NCBI GenBank assembly: GCA_951406725.2
Contig: OX597816.1
Location: 52,452,001 to 52,516,000 of the forward strand
From: Octopus vulgaris
Lineage: Eukaryota
Direction: 5' to 3'
Length of the DNA stretch: 64,000 nt
Below, piece by piece: positions 1 through 64,000 of this stretch. Position 1 is the first letter of the stretch, and every line of letters begins with the position of its first letter. The position numbers were made by a program, and so were the translations under genes. The notes below the pieces were generated by a model. It worked only from the letters and a program-made list of their open reading frames with translations, ran no database searches and was not told the origin of the DNA.

Positions 1-33
<33 letters not shown>

Positions 34-141
34 AATACAAAATGGGACAAGAACGCAAAACATTCAGAAGACGATACAAAAAACATGGACGGGTCATTCG
101 AAGCCTTCAATCTTCAGTCAAGAACCGGATACACACATGTA

Positions 142-680
142 TCATCATTATCATCATCGTTTAACATCCGTTTTCCATGCTAGCATGGGTTGGACGGTTC
201 GACTGGGGTCTGGGAAGCCAGGAAGCTGCACCAGGCTCCAGTCTGATCTGGCAGTGTTTCTACAGCTGGATGCCCTTCCTAACATCAACCACTCCGTGAG
301 TGTAGTGGGTGCTTTTTACGTGCAACCGGTACAGGTATCACAACTACAATTTCCATTTGATTTTTTGATGTTGCTGTACTTGACTCAATAGTTTTCCTCA
401 AGCACAGCAGGTCACCGTATGTTCCAAGGTAAGCACAGCAGGCCTTCCTGCAATCCATGGTACTTTGGATGGGCTGGGGCTGCTATGTGAAGCTGGTGCA
501 GGAAACAGCCATGAACTCATGTTATTTGTTGGATCTTCGCAGTCACAGCATATCTCCAGAGGACTGGGTCTTTCGTCATTGCCTCTGTGAGACCCAACGT
601 TCGAAGGTCATGCTTGACCACCTCATCCCATATCTTCCTGTGTCTACCTCTACCCCGGATTCTTTCCACTGGGTATACCA
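142..680 (-). mobile_element. RTE-clade LINE 3' end (ORF end plus 3' UTR, defining repeat family B)
   Basis: Minus strand reads RGRHRKIWDEVVKHDLRTLGLTEAMTKD, then a UTR containing ggaagggcatccagctgtagaaac and a (GAT)n tail. Confidence 0.75.
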
Positions 681-703
681 CATGTATATATATATATATA
701 TAT

Positions 704-901
704 AACGGGAAAGTTTACAAAAATTAACAAAAGACGAAGGCAGGTGGAGTACAAACAAACAAATGTATTAGTATAGCGCTCAGGAATAGAAATAGAAAAA
801 GTCTTTTATGTTTCAAGCCTGCGCTTTTCGACAGAAAGATACACAGAAAGAAACAAGGAGAGAAAAAAATGCATGTAAGAGCTAACGATCTATCATAGCA
901 T

Positions 902-903
<2 letters not shown>
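704..903 (-). mobile_element. Penelope-like terminal repeat, family P copy A
   Basis: Homologous to 46541-46752 and 52170-52360, flanked by (TA)n, with a minimal hammerhead-like motif at 802-839. Confidence 0.65.
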
Positions 904-952
<49 letters not shown>

Positions 953-2572
953 GCTCTTTTCTTATGGAAGATATTTCTCTGCTAGTCTTCAAACATGAGT
1001 AACACATACAAATGACACCATTTGTATGACTGATTTTCTGTTCAAAATGGTGTCAAAACAAGGAAATGTAAACCCACCCACACATGTCCATGTATGTATG
1101 TGTCTCTCTTTGTTATATGTGTATGTGTGTATATTTTTTGCTTATATGAAATAATGGATGCAAACAGCAATGAAAAAGAATTTTTAAAATTTTAACTATC
1201 AGAAATTCAGTGAATAACTGTTAGGCCCATAGAACATATGTAACCATCAACACTTCTCTTCACCAATTGCAATATATAAAAAATAAATATATAAATAATT
1301 TGATAACTAAATAAACTGGCAGAATTACTAAAAGTTAAGGACATGAGCTATTGTTTAACAAAATAATAAACAGCTAGTATTTATGTATGAAGAAGAAACA
1401 AGTCAATGAAAACTGAGTAGACAGCCAGTGGTACAAAAAAATATGCACCAAAAAGAAACTAGCAAAACAGTTGATATTATGCTGGTTAAATTAGAGAGAT
1501 GGATGAAGTGATATTGGTATGTGATGAGAATTCATTTTGAGAATAGCAGAAACAGTGTTCTTAGCAAATCACAGCTGACAGTAGCCAGAATCAAAGTGGA
1601 TCAATATACATAAGTGTGTGATGAGAATTGATGAGAAAGTGGTACAGGTTAAGAAAATTAATCAGCCAAGTTAAAGTTAAATAAAAAGAAAAAAATGAAG
1701 ATGGGACTATTTCTTACTAGGCTGCAAAATGAACAATCCATATGACAACAATAATTCAGCAATAGAGATAATTTTCTTTTGAACTGAAGAAAGGAAAGCT
1801 ATTGGAATCTGTGGTCAAGAATATCACAACTGCTGTAATGGAGAATTTTATCGGAACTGGTTGTAATGTAATGCAACTGATGATTGGTAAAAACAAAACT
1901 CAGCATAGCAACTGGAAATAAGAGTAAGAAAACAATATAATTCTAAATTCAGTTTTCACAACATGGCTTGATTGAATAAAATAACCCTATGATTCTGTTA
2001 AAAGAATTTCTTTATCTGTGCCCCAACCCACTAAATAAAAAAGTGGAAACTAATTATATCTATAAAATGAATTTAAAAAAAAAAGAAATGAAATATATAT
2101 GCATCTGACAAAGTCATTATAAAAATAATTAGCTCACACACACACACACATACACTCGCAATATATATATACATATAAGTAAATTCTCAACTATATTACA
2201 TTTATCTTTAGAAAGAGATTCTTAAATCCAATTTCATTTTTGAGAGAGTTTTGAAACAATGAACAAAAATAAAATAAAATAAAATAAAATAGAAATAATG
2301 AAAAACTGTTGTAGATAATTTTCTATTTCCTAAAAGAAGTCTGAGACAAAAACATGAAATGCAAATCGATGACTATCTAAAATTAAAGAAAGAAAGAGAA
2401 TTGGACAGATTAGCAAAATGTTAGTGACAAGTGAAGGAAAAAGTAAATTCTTTTTCTCTTAAAGTTAAATGAATAATAATGCAGGAGCTTAAAATGTAGC
2501 TAAAAGTATTAAAAGACTGCAAACTAGATAAACAAATATTTACGTATTTCACTAAACAAAGATTCAAGCAAA

Positions 2573-2958
2573 TCTCTCTATATATAAAGTTGTCTGTGTA
2601 TGGCAGCTTTGGTAGCCTTCAACTAACACTATCTCCTCCGAGACCCTGCAGCACAAGTTGACCAAAATTGAGAGTATGATAGAAGAAGGCTTGCTCTCCC
2701 TTCCGTAGAAGAAAAAATTCAAATCGGATCATGTTAAAACCAAAAATTATTTACATCAAAAAGGTGCATTTTTTCTCTGAAAATCCCTATTTTTTACGAT
2801 TCTTTGACTACTGTGTGACCATTTTTCGATGTATTTCAACCAGAAAAATGTTCACTTAATGAAAATAACAAGCTACATAATTCAAAATTTTTACTTTTCA
2901 AAAATTCCAATTCTGTAGGGTTGAAACAAACCCGAGCAATGCCAGGAGATACTGCTAG
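2573..2958 (+). mobile_element. Non-autonomous Helitron
   Basis: Starts A|TCTCTCTATATATAAA, has a subterminal GC hairpin remnant and ends CTAG|T. Homologous to 44100-44494. Confidence 0.8.
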
Positions 2959-3559
2959 TAATTTTAAATACTTAAAGACTTCTATTTCAAAATCTCCATG
3001 GATATTTTTAGTTAGTCTTCTATATCTGGGATTCACTCATAAGGTAGTTTCTACATTCAATCTGATTGAAATATCTGACAAACATCCTTCTAATTACAAA
3101 AACACATGAGCACGTCTACTTCTGCCATAAATAAGAAAAAACACATTTGGAAATGTTGTCCAAGATATGCTTCATAAAAAAAGACATTTGGAATGAACAT
3201 GACTGGAATATCTTTCATAGTAGATCTGTTTATCAGTGTTGATCTACCCTTGAATAGCAAAAGCAACATGGTTGATACATTGGACAATGCTATAGTCCTT
3301 GATGTGCAAAAAAGAAAAAAAAACAGCATGTTATAGCTGGAATGTATTTGATCATAACTCTAGTTGCTCAAAGTATTCTGATATTTATTTCTTGTAGCTG
3401 CTTCCATATTTTGCAAAAAGAATAAAAAGAAAATTTTTTCCTCAAAAATCATAATGATGTTGCTCTCGTTATTCTGGATCATCAATATCACTTCCTGTAT
3501 TTCTATATTTACTTAAGAGTCAACAGATGTTTGATTAGCTCATTTGTATTTTCTTCCTC

Positions 3560-3678
3560 ATTTACGCCCATATCACTTTGAAAACACCGGTTCTCGTCTG
3601 ATCACCAAAGTTAAGCAAAGTCGAGCCTAGTTAGTACTTAGATGGGTGACTGCTTGGGAAACCTAGGTGCTGCAAACG
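3560..3678 (+). pseudogene. 5S rRNA copy, probably a pseudogene
   Basis: 119 nt colinear with metazoan 5S rRNA, with box A (agttaagc) and box C (gatgggtgactgc). Terminal helix I has three mismatches, the copy is solitary and the T-run terminator is weak. Confidence 0.85.
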
Positions 3679-3691
3679 TCTTTCTATCCAT

Positions 3692-3993
3692 TGTGGAGGC
3701 ACATGGCCTAGTGGTTAGAGCAGCGGACTCATGGTCAAGGGATTATGGGTTTAAATCTCAGACCTGGTGATGTGTGTTTATGAGCAAAACACCTAAGCTC
3801 CATGCGGCTCCGGCAGAAGGTAATGGTGAACTTCTGCTGACTCTTTCGCCACACCTTTCTCTCACTCTTTACTCCTGCATCTTGCAGCTCACATGTGATG
3901 GAACGGCATCCTGTCCAGGTGGGGAACCTATATGCCGAGGCAATTGGGAAACCAGCCCTTATGAGCCAGGCATGGTTTGAGAAGGAACAAACA
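3692..3993 (+). mobile_element. tRNA(Arg)-derived SINE (family R)
   Basis: A box tggcctagtggttag and a B-box-like motif. Head and body are shared with the copies at 33163, 37680 and 49236. Confidence 0.8.
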
Positions 3994-4477
3994 TTTTCTC
4001 CGTCATTTATCAGTAATAGCATGGATGTTTAAGTACCATACAGAGTACTGGATAACTAAAGGGCACTCCTTAGTTCAAAACATTTCAATAGTGTTGCACT
4101 ATGTCTATGAAAAAAACACTTAACTCCCAACAACTGAGACCACCTACTTCAAAAGAGATACCATGGAAAGTATATGTAGTCGATTTGCTCGACTAAAGGT
4201 GGTGCTCCAGCATGGCCACAATCAAATGACTGAAACAAGTAAAAGGGTATTTATTGGAAAGGTAACTCATGAAATATTTACTCAACTATAATCTTCTCTA
4301 CATTTACCAAATCTTCTCTATATTTAATATATAGTGGCCACCTTACATAACACCTCTGCTTTTGTTATACAGAAGTCTCAATGTGCATGATGTCCAGAAA
4401 TTTTGCATGTGAAGATCTATTATGTAGTAAACATACATATTTTTTAGCTGTTAGTAATATGATAACAAAAACAGTTC

Positions 4478-4691
4478 TCTTTTATCTCTTTTCCTTGTTT
4501 CGGTCATTTGACTGTGGCCATGCTGGAGCACCACCTTTAGTCACGCAAATCGACCCCAGGACTTATTCTTTGTAAGCCTAGTACTTATTCTATCGGTCTC
4601 TTTTTGTCAAACCGCCAAGTTACGGGGACGTAAACACACCACCATCAGTTGTCAAGCGATTTTGGGGGGACAAACACAGACACACAAACAT

Positions 4692-4724
<33 letters not shown>

Positions 4725-4890
4725 CATTGATACAATGGGCTTCTTTCAGTTTCCGTTTACCAAATCCACTCACAAGGCTGGTCGGCCCGAGGCTATAGTA
4801 GAAGACACTTGCCCAAGGTGCCACGCAGTGGGACTGAACCCGGAACCATGTGGTTGATAAGCAAGCTACTTCCACACAGCCACTCCTGTG
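4478..4890 (-). mobile_element. tRNA-derived SINE family A (~410 bp, internal TA/TG microsatellite)
   Basis: Head ggagtggctgtgtgg..ggttcagtccc (A/B boxes) and (gagtaaaa)n tail. More than 15 copies in the window. Confidence 0.85.
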
Positions 4891-5305
4891 ATAAATAAAT
4901 TGTAAAATTGGAGGAATGCAAGTGTGCTTCATGGGCTTCCATTTAACTTTTTTACATTCTGAATTCAAATATCACAGGAGTGTATGTTTTCACTCATCAC
5001 TCAGATCACAATTAAATAAACATCAGTCATTGTGATTGATTCAGTTAAATAAGCTTTAGTCAGTTAGGAAAGTCATATACTGTGATTGACTGATTTCATT
5101 ATAAATGGAGTCAACTAAATGAGCATTAGTCATGTACTATTGTTGATTTAATTGACTATAAGTATAGTCAATCAATTAACTAAGATTATCCACATATTGT
5201 AGTCAATATAATTGATTTTTAACTCTCTCTTACAAGATCATGGCCATGAAGCAATGCCAAATATTAAAACCAACAATGGCAACCACATTTTCTTAACCTT
5301 ATAAC

Positions 5306-5520
5306 CCTTTTACTCTTTTAGTTGTTTCAGTCATTTGACTGTGGCCATGCTGGAGCACTGCCTTTGGTCGAGCAAATCGACCCCAGGACTCATTCTTTGT
5401 AAGCCTAGTACTTATTCTATCAGTTCTCTTTTGCCGAACCACTAAGTTACGGGGACGTAAACAAACCAGCATCAGTTGTCAAGCAATGTTGAGGGGACAA
5501 ACACAGACACACAAACATAT

Positions 5521-5559
<39 letters not shown>

Positions 5560-5720
5560 CGACGTGCTTTCAGTTTCCGTCTACCAAATCCACTCACAAG
5601 GCTTTGGTCGGCCCAAGGCTATAGTAGAAGACACTTGCCCAAGGTGCTACGCAGTGGGACTAAACCCGGAACCATGTGGTTCATAAGCAGCTACTTACCA
5701 CACAGCCACTCCTACGCCTA
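5306..5720 (-). mobile_element. SINE family A
   Basis: Full-length colinear copy. Confidence 0.85.
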
Positions 5721-7045
5721 TAAATAAAAATTATTGGAATGAAATGTTTTTAGGGTGTGAGTCAAAATGACTTACAGCATTTAGTTGTATACCTTTTATT
5801 TTTGAGATAAAAATCCTAACATTGCCTTTCATCTTCCTAGTATTGAGAAAATAAATACCAGTTGAGTGCTAAAGTTGGTCTATTTCACTATGCTCATTCC
5901 ATAAATAAGTAGACTTGTGCCTAAGTTGAAAATCAACATTACAATCAATATTTTACACAGTCAGTCTTAATTCAGTTTTTATATTTAATCTTAACATGGA
6001 TTTTTGTTTTTTTTTTACATGTAATGCAGGTTTTCCTAATTCTAATCTTATATTCCTTACTTATTTGTTTTTTCTTTCCATTTTGATTCCTTTCAAGTAT
6101 TTCAATGTTCATGTCATTTTTTTTTTTTGTAATTCTATATTCAATAATCTGTCAAATTTGACAATTAACATTTTATACCTGTCAAAAGAAATGACTGGAC
6201 AAGCATTAGGTAAGACTGACAAATAAAAAAAGAATGTTACAGTGATTTTGGTAAATTTTTTATATTTCGAAAATCAACATTTGTCTTCAGTTTCATTGTC
6301 AGAATGTTCTGCTTATTCCTCTACAGACACTTTAAGGGGAAATAGCTGACAAAGAACTTAATATTGTAACATGTCATGTGTCTGATACTGAAGCAATTTT
6401 CTATTTGTTGAACAAATTTCCAATTTAAAGAGAAATTTTGTACAGATTTAGCTATTCCTCTATTGAAATGGAGAATAAAGTTTATGATTCAATTAAATTG
6501 ATGGAGAAATTACACAATTATATGGAAAGTGAAAGTACCCCCCCTCTCATACTAACACCACTGTGAACATATGTTATATTATAAAAATATGCTATACTAT
6601 TCTATATAAATGCTGATCTTCTTTCTGGAGAGAAGAGAAAATTGATCTGAGAAATTCACATAAAATTTATATTGTATTTTCCAAATTTAATACACTGATA
6701 CCTCAAAACAAAGGCTAGACAGGAATTATGGAAGAATAAATTTGGCATAACATTACTGTGATATATAGTGATGATAATTTTTTTATTAGTCACAGGGGTC
6801 TGAATATACTTATCTATCATACTAAAGAATTAAAATACATATGGGGTTGTATACACAAAAAACTCACTTTGCAACCATGTGGTTTCAGGTTTAGTCCCAC
6901 TGTGCAGCACCTTGGGCAGGTGTCTTCTACTATATAGCCACAAGCTGACCAATGCCATGTAAATAAATCTAGTAGACAGAAATTATGTTGAAGCTCAGTG
7001 AGTTAGTGTGTGTGTGTGTGTATACATACATACATATATATATAT

Positions 7046-7263
7046 ACTCTTTACTCTTTGACTTGTTTCAGTCATTTGACTGTGGCCATACTGAAGCACC
7101 GGCTTTAGTCGAGTAAATCGACCCTAGGACTTATTCTTTGTAAGCCTAGTACTTATTCTATCAGTCTCTTTTGCCAAAATGCTAAGTTAAGGGGACGTAA
7201 ACACACCAGCATCGGTTGTCAAGTGATGTTGGGGGTACAAACACAGACACACAAATGCGCATG

Positions 7264-7290
<27 letters not shown>
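7046..7290 (-). mobile_element. SINE family A, 3' half
   Basis: Family A homology. Confidence 0.8.
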
Positions 7291-7294
<4 letters not shown>

Positions 7295-7740
7295 CATCAT
7301 CATCATCATTCATTGCTTTAATGTTCAGTTTTCCATGCTTGCTTGGGTCACATGGAGTTTATTGAGGCAGATTTTCTATGGAGGGATGCCCTTCTTGTTG
7401 CCAACGCTCACCTGTTTCTAATCACAGCAATATTTCTCTCTATGAGACATGTTCTTGCAGAAATTTGGAAACGAATGGCACTACCTCTATCACAGTAACA
7501 ATCATTTTACAATTATCACTCAATGTCAAGACAAAGTCACACAAACACAACACAACACACACATATATACACACACACATAGTGGGCTTGTTTAAATTTC
7601 TGTTTACCAAATGCACTGAGAAGGGTTTGATCAACTCTGAGTTACTGTAGAAAGCACTAGCCCACAGTGCCATATACGGGGATTGAACCAGAACCATATG
7701 GTTGTAAAGCAAACTTCTTACCCAACAACTTCACCTGCAT
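7295..7740 (-). mobile_element. SINE with family A head and alternative (GAT)n tail (family D)
   Basis: Homologous to 16990-17460 and 40860-41255. Confidence 0.65.
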
Positions 7741-8065
7741 GTGTGTGTGTGTGTGTGTGTATTTGTGTTTGTCTCACCCTCCACTTGACAATCAATGCTG
7801 GTTTGTTTATATCCCTTAACTTAGCAGTTATACAAAGGAGACCAATATAATACATACCAGACTTTAAAAAAATAAGTACTGGTGTCGATTTGTTTGACTA
7901 AGCTCCTTAAGGTGGTTAGAGAGCATTTTTTGTTTTCCAAACGGTAATACAATAATCTCTTCACTACCACAGGTGTTACATTCCCAAACCCCACCGTGTG
8001 GTGAAAATCTGTGAAGTAGAAACAGTACTGTATTGTATTTTTTTTCTTATTTTGTAATATAATCT

Positions 8066-8479
8066 CTTTATTCTTTACTCTTTTACTTGTTTCAGTCACT
8101 TGACTGTGGCCATGCTGGAGCACCGTCTTTAGTCGAGCAAATCAACCCCAGGACTTATTCTTTGTAAGCCTAGTACTTATTGTATCAGTCTACTTTGCTG
8201 AAGCGCTAAGTTATGGGGACATAAACACAACAGCATCGGTTGTCAAGCAATGTTGGGGGGAGACAAACACAGACTCACAAGCACACACACACACATATAT
8301 ACATATACATATATACGACGGGCTTCTTTCAGTTTCCATCTATCAACTCCACTCACAAGGCTTTGGTTGGCCGAGGCTATAGTAGAAGACACTTGCCCAA
8401 GGTGCCACGCAGTGGAACTGAACCCGGAACCATGTGGTTCATAAGCAAGCTATTTACCACACAGCCACTCCTATGCCTA
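8066..8479 (-). mobile_element. SINE family A
   Basis: Full-length colinear copy. Confidence 0.85.
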
Positions 8480-8503
8480 TGCACACACACACACACACAC
8501 ACA

Positions 8504-8897
8504 TAAAAGCTCCAACCGATCGTGGCCGATGCCGCGATCGGTTGTAGCTTTTAACGTGCCAGCGGCACGGAAGCCAGCCAAGGCGGCACTGGCAATGGCC
8601 ACATTCAAAAGCACCATCCAAACATGGCCGTTGCCAGCGCCGCCTTGGCTGGCTTCCGTGTCGCTGGCACGTTAAAAGCTCCAACCGATCATGGCCAATG
8701 CCAGACCCCCCCTGGCACCTGTGCAGGTGGCACGTAAAAAGCACCCACTACACTCGCGGAGTGGTTGGCGTTAGGAAGGGCATCCAGCCGTAGAAACTCT
8801 ACCAGATCAGACTGGAGCAGCCCCTGGCTCCCCAGGCCCCGGTCGAACTGTCCAACCCGTGCTAGCGCGGAAAACGGACGTTAAACGATGATGATGA
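8504..8897 (+). mobile_element. Family B (RTE 3' end) with internal inversion
   Basis: Shared family B tail and (GAT)n, with a 66-bp inverted repeat in the 5' part. Confidence 0.8.
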
Positions 8898-9232
8898 TAT
8901 ATATATATATATTTTATTATAAATGCAAAACAACACCACAGAGGAATTGATGTAAGCTTAAATAATAAACTGTGATAGGTGAACTATGATATGGCAAGGG
9001 ATTACGGTATGTTACTTTTGTGTTTGTTGTTTCTTAAGTGAATTCCTTCAGCAAAGAGGCACTCACATTTGTAACATACTTCTTCTATACATTTTCATTT
9101 TACCTTGAGCTAATATATCTGTCACTATTTCTTTCTTGTAGTGCTGGCAAAAGAGGAGTTATCATTAAAGTAATAGTTAGTGGCGGTGGTGTTTGTGGTA
9201 CACTTGCTCTTGTCATTTGACCATTTAGTAAA

Positions 9233-9490
9233 CAGGTGCCGGTGGCACATAAAAAGCACCAACCGATCGTGGCCGATGCCAGACCCCTCTGGCACCTGTG
9301 CAGGTGGCACGTAAAAAGCACCCAATACACTCGCGGAGTGGTTGGCGTTAGGAAGGGCATCCAGCTGTAGAAACACTGCCAGATCAGACTGGAGCCTGGA
9401 GCAGCTCCTGGCTCCCCAGACCCCGGTCAAACCGTCCAACCCGTGCTAGCGCGGAAAACGGACGTTAAACGATGATGATGATGATGATGA
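9233..9490 (+). mobile_element. Family B (RTE 3' end)
   Basis: Nearly identical to the 3' part of 8504-8897, with a (GAT)n tail. Confidence 0.8.
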
Positions 9491-9669
9491 TTACTGTTAA
9501 TTTTGATGCGTATATATGTACATTGTTTCGAATTTATCATGTATTGTCTCATAGCTTCAAGATTTCTATAATGTGATTGCTTAGTTATAGAATGACACTG
9601 TAGAGTTAGTGTGAGAGACTGGACGTGGCCAATTTCGTTATAAAACAAGTAGAATACTTTGGCCAGATA

Positions 9670-10073
9670 TACTCTCTTTACTCTTATACTCGTTTCAGTC
9701 ATTTGGCTGTGGCCATGCTGGAGCACCACCTTTAGTCGAGCAAATCGACCCCAGGACTTACTCTTTGCAAGGCTAGTACTTATTCTATCGGGGTTTTTTT
9801 GCCGAACTGCTAAGTTACAGGGACGTAAACACACCAGCATCGGTTGTCAAGCGATGTTGGGGGGGACAAACAAAGACACACAAACATACCACACACATAT
9901 ATATATATATATATAAACATGACGGTATTCTTTCCATGTACCAAATTCACTCACAAGGCTTTGGTTGGCCCATAGCTATAGTAGAAGACACTTGCCCAAA
10001 GTGCCACGCAGTGGGATTGAACCCAGAAACATTTTGGTTGGTAGGCAAGCTACTTACCACACAGCCACTCCTG
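9670..10073 (-). mobile_element. SINE family A
   Basis: Full-length colinear copy. Confidence 0.85.
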
Positions 10074-10349
10074 TCAGTTTAAATGCTAATGGGTTAAGTC
10101 TGTATATTTGCATTTTGTTTTCTTTCCTATTTCTCAAAATGTAACTATTTGTGTATATAACTGTGTTTAGTTGGGCAATTATTATTTTGTTACTTTTTCT
10201 TAAATCTGTCTTTATGCTTGCAAAACTTTAGGGAGAGTATATTCACTTCAACTATTATTGTGTCAAGAATCTCCTCTAGCTATCACTCTGTGATAGCTGG
10301 AAGCCACATTAAACCATGAGCAAACACAGCAAGACAAATTTTTGTGTAG

Positions 10350-10387
<38 letters not shown>

Positions 10388-10656
10388 AAAAAATGTCTGA
10401 AAATGGAACTTCTTTTCCAGACAAACAATGAAGGAGGAAATCAAAATATCCTGAAGCTCTTTGTTAATTAAAAAAGGGAAACAGAAGAAACTTTTTGCCA
10501 CTTTGTAATTCTAGAAGAATATCTTCTAAGCAGATCCCTTACAAAATTTCTGTGTCTATGAAAAGCAACAAGAATGATTATTATTAACGTGGTGGGGAGA
10601 AGAGTGGATTATATTAACCCTATTACTAGATTGGTGCTTTATTTTATTAAATATTA

Positions 10657-10978
10657 TAGGTGCAGGAGTGGCTGTGTGGTAAGTAGCTTGCTTACCAACC
10701 ACATAGTTCCGGGTTCAGTCCCACTGCATGGCACCTTGGGCAAGTGTCTTCTACTATAGCCTTGGGCCAACCAAAGCCTTGTAAATGGATTTGGTAGATG
10801 GAAACTGAAAGAAGCCCATCGTATATATATATAGATATGTGTGTGTGTGTGCGTGTCTGTGTTTGTCTCCCAACATCGCTTGACAACCAATGCTGGTGTG
10901 TTTACGTCCCCCATAACTTAGCAGTTTGGCAAAGAAGACCAATAGAATAAGTACTAGGCTTACAAAGAATAAGTCCTG
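10657..10978 (+). mobile_element. SINE family A, 3'-truncated
   Basis: Family A homology. Confidence 0.85.
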
Positions 10979-12366
10979 AAAATGCTGCTTCCAGAAAGTG
11001 CTAATATTCTGCATAAAACTCTTAATTTAAGTAAAGGAAAGGAAAGGAAAGCTTATTATGAAATCTATTCTATAATAGAAATGTTCTGGTAGTATATGTG
11101 AATTTTAAATGAGAGTCTAATTGTGATGATGATAAAGATTAAAATGATGATAATGATGACAATCATGATTTCCATGACAATAATTATGAAGTGTATTAAA
11201 ATCATGCAAAAGATTAAATGAAGATATTATCTGAAATGTGTACCAGATGGTAAATATTACACATTTTAAACATGTATAATTTATTGTACATAGACAAATT
11301 AAACAAATGACTTTTGTCTCCTCATGAGCATAAAAAGACAGATTAACTGAACATGTGTTGGTTTTAAATGTGTCTTGTTTAAAAGCCATGCACCCACTCC
11401 ATCAATCCATAGAGAGCATTATAGCTTATAATAATTAATAACTATAATATTATTATGACTTTGCTAACTTGGTTAGTCCAATTTGAGTATTAGTACTTTG
11501 TTAGCAATGTAGCCAATTAATTAATTAATTAATTAAGCACTAAACTGCACATTGCATTATGTGAAATGTGTAATATAATATATGCCGACAAATATAAGCA
11601 ATTTGCTTTTCTATCTCTCTCCATGGATAGAGAAAGAGAGATTATCCAGATTGGTTTCAACTCTATTGTAGTCTTCATCATTATCATTTAACATTCACTT
11701 TCCATGCTGACATGGGTTGGATGGTTTGATATGGAGCTGGCTAGCAGGGAGCTCTCCAGACTCCAGCTGCCTGTTGAGGCATGGTTTTTATAGCTAGATG
11801 GCTTTCCAAATGCCAACCACCAAACAGAGTGTGCTTGGTTTTTCCTTTTTACATGCCACTAGCTTGGATGCATTTATGCAACACTAGGATATGTGCATTA
11901 ACACAGCACCAACACCATGCCAACTAAGTAAATAATAATAAAGAAAATATTTTCTTACATTTGTTTACATGTAATAAATTACCTAATATCTAATTTTTTT
12001 TTGTTTTTCATGCTTAGCTTAGCTTAGCTTAGCCATCACAGACTAGTGAATATAACCTGGTTGCTTATACGATGTTTTGCAAATTGTTTAGGGTACCGAT
12101 GTAGCTGCAAGCAGACATTGGCACCTTCCCAGCCTTTCCAATCTTAATGGAAAATCAAGGATGTGGCAGATGGAAGGAAAGATAACTGCCCAACTGTACC
12201 AACATTTGGCAGCTGGTACCCATTTTCAGCAAACAAAGTAGACCAGTGAAATGTAGAACCCTACTCAAGAACACAACACATCACTCAGTCCCAGAATTGA
12301 ACTCATGATCTTATGATAGTGAACCAAATATTCTTATCACTAGGCCATTATATATACCTTAATATA

Positions 12367-12570
12367 TCATCATTTAACATCCGTTTTCCATGCTAGCATG
12401 GGTTGGATGGTTTGACTGGAGAGCCAATGGCTGCACCATGCTCCAATCTGATCACGCAATGTTTCTACAGCTGGATGCCCTTCCTAATGCCAACCCACTC
12501 TGAGATTGCAGTGGGTGCTTTTTACATGCCACCAGAACAGGAGCCAGTCAGGCAGGCCTGCATCATTCAC
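12367..12570 (-). mobile_element. Family B (RTE 3' end)
   Basis: Homology to other family B copies. Confidence 0.75.
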
Positions 12571-12584
12571 GTTCAGACACATAT

Positions 12585-12922
12585 ACTCTTTTACTTGTTT
12601 CAGTCATTTGACTGCGGCCATGCTGAAGCACTGCCTTTAGTCGAGGAAATCGACCCCAGGACTTATTCTTTGTAAGCCTAGTACTTATTCTATCAGTCTC
12701 TTTTGCTGAACTGCTAAGTTACACACTAGCATTGGTTGTCAAGTGATGTTGGCAGGGGACGAACACAGACACACAAACACACACATATATATACATATAT
12801 ACGACGGGCTTCTTTCAGTTTCTGTCTACCAAATCCACTCACAAGGCGCCATGCAGTGGAACTGAACCCAGAACCATATGGCTGGTAAGCAAGCTACTTA
12901 CCACACAGCCACTTCTGTGCCT
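12585..12922 (-). mobile_element. SINE family A with internal deletions
   Basis: Family A homology. Confidence 0.85.
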
Positions 12923-14278
12923 ATATATATATATATATAAAAATTTTGAATTATACAACATGCTATTTTGTGCATTGTTAATTAATCAATTGACAAGGAC
13001 ATTGTCAATTCAATAAATACAATTTTCAACTCAATGCTTTTCAAATTTATGGATTTATAACCATTTTCAAGGATTGCTATTTCTGGATTCATCATTTTAA
13101 AACCTTCTTTTTCTCATAAAATAACACAAAAAAGAAATTCCTCTAAAAACTAATAAGATTGATTCTTTGCTATTATATTGTTAACTGCTTCAGTAACATT
13201 TGTTTTGCAATAGTTTGCTATAAATAATGTAATATGCTACAAGAACTTTCTGAAGCATCAGAAGTAGATTGCGAGACAAGCATTTCTAATATAGTTGCTA
13301 TTGAACCAAGTTGTAAATTATTGTATAAAAAATATACAAAATTCTGATATTTTTCAGTCAATTAAATCTAAGGATAAATATGTTAGAACAAAGGATTATA
13401 AACTGAAGTCAGTAAAAAGCCATAAGTGCTCATTTCAGAACTAGCTCTCCTGGGGAACTTTGAGAGGTAGATGAATAAATTTGTTTCTACAACACAATGA
13501 AAAGCCTTCAATAAACATTTGGAATTTGCAGAAAGAAGTAAGGATGAAGAAAGATAAAAATTGAACTAATCATTACAGTGGTTAGATTATTATTGTAAAT
13601 AGTTTTATTATCAAAATAACTATTCATAGTCCATAGCAGTCTTGATGCTAACATTGCTAGTACTTCAGTAAATAGGGTCAAGATGTGAGTTCATACAAAT
13701 GATCAATCATTTTCCTCTGAATTAAAAATGGCTTTATAATTTAAATTAGAAGAGGAAATTTGCATGGCAGCAATGTATTTACAACTAAAATAACAGAAGG
13801 GTAAGATAAATATGATTTACTGTTAGGATTAAGAAAATGACTGGAATTTAAACATCTTTGAAAATACAATGAAAAAGAATGAAGTGATAAGCATATACAG
13901 TGAAAATAGATACAGATGAATGAAGGAAGTGTTATGAGCTGTTTGCAGATAGCCAGATTAGTAACAAGTGAAATGTGACCAGAATATGTAATGAGAAAGA
14001 ATGTTAAGATGGATTGAAGCAGATGTTAGTCAAAGGAAAAGTAGGTCAGTATAATATGGACATATGATGGGAATCAATACTAATAACTATACAAACAACT
14101 GGTGAATATTACTTATGGATATGAAGAAAATAATGAACTGATCAGTAGTGGGAAGTCAGATAGAAAATACAGTTTCAGAATAGAATGACAGAAATCTGAA
14201 CAACCATGAAATTAATTTTACTGTGGAAGTATTGAATAAAATTTTAATAGTGTAAACAGAAACTATTTGAATATTAGA

Positions 14279-14339
14279 AAATATTCTTCCTCTAAATGTC
14301 ATGAGGTCAGACAAAAATTTTATCATAATGTAGTCTTGC
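14279..14339 (-). pseudogene. Degenerate partial duplicate of the 3' part of the 15215-15434 exon
   Basis: 52/60 nt identical to 15230-15289, plus a 1-nt insertion. Reads ARLHY/IKFLSDLMTFRGRIF. Confidence 0.75.
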
Positions 14340-15214
14340 TTATTCCCAGTTCAAGTGTTGATCTTCTATAATGCATAAGTGAGACCCATAATAAAATAAT
14401 GTTTTCATATCTGTGAGGTGTTGGCTACATTCACAGACACCACAAGCTGCTTCAAGAAAACAAAAACAGAAAACAACAACAAAAACAAAACATTTCATTG
14501 ATTGGCATAAAATTACTCCAACTTTTTACCTGTAAATGTACAGTTTCACCCCACCTACTTCTTCTACTGCAGTACCCTCTGCTCCTCAGTTGACAAGTCA
14601 CATCCCAACTCCTCTTAAGCTCTCCTTTCTCATTCTTTTTCACATTTGTCTCCACTGCACCATTCTTTACACCAGCCACTACAGACCCCACTTCCTTCCT
14701 TCTCAGAAATTCCAGCTCTCAAGAACTCGCTTTTATATATGTCTTCTAGCAACTGTCAACTTGATCGTTAACCACACTGATTTCACTAGTTTTTCGAAGG
14801 CCCCTGGAGGCCATGAGCACAATCCAAGAGAAAACATAAATAAATAAAACAACTAAGGATTGTGAACGATCCAATGAAGCGAAAAATTAATGGAAAAAAG
14901 GCACAGTTACTTTGGGAGAAGACTTAGAAAGAAATATATTTCAGCAGAGATGGATATAAACTTAGCATGATTCTGAAAATATTCTGTAATATTTTTGGCT
15001 TGAATCTGGATTTAATCAATATATTTAAATGTAGACATTGTGCAAGCAGTCATTAGAAATATAGGAAAGAAAATCACAAGGAAAAAGGAAATAGAATAAA
15101 AAACACTTGAATAATTACTTTGTTTTCACTTTTACATTTTTTCTTTTTTTTTTTCGGTGAAGTTAAGTTTTAAATTATTTTCTGTTGGGTTTGAAAATAA
15201 TGAAAAGAAATTAC

Positions 15215-15434
15215 CATAATAGTAGCAAGGAAAATTCTTCCTCCAAATGTCATGAGGTCAGACAAAATCTTAATATAATGTAGCCGTGCTTGTATTGAAG
15301 TCAAATTCTTCTGGCCAGGTACTGAAAGACTTTGATTCTGCCTCAAATAGTGGGTCAGTGTTCGCCGTACATCTTTCATTTTCATGTTTTCTAAAATTGT
15401 CCTTGGAACAAATCTGTTTAAACCAAATTCTTTT
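15215..15434 (-). CDS. FRMPD4: FRMPD4-like internal exon (FERM F2 into F3)
   Basis: ttttcag|...|gtaatt boundaries, 220 nt, phase 2/0, completing GA|A from the previous exon. Encodes KEFGLNRFVPRTILENMKMKDVRRTLTHYLRQNQSLSVPGQKNLTSIQARLHYIKILSDLMTFGGRIFLATIM. Confidence 0.95.
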
Positions 15435-15572
15435 CTGAAAAATAAATAACAAATAAGAGTAATTTTTAGAAAATTCTAGGAAGTTTATAAAAAGGATTTA
15501 GTAAAAGTAGCAATATTTATCATTTTATTGTTTAACTGCGAGTAAACCCTAATTGAGTAGACCTATAGAGCA

Positions 15573-16016
15573 GCTAAACGGCTTCCGTGCCAGTGGCACA
15601 TAAAAGGGCACCATTCGAGTGTGATCATTACCAGCATTGCCTTACTGGCACTTGTGCCCGTGCTAGTAGGGTGCCAAGAGCACCATCTGAGCATGATCGT
15701 TGCCAGAGCAGCCAACTGGCTCCATGCCGGTGGCATGTAAAAGGGCACCATTCGAGCGTGATCATTACCAACGCCACCTTACTGGCACCTGTGCTGGTGG
15801 TATGCGCAAAAAGATTCGAGCGAGGTCACTGGCACTTAAAAAGCACCCACTACACTCTCAGAGTGGTTGGCATTAGGAAGGGCATCCAGCTGTAGAAACT
15901 CTGCCAGGTCAAGATTGGAGCCTGGCGCGGCTGTCTGGTTTGCCAGCCCTCAGTCAAAATAGTCCAACCCATGCTAGCATGGAAAGCGGATGTTAAACAA
16001 TGATGATGATGATGAT
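15573..16016 (+). mobile_element. Family B (RTE 3' end) with tandem ~65 bp modules
   Basis: Repeated gtggca(c/t)(a/g)taaaagggcacc modules followed by the family B tail. Confidence 0.8.
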
Positions 16017-16989
16017 AGTCAAATGTGTGCCAGTCATGACCATCTCCTCTTTTCGATTTTAAACTGTGTATCAAGGATTACGTTAACCTGTGTAGTCTTT
16101 TCTTATTTAGGATGCTATAAAAGTCTGATTTTATGGAGATTTGCTGTTATTTCAAGCTGCTGGAATGATCCTATCAAATCTTTTTTGGCTCACAATGTAG
16201 TATCTGAATGAGATAGTCAATGGCTTATTGCAAAAATGTTACTTTGATTACATGCTTGTTCACTTAAGAACATCATATCTGATTAATTCTGAACTTAGAG
16301 CTCTAACAGATAAGTGGGTGTTTTGCAAAATGATCATTTGTTATACAAGAGCAAATGTGATAAGAACTTCAAAGATAAATATACACCTATCTTATTTCAT
16401 ATCAAAATAGCCTTTGGGCAAACTAGAAAATCGAATTTAATAACATTTTCTTCGCTCCTTTATTCCCAAGGAAGGAAATACAAATTACTAAAATGTTTAT
16501 TTCTAAGACCATCAAATGTAATAATGTTAGTTGCTATACTGATAAAGATTTCCTGAAGCAATTCTCAGATCAGCCGTGTTTCCCCCCCCCCACTAACTTT
16601 TCCAGTCCATCAACATTGCAAATTTTCTCTGGCTGCCATTGTCCAAACTAAAAAAAGGGTATGATGAACTATTTCATATTGTCATGAATTAAACTAGCAA
16701 TTAAATTAATATTTGAATAGCTCAATCGTATATCTTGGATGGGTTATCTTTATTCCAGGACAGATTGGACTTAATCTATAAGTCTACAAAGAGCTTGTTT
16801 GACAATTCTCAATTCAGTCACAACCTGAAACAGAACTTTTCTTCTAAATATCTAATCCCAATAATGACTTGGTGTTCTAACCTCTTCAGTAGTGGCTAAT
16901 GGTTATAGCTCTAGTGTGGCCAGATATTCTAACTCACTCTATAGCTGCTACATTCTCTCTCACTCTCTCTCTTACACACACACACACAG

Positions 16990-17460
16990 AGTCACATGGT
17001 TGTGTGTTAAGAAATTTGTTTCATATGGTTCAGAACTCAGTCCCACTGTATGATATCTTTGGCAAGTGTCTTCTGCTATGGCTCTGGGCTGACCAAAGCC
17101 TTGTGAGTGTATTTGGCAGATGTAAACTTAAAGAAGCCCATTATATGTGTGTGTTTGTGTGTGTATATATATATATATATATGTATGTATATATGTATAT
17201 TTGTGTGTGAATGTCTGTGTTCCCTTGTCCTGATATTGCACAATAGTTGTACAGCAAGTGACGCTATCATGCAAGCAGTGTCAATAATTTCCAGTATTCT
17301 GTGACAAAATTTCTGGCAAAGGAGAAATATTACTTTGCATGGAAACAAATGAGGGTTGTCGACAGGAAGGGCATCCAGCCATAAAATTATGCCTAAATAA
17401 ACTCCATCCAACCCATGCAATCATAAAGAATGTGGACATTAAAATGATGATGATGATGAT
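16990..17460 (+). mobile_element. SINE family D
   Basis: Decayed family A head with an alternative tail containing ggaagggcatccagcc and (GAT)n. Confidence 0.65.
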
Positions 17461-17497
17461 CTCTCTCTCTCGCTATATATATATATATATATATGTA

Positions 17498-17713
17498 CAG
17501 AGGCCACCGGAAAAATGTATACATACTTCAGGAGAAGAAAAATCTGCATAAATATCTTAATTCAGTGTTATTGCAATTTTTTCAGCATTATCACAATTTG
17601 ATGAAACATTGAAAGAGGTATATATATATTTATATGGGTACTTATACAAGTTAAATATTTATACAGATTTTTTCTTTCCTGAAGTGTGCATGCATTTTTT
17701 AAAGTGGACTCTG
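17498..17713. mobile_element. Tc1/mariner-type MITE
   Basis: ~60 bp imperfect terminal inverted repeats (cagaggccaccggaaaaatgtatacatacttcagg / cctgaagtgtgcatgcattttttaaagtggactctg), with TA at the left end. Confidence 0.7.
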
Positions 17714-17733
17714 TGAGAGTGTGTGTATGTATG

Positions 17734-17765
<32 letters not shown>

Positions 17766-18015
17766 TAAAAATTATATAATACTATTCCACTTGTAGCGGA
17801 ATAGTATTTAACTGCTATTTCTAAATTTCGGTATGTAGTGAAACAATTTTGCTGAACCCTAATTATAATTATGCTTATAATTATAGAATTTTTGTATAAA
17901 GTTACCGATAATGGTTCTTTTAACATATCGAACTACTTGGTAAAATTATTAATTGTTAATTGATTAATTTATTTTACACTTTATTATTATTATTGATAAT
18001 ATCTATCTATCTATC

Positions 18016-18048
<33 letters not shown>

Positions 18049-18714
18049 CATTTCTTAATCTTCTATTTGTTTCAGTCATCAGACTGTGGCCATGTTTGGG
18101 CACTGTTTTGAATCTTGGTCAAAGTACTTATTTTTTTTTAACCTGGTACTTATTCTATAGGTATCCCTTGTGGAACCACTAAAGTTATGGGGATGTAAAC
18201 ACGCCAACACAAGTTGTCAAGTAGTAGTGGGGAAGAAATACAGACACAAAGATATGCCCTATCTTATGGGAAGTACAATGCCCAAATTTATAATGACCTT
18301 CACTCATGATTAAGAAACTGTATGTATGGTACACATGTTGTGTGTACCATATTCCTGGTTTCTTAGTTTAGGAGCTGTTTTGGTCATCCAAGAGGTAGAA
18401 ATAGAGAGCCCTGTGAGCCAGAGTGGCTGCTCCAGCGCATCTCTCTCACCATTCTCTGGGGCAAGACCTTTTCCATTTTGTCTGCTGGGACCATAAGCTA
18501 GTCAGACTTACAAGAAATGGTACATTGTATTCCTTAATGTAAAGTTACTCCGTATATATGATGTCATGCAAAGTTTATTACAAACTTAGCTACTAGGTTA
18601 AGATTCATATTGAAATTGTTGAAATTATTTCCCCTGTATTATTTTATAGCTACAACTAGGTATTTGTTTTCTTTCTTTAACTGAGAGGCAATTTTTAGTC
18701 AAATCTAAATGGTT

Positions 18715-19107
18715 TTCTTTTATTCTTTTCAGTCATTTGACTGTGGCCGTGCTGAAGCACTGCTTTTAGTTGAGCAAATCGACCCCATGACTTATTCTTT
18801 GTAAGCCTAGTACTTATTCTATTGGTCTCTCTGGCCGAACCGCTAAGTGACGAGGACGTAAACACACCAGCATCGGTTGTCAAGCGATGTTGTGGGGAAC
18901 AAACACAGACACACAAACATATATACACACACACACACACATACATATATACAATGGTCTTCTTTTAGTTTCTGTCTACTAAATCCACTCTTAAGGCTTT
19001 GGTCAGTCTGAGACTATAGTAGAGGACACTTGCCCAAGGTGCCATGCAGTGGCACTGAACCCAGAACCATGTGGTTAGTAAGCAAGCTACTTACCACACA
19101 GCCACTT
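18715..19107 (-). mobile_element. SINE family A
   Basis: Full-length colinear copy. Confidence 0.85.
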
Positions 19108-19238
19108 CACTGCAAATATCATTCAGCACTTACTACCCTTGACTTATTTTTCATTATTCATACCATTAATCCACTTGAGTAATTTACCTTACTTTTTTTT
19201 ATGTTAAGCAAATTTTTACTGACCAAAAGTCATTTGTT

Positions 19239-19289
19239 GCTGTACTGATGAAGTTCAATAATACTGAAACATGGAAACATGTCTATAGT
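19239..19289 (+). ncRNA. Type I hammerhead ribozyme motif
   Basis: gctgta-CTGATGA-agt(tcaataat)act-GAAA-catg(gaaa)catg-TC-tatagt. All core nucleotides and three stems are present, with a GUC cleavage triplet. Confidence 0.75.
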
Positions 19290-19461
19290 TGCCTCCCTTG
19301 CCACCAAACAAAGATGAAATTTGTCCCCTGAGCATGTAAATAAATTTTGTAAAATTTATACATAATTTCATGAAACTTTTCCTTTTGCACTGAGAGTCTC
19401 CAGCAGTTGCTGCCAACATTTTACCTATTTTCTCCAACCAAGAAGGAAAATTTCAATTACT

Positions 19462-19674
19462 TACTCTTTTTTATTCTTTTACTTGTTTCAGTCATTTGAC
19501 TGTGGCCGTGCTGGAGCACCGCATTTAGTCCAGCATATCGACCCCAGGACTTATTCTTTGTAAGCCTAGTACTTATTCTATAGGTCTCTTTTGCCAAACT
19601 GCTAAGTTACGGGGAAGTAAACACACCAGCATCGGTTGTCAAGTGATGTTGCGGGGACAAACACAGACACACAC

Positions 19675-19721
<47 letters not shown>

Positions 19722-19878
19722 ACGAGCTTCTTTCAGTTTACATCTACTAAATCCACTCACAAGGCTTTGGTCAGCCCAAGGCTATAGTAGAAGACACATG
19801 CCCAAGGTGCCATGCAGTGGTACTGAACCTGGAACCATGTGGTTGGTAAGCAAGCTACTTACCACACAGCCACTCCTA
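19462..19878 (-). mobile_element. SINE family A
   Basis: Full-length colinear copy. Confidence 0.85.
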
Positions 19879-20834
19879 CTTGTGAACATTTGGCATATAT
19901 CATTCAGCACATAACAACCTTAATTTTTTTTTTTATAATAATGTCATTTACTGCAGTTGAAAGATATATCAAAATATCACACAAGAATTGAATTAACAAA
20001 TAATTATATTGAAACCTTGTAAAAGCATAGATTTAAATATTAAAATAAATATGTATCAAAAACGTGTTATCCAATTAAATTTTTTAAATGAATAAAAAAA
20101 AAAATGAAAGTAATTTGAAATGATTCATTAACTAATTGTTTACATCTCATTTCACACATCGAAAAAAATCATTATGTATAAATAAAACAATTTCTTTTTT
20201 AGTTTATGTGAGGTCGTTCAGAGATTTATTAATGCTTTTTTAGTTTATTTTTACTGAAAATTTCACTGTATTGTTTTTGTAATTAAAAATGGTCCATAAA
20301 TTTATAATATATGTATTTTCATAATCTTTTAATATATATATAAAGGTAACATTTTATCCTTTGTAGAATAAACACAGCATTTAAAATCTGACTGAATGTA
20401 GAAAAAAAAAAAATTAATTACTCAGCAATTGAAAGAAAACTATTTCAAACATTTTTTGTTGCTCAAGAAATAATCAATCTTTTTTTTTTGCATTGTTTTC
20501 TTTAATTATAACAATTGCAACAGGCATAGATGAGCACCAATTACAGAATTATGCCTTTATATTATATATGCTTGCTGGAAGCCTATCCCAAAGAATGCCA
20601 CTTAAGGGCATAGAAAGTAAGAAGTTAAAGAGTGTTGATTTAATTTTAGTTATCTAAGAATTTGGTTTGTTATGAAGACACTTTTAATGAGCTGTAGCTA
20701 ATGTAGCCTGATAACATTCAATAGTTAAATCAATAATTAAGAGTGTAAGCTAAGAATCTTACACATGGTGCCTGCAACGAATAGTTTCTCTTAAGTTGTT
20801 ATATAATGTTTGGCAATACTGGAATACAATATAT

Positions 20835-21083
20835 GCCAGTGGCACATGAAAAATCATTCGAACGAGGTCATTGCCAGTACCGCCTGATTGGCCCCTGTGC
20901 CGGTGGCACGTAAAAGCACCCACTACACTCACAGAGTGATTGGCATTAAGAAGGGCATCCAGCTGTAGAAACTCTGCCAGATCAGACTGGAGCCTGGTGC
21001 AGCCTCCTTACTTCCCAGACCCCGGTCGAACCGTCCGACCCATGCTAGCATGGAAAACGGACGTTAAACGATGATGATGATGA
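20835..21083 (+). mobile_element. Family B (RTE 3' end)
   Basis: Family B homology and (GAT)n tail. Confidence 0.8.
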
Positions 21084-21678
21084 ATTTACATTACAGTTTG
21101 CAATCCTACTCTCCAGAGATTATCTGAGATTATCCTAATCTCCAAAGTTGTCTGAAAATTCTCTGTATAACAGAAAATCAAGAATTTAATAAGGAAAAAA
21201 ATATTTATTGTCATTGGTCAGCTTCAAACACCTAATTTAAGTTATAATCAGAAGTAAAATAGCAAAGGTGAGAGAGTGATGATGGGGAAATTTGAAAGAT
21301 AGCAATATGTTTGAGCTACGTTGTCTTCAAAGGAAAAAAATCTTCATTTATCATAGCATTTCACCACATATAGAAACATTCTTCATTGTAGATCATATCT
21401 AAGGGAAGCAAAATCTGCTGATTTGTGAAAAAAGTTTGCAACCTACAAGTATGATCTAGTGTTCAAAGGTCAAAGATCAGCACAGCAAAGACCAAAGAAG
21501 TAGTTCTAGGCTCTTTAAGCATCAATTTGACACAGAAATTGTAAGATGGTCAATGACCAGATACAAACAATGTATTTTTTGCTTGGGGATTGACTGCATC
21601 ACCAGTTACTTTACAGACACTCTTCCAATCCATTTTCTCAAAAATTAGGTACTATAAATTGCTTTTGCTATGACCAAA

Positions 21679-22098
21679 TAGGCACAGAAGTGGCTGTGTG
21701 GTAAGTAGCTTGCTTACCAACCACATGGTTTCAGGTTCAGTCCCACTGCATGGCATCTTGGGCAAGTGTCTTCTACTATAGCCTCGGGCCGACCAAATCA
21801 TTATGAGTGGATTTGGTAGACGGAAACTGAAAGAAGCCTATTGTGTATATATATATATATATATATATATACATTTTTGTGTGGGTGCATGTTTTTGTTT
21901 CCATGTTTGTCCCCCTAGCATTGCTTGACAACCGATGCTGGTGTGTTTATGTTCCCGTCACTTAGCAGTTCAGCAAAAGAGACCGATAGAATAAGTACTA
22001 GGCTTACAAAGAATAAGTTCCGGGGTCGATTTGCTCGACTAAAGGCGGTACTCCAGCATGGCCGCAGTCAAATGACTGAAACAAGTAAAGGAGTAAAT
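21679..22098 (+). mobile_element. SINE family A
   Basis: Full-length colinear copy. Confidence 0.85.
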
Positions 22099-22399
22099 AG
22101 CTAAGAAGTTCACAATCACAAGGTTCTAGGTTTGATCCTATTGTGTAGAATCTGTGACTAGCCATTTTCTACCATAGCTTTGAACTAATATAAACCTTAT
22201 GAATGAAACTGTAAATAGCTCTGAAAGTTTGCTACATATTACATTGTACCTATAAATGCAAAAGACTAGACTTACCACACTATGACATGCTTATTCTACC
22301 CAAGAATGATATTTTGGGTTTATTTGTCAGTGGAATACTCAGCCACTAACATGCTAATCCAATGAATTTTGTAGTTTGGTTGATAAAAAAAAACAAAAA

Positions 22400-22725
22400 A
22401 AACTGACACTCCATCAGTTATGACAATGAGGGTTCCAGCTGATCCAATCAATGGAACAGTCTGCTTGTGAAATTAACATGCAAGTGGCTGACCACTCCAC
22501 AGACACATGTACCCTTCACGTAGTTCTCAGGGAGATTCAGCATGACACAGAATGTGACAAGGCTGGCCCTTTGAAGTACAGGTACTACTCATTTTTGCCA
22601 GCTAAGTGGAGTGGAGCAATGCGGAAAAAAAAAGCGTCTTGCTCAAGGAGACAATATGTCACTGGGAATTGAACTCATGCCTTTACGATTGTGAGCTGAA
22701 TACCTTAGCTACCAAGCCACATGCA
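22400..22725 (-). mobile_element. tRNA-derived SINE (distinct family E)
   Basis: Minus strand has gtggcttggtagctaagg (A box), gagttcaattccc (B box) and ccttgagcaag. A related decayed copy lies near 12060-12350. Confidence 0.6.
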
Positions 22726-22943
22726 ACTGAATAAACATCATTAAAAGTGGTGGAAATGTATTTATATTTTATTACAAGATAATCCTTCTATAACTTTGTA
22801 CAAGCATGATAGACTATTCCACATAGCAGGGCAACCCAGCTATCAACAAATATGTGGCTTAAGTTCTGTTAGTGGGCCTATTGTCCTTTTCTTGTCAACT
22901 CATGTTCATCAGAAATTATATGAAGGAAGTGGCCTTGATTTGT

Positions 22944-23367
22944 TACTCTCTTTTACTCTTTTTTACTTGTTTCAGTCAATTGACTGCGGCCATGCTGGAG
23001 CACCGCCTTTAGTCGAGCAAATCGACCCCAGGACTTATTCTTTGTAAACCTAGTACTTATTCTATCGGTCTCTTTTACCAAACCGCTAAGTTACAGGGGA
23101 CGTAAACACACTAGCATCGGTTGTCAAGCGATATTGGGGGGACAAACACAGACACACAAACATATACACACACACATACATACATATATATACACATATA
23201 TACGATGGGCTTCTTTCAATTTCCGTCTACCAAATCCACTCACAAGGCTTTGGTCAGCCTGAGGCTATAGTAGAAGACACTTGCCCAAGGTGCCATGCAG
23301 TGGGACTGAACCCAGATCCATGTGGTTGGTAAGCAAACTACTTACCACACAGCCACTCCTGAGCCTA
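22944..23367 (-). mobile_element. SINE family A
   Basis: Full-length colinear copy. Confidence 0.85.
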
Positions 23368-24331
23368 TAATGGATATAGTGCCTATAATGTTTAATATTA
23401 ATTACATTAAATTCTTAGCAACGGCGAGAATAAAATCCGTCACTAGGGAAGAGGTTTTGCTTGATATAAATGGTTAGGAATTTATAACACTCTGTTAAAT
23501 ATCATTCATAAATTATCTTAGAGCAATTTAACAAAAAGAGAATATGTAGGGTGCATGTAATTTTAATTTCAATAATGCATTTCACACAATGCTTTATGAA
23601 ATATCCGCAGTAACAATTGTTCTCCGTTGGAGAAAGTTGTTAAGTGATGGATTTCTTAACAAGGATAATAAATAAGAATTTTGGATGCTTGTTTTTGTTG
23701 TTGCATCAACAGCTAACATTTTGTAATAAATTAGATATGCTTGAAAAACTATAAAAAGATAGAAACATTTTCAAAAGCTCGTTGAATTTCCTTAAATCTT
23801 TACAACTAAAATAGCTTTAGCTTTAAATAATTTTGTCTGAAAATTAAATTTTGCCGAATTTATGCAATATTATTTTTCAAAATTATTGTATCGGAGAAGG
23901 TTTAAACTTTAATGAATGGAAACAAAAGCATGTTAAAAAAGGGTTCGTTTGAATGGAAGATATTGGCAAGCATATCATTTCTGTTTTAGGATAATAATGA
24001 GTACCTGGATAAAATTTATTAGTTTACATGGCATGTTGAAAACAATAAAATGCTAGAAAGAATATAAATTCTCTCATCAAAATTATAAATAAAATTAGAA
24101 AGTATAGTTAATATGATAGTGGCTATGAGCCAAGATTTAAATTAATCTTAAAATTATTAAATCATAATTTAAACTAAGAATTTGTTAATTATCAATTATC
24201 CAATTAATTATATCAAATCTTGTAATAAAGGAAATTGACAATTAAAAAATTATATTTAAAACTAATTATTTTCTAAGTTGTTGATATAAAGAGAAAAGAA
24301 AGGACATTGTTTTATAAGAAATTGAACTTAC

Positions 24332-24468
24332 TCAAATGACTTCAGAGAAAATTTTGTTTGGGTTCCTCGACTTGTAATATGTTGTTGAATATGAAGGGCT
24401 GCTAAACGGAACATACTCTCATATTTAAGGTCTCCAGCAAATCGTTCTTGGACGACATCATTACAACA
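24332..24468 (-). CDS. FRMPD4: FRMPD4-like internal exon (FERM F2)
   Basis: ttttcag|...|gtaagt boundaries, 137 nt, phase 0/2. [45 protein letters not shown](E) resembles [25 protein letters not shown]. Confidence 0.95.
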
Positions 24469-24733
24469 CTGAAAAATATAATTATAAGTAAAATCATATA
24501 ATGCATGATATAAAGTGACAGACAGACAGAGGTGAGATGAGAACACACAAATGATATTTAAAGATATAAAGAGCAATTTTAGACAGTAAAAAGAATAAAA
24601 TATAACAGGAGAGCTGTGCCATTGGAATAGGCGACCCCAAATTAAGACCAGCATGCTACTGCATAGATTGTACTACTTAAGATTAAGGATTAGTAGCAAT
24701 ATTCCCTCAACCATTATTTTTATTCATTGTGAT

Positions 24734-25120
24734 ACCAGTGCCGGTGGCACGTAAGATAACCATCCGAACGTGGCTATAGCCAGCGCCACATTGACTGGCC
24801 TCTGTGCTGGTGGCACATAACAAACATCACCCGATCGTGGGTGTTGCCAGCCTTGCCTGGCCTCCGTGCTGGTGGCACGTAGAAAGCACCATCCAAGCGT
24901 GGCCGTTCGCCAGCCTCGTCTGGCACCTGTGTCGGTGGCACGTAAAAAGCACCCACTACACTCACGGAGTGGTTGGCATTAGGAAGGGCATCCAGCTGTA
25001 GAAACGCTGCCAGATCTGACTGGCCTGGTGCAGCCTTTGGGCTTCCCAGACCCCAGTTGAACCGTCCAACCCATGCTAGCATGGAAAGCGGACGTTAAAC
25101 AATAATGATGATGATGATGA
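24734..25120 (+). mobile_element. Family B (RTE 3' end) with tandem ~62 bp modules
   Basis: Four ggtggcac(g/a)ta motifs at ~62 bp spacing, then the tail. Confidence 0.8.
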
Positions 25121-25200
25121 TATTAAGGTTATTCTTTTTTGTTATCGGTCCTAAAAGCATGACTGTTCTATTATAAACAACACAAGCTGACCAAAGCCTT

Positions 25201-25600
25201 CATCATCTTTATCATCATCATCATTTAACTTTTGTTGTCCATGCTGGAATAAGCTGGATGGTTTGACCAGAGCTGAAAAGCTGGGTAGCTACACCAGACT
25301 CCTGTCTGATTTGGCATGGTTTCTACAGCTTGATGCTCTTCCTAATGCCAATCACTTTACAGTGTGTGGGGTGCTTTTATGTGGCATCGCATGGACACTT
25401 TTATGCGGCACTACTTGGGCGATTTTATGTGACACCACATGGGCACTTTTACGGGAAACCACACAGGCGTTTTTATGTGAAACTACACAGGCATTTTTAT
25501 GTGACACTACCATGAGTGCTGTACACCACGAGAGGGACCGTTCTTAACACTTCGGTTACAGAGCATGAGTCTTCTTGAGTACAGTAAGGTGTCCGGTATC
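25201..25600 (-). mobile_element. Older family B copy containing a 24-bp minisatellite
   Basis: About 6 units like gcacttttatgtgacaccacatgg at 25370-25520. Confidence 0.7.
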
Positions 25601-25940
25601 TCAGTTCTTGTGAGTAGATTTGGTAAAGTGAAACTAAAAGAAACTTGATGCATGAGAGAAAGAGACAGATATTCAGATGAATGCTACTGGTACATACACA
25701 CATACATTTTTCTCTATCTATCTATCTATCTATTAATCTATCTTCTATATTCTGTTATATGAAAATGCTAATGGGATGATAAAATGTTTGTGTGCAAGAG
25801 AAAGATTGAGGGAGAGAGAGAGAAATTCAAATGAATACTACAGGCATGTACATACTCACACACATAGAAATGCTTTGGGGGCACACACACACACACACAC
25901 ACACAAATTAGTTGTGTATGAGAGAGTGCGGATATTCATA

Positions 25941-26141
25941 CGCAGAGGTGTTGAAAAGTTCCTGGCTTTGGGTAAAAGAAAATACAGGAGGATCAGTTAA
26001 TTATAATTTTATTGAACATATTTCCTTCTCAGATTCACACACTTATTACAGCAGTCCTACAGCTTTTCTAAGCCCTGTAAAAGAACTCAGAGTTCAGGCT
26101 TCCAATATCCTTAAAGTCAGGAACTTTTCAGCAACCCCTCA
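25941..26141. mobile_element. Mariner-type MITE
   Basis: TIRs gaggtgttgaaaagttcctggcttt / aaagtcaggaacttttcagcaacccctc, with TA on both sides. Confidence 0.75.
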
Positions 26142-27008
26142 TATGTGTACACATACTATTATCATTAGTGTGTCTATTGTGTGTGTATCAGTAATGTTTG
26201 ACTCTCGCTCTCGCTCTCAGTATTCATCTGACAATTTAATATATGCGATCTATTGTGATATATGTAACTTATTGTCATGAAGCTTGAAAAGACATTATTT
26301 TCATAATTTCCAACATTGAAAAAGTGAGTTACATTTCTATTTTACAAGTCTAACTCATGCTAATATGAAAAACAGACGAATAATAATAATGATAATGATA
26401 ATGATTATTATTATTATTATTATTATTATTATTTATAAAGAGCTTTAATAAACCTTTTTTAGATTTTCTTTGTTGGAAGAAATTAGAATGACAGAAAAGC
26501 AAACGAAGATTGAAACCTGAAAAGTTGATATTTGATTTTAAAATAGTGAACTGCAAATGAAATATGAGGCAGAAGACTCAAATGAAACTGGGATATCCTA
26601 AGGATCAGGTAGTAAGTATTGAAATATTAAAAATATAAACTGATTATTTCAATGAATTAACAAACATTAGAGTTATTATAATATCAATTAACCAAGAAAA
26701 ATGTATTTTTAATGCAAAAACCTAGACTTCTTCCAGAAGGTCATGCTCCAGGGTCTCAATGGATGTAGGTACCTTGCCCCTAATCATGACAGCATAATTT
26801 TACTAGTAACTATTTAAAAGCATGTTTTAGGATAAAAATGATCTATGCTGCACATAAATTATATTGTCAAAACTGAAACAAGAAAGTATTTCTTTCAAAT
26901 GTTAAGAATATGTTGTAATGTAAAATGACCAAAAACATAATTAATTTTGAACTAGATACTCAATTAGCTAATGGCAAATAAATCAAGCCTGAAAAGATAA
27001 CTAAAGAC

Positions 27009-27416
27009 AGGCGTAGGAGTGGCTGCGTGGTAAGTAACTTGCTCACCAACCACATGGTTCTGGGTTCAGTTCTACTGCGTGGCACCTTGAGCAGGTATCT
27101 TCTACTATAGCTTCGGGCCGACCAAAGCTTTGTGAGTGGATTTGGTAGATGGAAACTGAAAGAAGCCCGTCGTATATATATATATATATGTATGTGTGTG
27201 TATATGTTTGTGTGTCTGTGTTTGTCCTCCCAACATCGCTTTTCAACCGATGCTGGTGTGTTTAGGTTCCCATAACTTAGCGATTCAGCAAAAGAGACTG
27301 ATAGAATAAGTAATAGGCTTACAAAGAATAAGTGCTGGGGTCGATTTGCTCGACTAAAGGCAGTGCTCCAGCATGGCCACAGTCAAATGACTGAAACAAG
27401 TAAAAGAGTAAAAGAG
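27009..27416 (+). mobile_element. SINE family A
   Basis: Full-length colinear copy. Confidence 0.85.
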
Positions 27417-28500
27417 ATAACTGCATGGTGGGTCCTCTTTCAATCCCACTTTTCAAAACCCTTGTCCAATATCAGTAGTAACATCATTGTTATAATCATC
27501 ACCATCAAGATTATCGTCATCATCAAGTTACCTCCACTCTCCATGTTGTTTTGAGCTGAATGAGTCATCATAACCTGAGTAAATTCTTATTCACAATTGC
27601 TGCTTCCATCAGGAATGGTCAGAAGATCATGCCTTGCACCTCTATTTCATTCTGGTATGGCTTCTATAGCTGGATGCCCTCCCTAACAACAAATATTTTC
27701 AGAGTGTACTGGGCACAGTTTATCATGATACCAGCACTAAAAAGTTTATCATGTCCTTCATAAGACCAATGGAGCCTCCTGGCCTTATGATCTCCACTCA
27801 TTCACCAAACACTTCAGAGAGTGTGTTTGGTGTATTTTGTCATAATGCCAGCACTAGTGAGATTAGCTTGTAACCTACAAAATAAATGTGTTTGCTACCC
27901 TGCATTGTTTCCATTCATGTAGGGCAATGTAAACAATATATTGAGTAGGAGAGAGAGAGAGAAAGTGCAGAATATGAATTGGGCTATACCTGTAAAGTGG
28001 CTGGCATTAGGAAGGGCATCCTGCCATAGAGACCATGCCAAAGCAAAGAAATGGTGCCTTGGCAGCTCTTCAGCTAGCGAGCTTCTGCCAAGTTGTCCAA
28101 CCCATACCAGCTTGGGAAGTGGACGTTAAATGATGATGATCATCATCATTGTAATCACTGTAACACTTCACATTACTCATATGAAATCATTTATGATCTA
28201 CCGTTATCTATACCATTCCCAGACCCTAACATCAAAATAATGTCTCTGTTACACTGCTGATAGTTTTTTTCCCTGTACCTCCATAAACTGTCCGGAGTAA
28301 TTACAACAATATATGAAACAATCAAAATGAAACAGATTAATATAATCTATGTTGTTGAATATTTTACCAAGTACAATACACAAATTTATATGCGCAGCTA
28401 TGTGTACACAATTGCACATATAGTATACACACATACAAACTCACACATACAAATGTATATCTATCTATCTATCTATATATCTATATCTATCTATCTATCT

Positions 28501-28643
28501 AGGAAGGGCATCCAGCTGTAGAAACACTGCCAGATAAGACTGGAGCCTGGTGCAGCCTTCTGGCTTCCCAGATCCCCAGTCGAACCGTCCAACCCATGCT
28601 AGCATGGAGAACGGACGTTAAACGATGATGATGATGATGATGA
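28501..28643 (+). mobile_element. Family B short 3' fragment
   Basis: Family B homology and (GAT)n tail. Confidence 0.8.
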
Positions 28644-30429
28644 TATATATATATATATTATATGAAAGAAAGAATATATCCTTTATTTCAAAAGAAATAT
28701 GTTATGTTTATGGAGAGAAGTTTCTCTTTGTTGTGTATTTGGCATAAGTTTAGAGTAAAAAGAATTATTTGTAACAAGCCCTTCAGATAAATATTTAAAG
28801 TTTTGATGTTATTATTTGCTCCTACAATTGTAAATATATTTCTTGTATTTTCTTTATTGTTACAATACTCTTTATATGTATGAATTTAAAACACTGGTTC
28901 ACTTAAGTACTAACAAAATATAAATGTCTTTTTTTTTTCTAAACTATGTCCTATATCAAAGATTCACAGATCAAAGAGTCTAAAAGAACTTAAATATGTG
29001 GTATTATCTTAAAGTACATTTTTCCTTCAGTGAATATTTATAGTAAAACTTATATACATATACATAGAACCATGAATTCAAATCTGATTTTTGTGGGCTG
29101 ATGGAACAGCCACGCACCAAATTGGCTCTGGTGAATTGACAAAGCCGTCAAAATATCAGATAAATGTCTTTTAGTATTTATGCCAACTTCTTGCATTTTG
29201 AGTTCAAATCCAACTGACATCAACTTTTCCTTTCATCTTTTTGAGGTTGATAAATAAAGTACTAGTTTAGGGGAGTGAGCAGGCAGGATTATTACACTGT
29301 CGGGCTGGATGCCAAGCAGTATTTATTTTTGACCCACTGTGGATCTGAGTTCAAATCTCACCATGTCTGTTTAATCCATCACCCAGTTTAACATCACCAT
29401 CTCTGTACATTGGGTGCTTTTAGCAGAGTTCACTCTCTTACAAACATCTGTATCAAGTCTTCAGTATAGATATACCATCCTTCTACTAGTCTCAGAGACA
29501 CTTTTTAAAGAGAGCCATGTCTACTGTCTTTCTTCTTGACTAAACAATAAAACAAAGGGTTTCCATGTTTTCTAATACATTATAAGGATAGTTTATCTCT
29601 TATCTTTTACATGTTTCAGCTATTAGACTGTGACCATGCTGGGGCACTACCTAGAAGGCTTATTCAAACAAATCGACCTCAGCACTTAATTTTTTTTTAA
29701 AGTCTGGCACTTATTCTATTGGTCTCTTATGAGTTCATGACTTTCATGAGTTGGTGAAGAGAACTCCTTACTCATATAGCTAAGCCTGCATCCACATTTT
29801 TAGACATATATAACACTGTGTAACACAATTTTTACCCCTGGGTAACAATTGTTATTTCCTATTTGCTTACTCCTAGAAAGTATGAAAAATGGCTAATATT
29901 TCCTTCAAACTTTGCTTTTGTTACATTTATTTAAACCCCAAAGAATCCTTCTCAACACATGGCTATGATGCTCCCCCACTACTCCCGCTCAGGACCAGAG
30001 ATGCACATATTGTCAGCAATTAAGGGATATGCTCAAATGGTTAAGGCCAAGCAACTGACAAGCAAATCTGTGGTGTTGAGCTGAATATAGGCTATAACGA
30101 TATTTTTGCTTCAGTAACTCAGTGCTGAATCTCTCTGAAATTATAATGCAAGATAGATTTGTCTCTAAATATTGATGTCCAGGTCACAAAAGTAAAGCTT
30201 GAAGGGAATAGTAATCATTTCCTTCAATTTTTAGATAGAAGCAAATAGGAAATAACACTTTCTGATCAAAGACAAAAAAAATTGTTACACAGTATAATCT
30301 ATCATTAATTGTGCTTGCACTTATCGAGTGTTTCCAGAATTCTTTTTATGGATGAAGGTATGGCTGTGGGGTTATATAGGATCTCAATTGGGCATATGTA
30401 TATATATATATCACAAGCCCACCACCCAC

Positions 30430-30680
30430 CGTCAAAAATTGTGGTCACTCTAACTTCGGGACCTGCATCCACCTCATTGAAGGGACAATATATAAATTCA
30501 AATCATATCACACTTTTGTCTTTAAAAATAACTTCACCTGTGCATCAAAAAATTTACTTTATGCCATTAGGTGTGAAGGGTGCCACAAAACTACATAGGG
30601 CAGACTAGTCTTACCCTCAGAGATAGGATGACAGTCCATCACCAACAATTGAGGGATACCATACAGTACCCCTACCATGC
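30430..30680 (+). mobile_element. Penelope-like GIY-YIG endonuclease fragment (frameshifted)
   Basis: FTCASKNLLYAIRCEGC/QNYIGQTSLTLRDRMTVH matches the PLE GIY-YIG pattern, with a Cys-rich linker upstream. Confidence 0.75.
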
Positions 30681-31410
30681 ACAACAAGCACACACAGATG
30701 CAATGCAAACCTTCCACACAAACACACACACATACATAGACACATGCATAAACACAATATCCCCATGCTCAAGCACAAACCCACACACATTCCAAGAAAA
30801 AAACACACACAATGCAATATGATTCTGGCAATCACAACCAACACTCACATACATACACACATACATTAATATGTGCATGCACACTTACACATACTACTCT
30901 GACAATTACAAGATACACTCACTCAAATACACCCACACATACGCAGATACACACACAAACATGCAAATAAAGCACAACCCACCTACACACATACACAATA
31001 ACACACACCACTCTGACAAATACAACACACACAGACACACTCACACAAACACACCCACAGGTATACACACACACTGCACAAACAATACAAATAAAACAAC
31101 TCACAATAATACACCCAAACATATGCACACACCACACAGAAAAATAACATATACACACACACGCATGCACATGTACACACGCACACTTCACTACAACAAA
31201 TATACCACGCACACACATCCAAAAACCACACCCACATATACACATGCATACACACAAATGCATACTCAGTACAAACATGCACACCAGCACTGGCTGTCAA
31301 GTGGTGATGGGGGGAAGAAACACAGACACAAAGACAGTCACACATAGATATATATACATACATATTTACATATGCACATGCACACACACATGCATGCACA
31401 CACACTCATA
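30680..31410. repeat. Degenerate CA-rich low-complexity tract
   Basis: Seen directly. Confidence 0.85.
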
Positions 31411-31415
31411 TATAT

Positions 31416-31900
31416 CATCTCATCATCATCATCATCATTGTTTAACATCCGGGTTGGACGGTTCAACTGGGCTCTGGGGAGCCAGTAGGCTGTGCCATGC
31501 CCAGTCTGATCTGGCAGTGTTTCTACAGCTGGATGCCCTTCCTAACACCAACCACTCCATGAGTGTAGTGGGTGCTTTTTACGTGCTACCTGCACAGGTG
31601 CCAGACGAAGCTGGCAAACGGCCAGGATCAGATGGTGCTTTTTACGTGCCACCTGCACAGCTGCCAGACGAGGCTGGAAAACGGCCACAATCGGATAGTG
31701 CTTTTTACGTGCCACCAGCACGGAGGCCAGTCGGGATGGCGCTGGCAACAACCACGTTCGGATGGTTCTCTTATGTGCCACCGGCACTGGTATCACAGCT
31801 ACAATTTCCATTGATGTTGATCGATTTCGATTTTGATTTTCACTTGCCTCAACAGGTCTTCACAAGTAGGGTTTGTATCACAAGAAGGAAAGGCATGCAT
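31416..31900 (-). mobile_element. Family B (RTE 3' end) with tandem 63-bp modules
   Basis: gtgctttttacgtgc repeated at ~63 bp spacing. Shares caatttccatt(t)gat with 142-680. Confidence 0.8.
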
Positions 31901-32820
31901 ATATAATATATATACACACAACAGGCTTCTTTCTGTTTCCATTTACCAAATCTACTCACAAGTCTTCTGCCAAATCCTTGTAAGGCTATAGTAGAAGACA
32001 CTTGCCCTGGGTGTCACACATTGGGACTACACCTTGAAACATGTGGTTGAGAATCAAGCTTCTAACCTCACAGCCACATCTGTGTATATGTGCATATCTT
32101 ACACTAATGTATATCAGTAATTGATGGAACCAGCTGAAAAACTGATACTCTTAGAAGAAAGTCCTTTCAGATCTTACAGTTAGAAATGCAGTAAACCAGT
32201 GACTAGCCTATTAGAAATCAGTAATTTACATTGCTATTTTTCATTAATTCTGATATAAAACATATAAATTACATAAATCATAAAATATGAAAATAAAAGA
32301 AGCTTGTATTTTGCTGATTATTTTAAGCTGTAGCATTTATTTCATTGTCTTAATTTAATATTTGCTTCAGTTATTATTTTTCACTAAAGGTTGGCTTATC
32401 TGTTACAGATTTTTGCTTTCTGTCTGAAATAATCCACCTGATACTTTCACCGATACTTTCAAAGAGATGAAAAGTTCTTATGGAGATATTATCTGTTCAG
32501 CTATGATAAATCAGTTATCTTATCACTTTTGAATACAAGACTAAAACTCTGGGGGGAATGAAATTGGCTCCAGCATGATAATCTATCAGCAAATATTTTT
32601 TGAGATCAATAAAAATTATATAATGGAAGAAATATTACTATTCCGCATATGGCCAATACCTCTTAGTTAGACATCCTGTATCTTTATGGCTGATGGCATG
32701 GCTGTGTAGTTAAGAATTTTATTTTGCAACTACTTGGTTCTCAGCTTTGATCTTACTATGTAACACCTTGCGCAAATGCTGTTTATCACAGACTTGATAA
32801 AAGCTATATTTGTGAAAATT

Positions 32821-32966
32821 GACGTAGGAGTGACTGTGTGGTAAGTAGCTTGCTTACCAACCACATGGTTCCAGGTTCAGTCCCACTGTGCAGCACCTTG
32901 GGAAAGTGTCTTCTACTATAGCCTTGGGCCGACCAAAGCCTTGTGAGTGGATTTGGTAGATGGAAA
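32821..32966 (+). mobile_element. SINE family A, 5' part
   Basis: Family A homology. Confidence 0.8.
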
Positions 32967-33162
32967 GGTTGCAAGATGCAACGAAAATTTTAGGATAATG
33001 AAAATAAGAAATAAGTGGAAATTTAACCGGTGAGTGTGTTACATTATAAGGCACATAAAGAAAATGACTTGCCCCAGACACAACAGAATATGCCTCAACA
33101 CACGAACTCATATAAAGAGTCTTGCAAACCAAATCCCAAAACGAAATATATATATATATATA

Positions 33163-33450
33163 TGTGGAGGCACAATGGCCTAGTGGTTAGGGCAGCGGAC
33201 TCGTGGTCGTAGGATCGCTGTTACGATTCCCAGACCGGGCGTTGTGAGTGTTTATTGAGCGAAAACACCTAAAAGCTCCACGAGGCTCCGGCAGGGGGTG
33301 GTGGTGATCCCTGCTGTACTCTTTCACCACAACTTTCTCTCACTCTTTCTTCTGTTGACCTGCTCGCTTAGCCAGCGGGGTGGCATCATTTAAGGCTAAA
33401 ACAATGTGAAGCACATTGTGACCAGTGATGTGTAGCAACATGTGATCACG
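33163..33450 (+). mobile_element. tRNA(Arg)-derived SINE (family R)
   Basis: tRNA-like head with TCG at the anticodon position (ggactcgtggtc). The 3' tail differs from other copies. Confidence 0.8.
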
Positions 33451-34329
33451 TGATATATATATATACTTATATACATACATACATACATACATATCATACA
33501 TACACATGTACACGTGTTTATTATTAATCAGCAAAAGCTAAAGTCACTCAAGGACCAAGAGCTTCATGTATTGGCCCTTGGGTCACTCTGTAACGTCTAC
33601 TGATTATTAATTTAAAACATATATATACTCTTGTTTTGAGCTATATTTTCCTCCTTGCAACACCAAACCTCTCTCTTTCTGTCCCTCTCTCTCTCTCTCT
33701 CCATGCCAGCATGGAAAACAGACATTAAATGATGATAATCATATATACGTGTGTATGTATGTGTGTGCGTGTGTGATGAATTTCTGCAGATTTTCCACTA
33801 ACCAATTTCACTTCCAAAGCATTAGTCAGGCTATAATGGAAGAAAATTGCCAATGATGCTACACTGTAGGACTAAATCCAAAATTTCATGGCTACAAGGT
33901 AAAATTCTTAACCACTCAGCTATGACTGATCCTCAATCTGATACATGATAAAAAAAAAAAGTAATTTCTAACATAAGAAGAAATCAAAACGATTTTATTA
34001 TGGGTATTTTTGATAAAAAATTTACCTCAGTAAATGACTGTTATTTTATTTTATCAATCCTGAAAGAATGAAAGGGGACGTTTACCTTGCAGATTCTGAA
34101 CTCAGAAGGTAAAGAGACATAACCTAACAGCATTACACATTCTGTTTGCAGCCCCAAATATTTTTCCGGAATTGTTTTATTTTTTTCAGTCTTTGAATAG
34201 TTTCAGCCACTGATTTCTAGCCATGTGTGACAGAGCCATCATAATGACTCGAGTACTTAGCATAGTAATATCATTGGCTGAGTTTATCTATTGAATGGCT
34301 GAATAAAACTATTTTCCAGTTTTATGACC

Positions 34330-34680
34330 CCTTAGTGATGTAAACACTTGCAAAGAATTTACACCAGTATTTACAAGACTCTCACAAACATATTACCATT
34401 TATTTTCTTTCTAAAATCCACAACTCCAACAACTCTGGCCACTCCTTTGTTTCTGCCGGTGGTTGTCCCACAGGACTCATCTTGAATTCATCATGTAGTC
34501 CTGTTAATTCAAACATGTTTTTCTCTCCATTTTCCCACCTCTATCTGTTTTCTCTCTTCATTTCTTTCTATAGAAAAACATAAGCTCAAAATGCCAAAGA
34601 TGTCTTCCATTATTCCAGAACCTCAAACTAATACACCATTTTTGTTGTTCTTTCACCTGTCTAAATGCCTTTTGTATATA
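34330..34680 (+). mobile_element. Penelope-like RT fragment plus decayed family P terminal repeat
   Basis: 34398-34481 reads IYFLSKIHNSNNSGHSFVSAGGCPTGLI, resembling the PLE motif FYxLPKIHK..PGRPIVS..GxPT. 34540-34680 aligns weakly to family P. Confidence 0.55.
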
Positions 34681-35623
34681 TATATATATTATATTAAATT
34701 AGAGATAAAATATGATGCATAACAGGCACCCATACTGGTGGCACATAAGAGATAAATATATATATATATATGTTTTTCAATATCATCACCATCGTCATCA
34801 TTTAGCGTCTGGTTCCCATGCTGGCATGGGTTAGGCAGTTTGACTGGAGTTTGTAAGCCAAAGAGTCACACCAGGCTCCAGTTATCTGTTTTAGCCTGGT
34901 TTCTGTGGTTGGATGCTCTTCCTAATGCCAACCACTCCATAGAGTGTACTGAGTCTCTTTTACATATCACTGACAAGTGTGCCTCTTATATGCCACCAGT
35001 ATGGGTGCCTGTTATGCATCATATTTCTTTATTGCCCACAAGGGGCTAAACATAGAGGGGCCCAAACAGGTAAATAGGTTTACCTGTTCCACTCCTTCAA
35101 ATTTCGTATATCATCAACATCATCATCATTGTCATCAACATTTAACATCCATTTTCCATGCTGGCATGAGTTGAATGGCCTGACAGGAAATGGCAAGGCC
35201 AGGGGCTACACAAAGATACATAATTTGTTTTGGCTTGGCTTTTATGGCTGGGTACCCTTCCTAATGCCAACCACTTTACAGAGTGAGTCAATTTGTTCTT
35301 TATAATAAATTTGACTCAACTTAGAATGGCATCACATCACAAATAAATGCACAGTTATTACTTGTGAAAGCACTTTGAAATAATAACAGTATTCTAACAT
35401 TTCTACTCTTTTTACTTGTTTCAGTCATTTGACTGTGGCCATGCCGGAGCATAGCCTTTAGTCAAGCAAATCGATCCCAGGACTTATTCTTTGTAAGCCT
35501 AGTACTTATTCTATCGGTCTCTTTTGCTGAACCGCTAAGTTACGAGGATGTAAACACACCAGCATCGGTTGTCAAGAGATGTTGGGGTAAAACACAAATA
35601 CACACACACACATATATATATAT

Positions 35624-35912
35624 TATTTTTAGATATAATTGAGTTACTTAAATGCACTTGTGTTATTCGCTTCGGCTGTTTCCATAAACGCATGTGAGTA
35701 CCTTAATTATATTCTCTCATAAGCTCAACTGATGAGGAACGAATCCTTATGTGGTTAATTCCGAAATTGATTCAATATTGAGGTAACGAAATTTAAACGT
35801 TCCAATGGTTAGTTGCCCGAATTTCAGTTCAATTTTCTGTAGCAAGCAGATTAAATGTGGAATATCAGTATATTGGCTTTAGAATAATCTTCTTTAGCCC
35901 TTGCTTATAAGA
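35624..35912 (+). mobile_element. ~290 bp hammerhead-bearing insertion in the (TA)n tract of a SINE (Penelope pLTR/retrozyme-like)
   Basis: Interrupts the SINE-A copy at 35404-36098 exactly in its internal microsatellite. TA repeats flank both sides. Confidence 0.65.
35724..35782 (+). ncRNA. Type I hammerhead ribozyme motif in a Penelope/retrozyme-like insert
   Basis: ctcaa-CTGATGA-ggaa(19 nt)ttcc-GAAA-ttgattcaa-TA-ttgag. Stem I is 5 bp, stem II is 4 bp, stem III is near-palindromic. Confidence 0.75.
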
Positions 35913-36940
35913 TATACATATATATATATATATACAAGGAGCTTCTTTCAGTTTCTGTCTACCAAATCCACTCACAAGGCTGTGATTGGCCCGAAGCTAT
36001 AGTAGAAGACACTTGCCCAAGGTGCCATGCAGTGGGACTGAACCCAGAACCATGTGGTTCGTTAGCAAGCTACTTACCACACAGCCACTCCTAAGCCTAT
36101 TTCTGCACATTTTCTATGCATAAAACTTCATGCAGTATTGATCAATCCAAAACTATGGGAGAAGACACTTGTACATAGTGTAATACACAAGGATCAAATC
36201 CAAATTGAATGGTTGGAAAGAAAATTTCTTTAAGTGCATTGGTGCAAAGGTAGCACAGCTACTCTTGCACCAATGTATACAAAGATTTCAAGTCATATTC
36301 AGTTTTGCTGGGTTTTTTTATTTTTAATGAATTGACTGTAGTGCTGATTTACTCAACAACAACAAGAACCTAGCATTGTTAATAATAATGACATGTAAAA
36401 ATAGATAAGGCAGGAAACAAAATAACTTGTGCAGAAATAAATTAAAATTGGTAACAAATCGAAAACTAGATGTTTATGATTGAGCTAAAATCCTATTTTG
36501 TAAAAAAAAGCAAATTAGTTAATTATATCAGAGAGTGATACACTATGCAACTATATAAACATTCTCAAAAATCTTAAAAGATTTTATTCGATTTACTTTC
36601 TAACATTGCAATGAAAGAAAAAGAAAGATTTTGATTGAAATAACAAAAACTTTTATTAGAATAATATTTCTTAAAAAATGAAAAAAATATTCTAAAGTAT
36701 CGCTGGTGTTTACATACTCCTTAGTATTGGAACTTTAAGCAGTCACAGAGAGGAAGGAATCAAGATTTTTACAGACAAAATATTAAAGAAATTATTCAAT
36801 GTACAACGGGCTTAACTGCAAGAGTTTAAGTCAAACAAACTTCAGCACTTGAGCAAGGACTCATAAGATCTATTTTCTTTTATTTTTCCATTTTTTGCAA
36901 GACAAGTGGTACTTCATCTGACAGACAAGAGAAAGCAAAA

Positions 36941-36991
<51 letters not shown>

Positions 36992-37602
36992 TGAATACAT
37001 ATATACATAAATGAAAATATATACATGTATATTAATGAATATATATATATATATATATACATACACCTAAATTAATTTAAGGAGACTAAAGAAATTAATT
37101 CTCATGTTTGCATAACTTCCTCCTGAAGAGTAATTGCAAGAAGAATTAATTGAAAAATAAAAATGCCTCGTAACTCATATAATTTTAGCAATCCCATTTG
37201 TTATTGTTGTTATATTTGGCTTTTTTTTTTTTTTTTTTTTTTTTTGCAATAAGCATGAAATAATTAGAAGTTACAGCCGAAACTTCCATGAGGGACTTCA
37301 GGCTTCTTGCTCAAGTTATTTGAATTATGAATACTAAAGCAAATGACAAAAACCAAAATTTCTAAGATTATTGGAAAAGTCAGTTGGCTTTTTTGTTCAT
37401 TCACTTCTATTTTATTACACACATATACACACATATATTTTATTACACACATATACTTTCATGTACATATGCATATAAGTGCACATACACACATGCATAC
37501 ACATGCTCCTATCCTTCAAATACTTTGTTGAAAAAACAGCTTAGACATGACATTTGTCACTAGCTTCAACAGTTATTTTCTTTTTAGGGAGGCTGCAAAT
37601 AA

Positions 37603-37634
<32 letters not shown>

Positions 37635-37679
37635 ATTTATCTAATTCATCAGTCTATATACATCAATAACGATAAACAT

Positions 37680-37990
37680 CGCCCTTTTCAAGCCTAGCCA
37701 GGTTCATGGGCCTGGTTTCTCGGTTTCTGTGGCATAGGTGTCCCCCCCCCCCCCCAGCTGGACAGGATGCCAATCCATCGCAGCATTACTCAAGAAACAG
37801 GAAGAAAGATTGAGAGAAAGTTGTGGTGAAAGAGTACAACAGGGGTCGCCACCACCCCCTGCCAGAGCCTCATGTAGCTTTTAAGTGTTTTTGCTCAATA
37901 AACACACACAATGCCTGATCTGGGAATCGAAACCGCGATCCTCCAACCGCAAGTCTGCTGCCCTAACTACTGGGCCATTGTGCCTCCACA
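37680..37990 (-). mobile_element. tRNA(Arg)-derived SINE (family R)
   Basis: Colinear with 49236-49544. Confidence 0.8.
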
Positions 37991-38189
37991 TATACATCAA
38001 TACTAGTATTTATATATGCACAAGAATGCCCAGTACACTCTGTAAAGTGGCTGGTGTTAGGAAGGGCATCCAGCCATAGAATCTATGCCATAATAAACAA
38101 CTGGATCCAGGCAGCTCTCCAGCCAGCTAGTTCCTGTCAAAGCATTCAACCCTCGCCAGCATAGAGAATGGATATTAAATGATAATGGT

Positions 38190-38307
<118 letters not shown>

Positions 38308-38720
38308 TGTAGTGAAAATTTGAAGCTTCTTGCCCATTTCTGGCTGTTTAGGCATACATTTTGAAACTTGGGATTCAATATAAAAAAATATTCTACTTTA
38401 TGTATTAAGTATTTCACTCCTATTTGTAAAGGCAGATATTTACTAATACATTTATAAATTTATATATTAGGTACACACACACACATATATGTGGAATTTA
38501 ATGCAGGTATAATTCAAATATTTTTACTTCCAACACTTTGAATTATACTTGCGTTAAACTCCATTTGTTTATTTATACAAAAAATTCCACATAAACCCGA
38601 AGTTTCTACCTTTAAAAACAAGGAGTTACAACTTCTTTACTTGTGTGATCTTTTGCTACCCTGGTAACTATTTATCTATTTTTTTCCCATGTTAATTGTT
38701 AACAAAAGAAAAATACACAC

Positions 38721-38752
<32 letters not shown>

Positions 38753-38754
38753 TC

Positions 38755-39085
38755 ACTGCACTGTAAGAAGTTTGCTTGCACATGGCTTCAGGTTTGCTCC
38801 CTCCATCACCACCATCTTCTTGCATCTACCCCTTCCACAGGTTCTCTCCACGATTAGAGATCAGCACTTCTTTATGCAGTTGTCCTCACCCATATGACCA
38901 TACCATGGCCATACCAGTGCAGTCTTCTCTCTGGCACACTACAACTGATGCCTCTTAATCTAAATTTTTCTCTTAAATCATTTACACTCTATAATATATA
39001 TATACATACTGACATTACCCATCCAGCAGAGCAGGCTGCCTTCATTTCTTTCAAGCATTCACATATTCTCTATAGTCATATCCCA
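38755..39085 (-). mobile_element. RTE LINE C-terminal fragment
   Basis: Reads LERNEGSLLCWMGNV..LREKFRLRGISCSVPERRLHWYGH. Confidence 0.7.
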
Positions 39086-39424
39086 TGTTTCACAAACTTT
39101 GAAATAAAATAAGCAATTAGTCACACACACACATACACACACACACAAACACACATGTATATGGTTCGTTTGTATTGCATTTGATATATAAAAAAAAGGG
39201 GGAAGTGAAATCGTTTAAAACTGTTGGTAAAAAACTTGGCAACAGAAATGAAATATTTGGTAGAAAAATATGGAACAAAGAGAACGTTTGTTACAAGATT
39301 CTTTGCAGTAAATTTAAAGAATTCTCCAAAATAATTTTGTAAACCTAAATTAAAGCGAAATATCTAAATATTTTCAGAATCATGTAGTAAAAAAAGAAAT
39401 TAATTTTCAAAAAGTAAAATGAAA

Positions 39425-39589
39425 TAGGCATAGGAGTGGCTGTGTGGTAAGTAGCTTGCATACCAACCACATCGTTCTGGGTTCAGTCTCACTGCATGGC
39501 AACTTGGGCAAGTATCTTCTAATATAGCCTCGGGCCGACCAAAGCCTTGTGAGTGGATTTGGTAGACGGAAACTGAAAGAAGCCCATCG

Positions 39590-39641
<52 letters not shown>

Positions 39642-39741
39642 AGTCTATGTTTGTACACCCCCCCCCCAACATTGCTTGACAACCGATGCTGGTGTGTTTA
39701 CGTCCCTGTAACTTAGCAGTTCGGCAATGAGTAAAAGAGTA
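39425..39741 (+). mobile_element. SINE family A with internal deletion, ending ~35 bp from an exon donor
   Basis: Family A homology. Confidence 0.85.
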
Positions 39742-39775
39742 AAGAACGGAAAGAACCTGAGCAAAGGTACAATAC

Positions 39776-39895
39776 CTGAGTGAAGTAGTAGTCAAATGCT
39801 GGTGGATCCTCTTTCAGTAAACGGTATGCATCAACAGGTACAAAGGTGATCCGAAAAAGACATCTAAAGTGACGTGACCCTGGTCGGGCTGCAAC
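39776..39895 (-). CDS. FRMPD4: FRMPD4-like internal exon (FERM F1/F2 junction)
   Basis: tcgcag|...|gtattg boundaries, 120 nt. VAARPGSRHFRCLFRITFVPVDAYRLLKEDPPAFDYYFTQ resembles [30 protein letters not shown]. Confidence 0.95.
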
Positions 39896-39984
39896 CTGCG
39901 AAAAAAACAAAACCAGTAAGAAATTTCAAAAACGCTATTAGACAAAATACATCATCATTACCAACACCATCACAATCTGTTGCT

Positions 39985-40762
39985 CTATTACTCACGAGGG
40001 GATAAATATAGAGGAGACAAACAAGGACAGACAAACGGATTAAGTCGATTACATCAACCCCCAGTGCGTAACTGGTACTTAATTTATCGACAACGAAAGG
40101 ATGAAAGGCAAAGTCGACCTCGGCAGAATTTGAACTCAGAAAGTAACGGCAGACGAAATACCTATTCCTTTACTACCCACAAGGGGCTAAACACAGAGGG
40201 GACAAACAAGGACAGACAAACGGGTTAAGTCGATTACATCGACCCAGTGCGTAACTGGTACTTAATTTATCGACCCCGAAATGATGAAAGGCAAAGTCAA
40301 CCTCGGCGGAATTTGAACTCAGAATGTAACAGCTGACGAAATACCTATTTCTTTACTACCCACAAGGGGCTAAACACAGAGGGGACAAACAAGGACAGAC
40401 AAACGGGTTAAGTCGATTACATCGACCCAGTGCGTAACTGGTACTTAATTTATCGACCCCGAAATGATGAAAGGCAAAGTCAACCTCGGCGGAATTTGAA
40501 CTCAGAATGTAACAGCTGACGAAATACCTATTTCTTTACTACCCACAAGGGGCTAAACACAGAGGGGACAAACAAGGACAGACAAACGGATTAAGTCGAT
40601 TACATCGACTCCAGTGTGTAACTGGTACTTAATTTATCGATCCCGAAATGATGAAAGGCGAAGTCGACCTCGGCAGAATTTGAACTCAGAGCATAACAGC
40701 AGACAAAATACGGCTACGCATTTTGCCCAGAGTGCTAACGATTCTGCCAACTCGCCACCTTT
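39985..40762 (-). repeat. Tandem array of SINE family C (4 units, 183-bp period, single head)
   Basis: Junction cgaaatacctatt recurs with cctatt at 40161, 40344 and 40527. Confidence 0.9.
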
Positions 40763-41527
40763 TAATATTCATTTTTTTTTCATGCTGAAATGAGTTATAC
40801 ATGCTCTTCTTAAAGCCAACCACTTTTACAGAGTATACTGGGTACATTTCCTTGGCTTTCCTGCCTTGCAGTTTCAGGTACTGTCTTACTGTGTGATACC
40901 TTATGCAAGAGTCTTTTACTATAGCCCCAGGTTCACCAAAGCTTTTTTGAGTAAATTTGGTGAACAGAGGCTGAAAGAAGCTCATCACAGACACATGCAC
41001 ACGCACACACACACATGTATATTTGTGTGCATGGGTGTGCCTCCTTGTCTGGAAATAACGTGGTTCTTAACAAACATCACAATCATACGAGTGATGGTGT
41101 TTGTGTCCAGATTTCCATGAAAAGCTTGTCTGGACATGGGGAAATATTACCTTGCATGAAAATAGAAGGTAGATAACAGGAAGGTCATGTGAACAATGAA
41201 TTCCATCAGACCCAAGCAAGCATGGAAATGTGGACATTAAAATTATGATGATTATAGTGTAATAATAATAATAATAATAGTAATAATAGCAAAAAAAAGA
41301 AGAGTGCCATTGTTATCAAGTGAGCAATACTTCAGTATCTAGTGTGCCTTGCACAGATTCAAGAAATAAACTTGTCAATCTACTTTTTTTTTCTTTCTTC
41401 TGTATACCTGCTGGAGGAGTTACCTCAATTCTATAAAATATTACTAATATTACTACTACTACTACGACTACTACTACTAATAATAATAATATATAATAAT
41501 AATATTATATATGTATATATATACATA

Positions 41528-42812
41528 CAGGGTGCAATGGGTAAATTGTTGCCATTTTATACTTTTAATTTTGCACATGTGCATTGCTTGTTTTTGATTT
41601 TGTTGAATATACAGTATTGTAGGGTCAGTTGGGCAGTGTCTGTGAGAAAAACAGCACCATGATGCAATTCACTCTGCCAGATATTTGGAAACGACATGCT
41701 GTGCTGCTTGGCATTCACACTGGAAGCTCCAATACGAACAATTCGCAGTGTTTGGGAGTCAATCTGAGGACAGTGCAACGGATTTCAGAAAGAGTTGGAT
41801 GAGACAAATGGTGATTAAGAAGGCATGACAGCTTAGAAAAAACTCATTCTGAGAAGAAAAGAATTCTTGGATTTGTTGGTGAGATCTAGGCCATGATTGG
41901 CAACAATCCCTCCAAGTCAATCAGGTCCACTTCCAGGGACATGGGTTTCTTATCAGGCAGGTAGTGCATGAAGACATTTGGTATTCCTTGTACAAGATGA
42001 GAAAGGGCCAATTTTTATCCCAAGCCATCAAGGACAAGAGGAAAGACTGCACTATGAAGCTTTTGAACTAACTCAAGTATTCCCCCCAATCAAACATGGT
42101 TTGGTTTTTCTCAGATGAGAAAAATTTCTGCTAGGATCAGATGGTGAACACACAAAATAACTGTTAGCTTGCCGTGTCCCCAAAACATGTACTGAGAGTA
42201 ATAAAAATGAAAGATCTAGTCAACATCATGCTATTTGGAGTGATCACTAGTGATGGCAACGTTATGCCTCCATTCATCTTCCCACATGGCTTCAGACTCA
42301 ACACAGAGGCCTACATCAAGTGCCTGGAGAGGTAGTGTTACCCTGGGTCAAGAGGGTGACTGCTGGAAAACCCTATGTCTGGCAACAGGACTTTGCACCA
42401 TGCCACACAAGCAAGAGAACCAAGTCATGGCTGTCAGACAATATCTGCAACCACATGACCCCTAATATATGGCCACCTGACTCCCCAGACTGCAACCTCA
42501 TTGATATCTATGTGTGGGGTGCAGTTGCGCAAGAGACCAGCAAAACTCCTTGTAACACCAAAGATGAACTGAAGGCAAGGATTATGGCTGCATTCACCAA
42601 TGTAAATAAGGAGACTATCCAGAAGAGTAGTAGGAGATTCCAAAGCTGTCTGGAAGCCATAGTTGAAGTCAATGGCGATTTTATTGAATAAATTTACTCT
42701 TTAGTATTTCAAGATACTTTTATGTAATTTTCATAAACATATGTTAAAATGAGATGTCAGTGTTATTTTCATTTTTGCATAATTTAGACAACAGTTCATT
42801 CACTGCACCCTG
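41528..42812 (+). mobile_element. Decayed Tc1/mariner transposon, DD37D (maT) family
   Basis: Termini ta|cagggtgca...tgcaccctg, ~1285 bp. Motifs FSDEKNF, QQDFAPCH and WPPDSPDCNLID, with 37 residues between the 2nd and 3rd Asp. Stops and frameshifts occur in the 5' half. Confidence 0.9.
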
Positions 42813-44099
42813 TGTATATGTATGTATATATATATATATTTATATGTGTGTGTGTGTATGTATATATTTGTATGTCTATGTATGTATATATGTATGTGTT
42901 TGTGTGTATTATTTTTATATGGAAAGCAAAGCTAAGTGTTGAAATACATTATGCCAAGTGGGGCATAATTGGGAGAAATGATTGAGAATCACAGCTGTAT
43001 ATGGTCATTAGGCCTGCTAAAAAAACTCTTTAAAAGAAATAAAAGATCATATATACATATGTCATAGTGTAATCTGAGAAGAACTGTCTGAAGAAGCAGG
43101 CTAGTCAGTGATGAAACGTTTTTGATTATAGGTCTGCTGACCAGGAAGTAAACAAGAATAGCAACAATAATGCTGCAGAAATGAATAATTAATGGCTTCC
43201 GTTCCAATATGGAATTTCGTAAATGTAAGACGTTTTATTAGGAATGTCTCATAAAGATGTAATGCTAAACGTTGATTCTTGGAATCTCTTTATTCAACAA
43301 AAACATGTAGGATTTTTCATACATATAATTCTAGCCTGATATCACTATTTTTATTTCAGTAAATATATAGCTTTTCAATTGTGTAACATGGAAATTTAAC
43401 TTTTTTTCTTTTATTCACTTTCTAAAATCATAATTTTAACTGCAACAATTTTCATTCATTCTTTCTATCTTTTTGTTGTGCAAACAACAAAGAACAAGTT
43501 GTTTTCTAGAGAATACAATTTGTATTTTCATTTTGTAATGTAAATTTTACAGAAATCATTATATTATAAATGAAATATAGTGTTAAAGGCATGAAGTTTA
43601 TGATTAGCACTCATGGATCAAAGGAAAATATATAACACTTGTTATTTACTGCTTTCTTTAGAAGTTACAGATTATAAAAGAGCAGGTGTTTTAGCAAATA
43701 AAATTTCTAGTTTCTCTGTTTTCTAAGCAAGTGGGAAATATTCTTTCAACATTTCACTAGTCTCAGTTATTGAACCACTGTCACACCAGGTTCTTTGAAG
43801 GATTATTTTTTTGTCAATCACATCATCACCAGTACTTATTTCAGTGCATGCTTCTTTAGGTTATTTTTGTCCATAATTTCTCAAATGATTTCAGTAAAAA
43901 TGAAAAAAAGTATGTATGAGAAAATGTAGCACTTAAGATTTTGATAGACTAAAATTCATAACAGCAGGACCCACTAAAACCCATGAAGATGGGACCCACT
44001 GAACAATTCGATTGACTAAAACTCTTGAACATGGGACCCAGTATGGCCACAATCCAATAACTGAACCAAATGAAAGAATAACAAACTAAAAGGAGCTAA

Positions 44100-44494
44100 T
44101 CTCTATATATATAAAGCTGAAGTTGTCTGTGTGTGTGGCAGGTTTGGTAGCCTTCAACTAACACTATCTCTTCCGAGACCCTGCAGTGCAAGTTGACCAA
44201 AATTGAGAGTATAACAGAAGAAAGCTTGCTTTTCATTCTGTAGAAGATAAAATTCAAATCAGACCATGTTAAAACCAAAAATTATTTACATCAAAAAGGT
44301 GCTTTTTTTTCTATGAAAATCCCTATATTTTACGATTTTTTGACTGCTGTGTCACCAATTTTTAGTGTATTTCAACCTGAAAAATGTTCACTTCAAGAGG
44401 AAAACAAGCTACATAATGCAAAATTTTTACTTTTCAAAAATTTCAATTCTAAAGGGTTGAAACATACCTGAGCAAAGCTGGGCGATACTGCTAG
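44100..44494 (+). mobile_element. Non-autonomous Helitron (same family)
   Basis: A|TC start and CTAG|T end. Colinear with 2573-2958. Confidence 0.8.
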
Positions 44495-45390
44495 TATCTA
44501 ATAAGAACACATCAGATTATGTCAAGCTCTTCTTTGCATTATCAGGTTGATAAATGAACCCTTTGCAATGTCTTTGCCATGTGCTTACCATTGTGAGTGG
44601 CTTGGGACAATTCTCAGCAGATGAACTGTAGACTGTTGCCCATCCTTTGTTTCACTTCCTTACTTCACAGCTAACACAATTTCTTCTGCAGAAGCTTGTC
44701 CAGTATAAAACCAAGCATATAAGTTCATTTGGAGGCAGTTAGTAAAGAGTGCCTAAAATTATGTTCTTGTTGTTTACCCCAGGATCAACCCTGGTTGAGT
44801 AAACCTATGAACAAACCCTGTTTCATTCACTACTTTCTTTAATATCTCTTTTTTTATTTTTCTTTAAAGACAGTAGCATGTGATTTGAAGATAATTTGGC
44901 TGCTGTTACTAGCAGATTTTGTTGCCATGTAGAGGCTCCTTCATTCATTCAGGTAAATTTTTTGTCAATATGTTCTCAGTAAACTTAGTTAGATTTAGAT
45001 TCAACTTTTAAAGGAGATAATTTCATTTTATCAATTCACTAATTCAACTAGGCTTTGATTTCAAGATTGCCTTTCCTCCTCCCAGGGGTCAGTAAATAAA
45101 GGACCTATCTTTTATGACATTTGCTCTGGCACTTAGCATTCTGAGTTCAAATCCAGCTATAGCCTACTTAGGTGGCAGACTTAATCTATCAAAGTTTTAT
45201 ATCACCACCTGGTAAGTTTAGCAGCATCTGTTCCATTGAAATCATTTTGACCACTTCTCTTGTTGGAGAATCCTTGCCTCTCCCTTTCTCTCACAAGCCC
45301 CAGCAGTCTTGAAACATGTGATGGGCACTATTCCCCCTTTCTGCTTGACTGGCAAGAAAAGCAAACAATCATGAAATGACCCCCCAATCA

Positions 45391-45580
45391 TAGGCACAAG
45401 CATGGCTGTATGGTAAGAAGCTTGCTTCCCAACCATATGGTTCCGGGTTCAGTCCTATTGCATGACACCTTGAACAAGTGACTCCCACTAAAGCCATGTG
45501 TTGACCAAAGCCTTGTGAGTGGATTTGGCAGACGGAAACTGAAAGAAACCCATTGTGTGTGGGGTGGGTGGGGGGGTATG

Positions 45581-45614
<34 letters not shown>

Positions 45615-45843
45615 CGTATGTATCTATGTGTGTGTCTTTATGTCTGTGCTTGTCCCCCCATCACTGCCTGACAACTGGTGTTGTGTGTTTACATCCCTGT
45701 AACTTAGCAGTTTGGCAAAAGAATCCAGTAGAATAAATACTAGGCTTAAAATATAAGTCCTAGGGTCAATTTATTCAACTAAATCCCTTCAAGATGGTAC
45801 TCCAGCATGACCATAGTCCAATGACTGAAACAAGTAAAAGAAT
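45391..45843 (+). mobile_element. SINE family A, older copy
   Basis: Family A homology. Confidence 0.8.
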
Positions 45844-46080
45844 AAATGAAGTACTAAGTTGTTAGTTTCCCATTTGTTCTCATTAGTTTCCAAAATCTAT
45901 AATCATGAAGGGGAATACTTTCTTATGTTAGCATATCAAGTTTAATCTGAGGATTTCATTCTATAAATAACTGCCTTCTGCTAATAAAGTAGTTAACAAA
46001 TAAACAACCTTTTGTTCAGATTGAATTGCAATTTAATACTAGGAGGCAAGTCTTAATAATATTCAATGTGATCCTATTTC

Positions 46081-48150
<2,070 letters not shown>

Positions 48151-48632
48151 GAGTGTATCTATATTCATATGTGTGTGTAGGGGAGTAAATGTAAGGATAA
48201 GCAAGTATGTATGTATACATATAACATGTGTATGTTTGTATATACATATAGACACACACACACATGCACCAGGTTCTTTTCTTTCAAATGCAATTAAAGA
48301 GATTTATATAAAAAAATATAGTACAGTAGAAGATGAAATTACACTTCCTTAAACTTCATTTCTTAATTGGTAATAACAAAGAACACATTGACTATTATGG
48401 TAGCTTTCCTTGTTATTTTAGAATTTGGTTTGCTTCATACAAAAGCTGAACGGTTTTCTTCAAATTCAATCAGATAATATAATAATACACCTGATCATAA
48501 TTAAAAAATTTCATGGATGCATTGCCTACCTGAAAGGAGAGTTTGAGTGCTGAGAACATCTTTCAATTTAAGCTTCTTTTACTGTATGTCTGCATTTATT
48601 TTTGAGAAGAAAATACAAAATAATGTCATTAC

Positions 48633-48764
48633 CTCAGCAACAGTTTCATTTTCTCGTAGAATAGATAGTTTCCCTGGAATAGGGCTTCGCATGTTGAAAA
48701 GTACCAAAGCAAAATGATGTATGCTCTTGATATTCAGCTTTTCTTGTAGAGAGTTGATAACATC
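48633..48764 (-). CDS. FRMPD4: FRMPD4-like internal exon (FERM F1)
   Basis: ttttcag|...|gtaatg boundaries, 132 nt, phase 0/0. DVINSLQEKLNIKSIHHFALVLFNMRSPIPGKLSILRENETVAE resembles [20 protein letters not shown]. Too short for the ORF track. Confidence 0.92.
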
Positions 48765-49235
48765 CTGAAAATTTATTAAAAGTGTGTTTATTTAATGAGA
48801 TTTACAATAACAGCAATAAATGTATTATTAAATACACTGATTAAAAAATAAAATATTCAATATACATGCAAAAAAAAAAACCTGTATGGAATATTTTCTG
48901 TAGCTTAATTCATTTTCATCTTTATACTCTCAACTACCACAGCTAATTTCATCATCACTACCATTGTCAATATTTTCTACTCCCTTATTATGTCTTAGGC
49001 CCTGCTTTTTATTCTGTAGAAATTAAAATAGTTCTCTCACTCTACAGATATCGAACATGTAGTCTCAAATCTTCAATAACCTTTCTTGAGTTTTGATTGA
49101 GAAGAAAAAAAAAGGAAAAATAACAGGTGCTGGCATGGCTGTGTGGCTAAAAATCTCATTTTGCATCTACGTGATTTTGGGTTCAATTTCACTGCACAGC
49201 ACTTTGTGCAAGTGTCTTTTTTATTTATTTTTTTT

Positions 49236-49544
49236 GCGCCCTTTTCAAGCCTAGCCAGGCTCATGGGCCTGGTTTCCCAGTTTCTCTGGTGTATGTGTTC
49301 CCCCCAGCTGGATGGGATGCCAGCCCATCGAAGCATTACCCAAGAAACAGGAAGAAAGAGCGAGAGAAAGTTGGGGCTAAAGAGTACAACAGAGGTCACC
49401 ACTACCCCCTGCCGGAGCCTCGTGGAGCTTTAGGTGTTTTCGCTCAGTAAACACATACCCACATAACGCTCAGTCTGGGAATCGAAACAGTGATCTTCCG
49501 ACCGTGAGTCCACTGCCCTAACCACTGGGCCATTGTGCCTCCAC
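49236..49544 (-). mobile_element. tRNA(Arg)-derived SINE (family R) nested in a decayed SINE-A
   Basis: Colinear with 37680-37990. Confidence 0.8.
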
Positions 49545-50053
49545 TTTTATTATTATTTTATGTGCCTTACTTTAAATTTAAGTGGGTCAATGCCTTACAT
49601 GTGGGTCTGGTTAATAGAAACTATGTAGAAGCCTACAGAGTGTGTGTTTGTGAATCTTTATTAAAGAAGTGATGTTGGGTTTTTTTATGTTCCCATAGCT
49701 TAGTGATTTCACCAGAGAGACTAATAAAGTTAGAAGGAAACATTAAAAATAAGTACTTTGGGTAATTTTTTTAAAACTAAACCCTTCAAGACAGTGCCCC
49801 AGTATGGCTGCAATCCAATGACTAAAACCTGGAAAACATGAAAATTCAAGTGCAGATAGGTAAAAGGATAAGGGACTGTAAATACTTTCTAAACCTGGAA
49901 CATTGAGATTCATATTGTTATAGATATGAAACAATTTCTGTAACTTTATGAGAGATTCTCTTTTGAAAATCCTGTCAACAATATACAAAATTTTCCCAAA
50001 ACACTACAATGAATTAATGAAGGCACAGAGCAGAGCCCTGGTGAACACCTGTC

Positions 50054-50779
50054 TATATATACTACATTTAGCATTTAAGCCAGACCAAATATTCTACCTG
50101 TTTTATGTTCAAACCAACCAGATCTAGCCTCTCACACCTATCCTGTAATGTCATTCTAAAATAAACACCAACATCATCAATATCTCACATCCACAAGATA
50201 ATGCAAGATTAATTCAAACCAATTAATTCATTAAAGATGAAAGGGAGGGTCTATAAATGTTGTGTGAGAGCTGAAATGCTGTATGGGAGTGAGACATGGT
50301 GTCTGAAGGAGGGAGATGGTAATTTTGAGAAGGACAGAGAGAGCAATGGTAAGAGAAATGTGTGGGGTGAAGCTGTTTGATAAGAGGAGGACTGAGGATT
50401 TGATGGGAATGCTGGGGTTGGAGGAATCGGTGGAATGGTTGGGTGAATGGAGTGAGGTGGTATAGGCATGTGTTGAGGAGGGATGAAGAGCATGTTCTGA
50501 GGAGGGTGATTGCATTTGAGGTAAATGGAGTATGAAAGCGAGGTAGACTGGGGAAAAAGTGGAGGGGACAGGGGAGGAGGAAATTGGGAGGGTTGGTTGG
50601 AAAAAGGAGGATGCCTAAAACCGGGCAAGATGGTGCGAGGGCGGTTGCTACGGCATTGATGTAAATCTGGCCACCCTGGTTAACAGGGACAAAACCAAGA
50701 CTTAAAACACTGGATGATGATGATGTATGTGAATAAATAAGCATTACATTTGACAGTAAAATCAATGCTAAAGGGTTAA
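50054..50779 (+). mobile_element. piggyBac-type MITE interrupted by an RTE 3' fragment (50224-50727)
   Basis: The right end is atgctaaaggg|TTAA. The insert reads KGRVYKCCVRAEMLYGSETW..VRWYRHVLRR and has a (GAT)n tail. Confidence 0.75.
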
Positions 50780-50865
50780 TACTTTCTGTTACTGAAAGAA
50801 AGAGAAAAATTCAGATTTTAGAAATGTTTCTGCAACTTTTTGGATCACAAACTGTTTCAGATGCA

Positions 50866-51101
50866 ATACCTATTTCTTTACTACCCACAAGGTGCTAAAC
50901 ACAGAGAGGACAAACAAGGACAGACAAACAGATTAAGTCAATTACATTGACCCCAGTGCGTAACTGGTACTTAATTTATCGACCCCGAAAGGATGAAAGG
51001 CAAAGTCGACCTCGGCAGAATTTGAACTCAGAACGTAGCGGCAGACGAAATATGGCTATGAATTTCGCCCGGCATGCTAACGTTTCTGCCAGCTCGCCGC
51101 C
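50866..51101 (-). mobile_element. SINE family C (Nin-like central domain)
   Basis: Head ggcggcgagctggcaga..gagttcaaattc. Central gcctttcatcctttcggggtcgataaattaagtacc resembles the Nin domain. Confidence 0.8.
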
Positions 51102-52169
51102 TACTATTATTGCTTCTCACACTGACTATCTAACATTTTCTTCACTATTATTTGTCATCCAGGGTCAGGCAAGATATCAGTGGGACTGAACTGAAAACCA
51201 TGTGGTAAGAAAGCACACTTTTTACTCACACACTTATGCCTGTACTTTGAAGTTGCACAGTTACTGATAAAACTCCAAGCATTGTTGAAATGTGCATATA
51301 CAGCTGTTCCTTCTTTTCCTGACTGTAAACATACATTGTGTGTGTGTGTGTGTGTTTGCATATAAAAATATTTTCACTGAATTTTTAACCTCTTCCTTTT
51401 CCCCTTAACGTTTTTATCCACATTATCGCAACTGCCACCAACACCACCTACCTCATCACAACCCTTACCGTCAATGTCTACATCTTTTGACTAAAAAATA
51501 CAATTGAAGCACAAGAGGAGTAGAAGAGTTGGGTTATGTTAATGCATTCTGTTATCCAAAGAAAGAAGTTTTCAGATTTGAAATTTCTGCAATTTTTTTG
51601 ACAGATTCTGTTTTGAAAATCAGATAAAAAATATACAGAAGTTCCCAAGAACAATAAGTTTTGAACTCCTGTGGTGTATAACATCTATTCATTCTCAATA
51701 TGTTCTGGCAGAATCAAATGTGTATATCTGATCGCTATTCTGTTTTGTTTATTGTTCTTTCCTTTGGGTATTGGAGAACATCACCACGTTTTAGAAGATG
51801 TAAGTCCATAACATAAGAAGTTAACTGGTGTATCACATGTGTTATGAATACACGTTTTCTAAAGGGAGGAAATATTTCCTGATGATGCAAATCAACGTTG
51901 ATCAAATATTCAAGATCGAATCTGCCAGAATATTTTGAGAGTGAATCTTTCGTCTTTTGTCTTTCACTTGTTTCAGTTATTTGACTGTAGCCATGCTGGG
52001 GCACCACTTCGAAGTGCTTTAGCTGAACAAGTTGACCCCAGGACTTTTTGTTTTTTTCAGCCTGGTACTTATTCTATCAGTCTCGTTTTGCTGAGAACTG
52101 CTATGTTATGAGGATGTAAACATGCCAACACCATTTGTCAGGCAGGGACAGGGGACAAACACAAGCATA

Positions 52170-52360
52170 ATGGTATGATAGTTCGGTAACCACTACACAC
52201 ATTTTTTTCTCTCCTTGTTTCTTTCTGTGTTCCTTTCTGTGGAAGAGCGTAGGCTCGAAACATTAAAAACTTTTTCAATTCTCAAGCATTATACTAATAC
52301 ATCTGTTTGTTTTCTACACCAGCTGTCTTTGTCTTTTGTTTTTTTCGTGAATTCTCCCCA
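52170..52360 (+). mobile_element. Penelope-like terminal repeat, family P copy C
   Basis: Same family, nested at the microsatellite of a decayed SINE-A (51950-52530). Confidence 0.65.
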
Positions 52361-52361
52361 C

Positions 52362-52394
<33 letters not shown>

Positions 52395-53878
52395 TATATA
52401 TTCACGATGGGCTTCTTCCGGTTCCTGTCTACCAAATCCATTCACAGGGCTTTGATCAGCCCAAGGTGATGTCCAAAGTGCCATGCAATGGAACTAAACC
52501 AGGAACCATGTGATTGGGAAGCAAGCTTCTTACTGTTTCTGAATGTACCTCATGAATTATTATCCTGAGATGGGAATTTAAAAAAATAAAAATTATAATG
52601 GATATATAAAGTTTCAGGAAGATTCCTGATAAACACACATATAGCAAATCTCTCACTGAACTTCACAGCTAATATTAACTTTCTTAACACCATTCTCATA
52701 TATGGCTTGTACAGCATTCATGACGTAATCACCTGTACCTAGTTACATTTATACCCACCTGGCTACTGTGACACTGTAAAAGATCTTGTCTTGTTTTACA
52801 GCTGCAAAAAATAGAGTGATGCCTTTGCAGCTAAGAATTTTCCTTGCAATCTCATTAAAAATTTGGAATTTCTGCATCTGTGTATGGACACAAACCCAAA
52901 CTATCATACCATAATTAATCTAGATCAGATTGTACTGAAATATTCTCATTGCAAAAAATCAAAAAAATCAACATATTGATCAAAATGATAAGAGAGAAGT
53001 ATCATAATTAAAAATGATGTTGATTTAAATATTATTTCAGTTATCCCAAGAAATTGGTACAGCCAATGTTTTGATTTTCTTCAAAAGCAACACATCATTT
53101 TGATGTTTGTTATTTTTTTTGGCTTTATTACAGTATTAGTTTCTTTATATTTCTTTAAAGAAATCATTTTGTTGTATGTTCATTGATTAACTAAACATGT
53201 TACTTATTGACTTGCCTCTATCCAAAGACAAACAGACAGAAAATTGCATGCACACACTCACACACACAAAGACACTCACTCACACATACAAAGACACACA
53301 CACGATCACCCAGAGGTGATTTCCAATAAATTTGTTCAGGGAGGAAGGTCTGCTAGATTTTATATGAAATCTGAATTCAAAAGATTTAGTTGTTTATTTT
53401 TTTGTTTGTATTTTCTCATTTTTTGTTTCATGAAATTTTTATGCATCAATGTTTTGTGTTAATTTTGTTTCTGCTTGATTAATTTTTTGGTGAGTTTAAT
53501 TAAAGACCGTTAAATTTCTTTGGAGATAAATTTACTGAGGTTTCTTCTTTTTTTTTTTCCTGGCTTAAAGCAAATATTATGAAGGAATAGATAAGCAGTC
53601 AAGCCATTGGTCAAAAGATCACAATTTCAAATATTAACATAGATATTATATTGTATTCCAATAAAAAGAGCACATCACCTGCCTCTGTAAAAACATCTCG
53701 AAAATACTTGTAATTTTACCAAAATGCGTTAAAATTAAAATGGTAAAGGAGTATTAGCAGGGCTGAGTTTACACACTACACAGACTAGATGATTATCAGG
53801 GGTACTAAAATCAGGGTCCCACAAATAACCAATACAAAATTTCTTCATCCAATCAAAAACACAAACATATACTAATAG

Positions 53879-54111
53879 GAAGTGGCAAACTGGCAGAAAC
53901 ATTAGCGCACCGGGCGAAATGCTTAGCGGTATTTCGTCTGCCGTTACGTTCTGAGTTCAAATTCTACCGAGGTCGACTTTGCCTTTCATCCTTTCGGGGT
54001 TGATAAATTAAGTACCAGTTACGCACTGGGGTCAATGTAATTGACTTAATCCGTTTGTCTGTCCTTGTTTGTCCCCTCTATGTTTAGCCCCTTGTGGACA
54101 ATAAAGAAATA
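53879..54111 (+). mobile_element. SINE family C
   Basis: Full-length colinear copy. Confidence 0.8.
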
Positions 54112-54281
54112 ACAAACATTTACTTATAGAGTGAACACATGAGATCACTTTTAGAAAAATGAAGGGTGGAAGACATGGGTGAGTGGAGAGAGGTTCATGC
54201 AGTCAAACAGTCACATGATTTGGCATGGAATATTTCAAACTTTGCCCAGTAACAGTGACATGAATGATCATAAATCATGTA

Positions 54282-54967
54282 TATATATACTACATTTAGC
54301 ATTTAAACCAGACCAAATATTCTACCTGTTTTATGTTCAAACCAACCAGATCTAGCCTCTCACACCTATCCTGAAATGTCATTCTAAAATGAACACCAAC
54401 ATCATCAATATCTCACATCTACAAGATAATGCAAGATTAATTCAAACCAATTAATTCATTAAAGATGAAGGGAAGGGTCTATAAATGTTGTGTGAGAGCT
54501 GAAATGCTGTATGGGAGTGAGACATGGTGTCTGAAGGAGAGAGATGGTAATTTTGAGAAGGACGGAGAGAGCAATGGTGTGAGAAATGTGTGGGGTGAAG
54601 CTGTTTGATAAGAGGAGGACTGAGGATTTGATGGGAATGCTGGGGTTGGAGGAATCGGTGGAATGGTTGGGCGAATGGAGTGAGGTGGTATAGGCATGTG
54701 TTGAGGAGGGATGAAGAGCATGTTCTGAGGAGGGTGATTGCATTTGAGGTAAATGCCACATGAAAGCGAGGTTGACTGAGGAAAAAGTTGAGGGGACTGG
54801 TGGAAGAGAAGACTGGAAGGGTTGGTTGGAAAAAGGAGGATGCCCAAAACCGAGCGAGATGATGCGAGGGTGGTTGCTATGGCATTGAGATAGATCTGGC
54901 CACCCCGGTTAACAGGGACAAAACCCAGATTTAAAACACTGGATGATGATGATGTATGTGAATAAAT
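54282..54967 (+). repeat. Local duplicate of the MITE/RTE composite at 50054-50738
   Basis: Colinear and highly similar, with the same left truncation and the same insertion junction. Offset 4228 bp. Confidence 0.9.
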
Positions 54968-55979
54968 GGAAATGCTGGGGTTGGAGGAATCGGTGGAATG
55001 ATTGGGTGAATGGAGTGAGGTGGTATGAGAGATTCTGTTTTGAAAATCAGGTAAAAATTATACAGAAGTTCCCAAGAACAATAAGTCTTGAACTCCTGTG
55101 GTGTATAACATCTATTTATTCTCAATATGTTCTGGCAGAATCAAATGTGAATATTACATGTTCACAAGTTAACTATAAGATTTTATTGCATTTTCCAACT
55201 GGTGTAATGAGGGTGGTAGCTGGAAGATGTGGCAGGGAAATTGGAATAGGAGATACTCATTGTAGAACTAATGCACACTGCAGAACTAGAAGAAAGGCAC
55301 ATTGATGGCAGGGCTAGCCTAGGTTAGAGAACACCCTAGCTGAACACCATAGAACTAGCCCATATAACGGATGGATCATTAGCCTACCTGTACAGGCAGC
55401 AGCAAAGAGAACAAACAACATTACAATTCATGAGGGATTGCCCATTTTCAAAAGCAGAGAATTCATTGATTACACTTATTGTTATTGTTGTTGCTGTGTA
55501 ATCCCAGGTCAGCTGTGACTGAGCAGACCTGTCTGGTCCAAGGAATTCCAATATGACCATCAAACATCTTTGTTATCGTCTTCATTTAACTCCATTTTCT
55601 ATGCCGGCATGTGTTCAATGGTTTGACTGGAGCTGGTGAGCCAGAGAGCTGCACCATGCTCCAATCCATTTTTGTTTGGTTTCTATGGTTAGATGTTCTT
55701 ACTAACACCAATGACTCCACTGTGTACCGGGTGTCTTTTATGTGTCACTGGAACAGGTACCTTTTTCTGTGTCACTGGCATGACTGCTTTTTGCATATCA
55801 GTAGCATGCATACCTTTTACATGTTACCAACACTGGCAACAACTACATTTTCACTTAGCTTGATGTGTCTTCTCAAGCATAACAAATGGGCAGAAGTCTC
55901 AGTCACTTGTCATTTCCTCTGTCAGACTCAGCAACCAAAATTCATTTCAGCACCTTGTCCTGCATCATCTTGTGTCTAC

Positions 55980-56450
55980 CTCTTTACTTCCCTGGGTATG
56001 GACACATGGAAACTCCGACATCTGGCAGCTAACTTGGCAGACACCCATAAAATTATCAACCATCTTACAAACAATAACTCTGAGCACCTTTTCGAACTCC
56101 ACCCGTCTAACACCCGTGGACATGTTTACAAAGTCAGAAAACAACACAGCTCCCATGACTTTAGGAAACATTTTTTCACGCTGAGAGTTGCTGAAGCATG
56201 GAACAAACTGCCGGCATCAGTTGTTAGTTGTCGGAGCACTGCATCCTTCAAAACTTCCATGCTTCCTGAGATTCGCCAACACGACACCCGATTTCCTCCC
56301 CTCCATACACACACAAGCATGTATCTGACTCATACATTGTTCGCTTTCCAGACATTTGTACATTACTGCATATACTTTATACACACTTTCTGACAAGTTG
56401 TGGTGCACCTGAGCACTGTATACAATAATTTCATTATCATATTATTATTA
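55980..56450 (+). mobile_element. CR1-clade LINE 3' fragment
   Basis: TRGHVYKV..RKHFFTLRVAEAWNKLPASVV..SFK is a CR1-type ORF2 C-terminus, followed by an (ATT)n tail. Confidence 0.85.
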
Positions 56451-57142
56451 ATTAAAGATTGGAACTTATTTATGCAGCTTTCTATCACTAATGTGCCATT
56501 CCTTTAGAAAATAATAGAATGTGATTTGAAGGAAGATTTGTTTCCTATTTCTTGCATGTCAAATAGTTAAATATACGATTCCTTGTCAGACTGTTTTCTT
56601 CTGAATGTCATTGGAAATGTGAAATAATTCTTAAATTATGGTCACAAGGGCTGAATTGACGTAGGGGCCTAGTCATTAACATTGGTCCCAGTGCTTAACT
56701 TGTACTTATTTCATCAATGATAAACGTCAAAATCAACCTCAGTAGAATTTGAACTCAGAACAAAAAACTGGAAAGAAATGCTACTAAGTATAATGCACAG
56801 CATGCAAACAACTCTACCAGCTTTCCAATTTAAACAATGATAATAATAATGATAAAAATAATAATGATGATAGTGATAACAATAATAATAATGATAACGA
56901 TATGTTGTGGCAGTGATAGCATTGTCAATTATTATATGTGTTCATGGGTCAGATGAAATTCATCAAGGCAGATTTTTCTACCATTGAAAGCTCTTCCAGT
57001 TACTAATCCTCACCTGTTTCCTGGCAAGGTAACGTTTCCTTCTTGTGAAGACATATTTTCATATATATATAGTTGCAAATAAACATCTAGCAAATATAAT
57101 TCATAAGGTAAGGAAGGGCTGGCAGAAGACACTTGACCAATA

Positions 57143-57553
57143 TAGGCGTAGGAGTGGCTGGGGGGTAAGTAGCTTGCTTAACAACCACATGGTTCCGGGT
57201 TCAGTCCCACTGCGTGGCACCTTGGGCAAGTGTCTTCTACTGTAGCCTCGGGCCAACCAAAGTCTTGTGAGTGGATTTGGTAGACGGAAACTGAAAGAAG
57301 CCCGTCGTGTATATATATATATGCATGTGTGTTTCTATATGTTTGTGTGTCTGTGTTTGTCCCCCAAACATCGCTTGACAACTGATGCTGGTGTGTTTAC
57401 ATCCCTGTAACTTAGCGGTTCGGCAAAAGAGACCAATAGAATAAGTACTAGGCTTACAAAGAATAAGTTCTAGGGTCAATTAGCTCGACTAAAGGCGGTG
57501 CTCCAGCATGGCCACAGTCAAATGACTGAAACAAGTAAAAGAGTAAAAGAGTA
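57143..57553 (+). mobile_element. SINE family A
   Basis: Full-length colinear copy. Confidence 0.85.
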
Positions 57554-57842
57554 ATATACCACACAGTGGTCCCAAACCTACAATCATGATATTGCAGAGC
57601 TAATATCTTAACTAAAGAAAAGACAGCAAGCTGGCAGAACTGTTAGTACACTGGGTGAAATGCTTAGCAGTAGTTCATCCAGTTTTTACATTCTGAGTTC
57701 AAATTCTGCTGGGGTTGACTTTGCCTTTCATCTATTCTGAAGTTGATAAAATGAGTACCAGCTGTACACTGGGGGCCAATTTAATCAAATTAGCACCTCC
57801 TCAAGCCTGCTCACTTTGTGCCAAAATTTGAAACCAATATCT

Positions 57843-58073
57843 ATTTGTTTATTGCCCACAAGGGACTAAACATAGAGGGGGCAAAAAAGACAGACAAAGT
57901 GATTAAGTCGATTACATTGACCCCAGTGCATAACTGGTACTTTATTTATCGACCCCGAAAGGATGAAAGGCAAAGTTGACCTCAGTGGAATTTGAACTTA
58001 GAACATAACAGCAGACGAAATACGGCTACGCATTTTGCCTGGTGTGCTAACATTTCTGCCAGCTCGCCGCCTT
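57843..58073 (-). mobile_element. SINE family C with ~18-bp target-site duplication
   Basis: aatt(t/c)gaaaccaatatct at 57825-57842 and 58074-58091. Confidence 0.85.
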
Positions 58074-59488
58074 AATTCGAAACCAATATCTTAACCACGC
58101 AAGCATAGCTGTACCCAGATTCATTGCATTTGGTTTCCTCAGAGAAATAGTTGCAGGATATCTGATTGTGATAGATCTACTTTTCATTATTATCTCTTGT
58201 GTGTAAATAGAATCAGGTAAAGGCAATATATTTCATATTCGTTCATTTATTTAAACGGCACATTTCTTGATTATGAATAACTTTATCACTACAGATATAT
58301 TTTTTTAAGTTTTAGACATTAAACAATATTTTTTTGACAGAGTTGAAAGAAACTGTGGTTTTCTGAGATATTATGATATCTCTGTCGTTGAAAGATTATC
58401 TCTAAATATAAGTCTTTGATATATTTAGTAAAATGTCTTTTCTTTTCATTCCATGATAATTTATATGGAATTTCAGAGATCATATGATCCATTAGGGACT
58501 GGGCATTTTTATGATACTGTGTGAGAAGGAAGGTGTTATATATTTAAGTCAGACTATTGATTTAGGGTCTAGAGGATTAAGAATAACAAAAGATGTGTTA
58601 TCAGAGCTTGAAAGATGTGGTGCTGTGAATGATGTTGCTGTTGTTGTTGATGATGATGATGGTTTGGGACTGGATGGCTTTGGAGCATTCTCAAACATCT
58701 ATTTTCATATCTTGCTTTATTTCACATGATACAAATGGGAGATAATGGATTGTAGAAATTTGTCTGTCACTTTCTGTATATAAATCATTACTTAATACTC
58801 ACACATACGCATGCATACACCCCTACTTCACACACACACACACACACACACACAAGTAGATGTAAAATACTGATGATGATAACATTCATTTCTTTTTGCT
58901 TGAATTCATGTGTGTGCATATGGGTGTGTGTGTGTGTGTTTGCGTATGTGATAAACACACACACATTCAATACATTGTATGGAATTTATATTTATTGACA
59001 TTCGGTGACCCAAAAGAATATGGGGCACATAGCTGCAAACATCTGAATGCTTAGACATGTGTTTTATGTGTGTATGAAACTTTGAACTATAGGTAGACAA
59101 CTGTACACACGCTCACATACATACATGCATCTTAATATAATCTTTAAAATATTGGTATGTATGTATGTATGTAGGTATTTATGTATATGTGTGTGCATAC
59201 CTATCTATTTGCATGTATGTATGTATAAAGTTTCCAATAGACAGTTTCCAATACATTCTCAACTCTGTATCTTATCAGATAGAAAATTTATAAAACATTT
59301 GACTAAATAAATACAATCATATGAATTAGAAAAAAGAAAAGCAGCTTGTCATATCAGAGAACAGACCTTTTATATCGGTAATATTGTGAATCGTATATCA
59401 GGTTAGAATCATTTTTTTTTTTTCTGATTTAGGAAAAGAATCAGTTTGAAAAGTGATGATAGAAAGAATTGTATGGGAGGAAAAATTA

Positions 59489-59677
<189 letters not shown>

Positions 59678-60147
59678 CTAGAATAATATAGAAAGGGAGG
59701 AAAAATAAAAATTATGAACATCAAAGAAATAATAGTTTGTTATATTTTGAGTAAATTTATTAATTTATTCACAAAAAAATATTTATAACAATTGAACAAT
59801 TGAACTTTTTTAACTTTTCTATGAACTGCCTTATTGACTAATTCTTACTGATGCTGACCATCAATTTTTGCTGTTCATATTTTATAACTATAACAATTTT
59901 TGGTTTATGACTAAGAATATCATCAAAAAATGTGGAACATATGAACGTGGCATGATTTTCACAGGTTGCATAGCAGGCTATCCACCTAGGAGGAGAGTAA
60001 CTATGAAAAAGAACTGCTTGGGTAGAAGGAGACATTTTAGTCTTTCCCTATGGCACAGCCCCTCTGGTGCTAGTGGCACAATTAAAATGTACCTGATTGA
60101 CACTATAAGACAATAAAGTTGGTTGGATATGTTTTATGTTGTTTGAT

Positions 60148-60817
60148 CAGATGCTAGCAAATTATAGTCCACTAGCCAAATCCAGCTCAGGGCCATATTT
60201 CATTTGTCCCTCTGACTTTATTGAATATGTAATGTTCTGCACAAAAATTCTTCACTTATGAACAATGATATTCAGTATCAAAAAAGTAAGTGACTTTTGC
60301 AACGACCTCAAATGAATGTTTTATATCAATGCAGAAAAAAGGGAAATAAAAAAAAAATAAGATGCTTTCTAAAGGCTTCTCCAGAAATGATATTTCAAAC
60401 TGTAAATGTTCTCCAAAATGAATTAATCAACAAATACAAACAATATCTCATACATTGCTATAATATAGTGTAAATGAATAATGAATTCTGAGGACAGAAG
60501 GAATGCAAAAATATATACTTATTTACTGAGTAAAGCAGGTAAACTGTCTGGTGACAAAATCTTTACTAAAAACGTCATTACTCCATTCAGTCTAATAAAA
60601 AACGCTCTAAGAGTATGTCATGCCATACATAGTACATACTGACTTTTATGTTATTGAATGTATAGCGGTTACTTCATTAATACAGGTGACATTTAAAAAG
60701 GCATTTTCAATCAGTTTACCTTATATGATTATTGTTTTGTCTTTTATTCCTTTTGGACCACAAGATAAAAAAACATTTCCAGTCTAGCCCACCTCCCCAA
60801 ACATTTACCAACCCCTG
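60148..60817 (+). mobile_element. Possible decayed hAT (Charlie/SPIN-like) non-autonomous element
   Basis: Ends resemble CAGGGGTxGGCAAAC..GCCAAATCCGGC / TTTGCCxACCCCTG. No clear 8-bp TSD. Confidence 0.4.
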
Positions 60818-60948
60818 CTGATGACACCAACTGCAATGAGATGCTGTCCAACCTATGCTAGCATGGAAAAAATAAGCATAAAATGATAAAGATGATGAAA
60901 CTTCATCTATGAAAGTCTTTGGTGGTAAAAAAATATAATGGCTATTAA

Positions 60949-61168
60949 CCCTTTCATTACCAACCCGGCTGAAACCAGCTCTGGCTCTGAATACAAATGT
61001 CTTGTTTTCATAAGTTTTGAAATAAAATCTTCCACCAAACCTTAGTCACAATTTATGTTCCTAACACTAACTGAATGATAACTAAGTTATTTTACTAAAT
61101 TCTTTGTTATATTTAAAGTAATTGAAAGAAACACAGAGCATCTCAAAATAAATACAGCAACGAAAGGG
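60949..61168. mobile_element. piggyBac-type MITE
   Basis: TTAA target duplication on both sides. TIRs ccctttcattac / gcaacgaaaggg. Confidence 0.8.
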
Positions 61169-61499
61169 TTAAAAAAGAAGTCAGTCGAGATAAAATAAAT
61201 TCTTTCTTTGAGTATATCTAAAATCAAGGAAACCGATGATGGTTTGTATCAGCAATGATTATATCACTGGAGAGTTTCTTGAAGAGTTAAATAAGTTCAA
61301 TTTTAGAACCCTTAGCTTTCAGCAGAGAGCAAGGGCAGATGAAGATCAAGTGCCTAATTAAACATTTCTCAGAATTTTCCATCAGTTTTCATTCATTTCT
61401 TTCACAATTGTAAAGCTTTCATATTTTCTGTTACACTTATGTCATAGAAGTATTTCTTCTGTGAAGAAATATTGACTAGTGACAAATAACTTCAGAGTA

Positions 61500-63040
61500 A
61501 TAGCTAGACAGATTCAAAGACACAAGATAAAATGAAGCTGAAGGTCTCCTTTGTATGATATAGATTTGGAGAGATTCTAGGTGACACATACGTCATGACT
61601 GAGAGAAGGTATAAAACTATAACAGAGAAGAGAACTGGACATTTCTTCAAGACAACTTGCTGCAAGCCATAGACCAGCCATTTGGCTGAATTAAGGTATC
61701 AATCAAATGAAAAGTTACATGGTGGTAGAATGTTACTGTAGATAGAACCATAAAAGCCAGGGACAAACTTGGAAAGATTGGAAGAAAGGAGCAACCAAGA
61801 TGCAATATCAGTTAGTTAAAAGAGATGCTACAAGGCATGGAGAAAGGCTGAAACTAAGACATTTGTTAAACAACTGTAACACAAGGATCAGAAATGTGAA
61901 GTGTTCCAGATAGCATATCAATATGTCAATGTAAATCAATACATTTTTGGAGAAAAGTGACATCCTAGCATCTATCAATGTCATGAGAAGACAACTTGGA
62001 AATGTAACTATATGTAGTTGCTGAAAGTGGAAAATACATGGAAGAGGGGTTATTCTAACTGAACCCCAAAAAGGAGTCAGCTAATGAAGTTGACAATTTA
62101 TCATCATCATCATCATCGTTTAACGTCCGCTTTCCATGCTAGCATGGGTTAGACGGTTCAACTGGGATCTGGCAAGCCAGGAGGCTACACCAGGCCCAAT
62201 CTGATCTGGCAGTGTTTCTACAGCTGGATGCCCTTCCTAACGCCAACCACTCCATGAGTGTAGTGGGTGCTTTTTATGTGCCACCAGCACAGGGGCCAGG
62301 CAAGGCTGGCAATGGCTGCAATCGGTTGGTGCTTTTTATGTTTCACCGGCACGGACGTGCCACCAAAACATGTAATTAAGGATATGTAAGCAGGGAAAGT
62401 ATCTGGACAATCAGGAATAGTTGCCAAAAGGGTGAAAATATTCAGCAAAGAAGTCAATTAGGGAGTACAAAGAATGGTAATAGTATCATTATCCGCTACT
62501 AGATGACAAAGGAGATGCTTAAGAATAAAGCGACTACCAAGTTAAGAAAATATGATTAGTAAGACAATTGGCTTACATGAGTTGCAGCTCAGTTTTGTGC
62601 CAGGACATGGTATCACTGAAGCCCTCAAATTAGACAGACAACTATGAGAGAAGTTCTTAGCTAAAAGTAAGACACAATACCTAGCAGTAGCAAGAATTCC
62701 ATTTTGAATACCCACTGTAATCTACCAAAGTGAAGGCTTACAGGCATAGAAGGATGAGAGTAGTTAACAGTGAGAGTATTTGTGATAAGCAATTTCAAAT
62801 GCTTTAAAGGTACAGTAGAAGTTGTTAGCTTTTCTAAAGTAGATGATTTATATAGAAATGGAGATGAGTGAAAAAGAATGGGTTAGAAAAGATTTAGAGA
62901 GTTATTATGTCTGCTAGGGACAAAGTCATTCCTCAGTCAAGTGAAGGGTAGATTGCATGATGCTTGTATATAAAATGTGATGAAGCATGGTAGCCAAATA
63001 TGATTACTGAATGTGGAGTTTGTGCAAAAGTCAGAAAAGA
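61500..63040 (+). mobile_element. Highly decayed RTE LINE (reverse transcriptase region)
   Basis: Relics such as ELQLSFVPGHGITEA..RQLxEKFLAK and VKGRLHDAC resemble QFGFVPGxSTTDAIF and KGRLYDACVR. Confidence 0.6.
62101..62362 (-). mobile_element. Family B copy nested in an older RTE
   Basis: Family B homology; interrupts the relic at 61500-63040. Confidence 0.8.
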
Positions 63041-63514
63041 AGTTTTATATCCTTGTACTTAATGAAGTACATATGTAATTAACGAAGCAGCAAGGAAGAA
63101 AGTATATACAAGATACACTACTATTACATGAGACTCAATGCTCTATATCAAAAGCAACAGTGACCTGCTGCCAACCTAAATTGCCAGTCGCTCATAGTTC
63201 TTTAATTTATAACAATGAGTCAGTTCACCGTTAGTCACTTGCAGGGTGGTTGCAATCTTTCCACGACTAAGTGATGAGCTTTTGTCCGAGAAACAAAGAG
63301 AGTTGCCAACTGTTTTTTTTTTCTCTTTGAAAGAACTCTGTTTCATGTTTGTCAAGAGTAAAACAAAATGAAAAGGATAGTGTTCTTAGAAGTTTTGTAG
63401 ATGTCTAAGTGATTAGGAACATGTAATGATAGGATATGAGAGGACTAAAGCTCACTGAAGTCAAAACGGCAAAATTCTGCCTCTTGCATAACCAGGCAAT
63501 TTTCCCCATCAAAT

Positions 63515-63749
63515 AGCTATTTCTTTACTGCCCACAAGGGGCTAAACACAGAGGGGACAAACAAGGACAGACAAACGGATTAAGTCGATTACATTGACCC
63601 CAGTGCGTAACTGGTACTTATTTAATCGATTCCGAAAAGATGAAAGGCAAAGTGGACCTCGGCGGAATTTGAACTCAGAATGTAGTGGCAGACGAAATAC
63701 CGCTGAGCATTTTGCCCGGCGTGCTAACGATTCTGCCAGCTCGCCGCCC
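63515..63749 (-). mobile_element. SINE family C
   Basis: Full-length colinear copy. Confidence 0.8.
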
Positions 63750-64000
63750 ATCAAATAACATTATTGTCTCACTCCTTACATGATCTACATGCAACCTGTA
63801 ATAGAGCTGCTTCTTGTGATGATGATGAATTGCATCAGGCTCAGTGACAGGTGCACCACATATCCAATCAACTTTATTTAATCAGTATGTTATTCAATCC
63901 GTTTTGTGGTGTTATTGTTTTAATTGTGTAACCCCCATTTCAAAGAATCCTGATAAACTAGATATATAGATTGTAGACAGGTCTGAATTAAGCCCAACTG

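What the first reader, a model, noticed from the sequence alone, without database searches (positions are those of the whole stretch)
35624..35912. ~290 bp hammerhead-carrying element inserted in the (TA)n tract of a SINE
Seen: a non-coding insert splits a SINE-A copy exactly at its internal microsatellite. It carries ctcaa-CUGAUGA-ggaa..uucc-GAAA-uugauucaa-UA-uugag, with an intact core, G10.1-C11.1 and a near-palindromic stem III. Established: Penelope pLTRs and non-LTR retrozymes (a few hundred nt) carry type I hammerheads, often with short palindromic stem III that works as a dimer, and some PLE clades target (TA)n. Inference: this may be a retrozyme or PLE family that uses the abundant SINE microsatellites as landing pads and could produce circular RNA.
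Basis: partly seen in the sequence, partly recalled or inferred. Interest (0 to 1): 0.75.

Follow-up and report, generated by a model that had tools for sequence, protein, structure and literature searches.

The report
Truncated hammerhead retrozyme in TA repeat
This insert is a cut-short copy of a many-copy, non-coding repeat of about 490 bases that carries a predicted self-cutting 'hammerhead' RNA, lands in TA repeats whether or not they lie in a SINE, and has the two-ended insertion pattern of Penelope-like jumping genes, which likely copy it; such repeats (retrozymes) are a known kind.

Summary
A 293-bp insert (35623-35915) splits a SINE at its TA tract and carries an intact type I hammerhead. 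It is not a 290-nt element but a 5'-truncated piece of a 471-501-nt non-coding tandem unit. The family has at least 408 exact motif copies; the wider lineage has 3,356 hammerhead matches against 48 control. Stems I-III covary across subfamilies. Copies end at two fixed sites about 100 nt apart, followed by (TA)n. In head-to-head insertions one arm ends at each site (25 A/B, 0 A/A, 0 B/B among 36). Two coding Penelope-like (PLE) families here show the same rule, which points to PLE enzymes as the copier. SINEs are not preferred: 12 of 84 insertions versus 13-19% of background TA tracts. No homologous coding partner was found. Cleavage and circles are untested. This copy has one ribozyme, so it cannot release a 290-nt circle. 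Verdict: new member of the known animal non-LTR retrozymes. The scan noted this system before, on other DNA of this genome and in another genome.

The parts
35936..36093 (-). Host SINE, 5' half (head with A-box-like 36087-36077 and B-box-like 36044-36034 motifs)
   Evidence: blastn to other window copies; minus-strand sequence; box consensus recalled, not from a call
35401..35592 (-). Host SINE, 3' half
   Evidence: 19 and 23 inner half-ends counted in the window
35593..35622 (.). Left part of the SINE's CA/TA microsatellite; 35610-35622 is a 13-bp TSD-like stretch
35623..35915 (+). 5'-truncated retrozyme copy: positions about 93-385 of the 486-nt unit, ending at fixed end A; lacks the A-to-B tail and the about 90 nt after it
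35694..35700 (+). GTRAGTA motif (looks like a 5' splice site), near-invariant in the family, about 30 nt before the core; role unknown
   Evidence: no spliced joint listed in contigs
35717..35789 (+). Type I hammerhead including distal stem I; this copy has a G>A change at 35719 in the distal helix relative to most relatives
35729..35735 (+). Core C3-A9 (CUGAUGA)
35736..35762 (+). Stem II: 4 bp, 2x2 internal loop, 4-5 bp, loop; G10.1-C11.1 in this copy
35763..35777 (+). GAAA, palindromic stem III (35766-35776) and H17 = A; predicted cut after 35777
   Evidence: 4-bp hairpin +1.8 kcal/mol, self-duplex -6.7 kcal/mol
35900..35915 (+). Fixed 3' end A (inferred reverse-transcription start site)
   Evidence: 60 of 120 outer 3' ends fall here
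35916..35935 (.). Right part of the microsatellite; 35916-35928 repeats 35610-35622

Best explanation
The insert is a 5'-truncated copy of a non-coding, roughly 490-nt tandem repeat with a conserved type I hammerhead motif (a non-LTR retrozyme), and it was likely written into a TA tract by the reverse transcriptase-endonuclease of a Penelope-like element (PLE). Shown: unit size, no coding frame, conserved and covarying hammerhead fold, variable 5' ends, two fixed 3' ends (A and B, about 100 nt apart) followed by (TA)n, and the one-A-one-B rule in inverted insertions. Inferred: (1) tandem or more-than-unit loci are transcribed; (2) their hammerheads cut, probably as dimers through the stem III palindrome, and the monomer is likely ligated into a circle, as shown for coral, mussel and axolotl retrozymes; (3) a PLE protein binds the A-B region, cuts both strands of a (TA)n tract and starts cDNA at A on one strand and at B on the other; (4) the reverse transcriptase reads through the ribozyme site, giving sub-unit to 2.6-unit inserts. 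The window copy is an A-primed product that stopped after 293 nt. It landed in a SINE tract by chance and is probably a dead end: it could at most cut a read-through transcript once.
For: Family size: 1,107 candidates; 408 exact matches, control 0; 3,356 versus 48 control. Unit: 12 natural ribozyme-to-ribozyme monomers of 471-501 nt, GC 0.33-0.36, circular MFE z -2.3 to -7.3 with 12 shuffles each; six-frame translation is full of stops. Ribozyme: C3, A6, G8, A9 invariant and G5 90 of 91 while N7 varies (A63/T20/C8/G2); G12-A15.1, U16.1 and H17 invariant in 34-36 arms from loci not chosen by that motif; 93% of cells paired, 12 of 21 pairs with two-sided changes, slid controls 32-46%. Ends: of 120 outer 3' ends 60 A, 44 B, 16 other, followed by TA of at least 8 nt in 52, 40 and 6. 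Inverted insertions: 25 A/B, 0 A/A, 0 B/B, 11 with an irregular end, of 36 (0.5^25 = 3e-8); in further subfamilies 10 A/B, 1 A/A, 1 irregular of 12. Coding PLEs here show the same rule: 8 of 8 Hydra-type and 7 of 7 for a 1,311-aa family, read by eye. The tail is a PLE signature that marks two RT start sites (PMC11167929; PMC8557442). Tandem units within one insertion belong to the same subfamily (69 differences in 3,414 sites, 19 arrays, 3 recurring). No TA-flanked copy starts at the cut site (0 of 5 arms).
Against: No coding PLE with a homologous terminal repeat was found among five families sampled (nhmmer, 548 kb, best non-family E 0.66), so the copier is inferred from the footprint only. 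The tail (about 100 nt) is longer than the 30-40 bp in print and than the about 56 and 71 nt of the two local PLE families. Position 10.1-11.1 is unpaired in 28 of 50 aligned rows and one subfamily has U4C (13 of 90), so activity may be low; 8 of 9 Xenopus retrozyme dimers did not cleave in vitro (10.64898/2026.07.22.740005). In the anole PLE, ribozyme cleavage was not needed for insertion, so uncut linear multimers could be the template. One array (L009) has units 6.6% apart. One A/A exception (L257). The covariation reflects a few subfamily-level events, and the shuffle control does not correct for relatedness.
Confidence: 0.8

Rival explanations
1. Non-autonomous PLE derivative copied from uncut linear tandem transcripts; the hammerhead is weak or has another job, and circles play no part.
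For: PLE ribozymes cut slowly (PMC4209133). Uncut RNA is the main substrate in vitro (PMC11167929). Frequent A-C or C-C at 10.1-11.1. No 5' ends at the cut site fits this as well as circles.
Against: 5' truncation shortens linear templates each round, yet more-than-unit inserts occur in many subfamilies (23 of 125 arms over 500 nt) with same-subfamily units, which needs a re-multimerising step. The core stays conserved while N7 and the stems drift. Both points are inference.
Confidence: 0.35
2. The copies are broken-off terminal repeats (pLTRs) of a coding PLE that was not sampled or is extinct, not an independent retrozyme.
For: Most PLE hammerheads in animal genomes are single motifs from truncated PLEs (PMC4209133). 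The tail and inversion structure are PLE features. Only 140 loci were read out of more than 3,000.
Against: The sequence after end B runs straight into the next unit in 12 natural monomers. tblastn of three local PLE proteins over 140 loci finds no ORF continuous with the unit. The unit size is kept across subfamilies only 67-75% identical.
Confidence: 0.1
3. The element specifically targets this SINE's internal microsatellite.
For: 5 of 84 insertions split the SINE with both halves present.
Against: SINE adjacency 14% versus 13-19% of background TA tracts, p 0.41-0.84.
Confidence: 0.04
4. Chance hammerhead-like motif in AT-rich DNA.
For: Rfam finds no hammerhead; local fold z about -0.4.
Against: 0 strict matches in 300 shuffles; 3,356 versus 48 genome matches; covariation.
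Confidence: 0.01

Closest known systems
Metazoan non-LTR retrozymes (Cervera and de la Pena 2020, PMC7229834; parts 2-4 of 6 read; supplement not readable)
   Same: Non-coding, low-GC short tandem units with one type I hammerhead each; predicted self-paired monomer; coexist with coding PLEs, which the paper proposes as the mobiliser.
   Different: Unit 471-501 nt versus 150-450 bp; stem II long with an internal loop; stem III an 11-12-nt palindrome rather than 1-2 bp; mostly dispersed sub-unit to 1.5-unit copies, not long arrays. The parts read do not report fixed A/B ends or TA targeting. Octopus has 0 occurrences in the main text.
[quoted passage not shown]
   Same: Retrozymes as PLE-dependent non-autonomous elements; family lengths 51-972 bp cover this unit.
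   Different: Their link is co-occurrence and pLTR homology in Xenopus; here the link is the insertion footprint and no homologous pLTR was found. No mollusc among their 35 species.
PLE pseudo-LTR hammerheads (PMC4209133, parts 1-2 of 4 and 2 of 3 supplement files searched) and the Poseidon PLE of the anole (PMC11167929, parts 1-2 of 4)
   Same: Type I, long helix II, palindromic helix III, variable base after A9, opposite-strand pairs 100-700 bp apart; two RT start sites downstream of the ribozyme that define a tail; AT-rich targets; both strands cut and extended.
   Different: No ORF; tail about 100 nt rather than 30-40 bp. In vitro the anole enzyme showed no strand difference in start site, whereas inverted inserts here use one site per arm.
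Hydra-clade and other (TA)n-targeting PLEs (PMC8557442; passages, section 11 and supplement hits read)
   Same: (TA)n preference, partial tandems, inverted 5'-truncated arms, tail at one end only; a family with the Hydra motifs RWK, DKT and CxCX5C is abundant in this genome.
   Different: No sequence homology between its terminal repeat and the retrozyme; candidate helper only.

Membership tests
Metazoan non-LTR retrozyme | Type I hammerhead in every unit | tested here: met
   Core, stems and covariation; position 10.1-11.1 often unpaired
Metazoan non-LTR retrozyme | Short head-to-tail repeats, a few hundred bp, dimers or more | tested here: met
   12 ribozyme-to-ribozyme monomers of 471-501 nt; met by the family, not by the sub-unit window copy
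Metazoan non-LTR retrozyme | No protein coding, GC below 50% | tested here: met
Metazoan non-LTR retrozyme | No LTR, primer-binding site or polypurine tract | tested here: inconclusive
   No LTR-type layout in 85 insertions; PBS and PPT were not searched for
Metazoan non-LTR retrozyme | Highly self-paired monomer | tested here: met
   Predicted only: 61-68% paired, z -2.3 to -7.3 in 12 of 12
Metazoan non-LTR retrozyme | Target-site duplication larger than 4 bp, when present | tested here: inconclusive
   13-bp repeat around the window copy but inside a microsatellite
Metazoan non-LTR retrozyme | Self-cleavage in vitro | not testable with these tools
   none
Metazoan non-LTR retrozyme | Expressed as linear and circular monomer RNA | not testable with these tools
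   Only contigs of runs whose RNA status is a guess
Autonomous PLE (pLTR of a coding element) | RT plus GIY-YIG ORF continuous with the repeat | tested here: not met
   None continuous in 140 loci
PLE-type integration | 5' truncation, partial tandems, inverted 5' arm, tail at one end only | tested here: met
PLE-type integration | Terminal-repeat homology to a coding PLE | tested here: not met
   Five PLE families sampled, no significant hit; other families may exist

The most novel reading that the evidence does not exclude
A long-lived lineage of more than 3,000 ribozyme-bearing RNA circles has diversified in this genome with no surviving coding parent, keeping its own structure by compensatory change. 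It borrows PLE enzymes in trans, which prime the two target strands at two fixed sites, one per strand, on one circular template. The insertion scars would then be genomic evidence for the proposed but unshown PLE-driven rolling-circle route of animal retrozymes.
Probability: 0.3. Interest if true: 0.6.

Novelty: new member of a known kind. Interest (0 to 1): 0.36.

Why it matters
That PLEs mobilise animal retrozymes is proposed in print from co-occurrence and terminal-repeat homology. Here a non-coding retrozyme carries the PLE-specific tail and inversion footprint, which ties it to that enzyme class. It also gives a concrete test substrate: two mapped start sites, a 490-nt unit, natural variants at the ribozyme's 10.1 and U4 positions, and three intact candidate helper ORFs in the same genome. 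The window copy itself is an ordinary truncated insertion, and the SINE association is incidental.

Tried and rejected
Rfam, gathering and E-value modes: no hammerhead family hit. RNA evidence: no RNA holder listed; runs are contigs with guessed RNA status. Contigs cover the unit but show no ends, strand, level or circles, and no GT-AG joint over the ribozyme was listed; no evidence either way. Partner search: four protein searches sampled five PLE families (ORFs of 1,181, 727 and 1,311 aa plus two decayed families); none is homologous to the unit. Clade names other than Hydra for these families are my recall. A resemblance to the 1,311-aa family (a GTAAGT before the ribozyme; one 8-mer 45 nt before end A) was dropped: the GTAAGT is absent from an older copy and nhmmer gives E 11. 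Whether the two arms of an inversion come from one RNA could not be resolved: within-insertion identity (median 97.5%) equals best other-locus identity (97.8%), so only 'same subfamily' is shown. 5' ends are denser at unit 82-108 (18 of 125), but L001-L030 were chosen for matching from there; not claimed. The descriptor was faulty (it missed the window motif) and was replaced. Rows dropped before counts: L018 (duplicate of L009), 8 family-2 loci and arms under 76% identity. L031-L090 were chosen by a motif covering the 3' half of the ribozyme, so that half was scored on L001-L030 only. Lunse et al. 2016 (PLE hammerhead dimers) was not held; I saw it only as cited in review passages (PMC6765202). 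U4C and 10.1-11.1 tolerance come from passages of PMC3088659. Not-in-print searches: (listings only) found no cephalopod retrozyme paper; the unread supplements of PMC7229834 and of the 2026 preprint could list one. A look-up of earlier notes by sequence found nothing.

Full report
Observation. The stretch is as described. A 293-bp insert (35623-35915) lies between the two halves of a SINE whose uninterrupted copies in the window are joined by a short CA/TA tract. The SINE reads on the minus strand and the insert on the plus strand. The insert holds a type I hammerhead: stem I 35724-35728/35778-35782, core 35729-35735, stem II 35736-35762, GAAA 35763-35766, an 11-nt palindromic stem III and an AUA triplet with the predicted cut after 35777. 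A strict descriptor finds this one site and none in 300 shuffled windows. Rfam has no hit. Thirteen bases are repeated on both flanks, which may be a target duplication but lies within a microsatellite.

What it belongs to. The genome (2.8 Gb, about 30 large contigs; probably an octopus, an inference) gives 1,107 DNA candidates, 408 exact matches to a 20-base ribozyme motif with 0 control matches, and 3,356 matches versus 48 control to a looser hammerhead pattern. Reading 90 loci shows that the element is a tandem unit of about 486 nt, of which the window holds positions about 93-385. Twelve natural ribozyme-to-ribozyme monomers measure 471-501 nt, are 33-36% GC and fold better than shuffles as circles (z -2.3 to -7.3, 12 shuffles each). 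The unit has no long open frame. Related subfamilies are 67-75% identical, with the same layout.

The ribozyme. Across family arms C3, A6, G8 and A9 are invariant and G5 is 90 of 91, while N7 varies freely. G12-A15.1, U16.1 and H17 are invariant in the 34-36 arms from loci not chosen by that motif; 57% of all unit positions reach 97% conservation, so this contrast is moderate. On 50 copies from three subfamily groups, 93% of cells pair and 12 of 21 pairs change on both sides, including all five of proximal stem I; slid controls give 32-46%. These reflect a few subfamily-level events. Stem III stays palindromic while its letters change. It is unstable as a hairpin (+1.8 kcal/mol) and stable as a self-duplex (-6.7), which fits dimer action as described for PLE hammerheads (PMC4209133). 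Against strong activity: the 10.1-11.1 pair is unpaired in 28 of 50 rows, the window's G10.1 is a minority state (6 of 93), 13 of 90 arms carry U4C, and the window copy's best fold is not the hammerhead.

The insertion footprint. In 85 insertions from 81 family-1 loci, 5' ends are scattered, but 104 of 120 outer 3' ends fall at two sites, A (60) and B (44), about 100 nt apart, and are followed by TA runs (52 of 60, 40 of 44). Thirty-six insertions are head-to-head inversions: 25 have one arm ending at A and the other at B, none is A/A or B/B, and 11 have an irregular end. Twelve more from other subfamilies give 10 A/B, 1 A/A and 1 irregular. This is the PLE 'tail at one end only' (PMC8557442), which in the anole PLE marks two reverse-transcription start sites (PMC11167929). 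Two coding PLE families in this genome obey the same rule (8 of 8 and 7 of 7, read by eye), with tails of about 71 and 56 nt. The first has the Hydra-clade motifs.

The SINE is incidental. Twelve of 84 insertions face a SINE half, against 47 of 250, 32 of 183 and 17 of 134 background TA tracts at three length cut-offs (p 0.41-0.84). The SINE is simply dense, about 20 copies in this 64-kb window.

The helper is not identified. Five PLE families were sampled. None has a terminal repeat homologous to the unit by blastn or nhmmer, and no PLE ORF is continuous with the unit in 140 loci. One locus (L164) joins a retrozyme copy directly to the 3' UTR of a decayed PLE; this may be a template switch or an insertion with a deletion.

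Circle or linear template. Inserts often run through the ribozyme site and exceed one unit (23 of 125 arms over 500 nt), and none of 5 TA-flanked arms truncated near the ribozyme starts at the cut site. So the template was uncut or re-ligated. Tandem units within an insertion are same-subfamily (69 differences in 3,414 sites; 3 recurring). This fits a monomer circle read more than once, the route proposed for animal retrozymes (PMC7229834), but does not exclude linear multimers. I put circles at a little better than even. Public runs were contigs with guessed RNA status and give no evidence either way.

Comparison and verdict. It works like, and on the testable features is a member of, the animal non-LTR retrozymes (PMC7229834; 10.64898/2026.07.22.740005); cleavage and circular RNA are untested. 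It is not the terminal repeat of any coding PLE sampled. Six literature searches listed no cephalopod retrozyme; two supplements could not be read. Earlier notes of this scan report the same system and the short-end/long-end rule on other pieces of this genome; my counts were made before I read them, and those notes are not independent support. New member of a known kind; interest 0.36.

Noticed in passing
window 3560-3678 (+): Full-length 5S rRNA match (93 bits), directly followed by what looks like a tRNA-like SINE head; gene, pseudogene or 5S-headed composite.
   Followed up: no
window 46081-48149 and 679-888, 52182-52380: A 2-kb (AT)n array containing the 3' end of the abundant 1,181-aa PLE at 46542-46807 (95-99%); older ends of the same family at 679-888 and 52182-52380.
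   Followed up: partly
L174, L175 and L091-L120: The abundant 1,181-aa PLE (15,662 candidates) has a hammerhead-like motif with U in place of A6; the 1,311-aa family (L223) has C in place of A9.
   Followed up: no
L164:685-1290: A family-3 retrozyme copy is joined directly to the pyrimidine tract of a decayed PLE 3' UTR, about where that PLE's own hammerhead would start; possible template switch between the two RNAs. Single case.
   Followed up: partly
48 non-inverted insertions: TA runs of at least 8 nt follow 39 of 48 3' ends but precede only 19 of 48 5' ends (median 25 versus 5 nt): 5'-side deletion, tract-edge insertion or TA added during priming. Unexplained.
   Followed up: partly
L141-L148 (G000:C8, about 106.79-106.96 Mb): Tandem array of about 20-kb duplicated segments, each with a 230-250-aa hydrophobic open frame and retrozyme copies; no Pfam hit. 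Possibly a receptor gene cluster (my guess).
   Followed up: partly
L241, L242, L244: A separate hammerhead family with an extra base after A9 and a long palindromic stem III, not matched by the retrozyme profile, ending in TA.
   Followed up: no
window 39989-40711: Tandem array of a 183-bp unit, 3.9 copies, 94% matches, apparently of another abundant repeat.
   Followed up: no
unit positions about 20-60 (absent from the window copy): A hairpin just after end B appears to be kept with different letters in all three subfamily groups (read by eye); covariation not counted.
   Followed up: no
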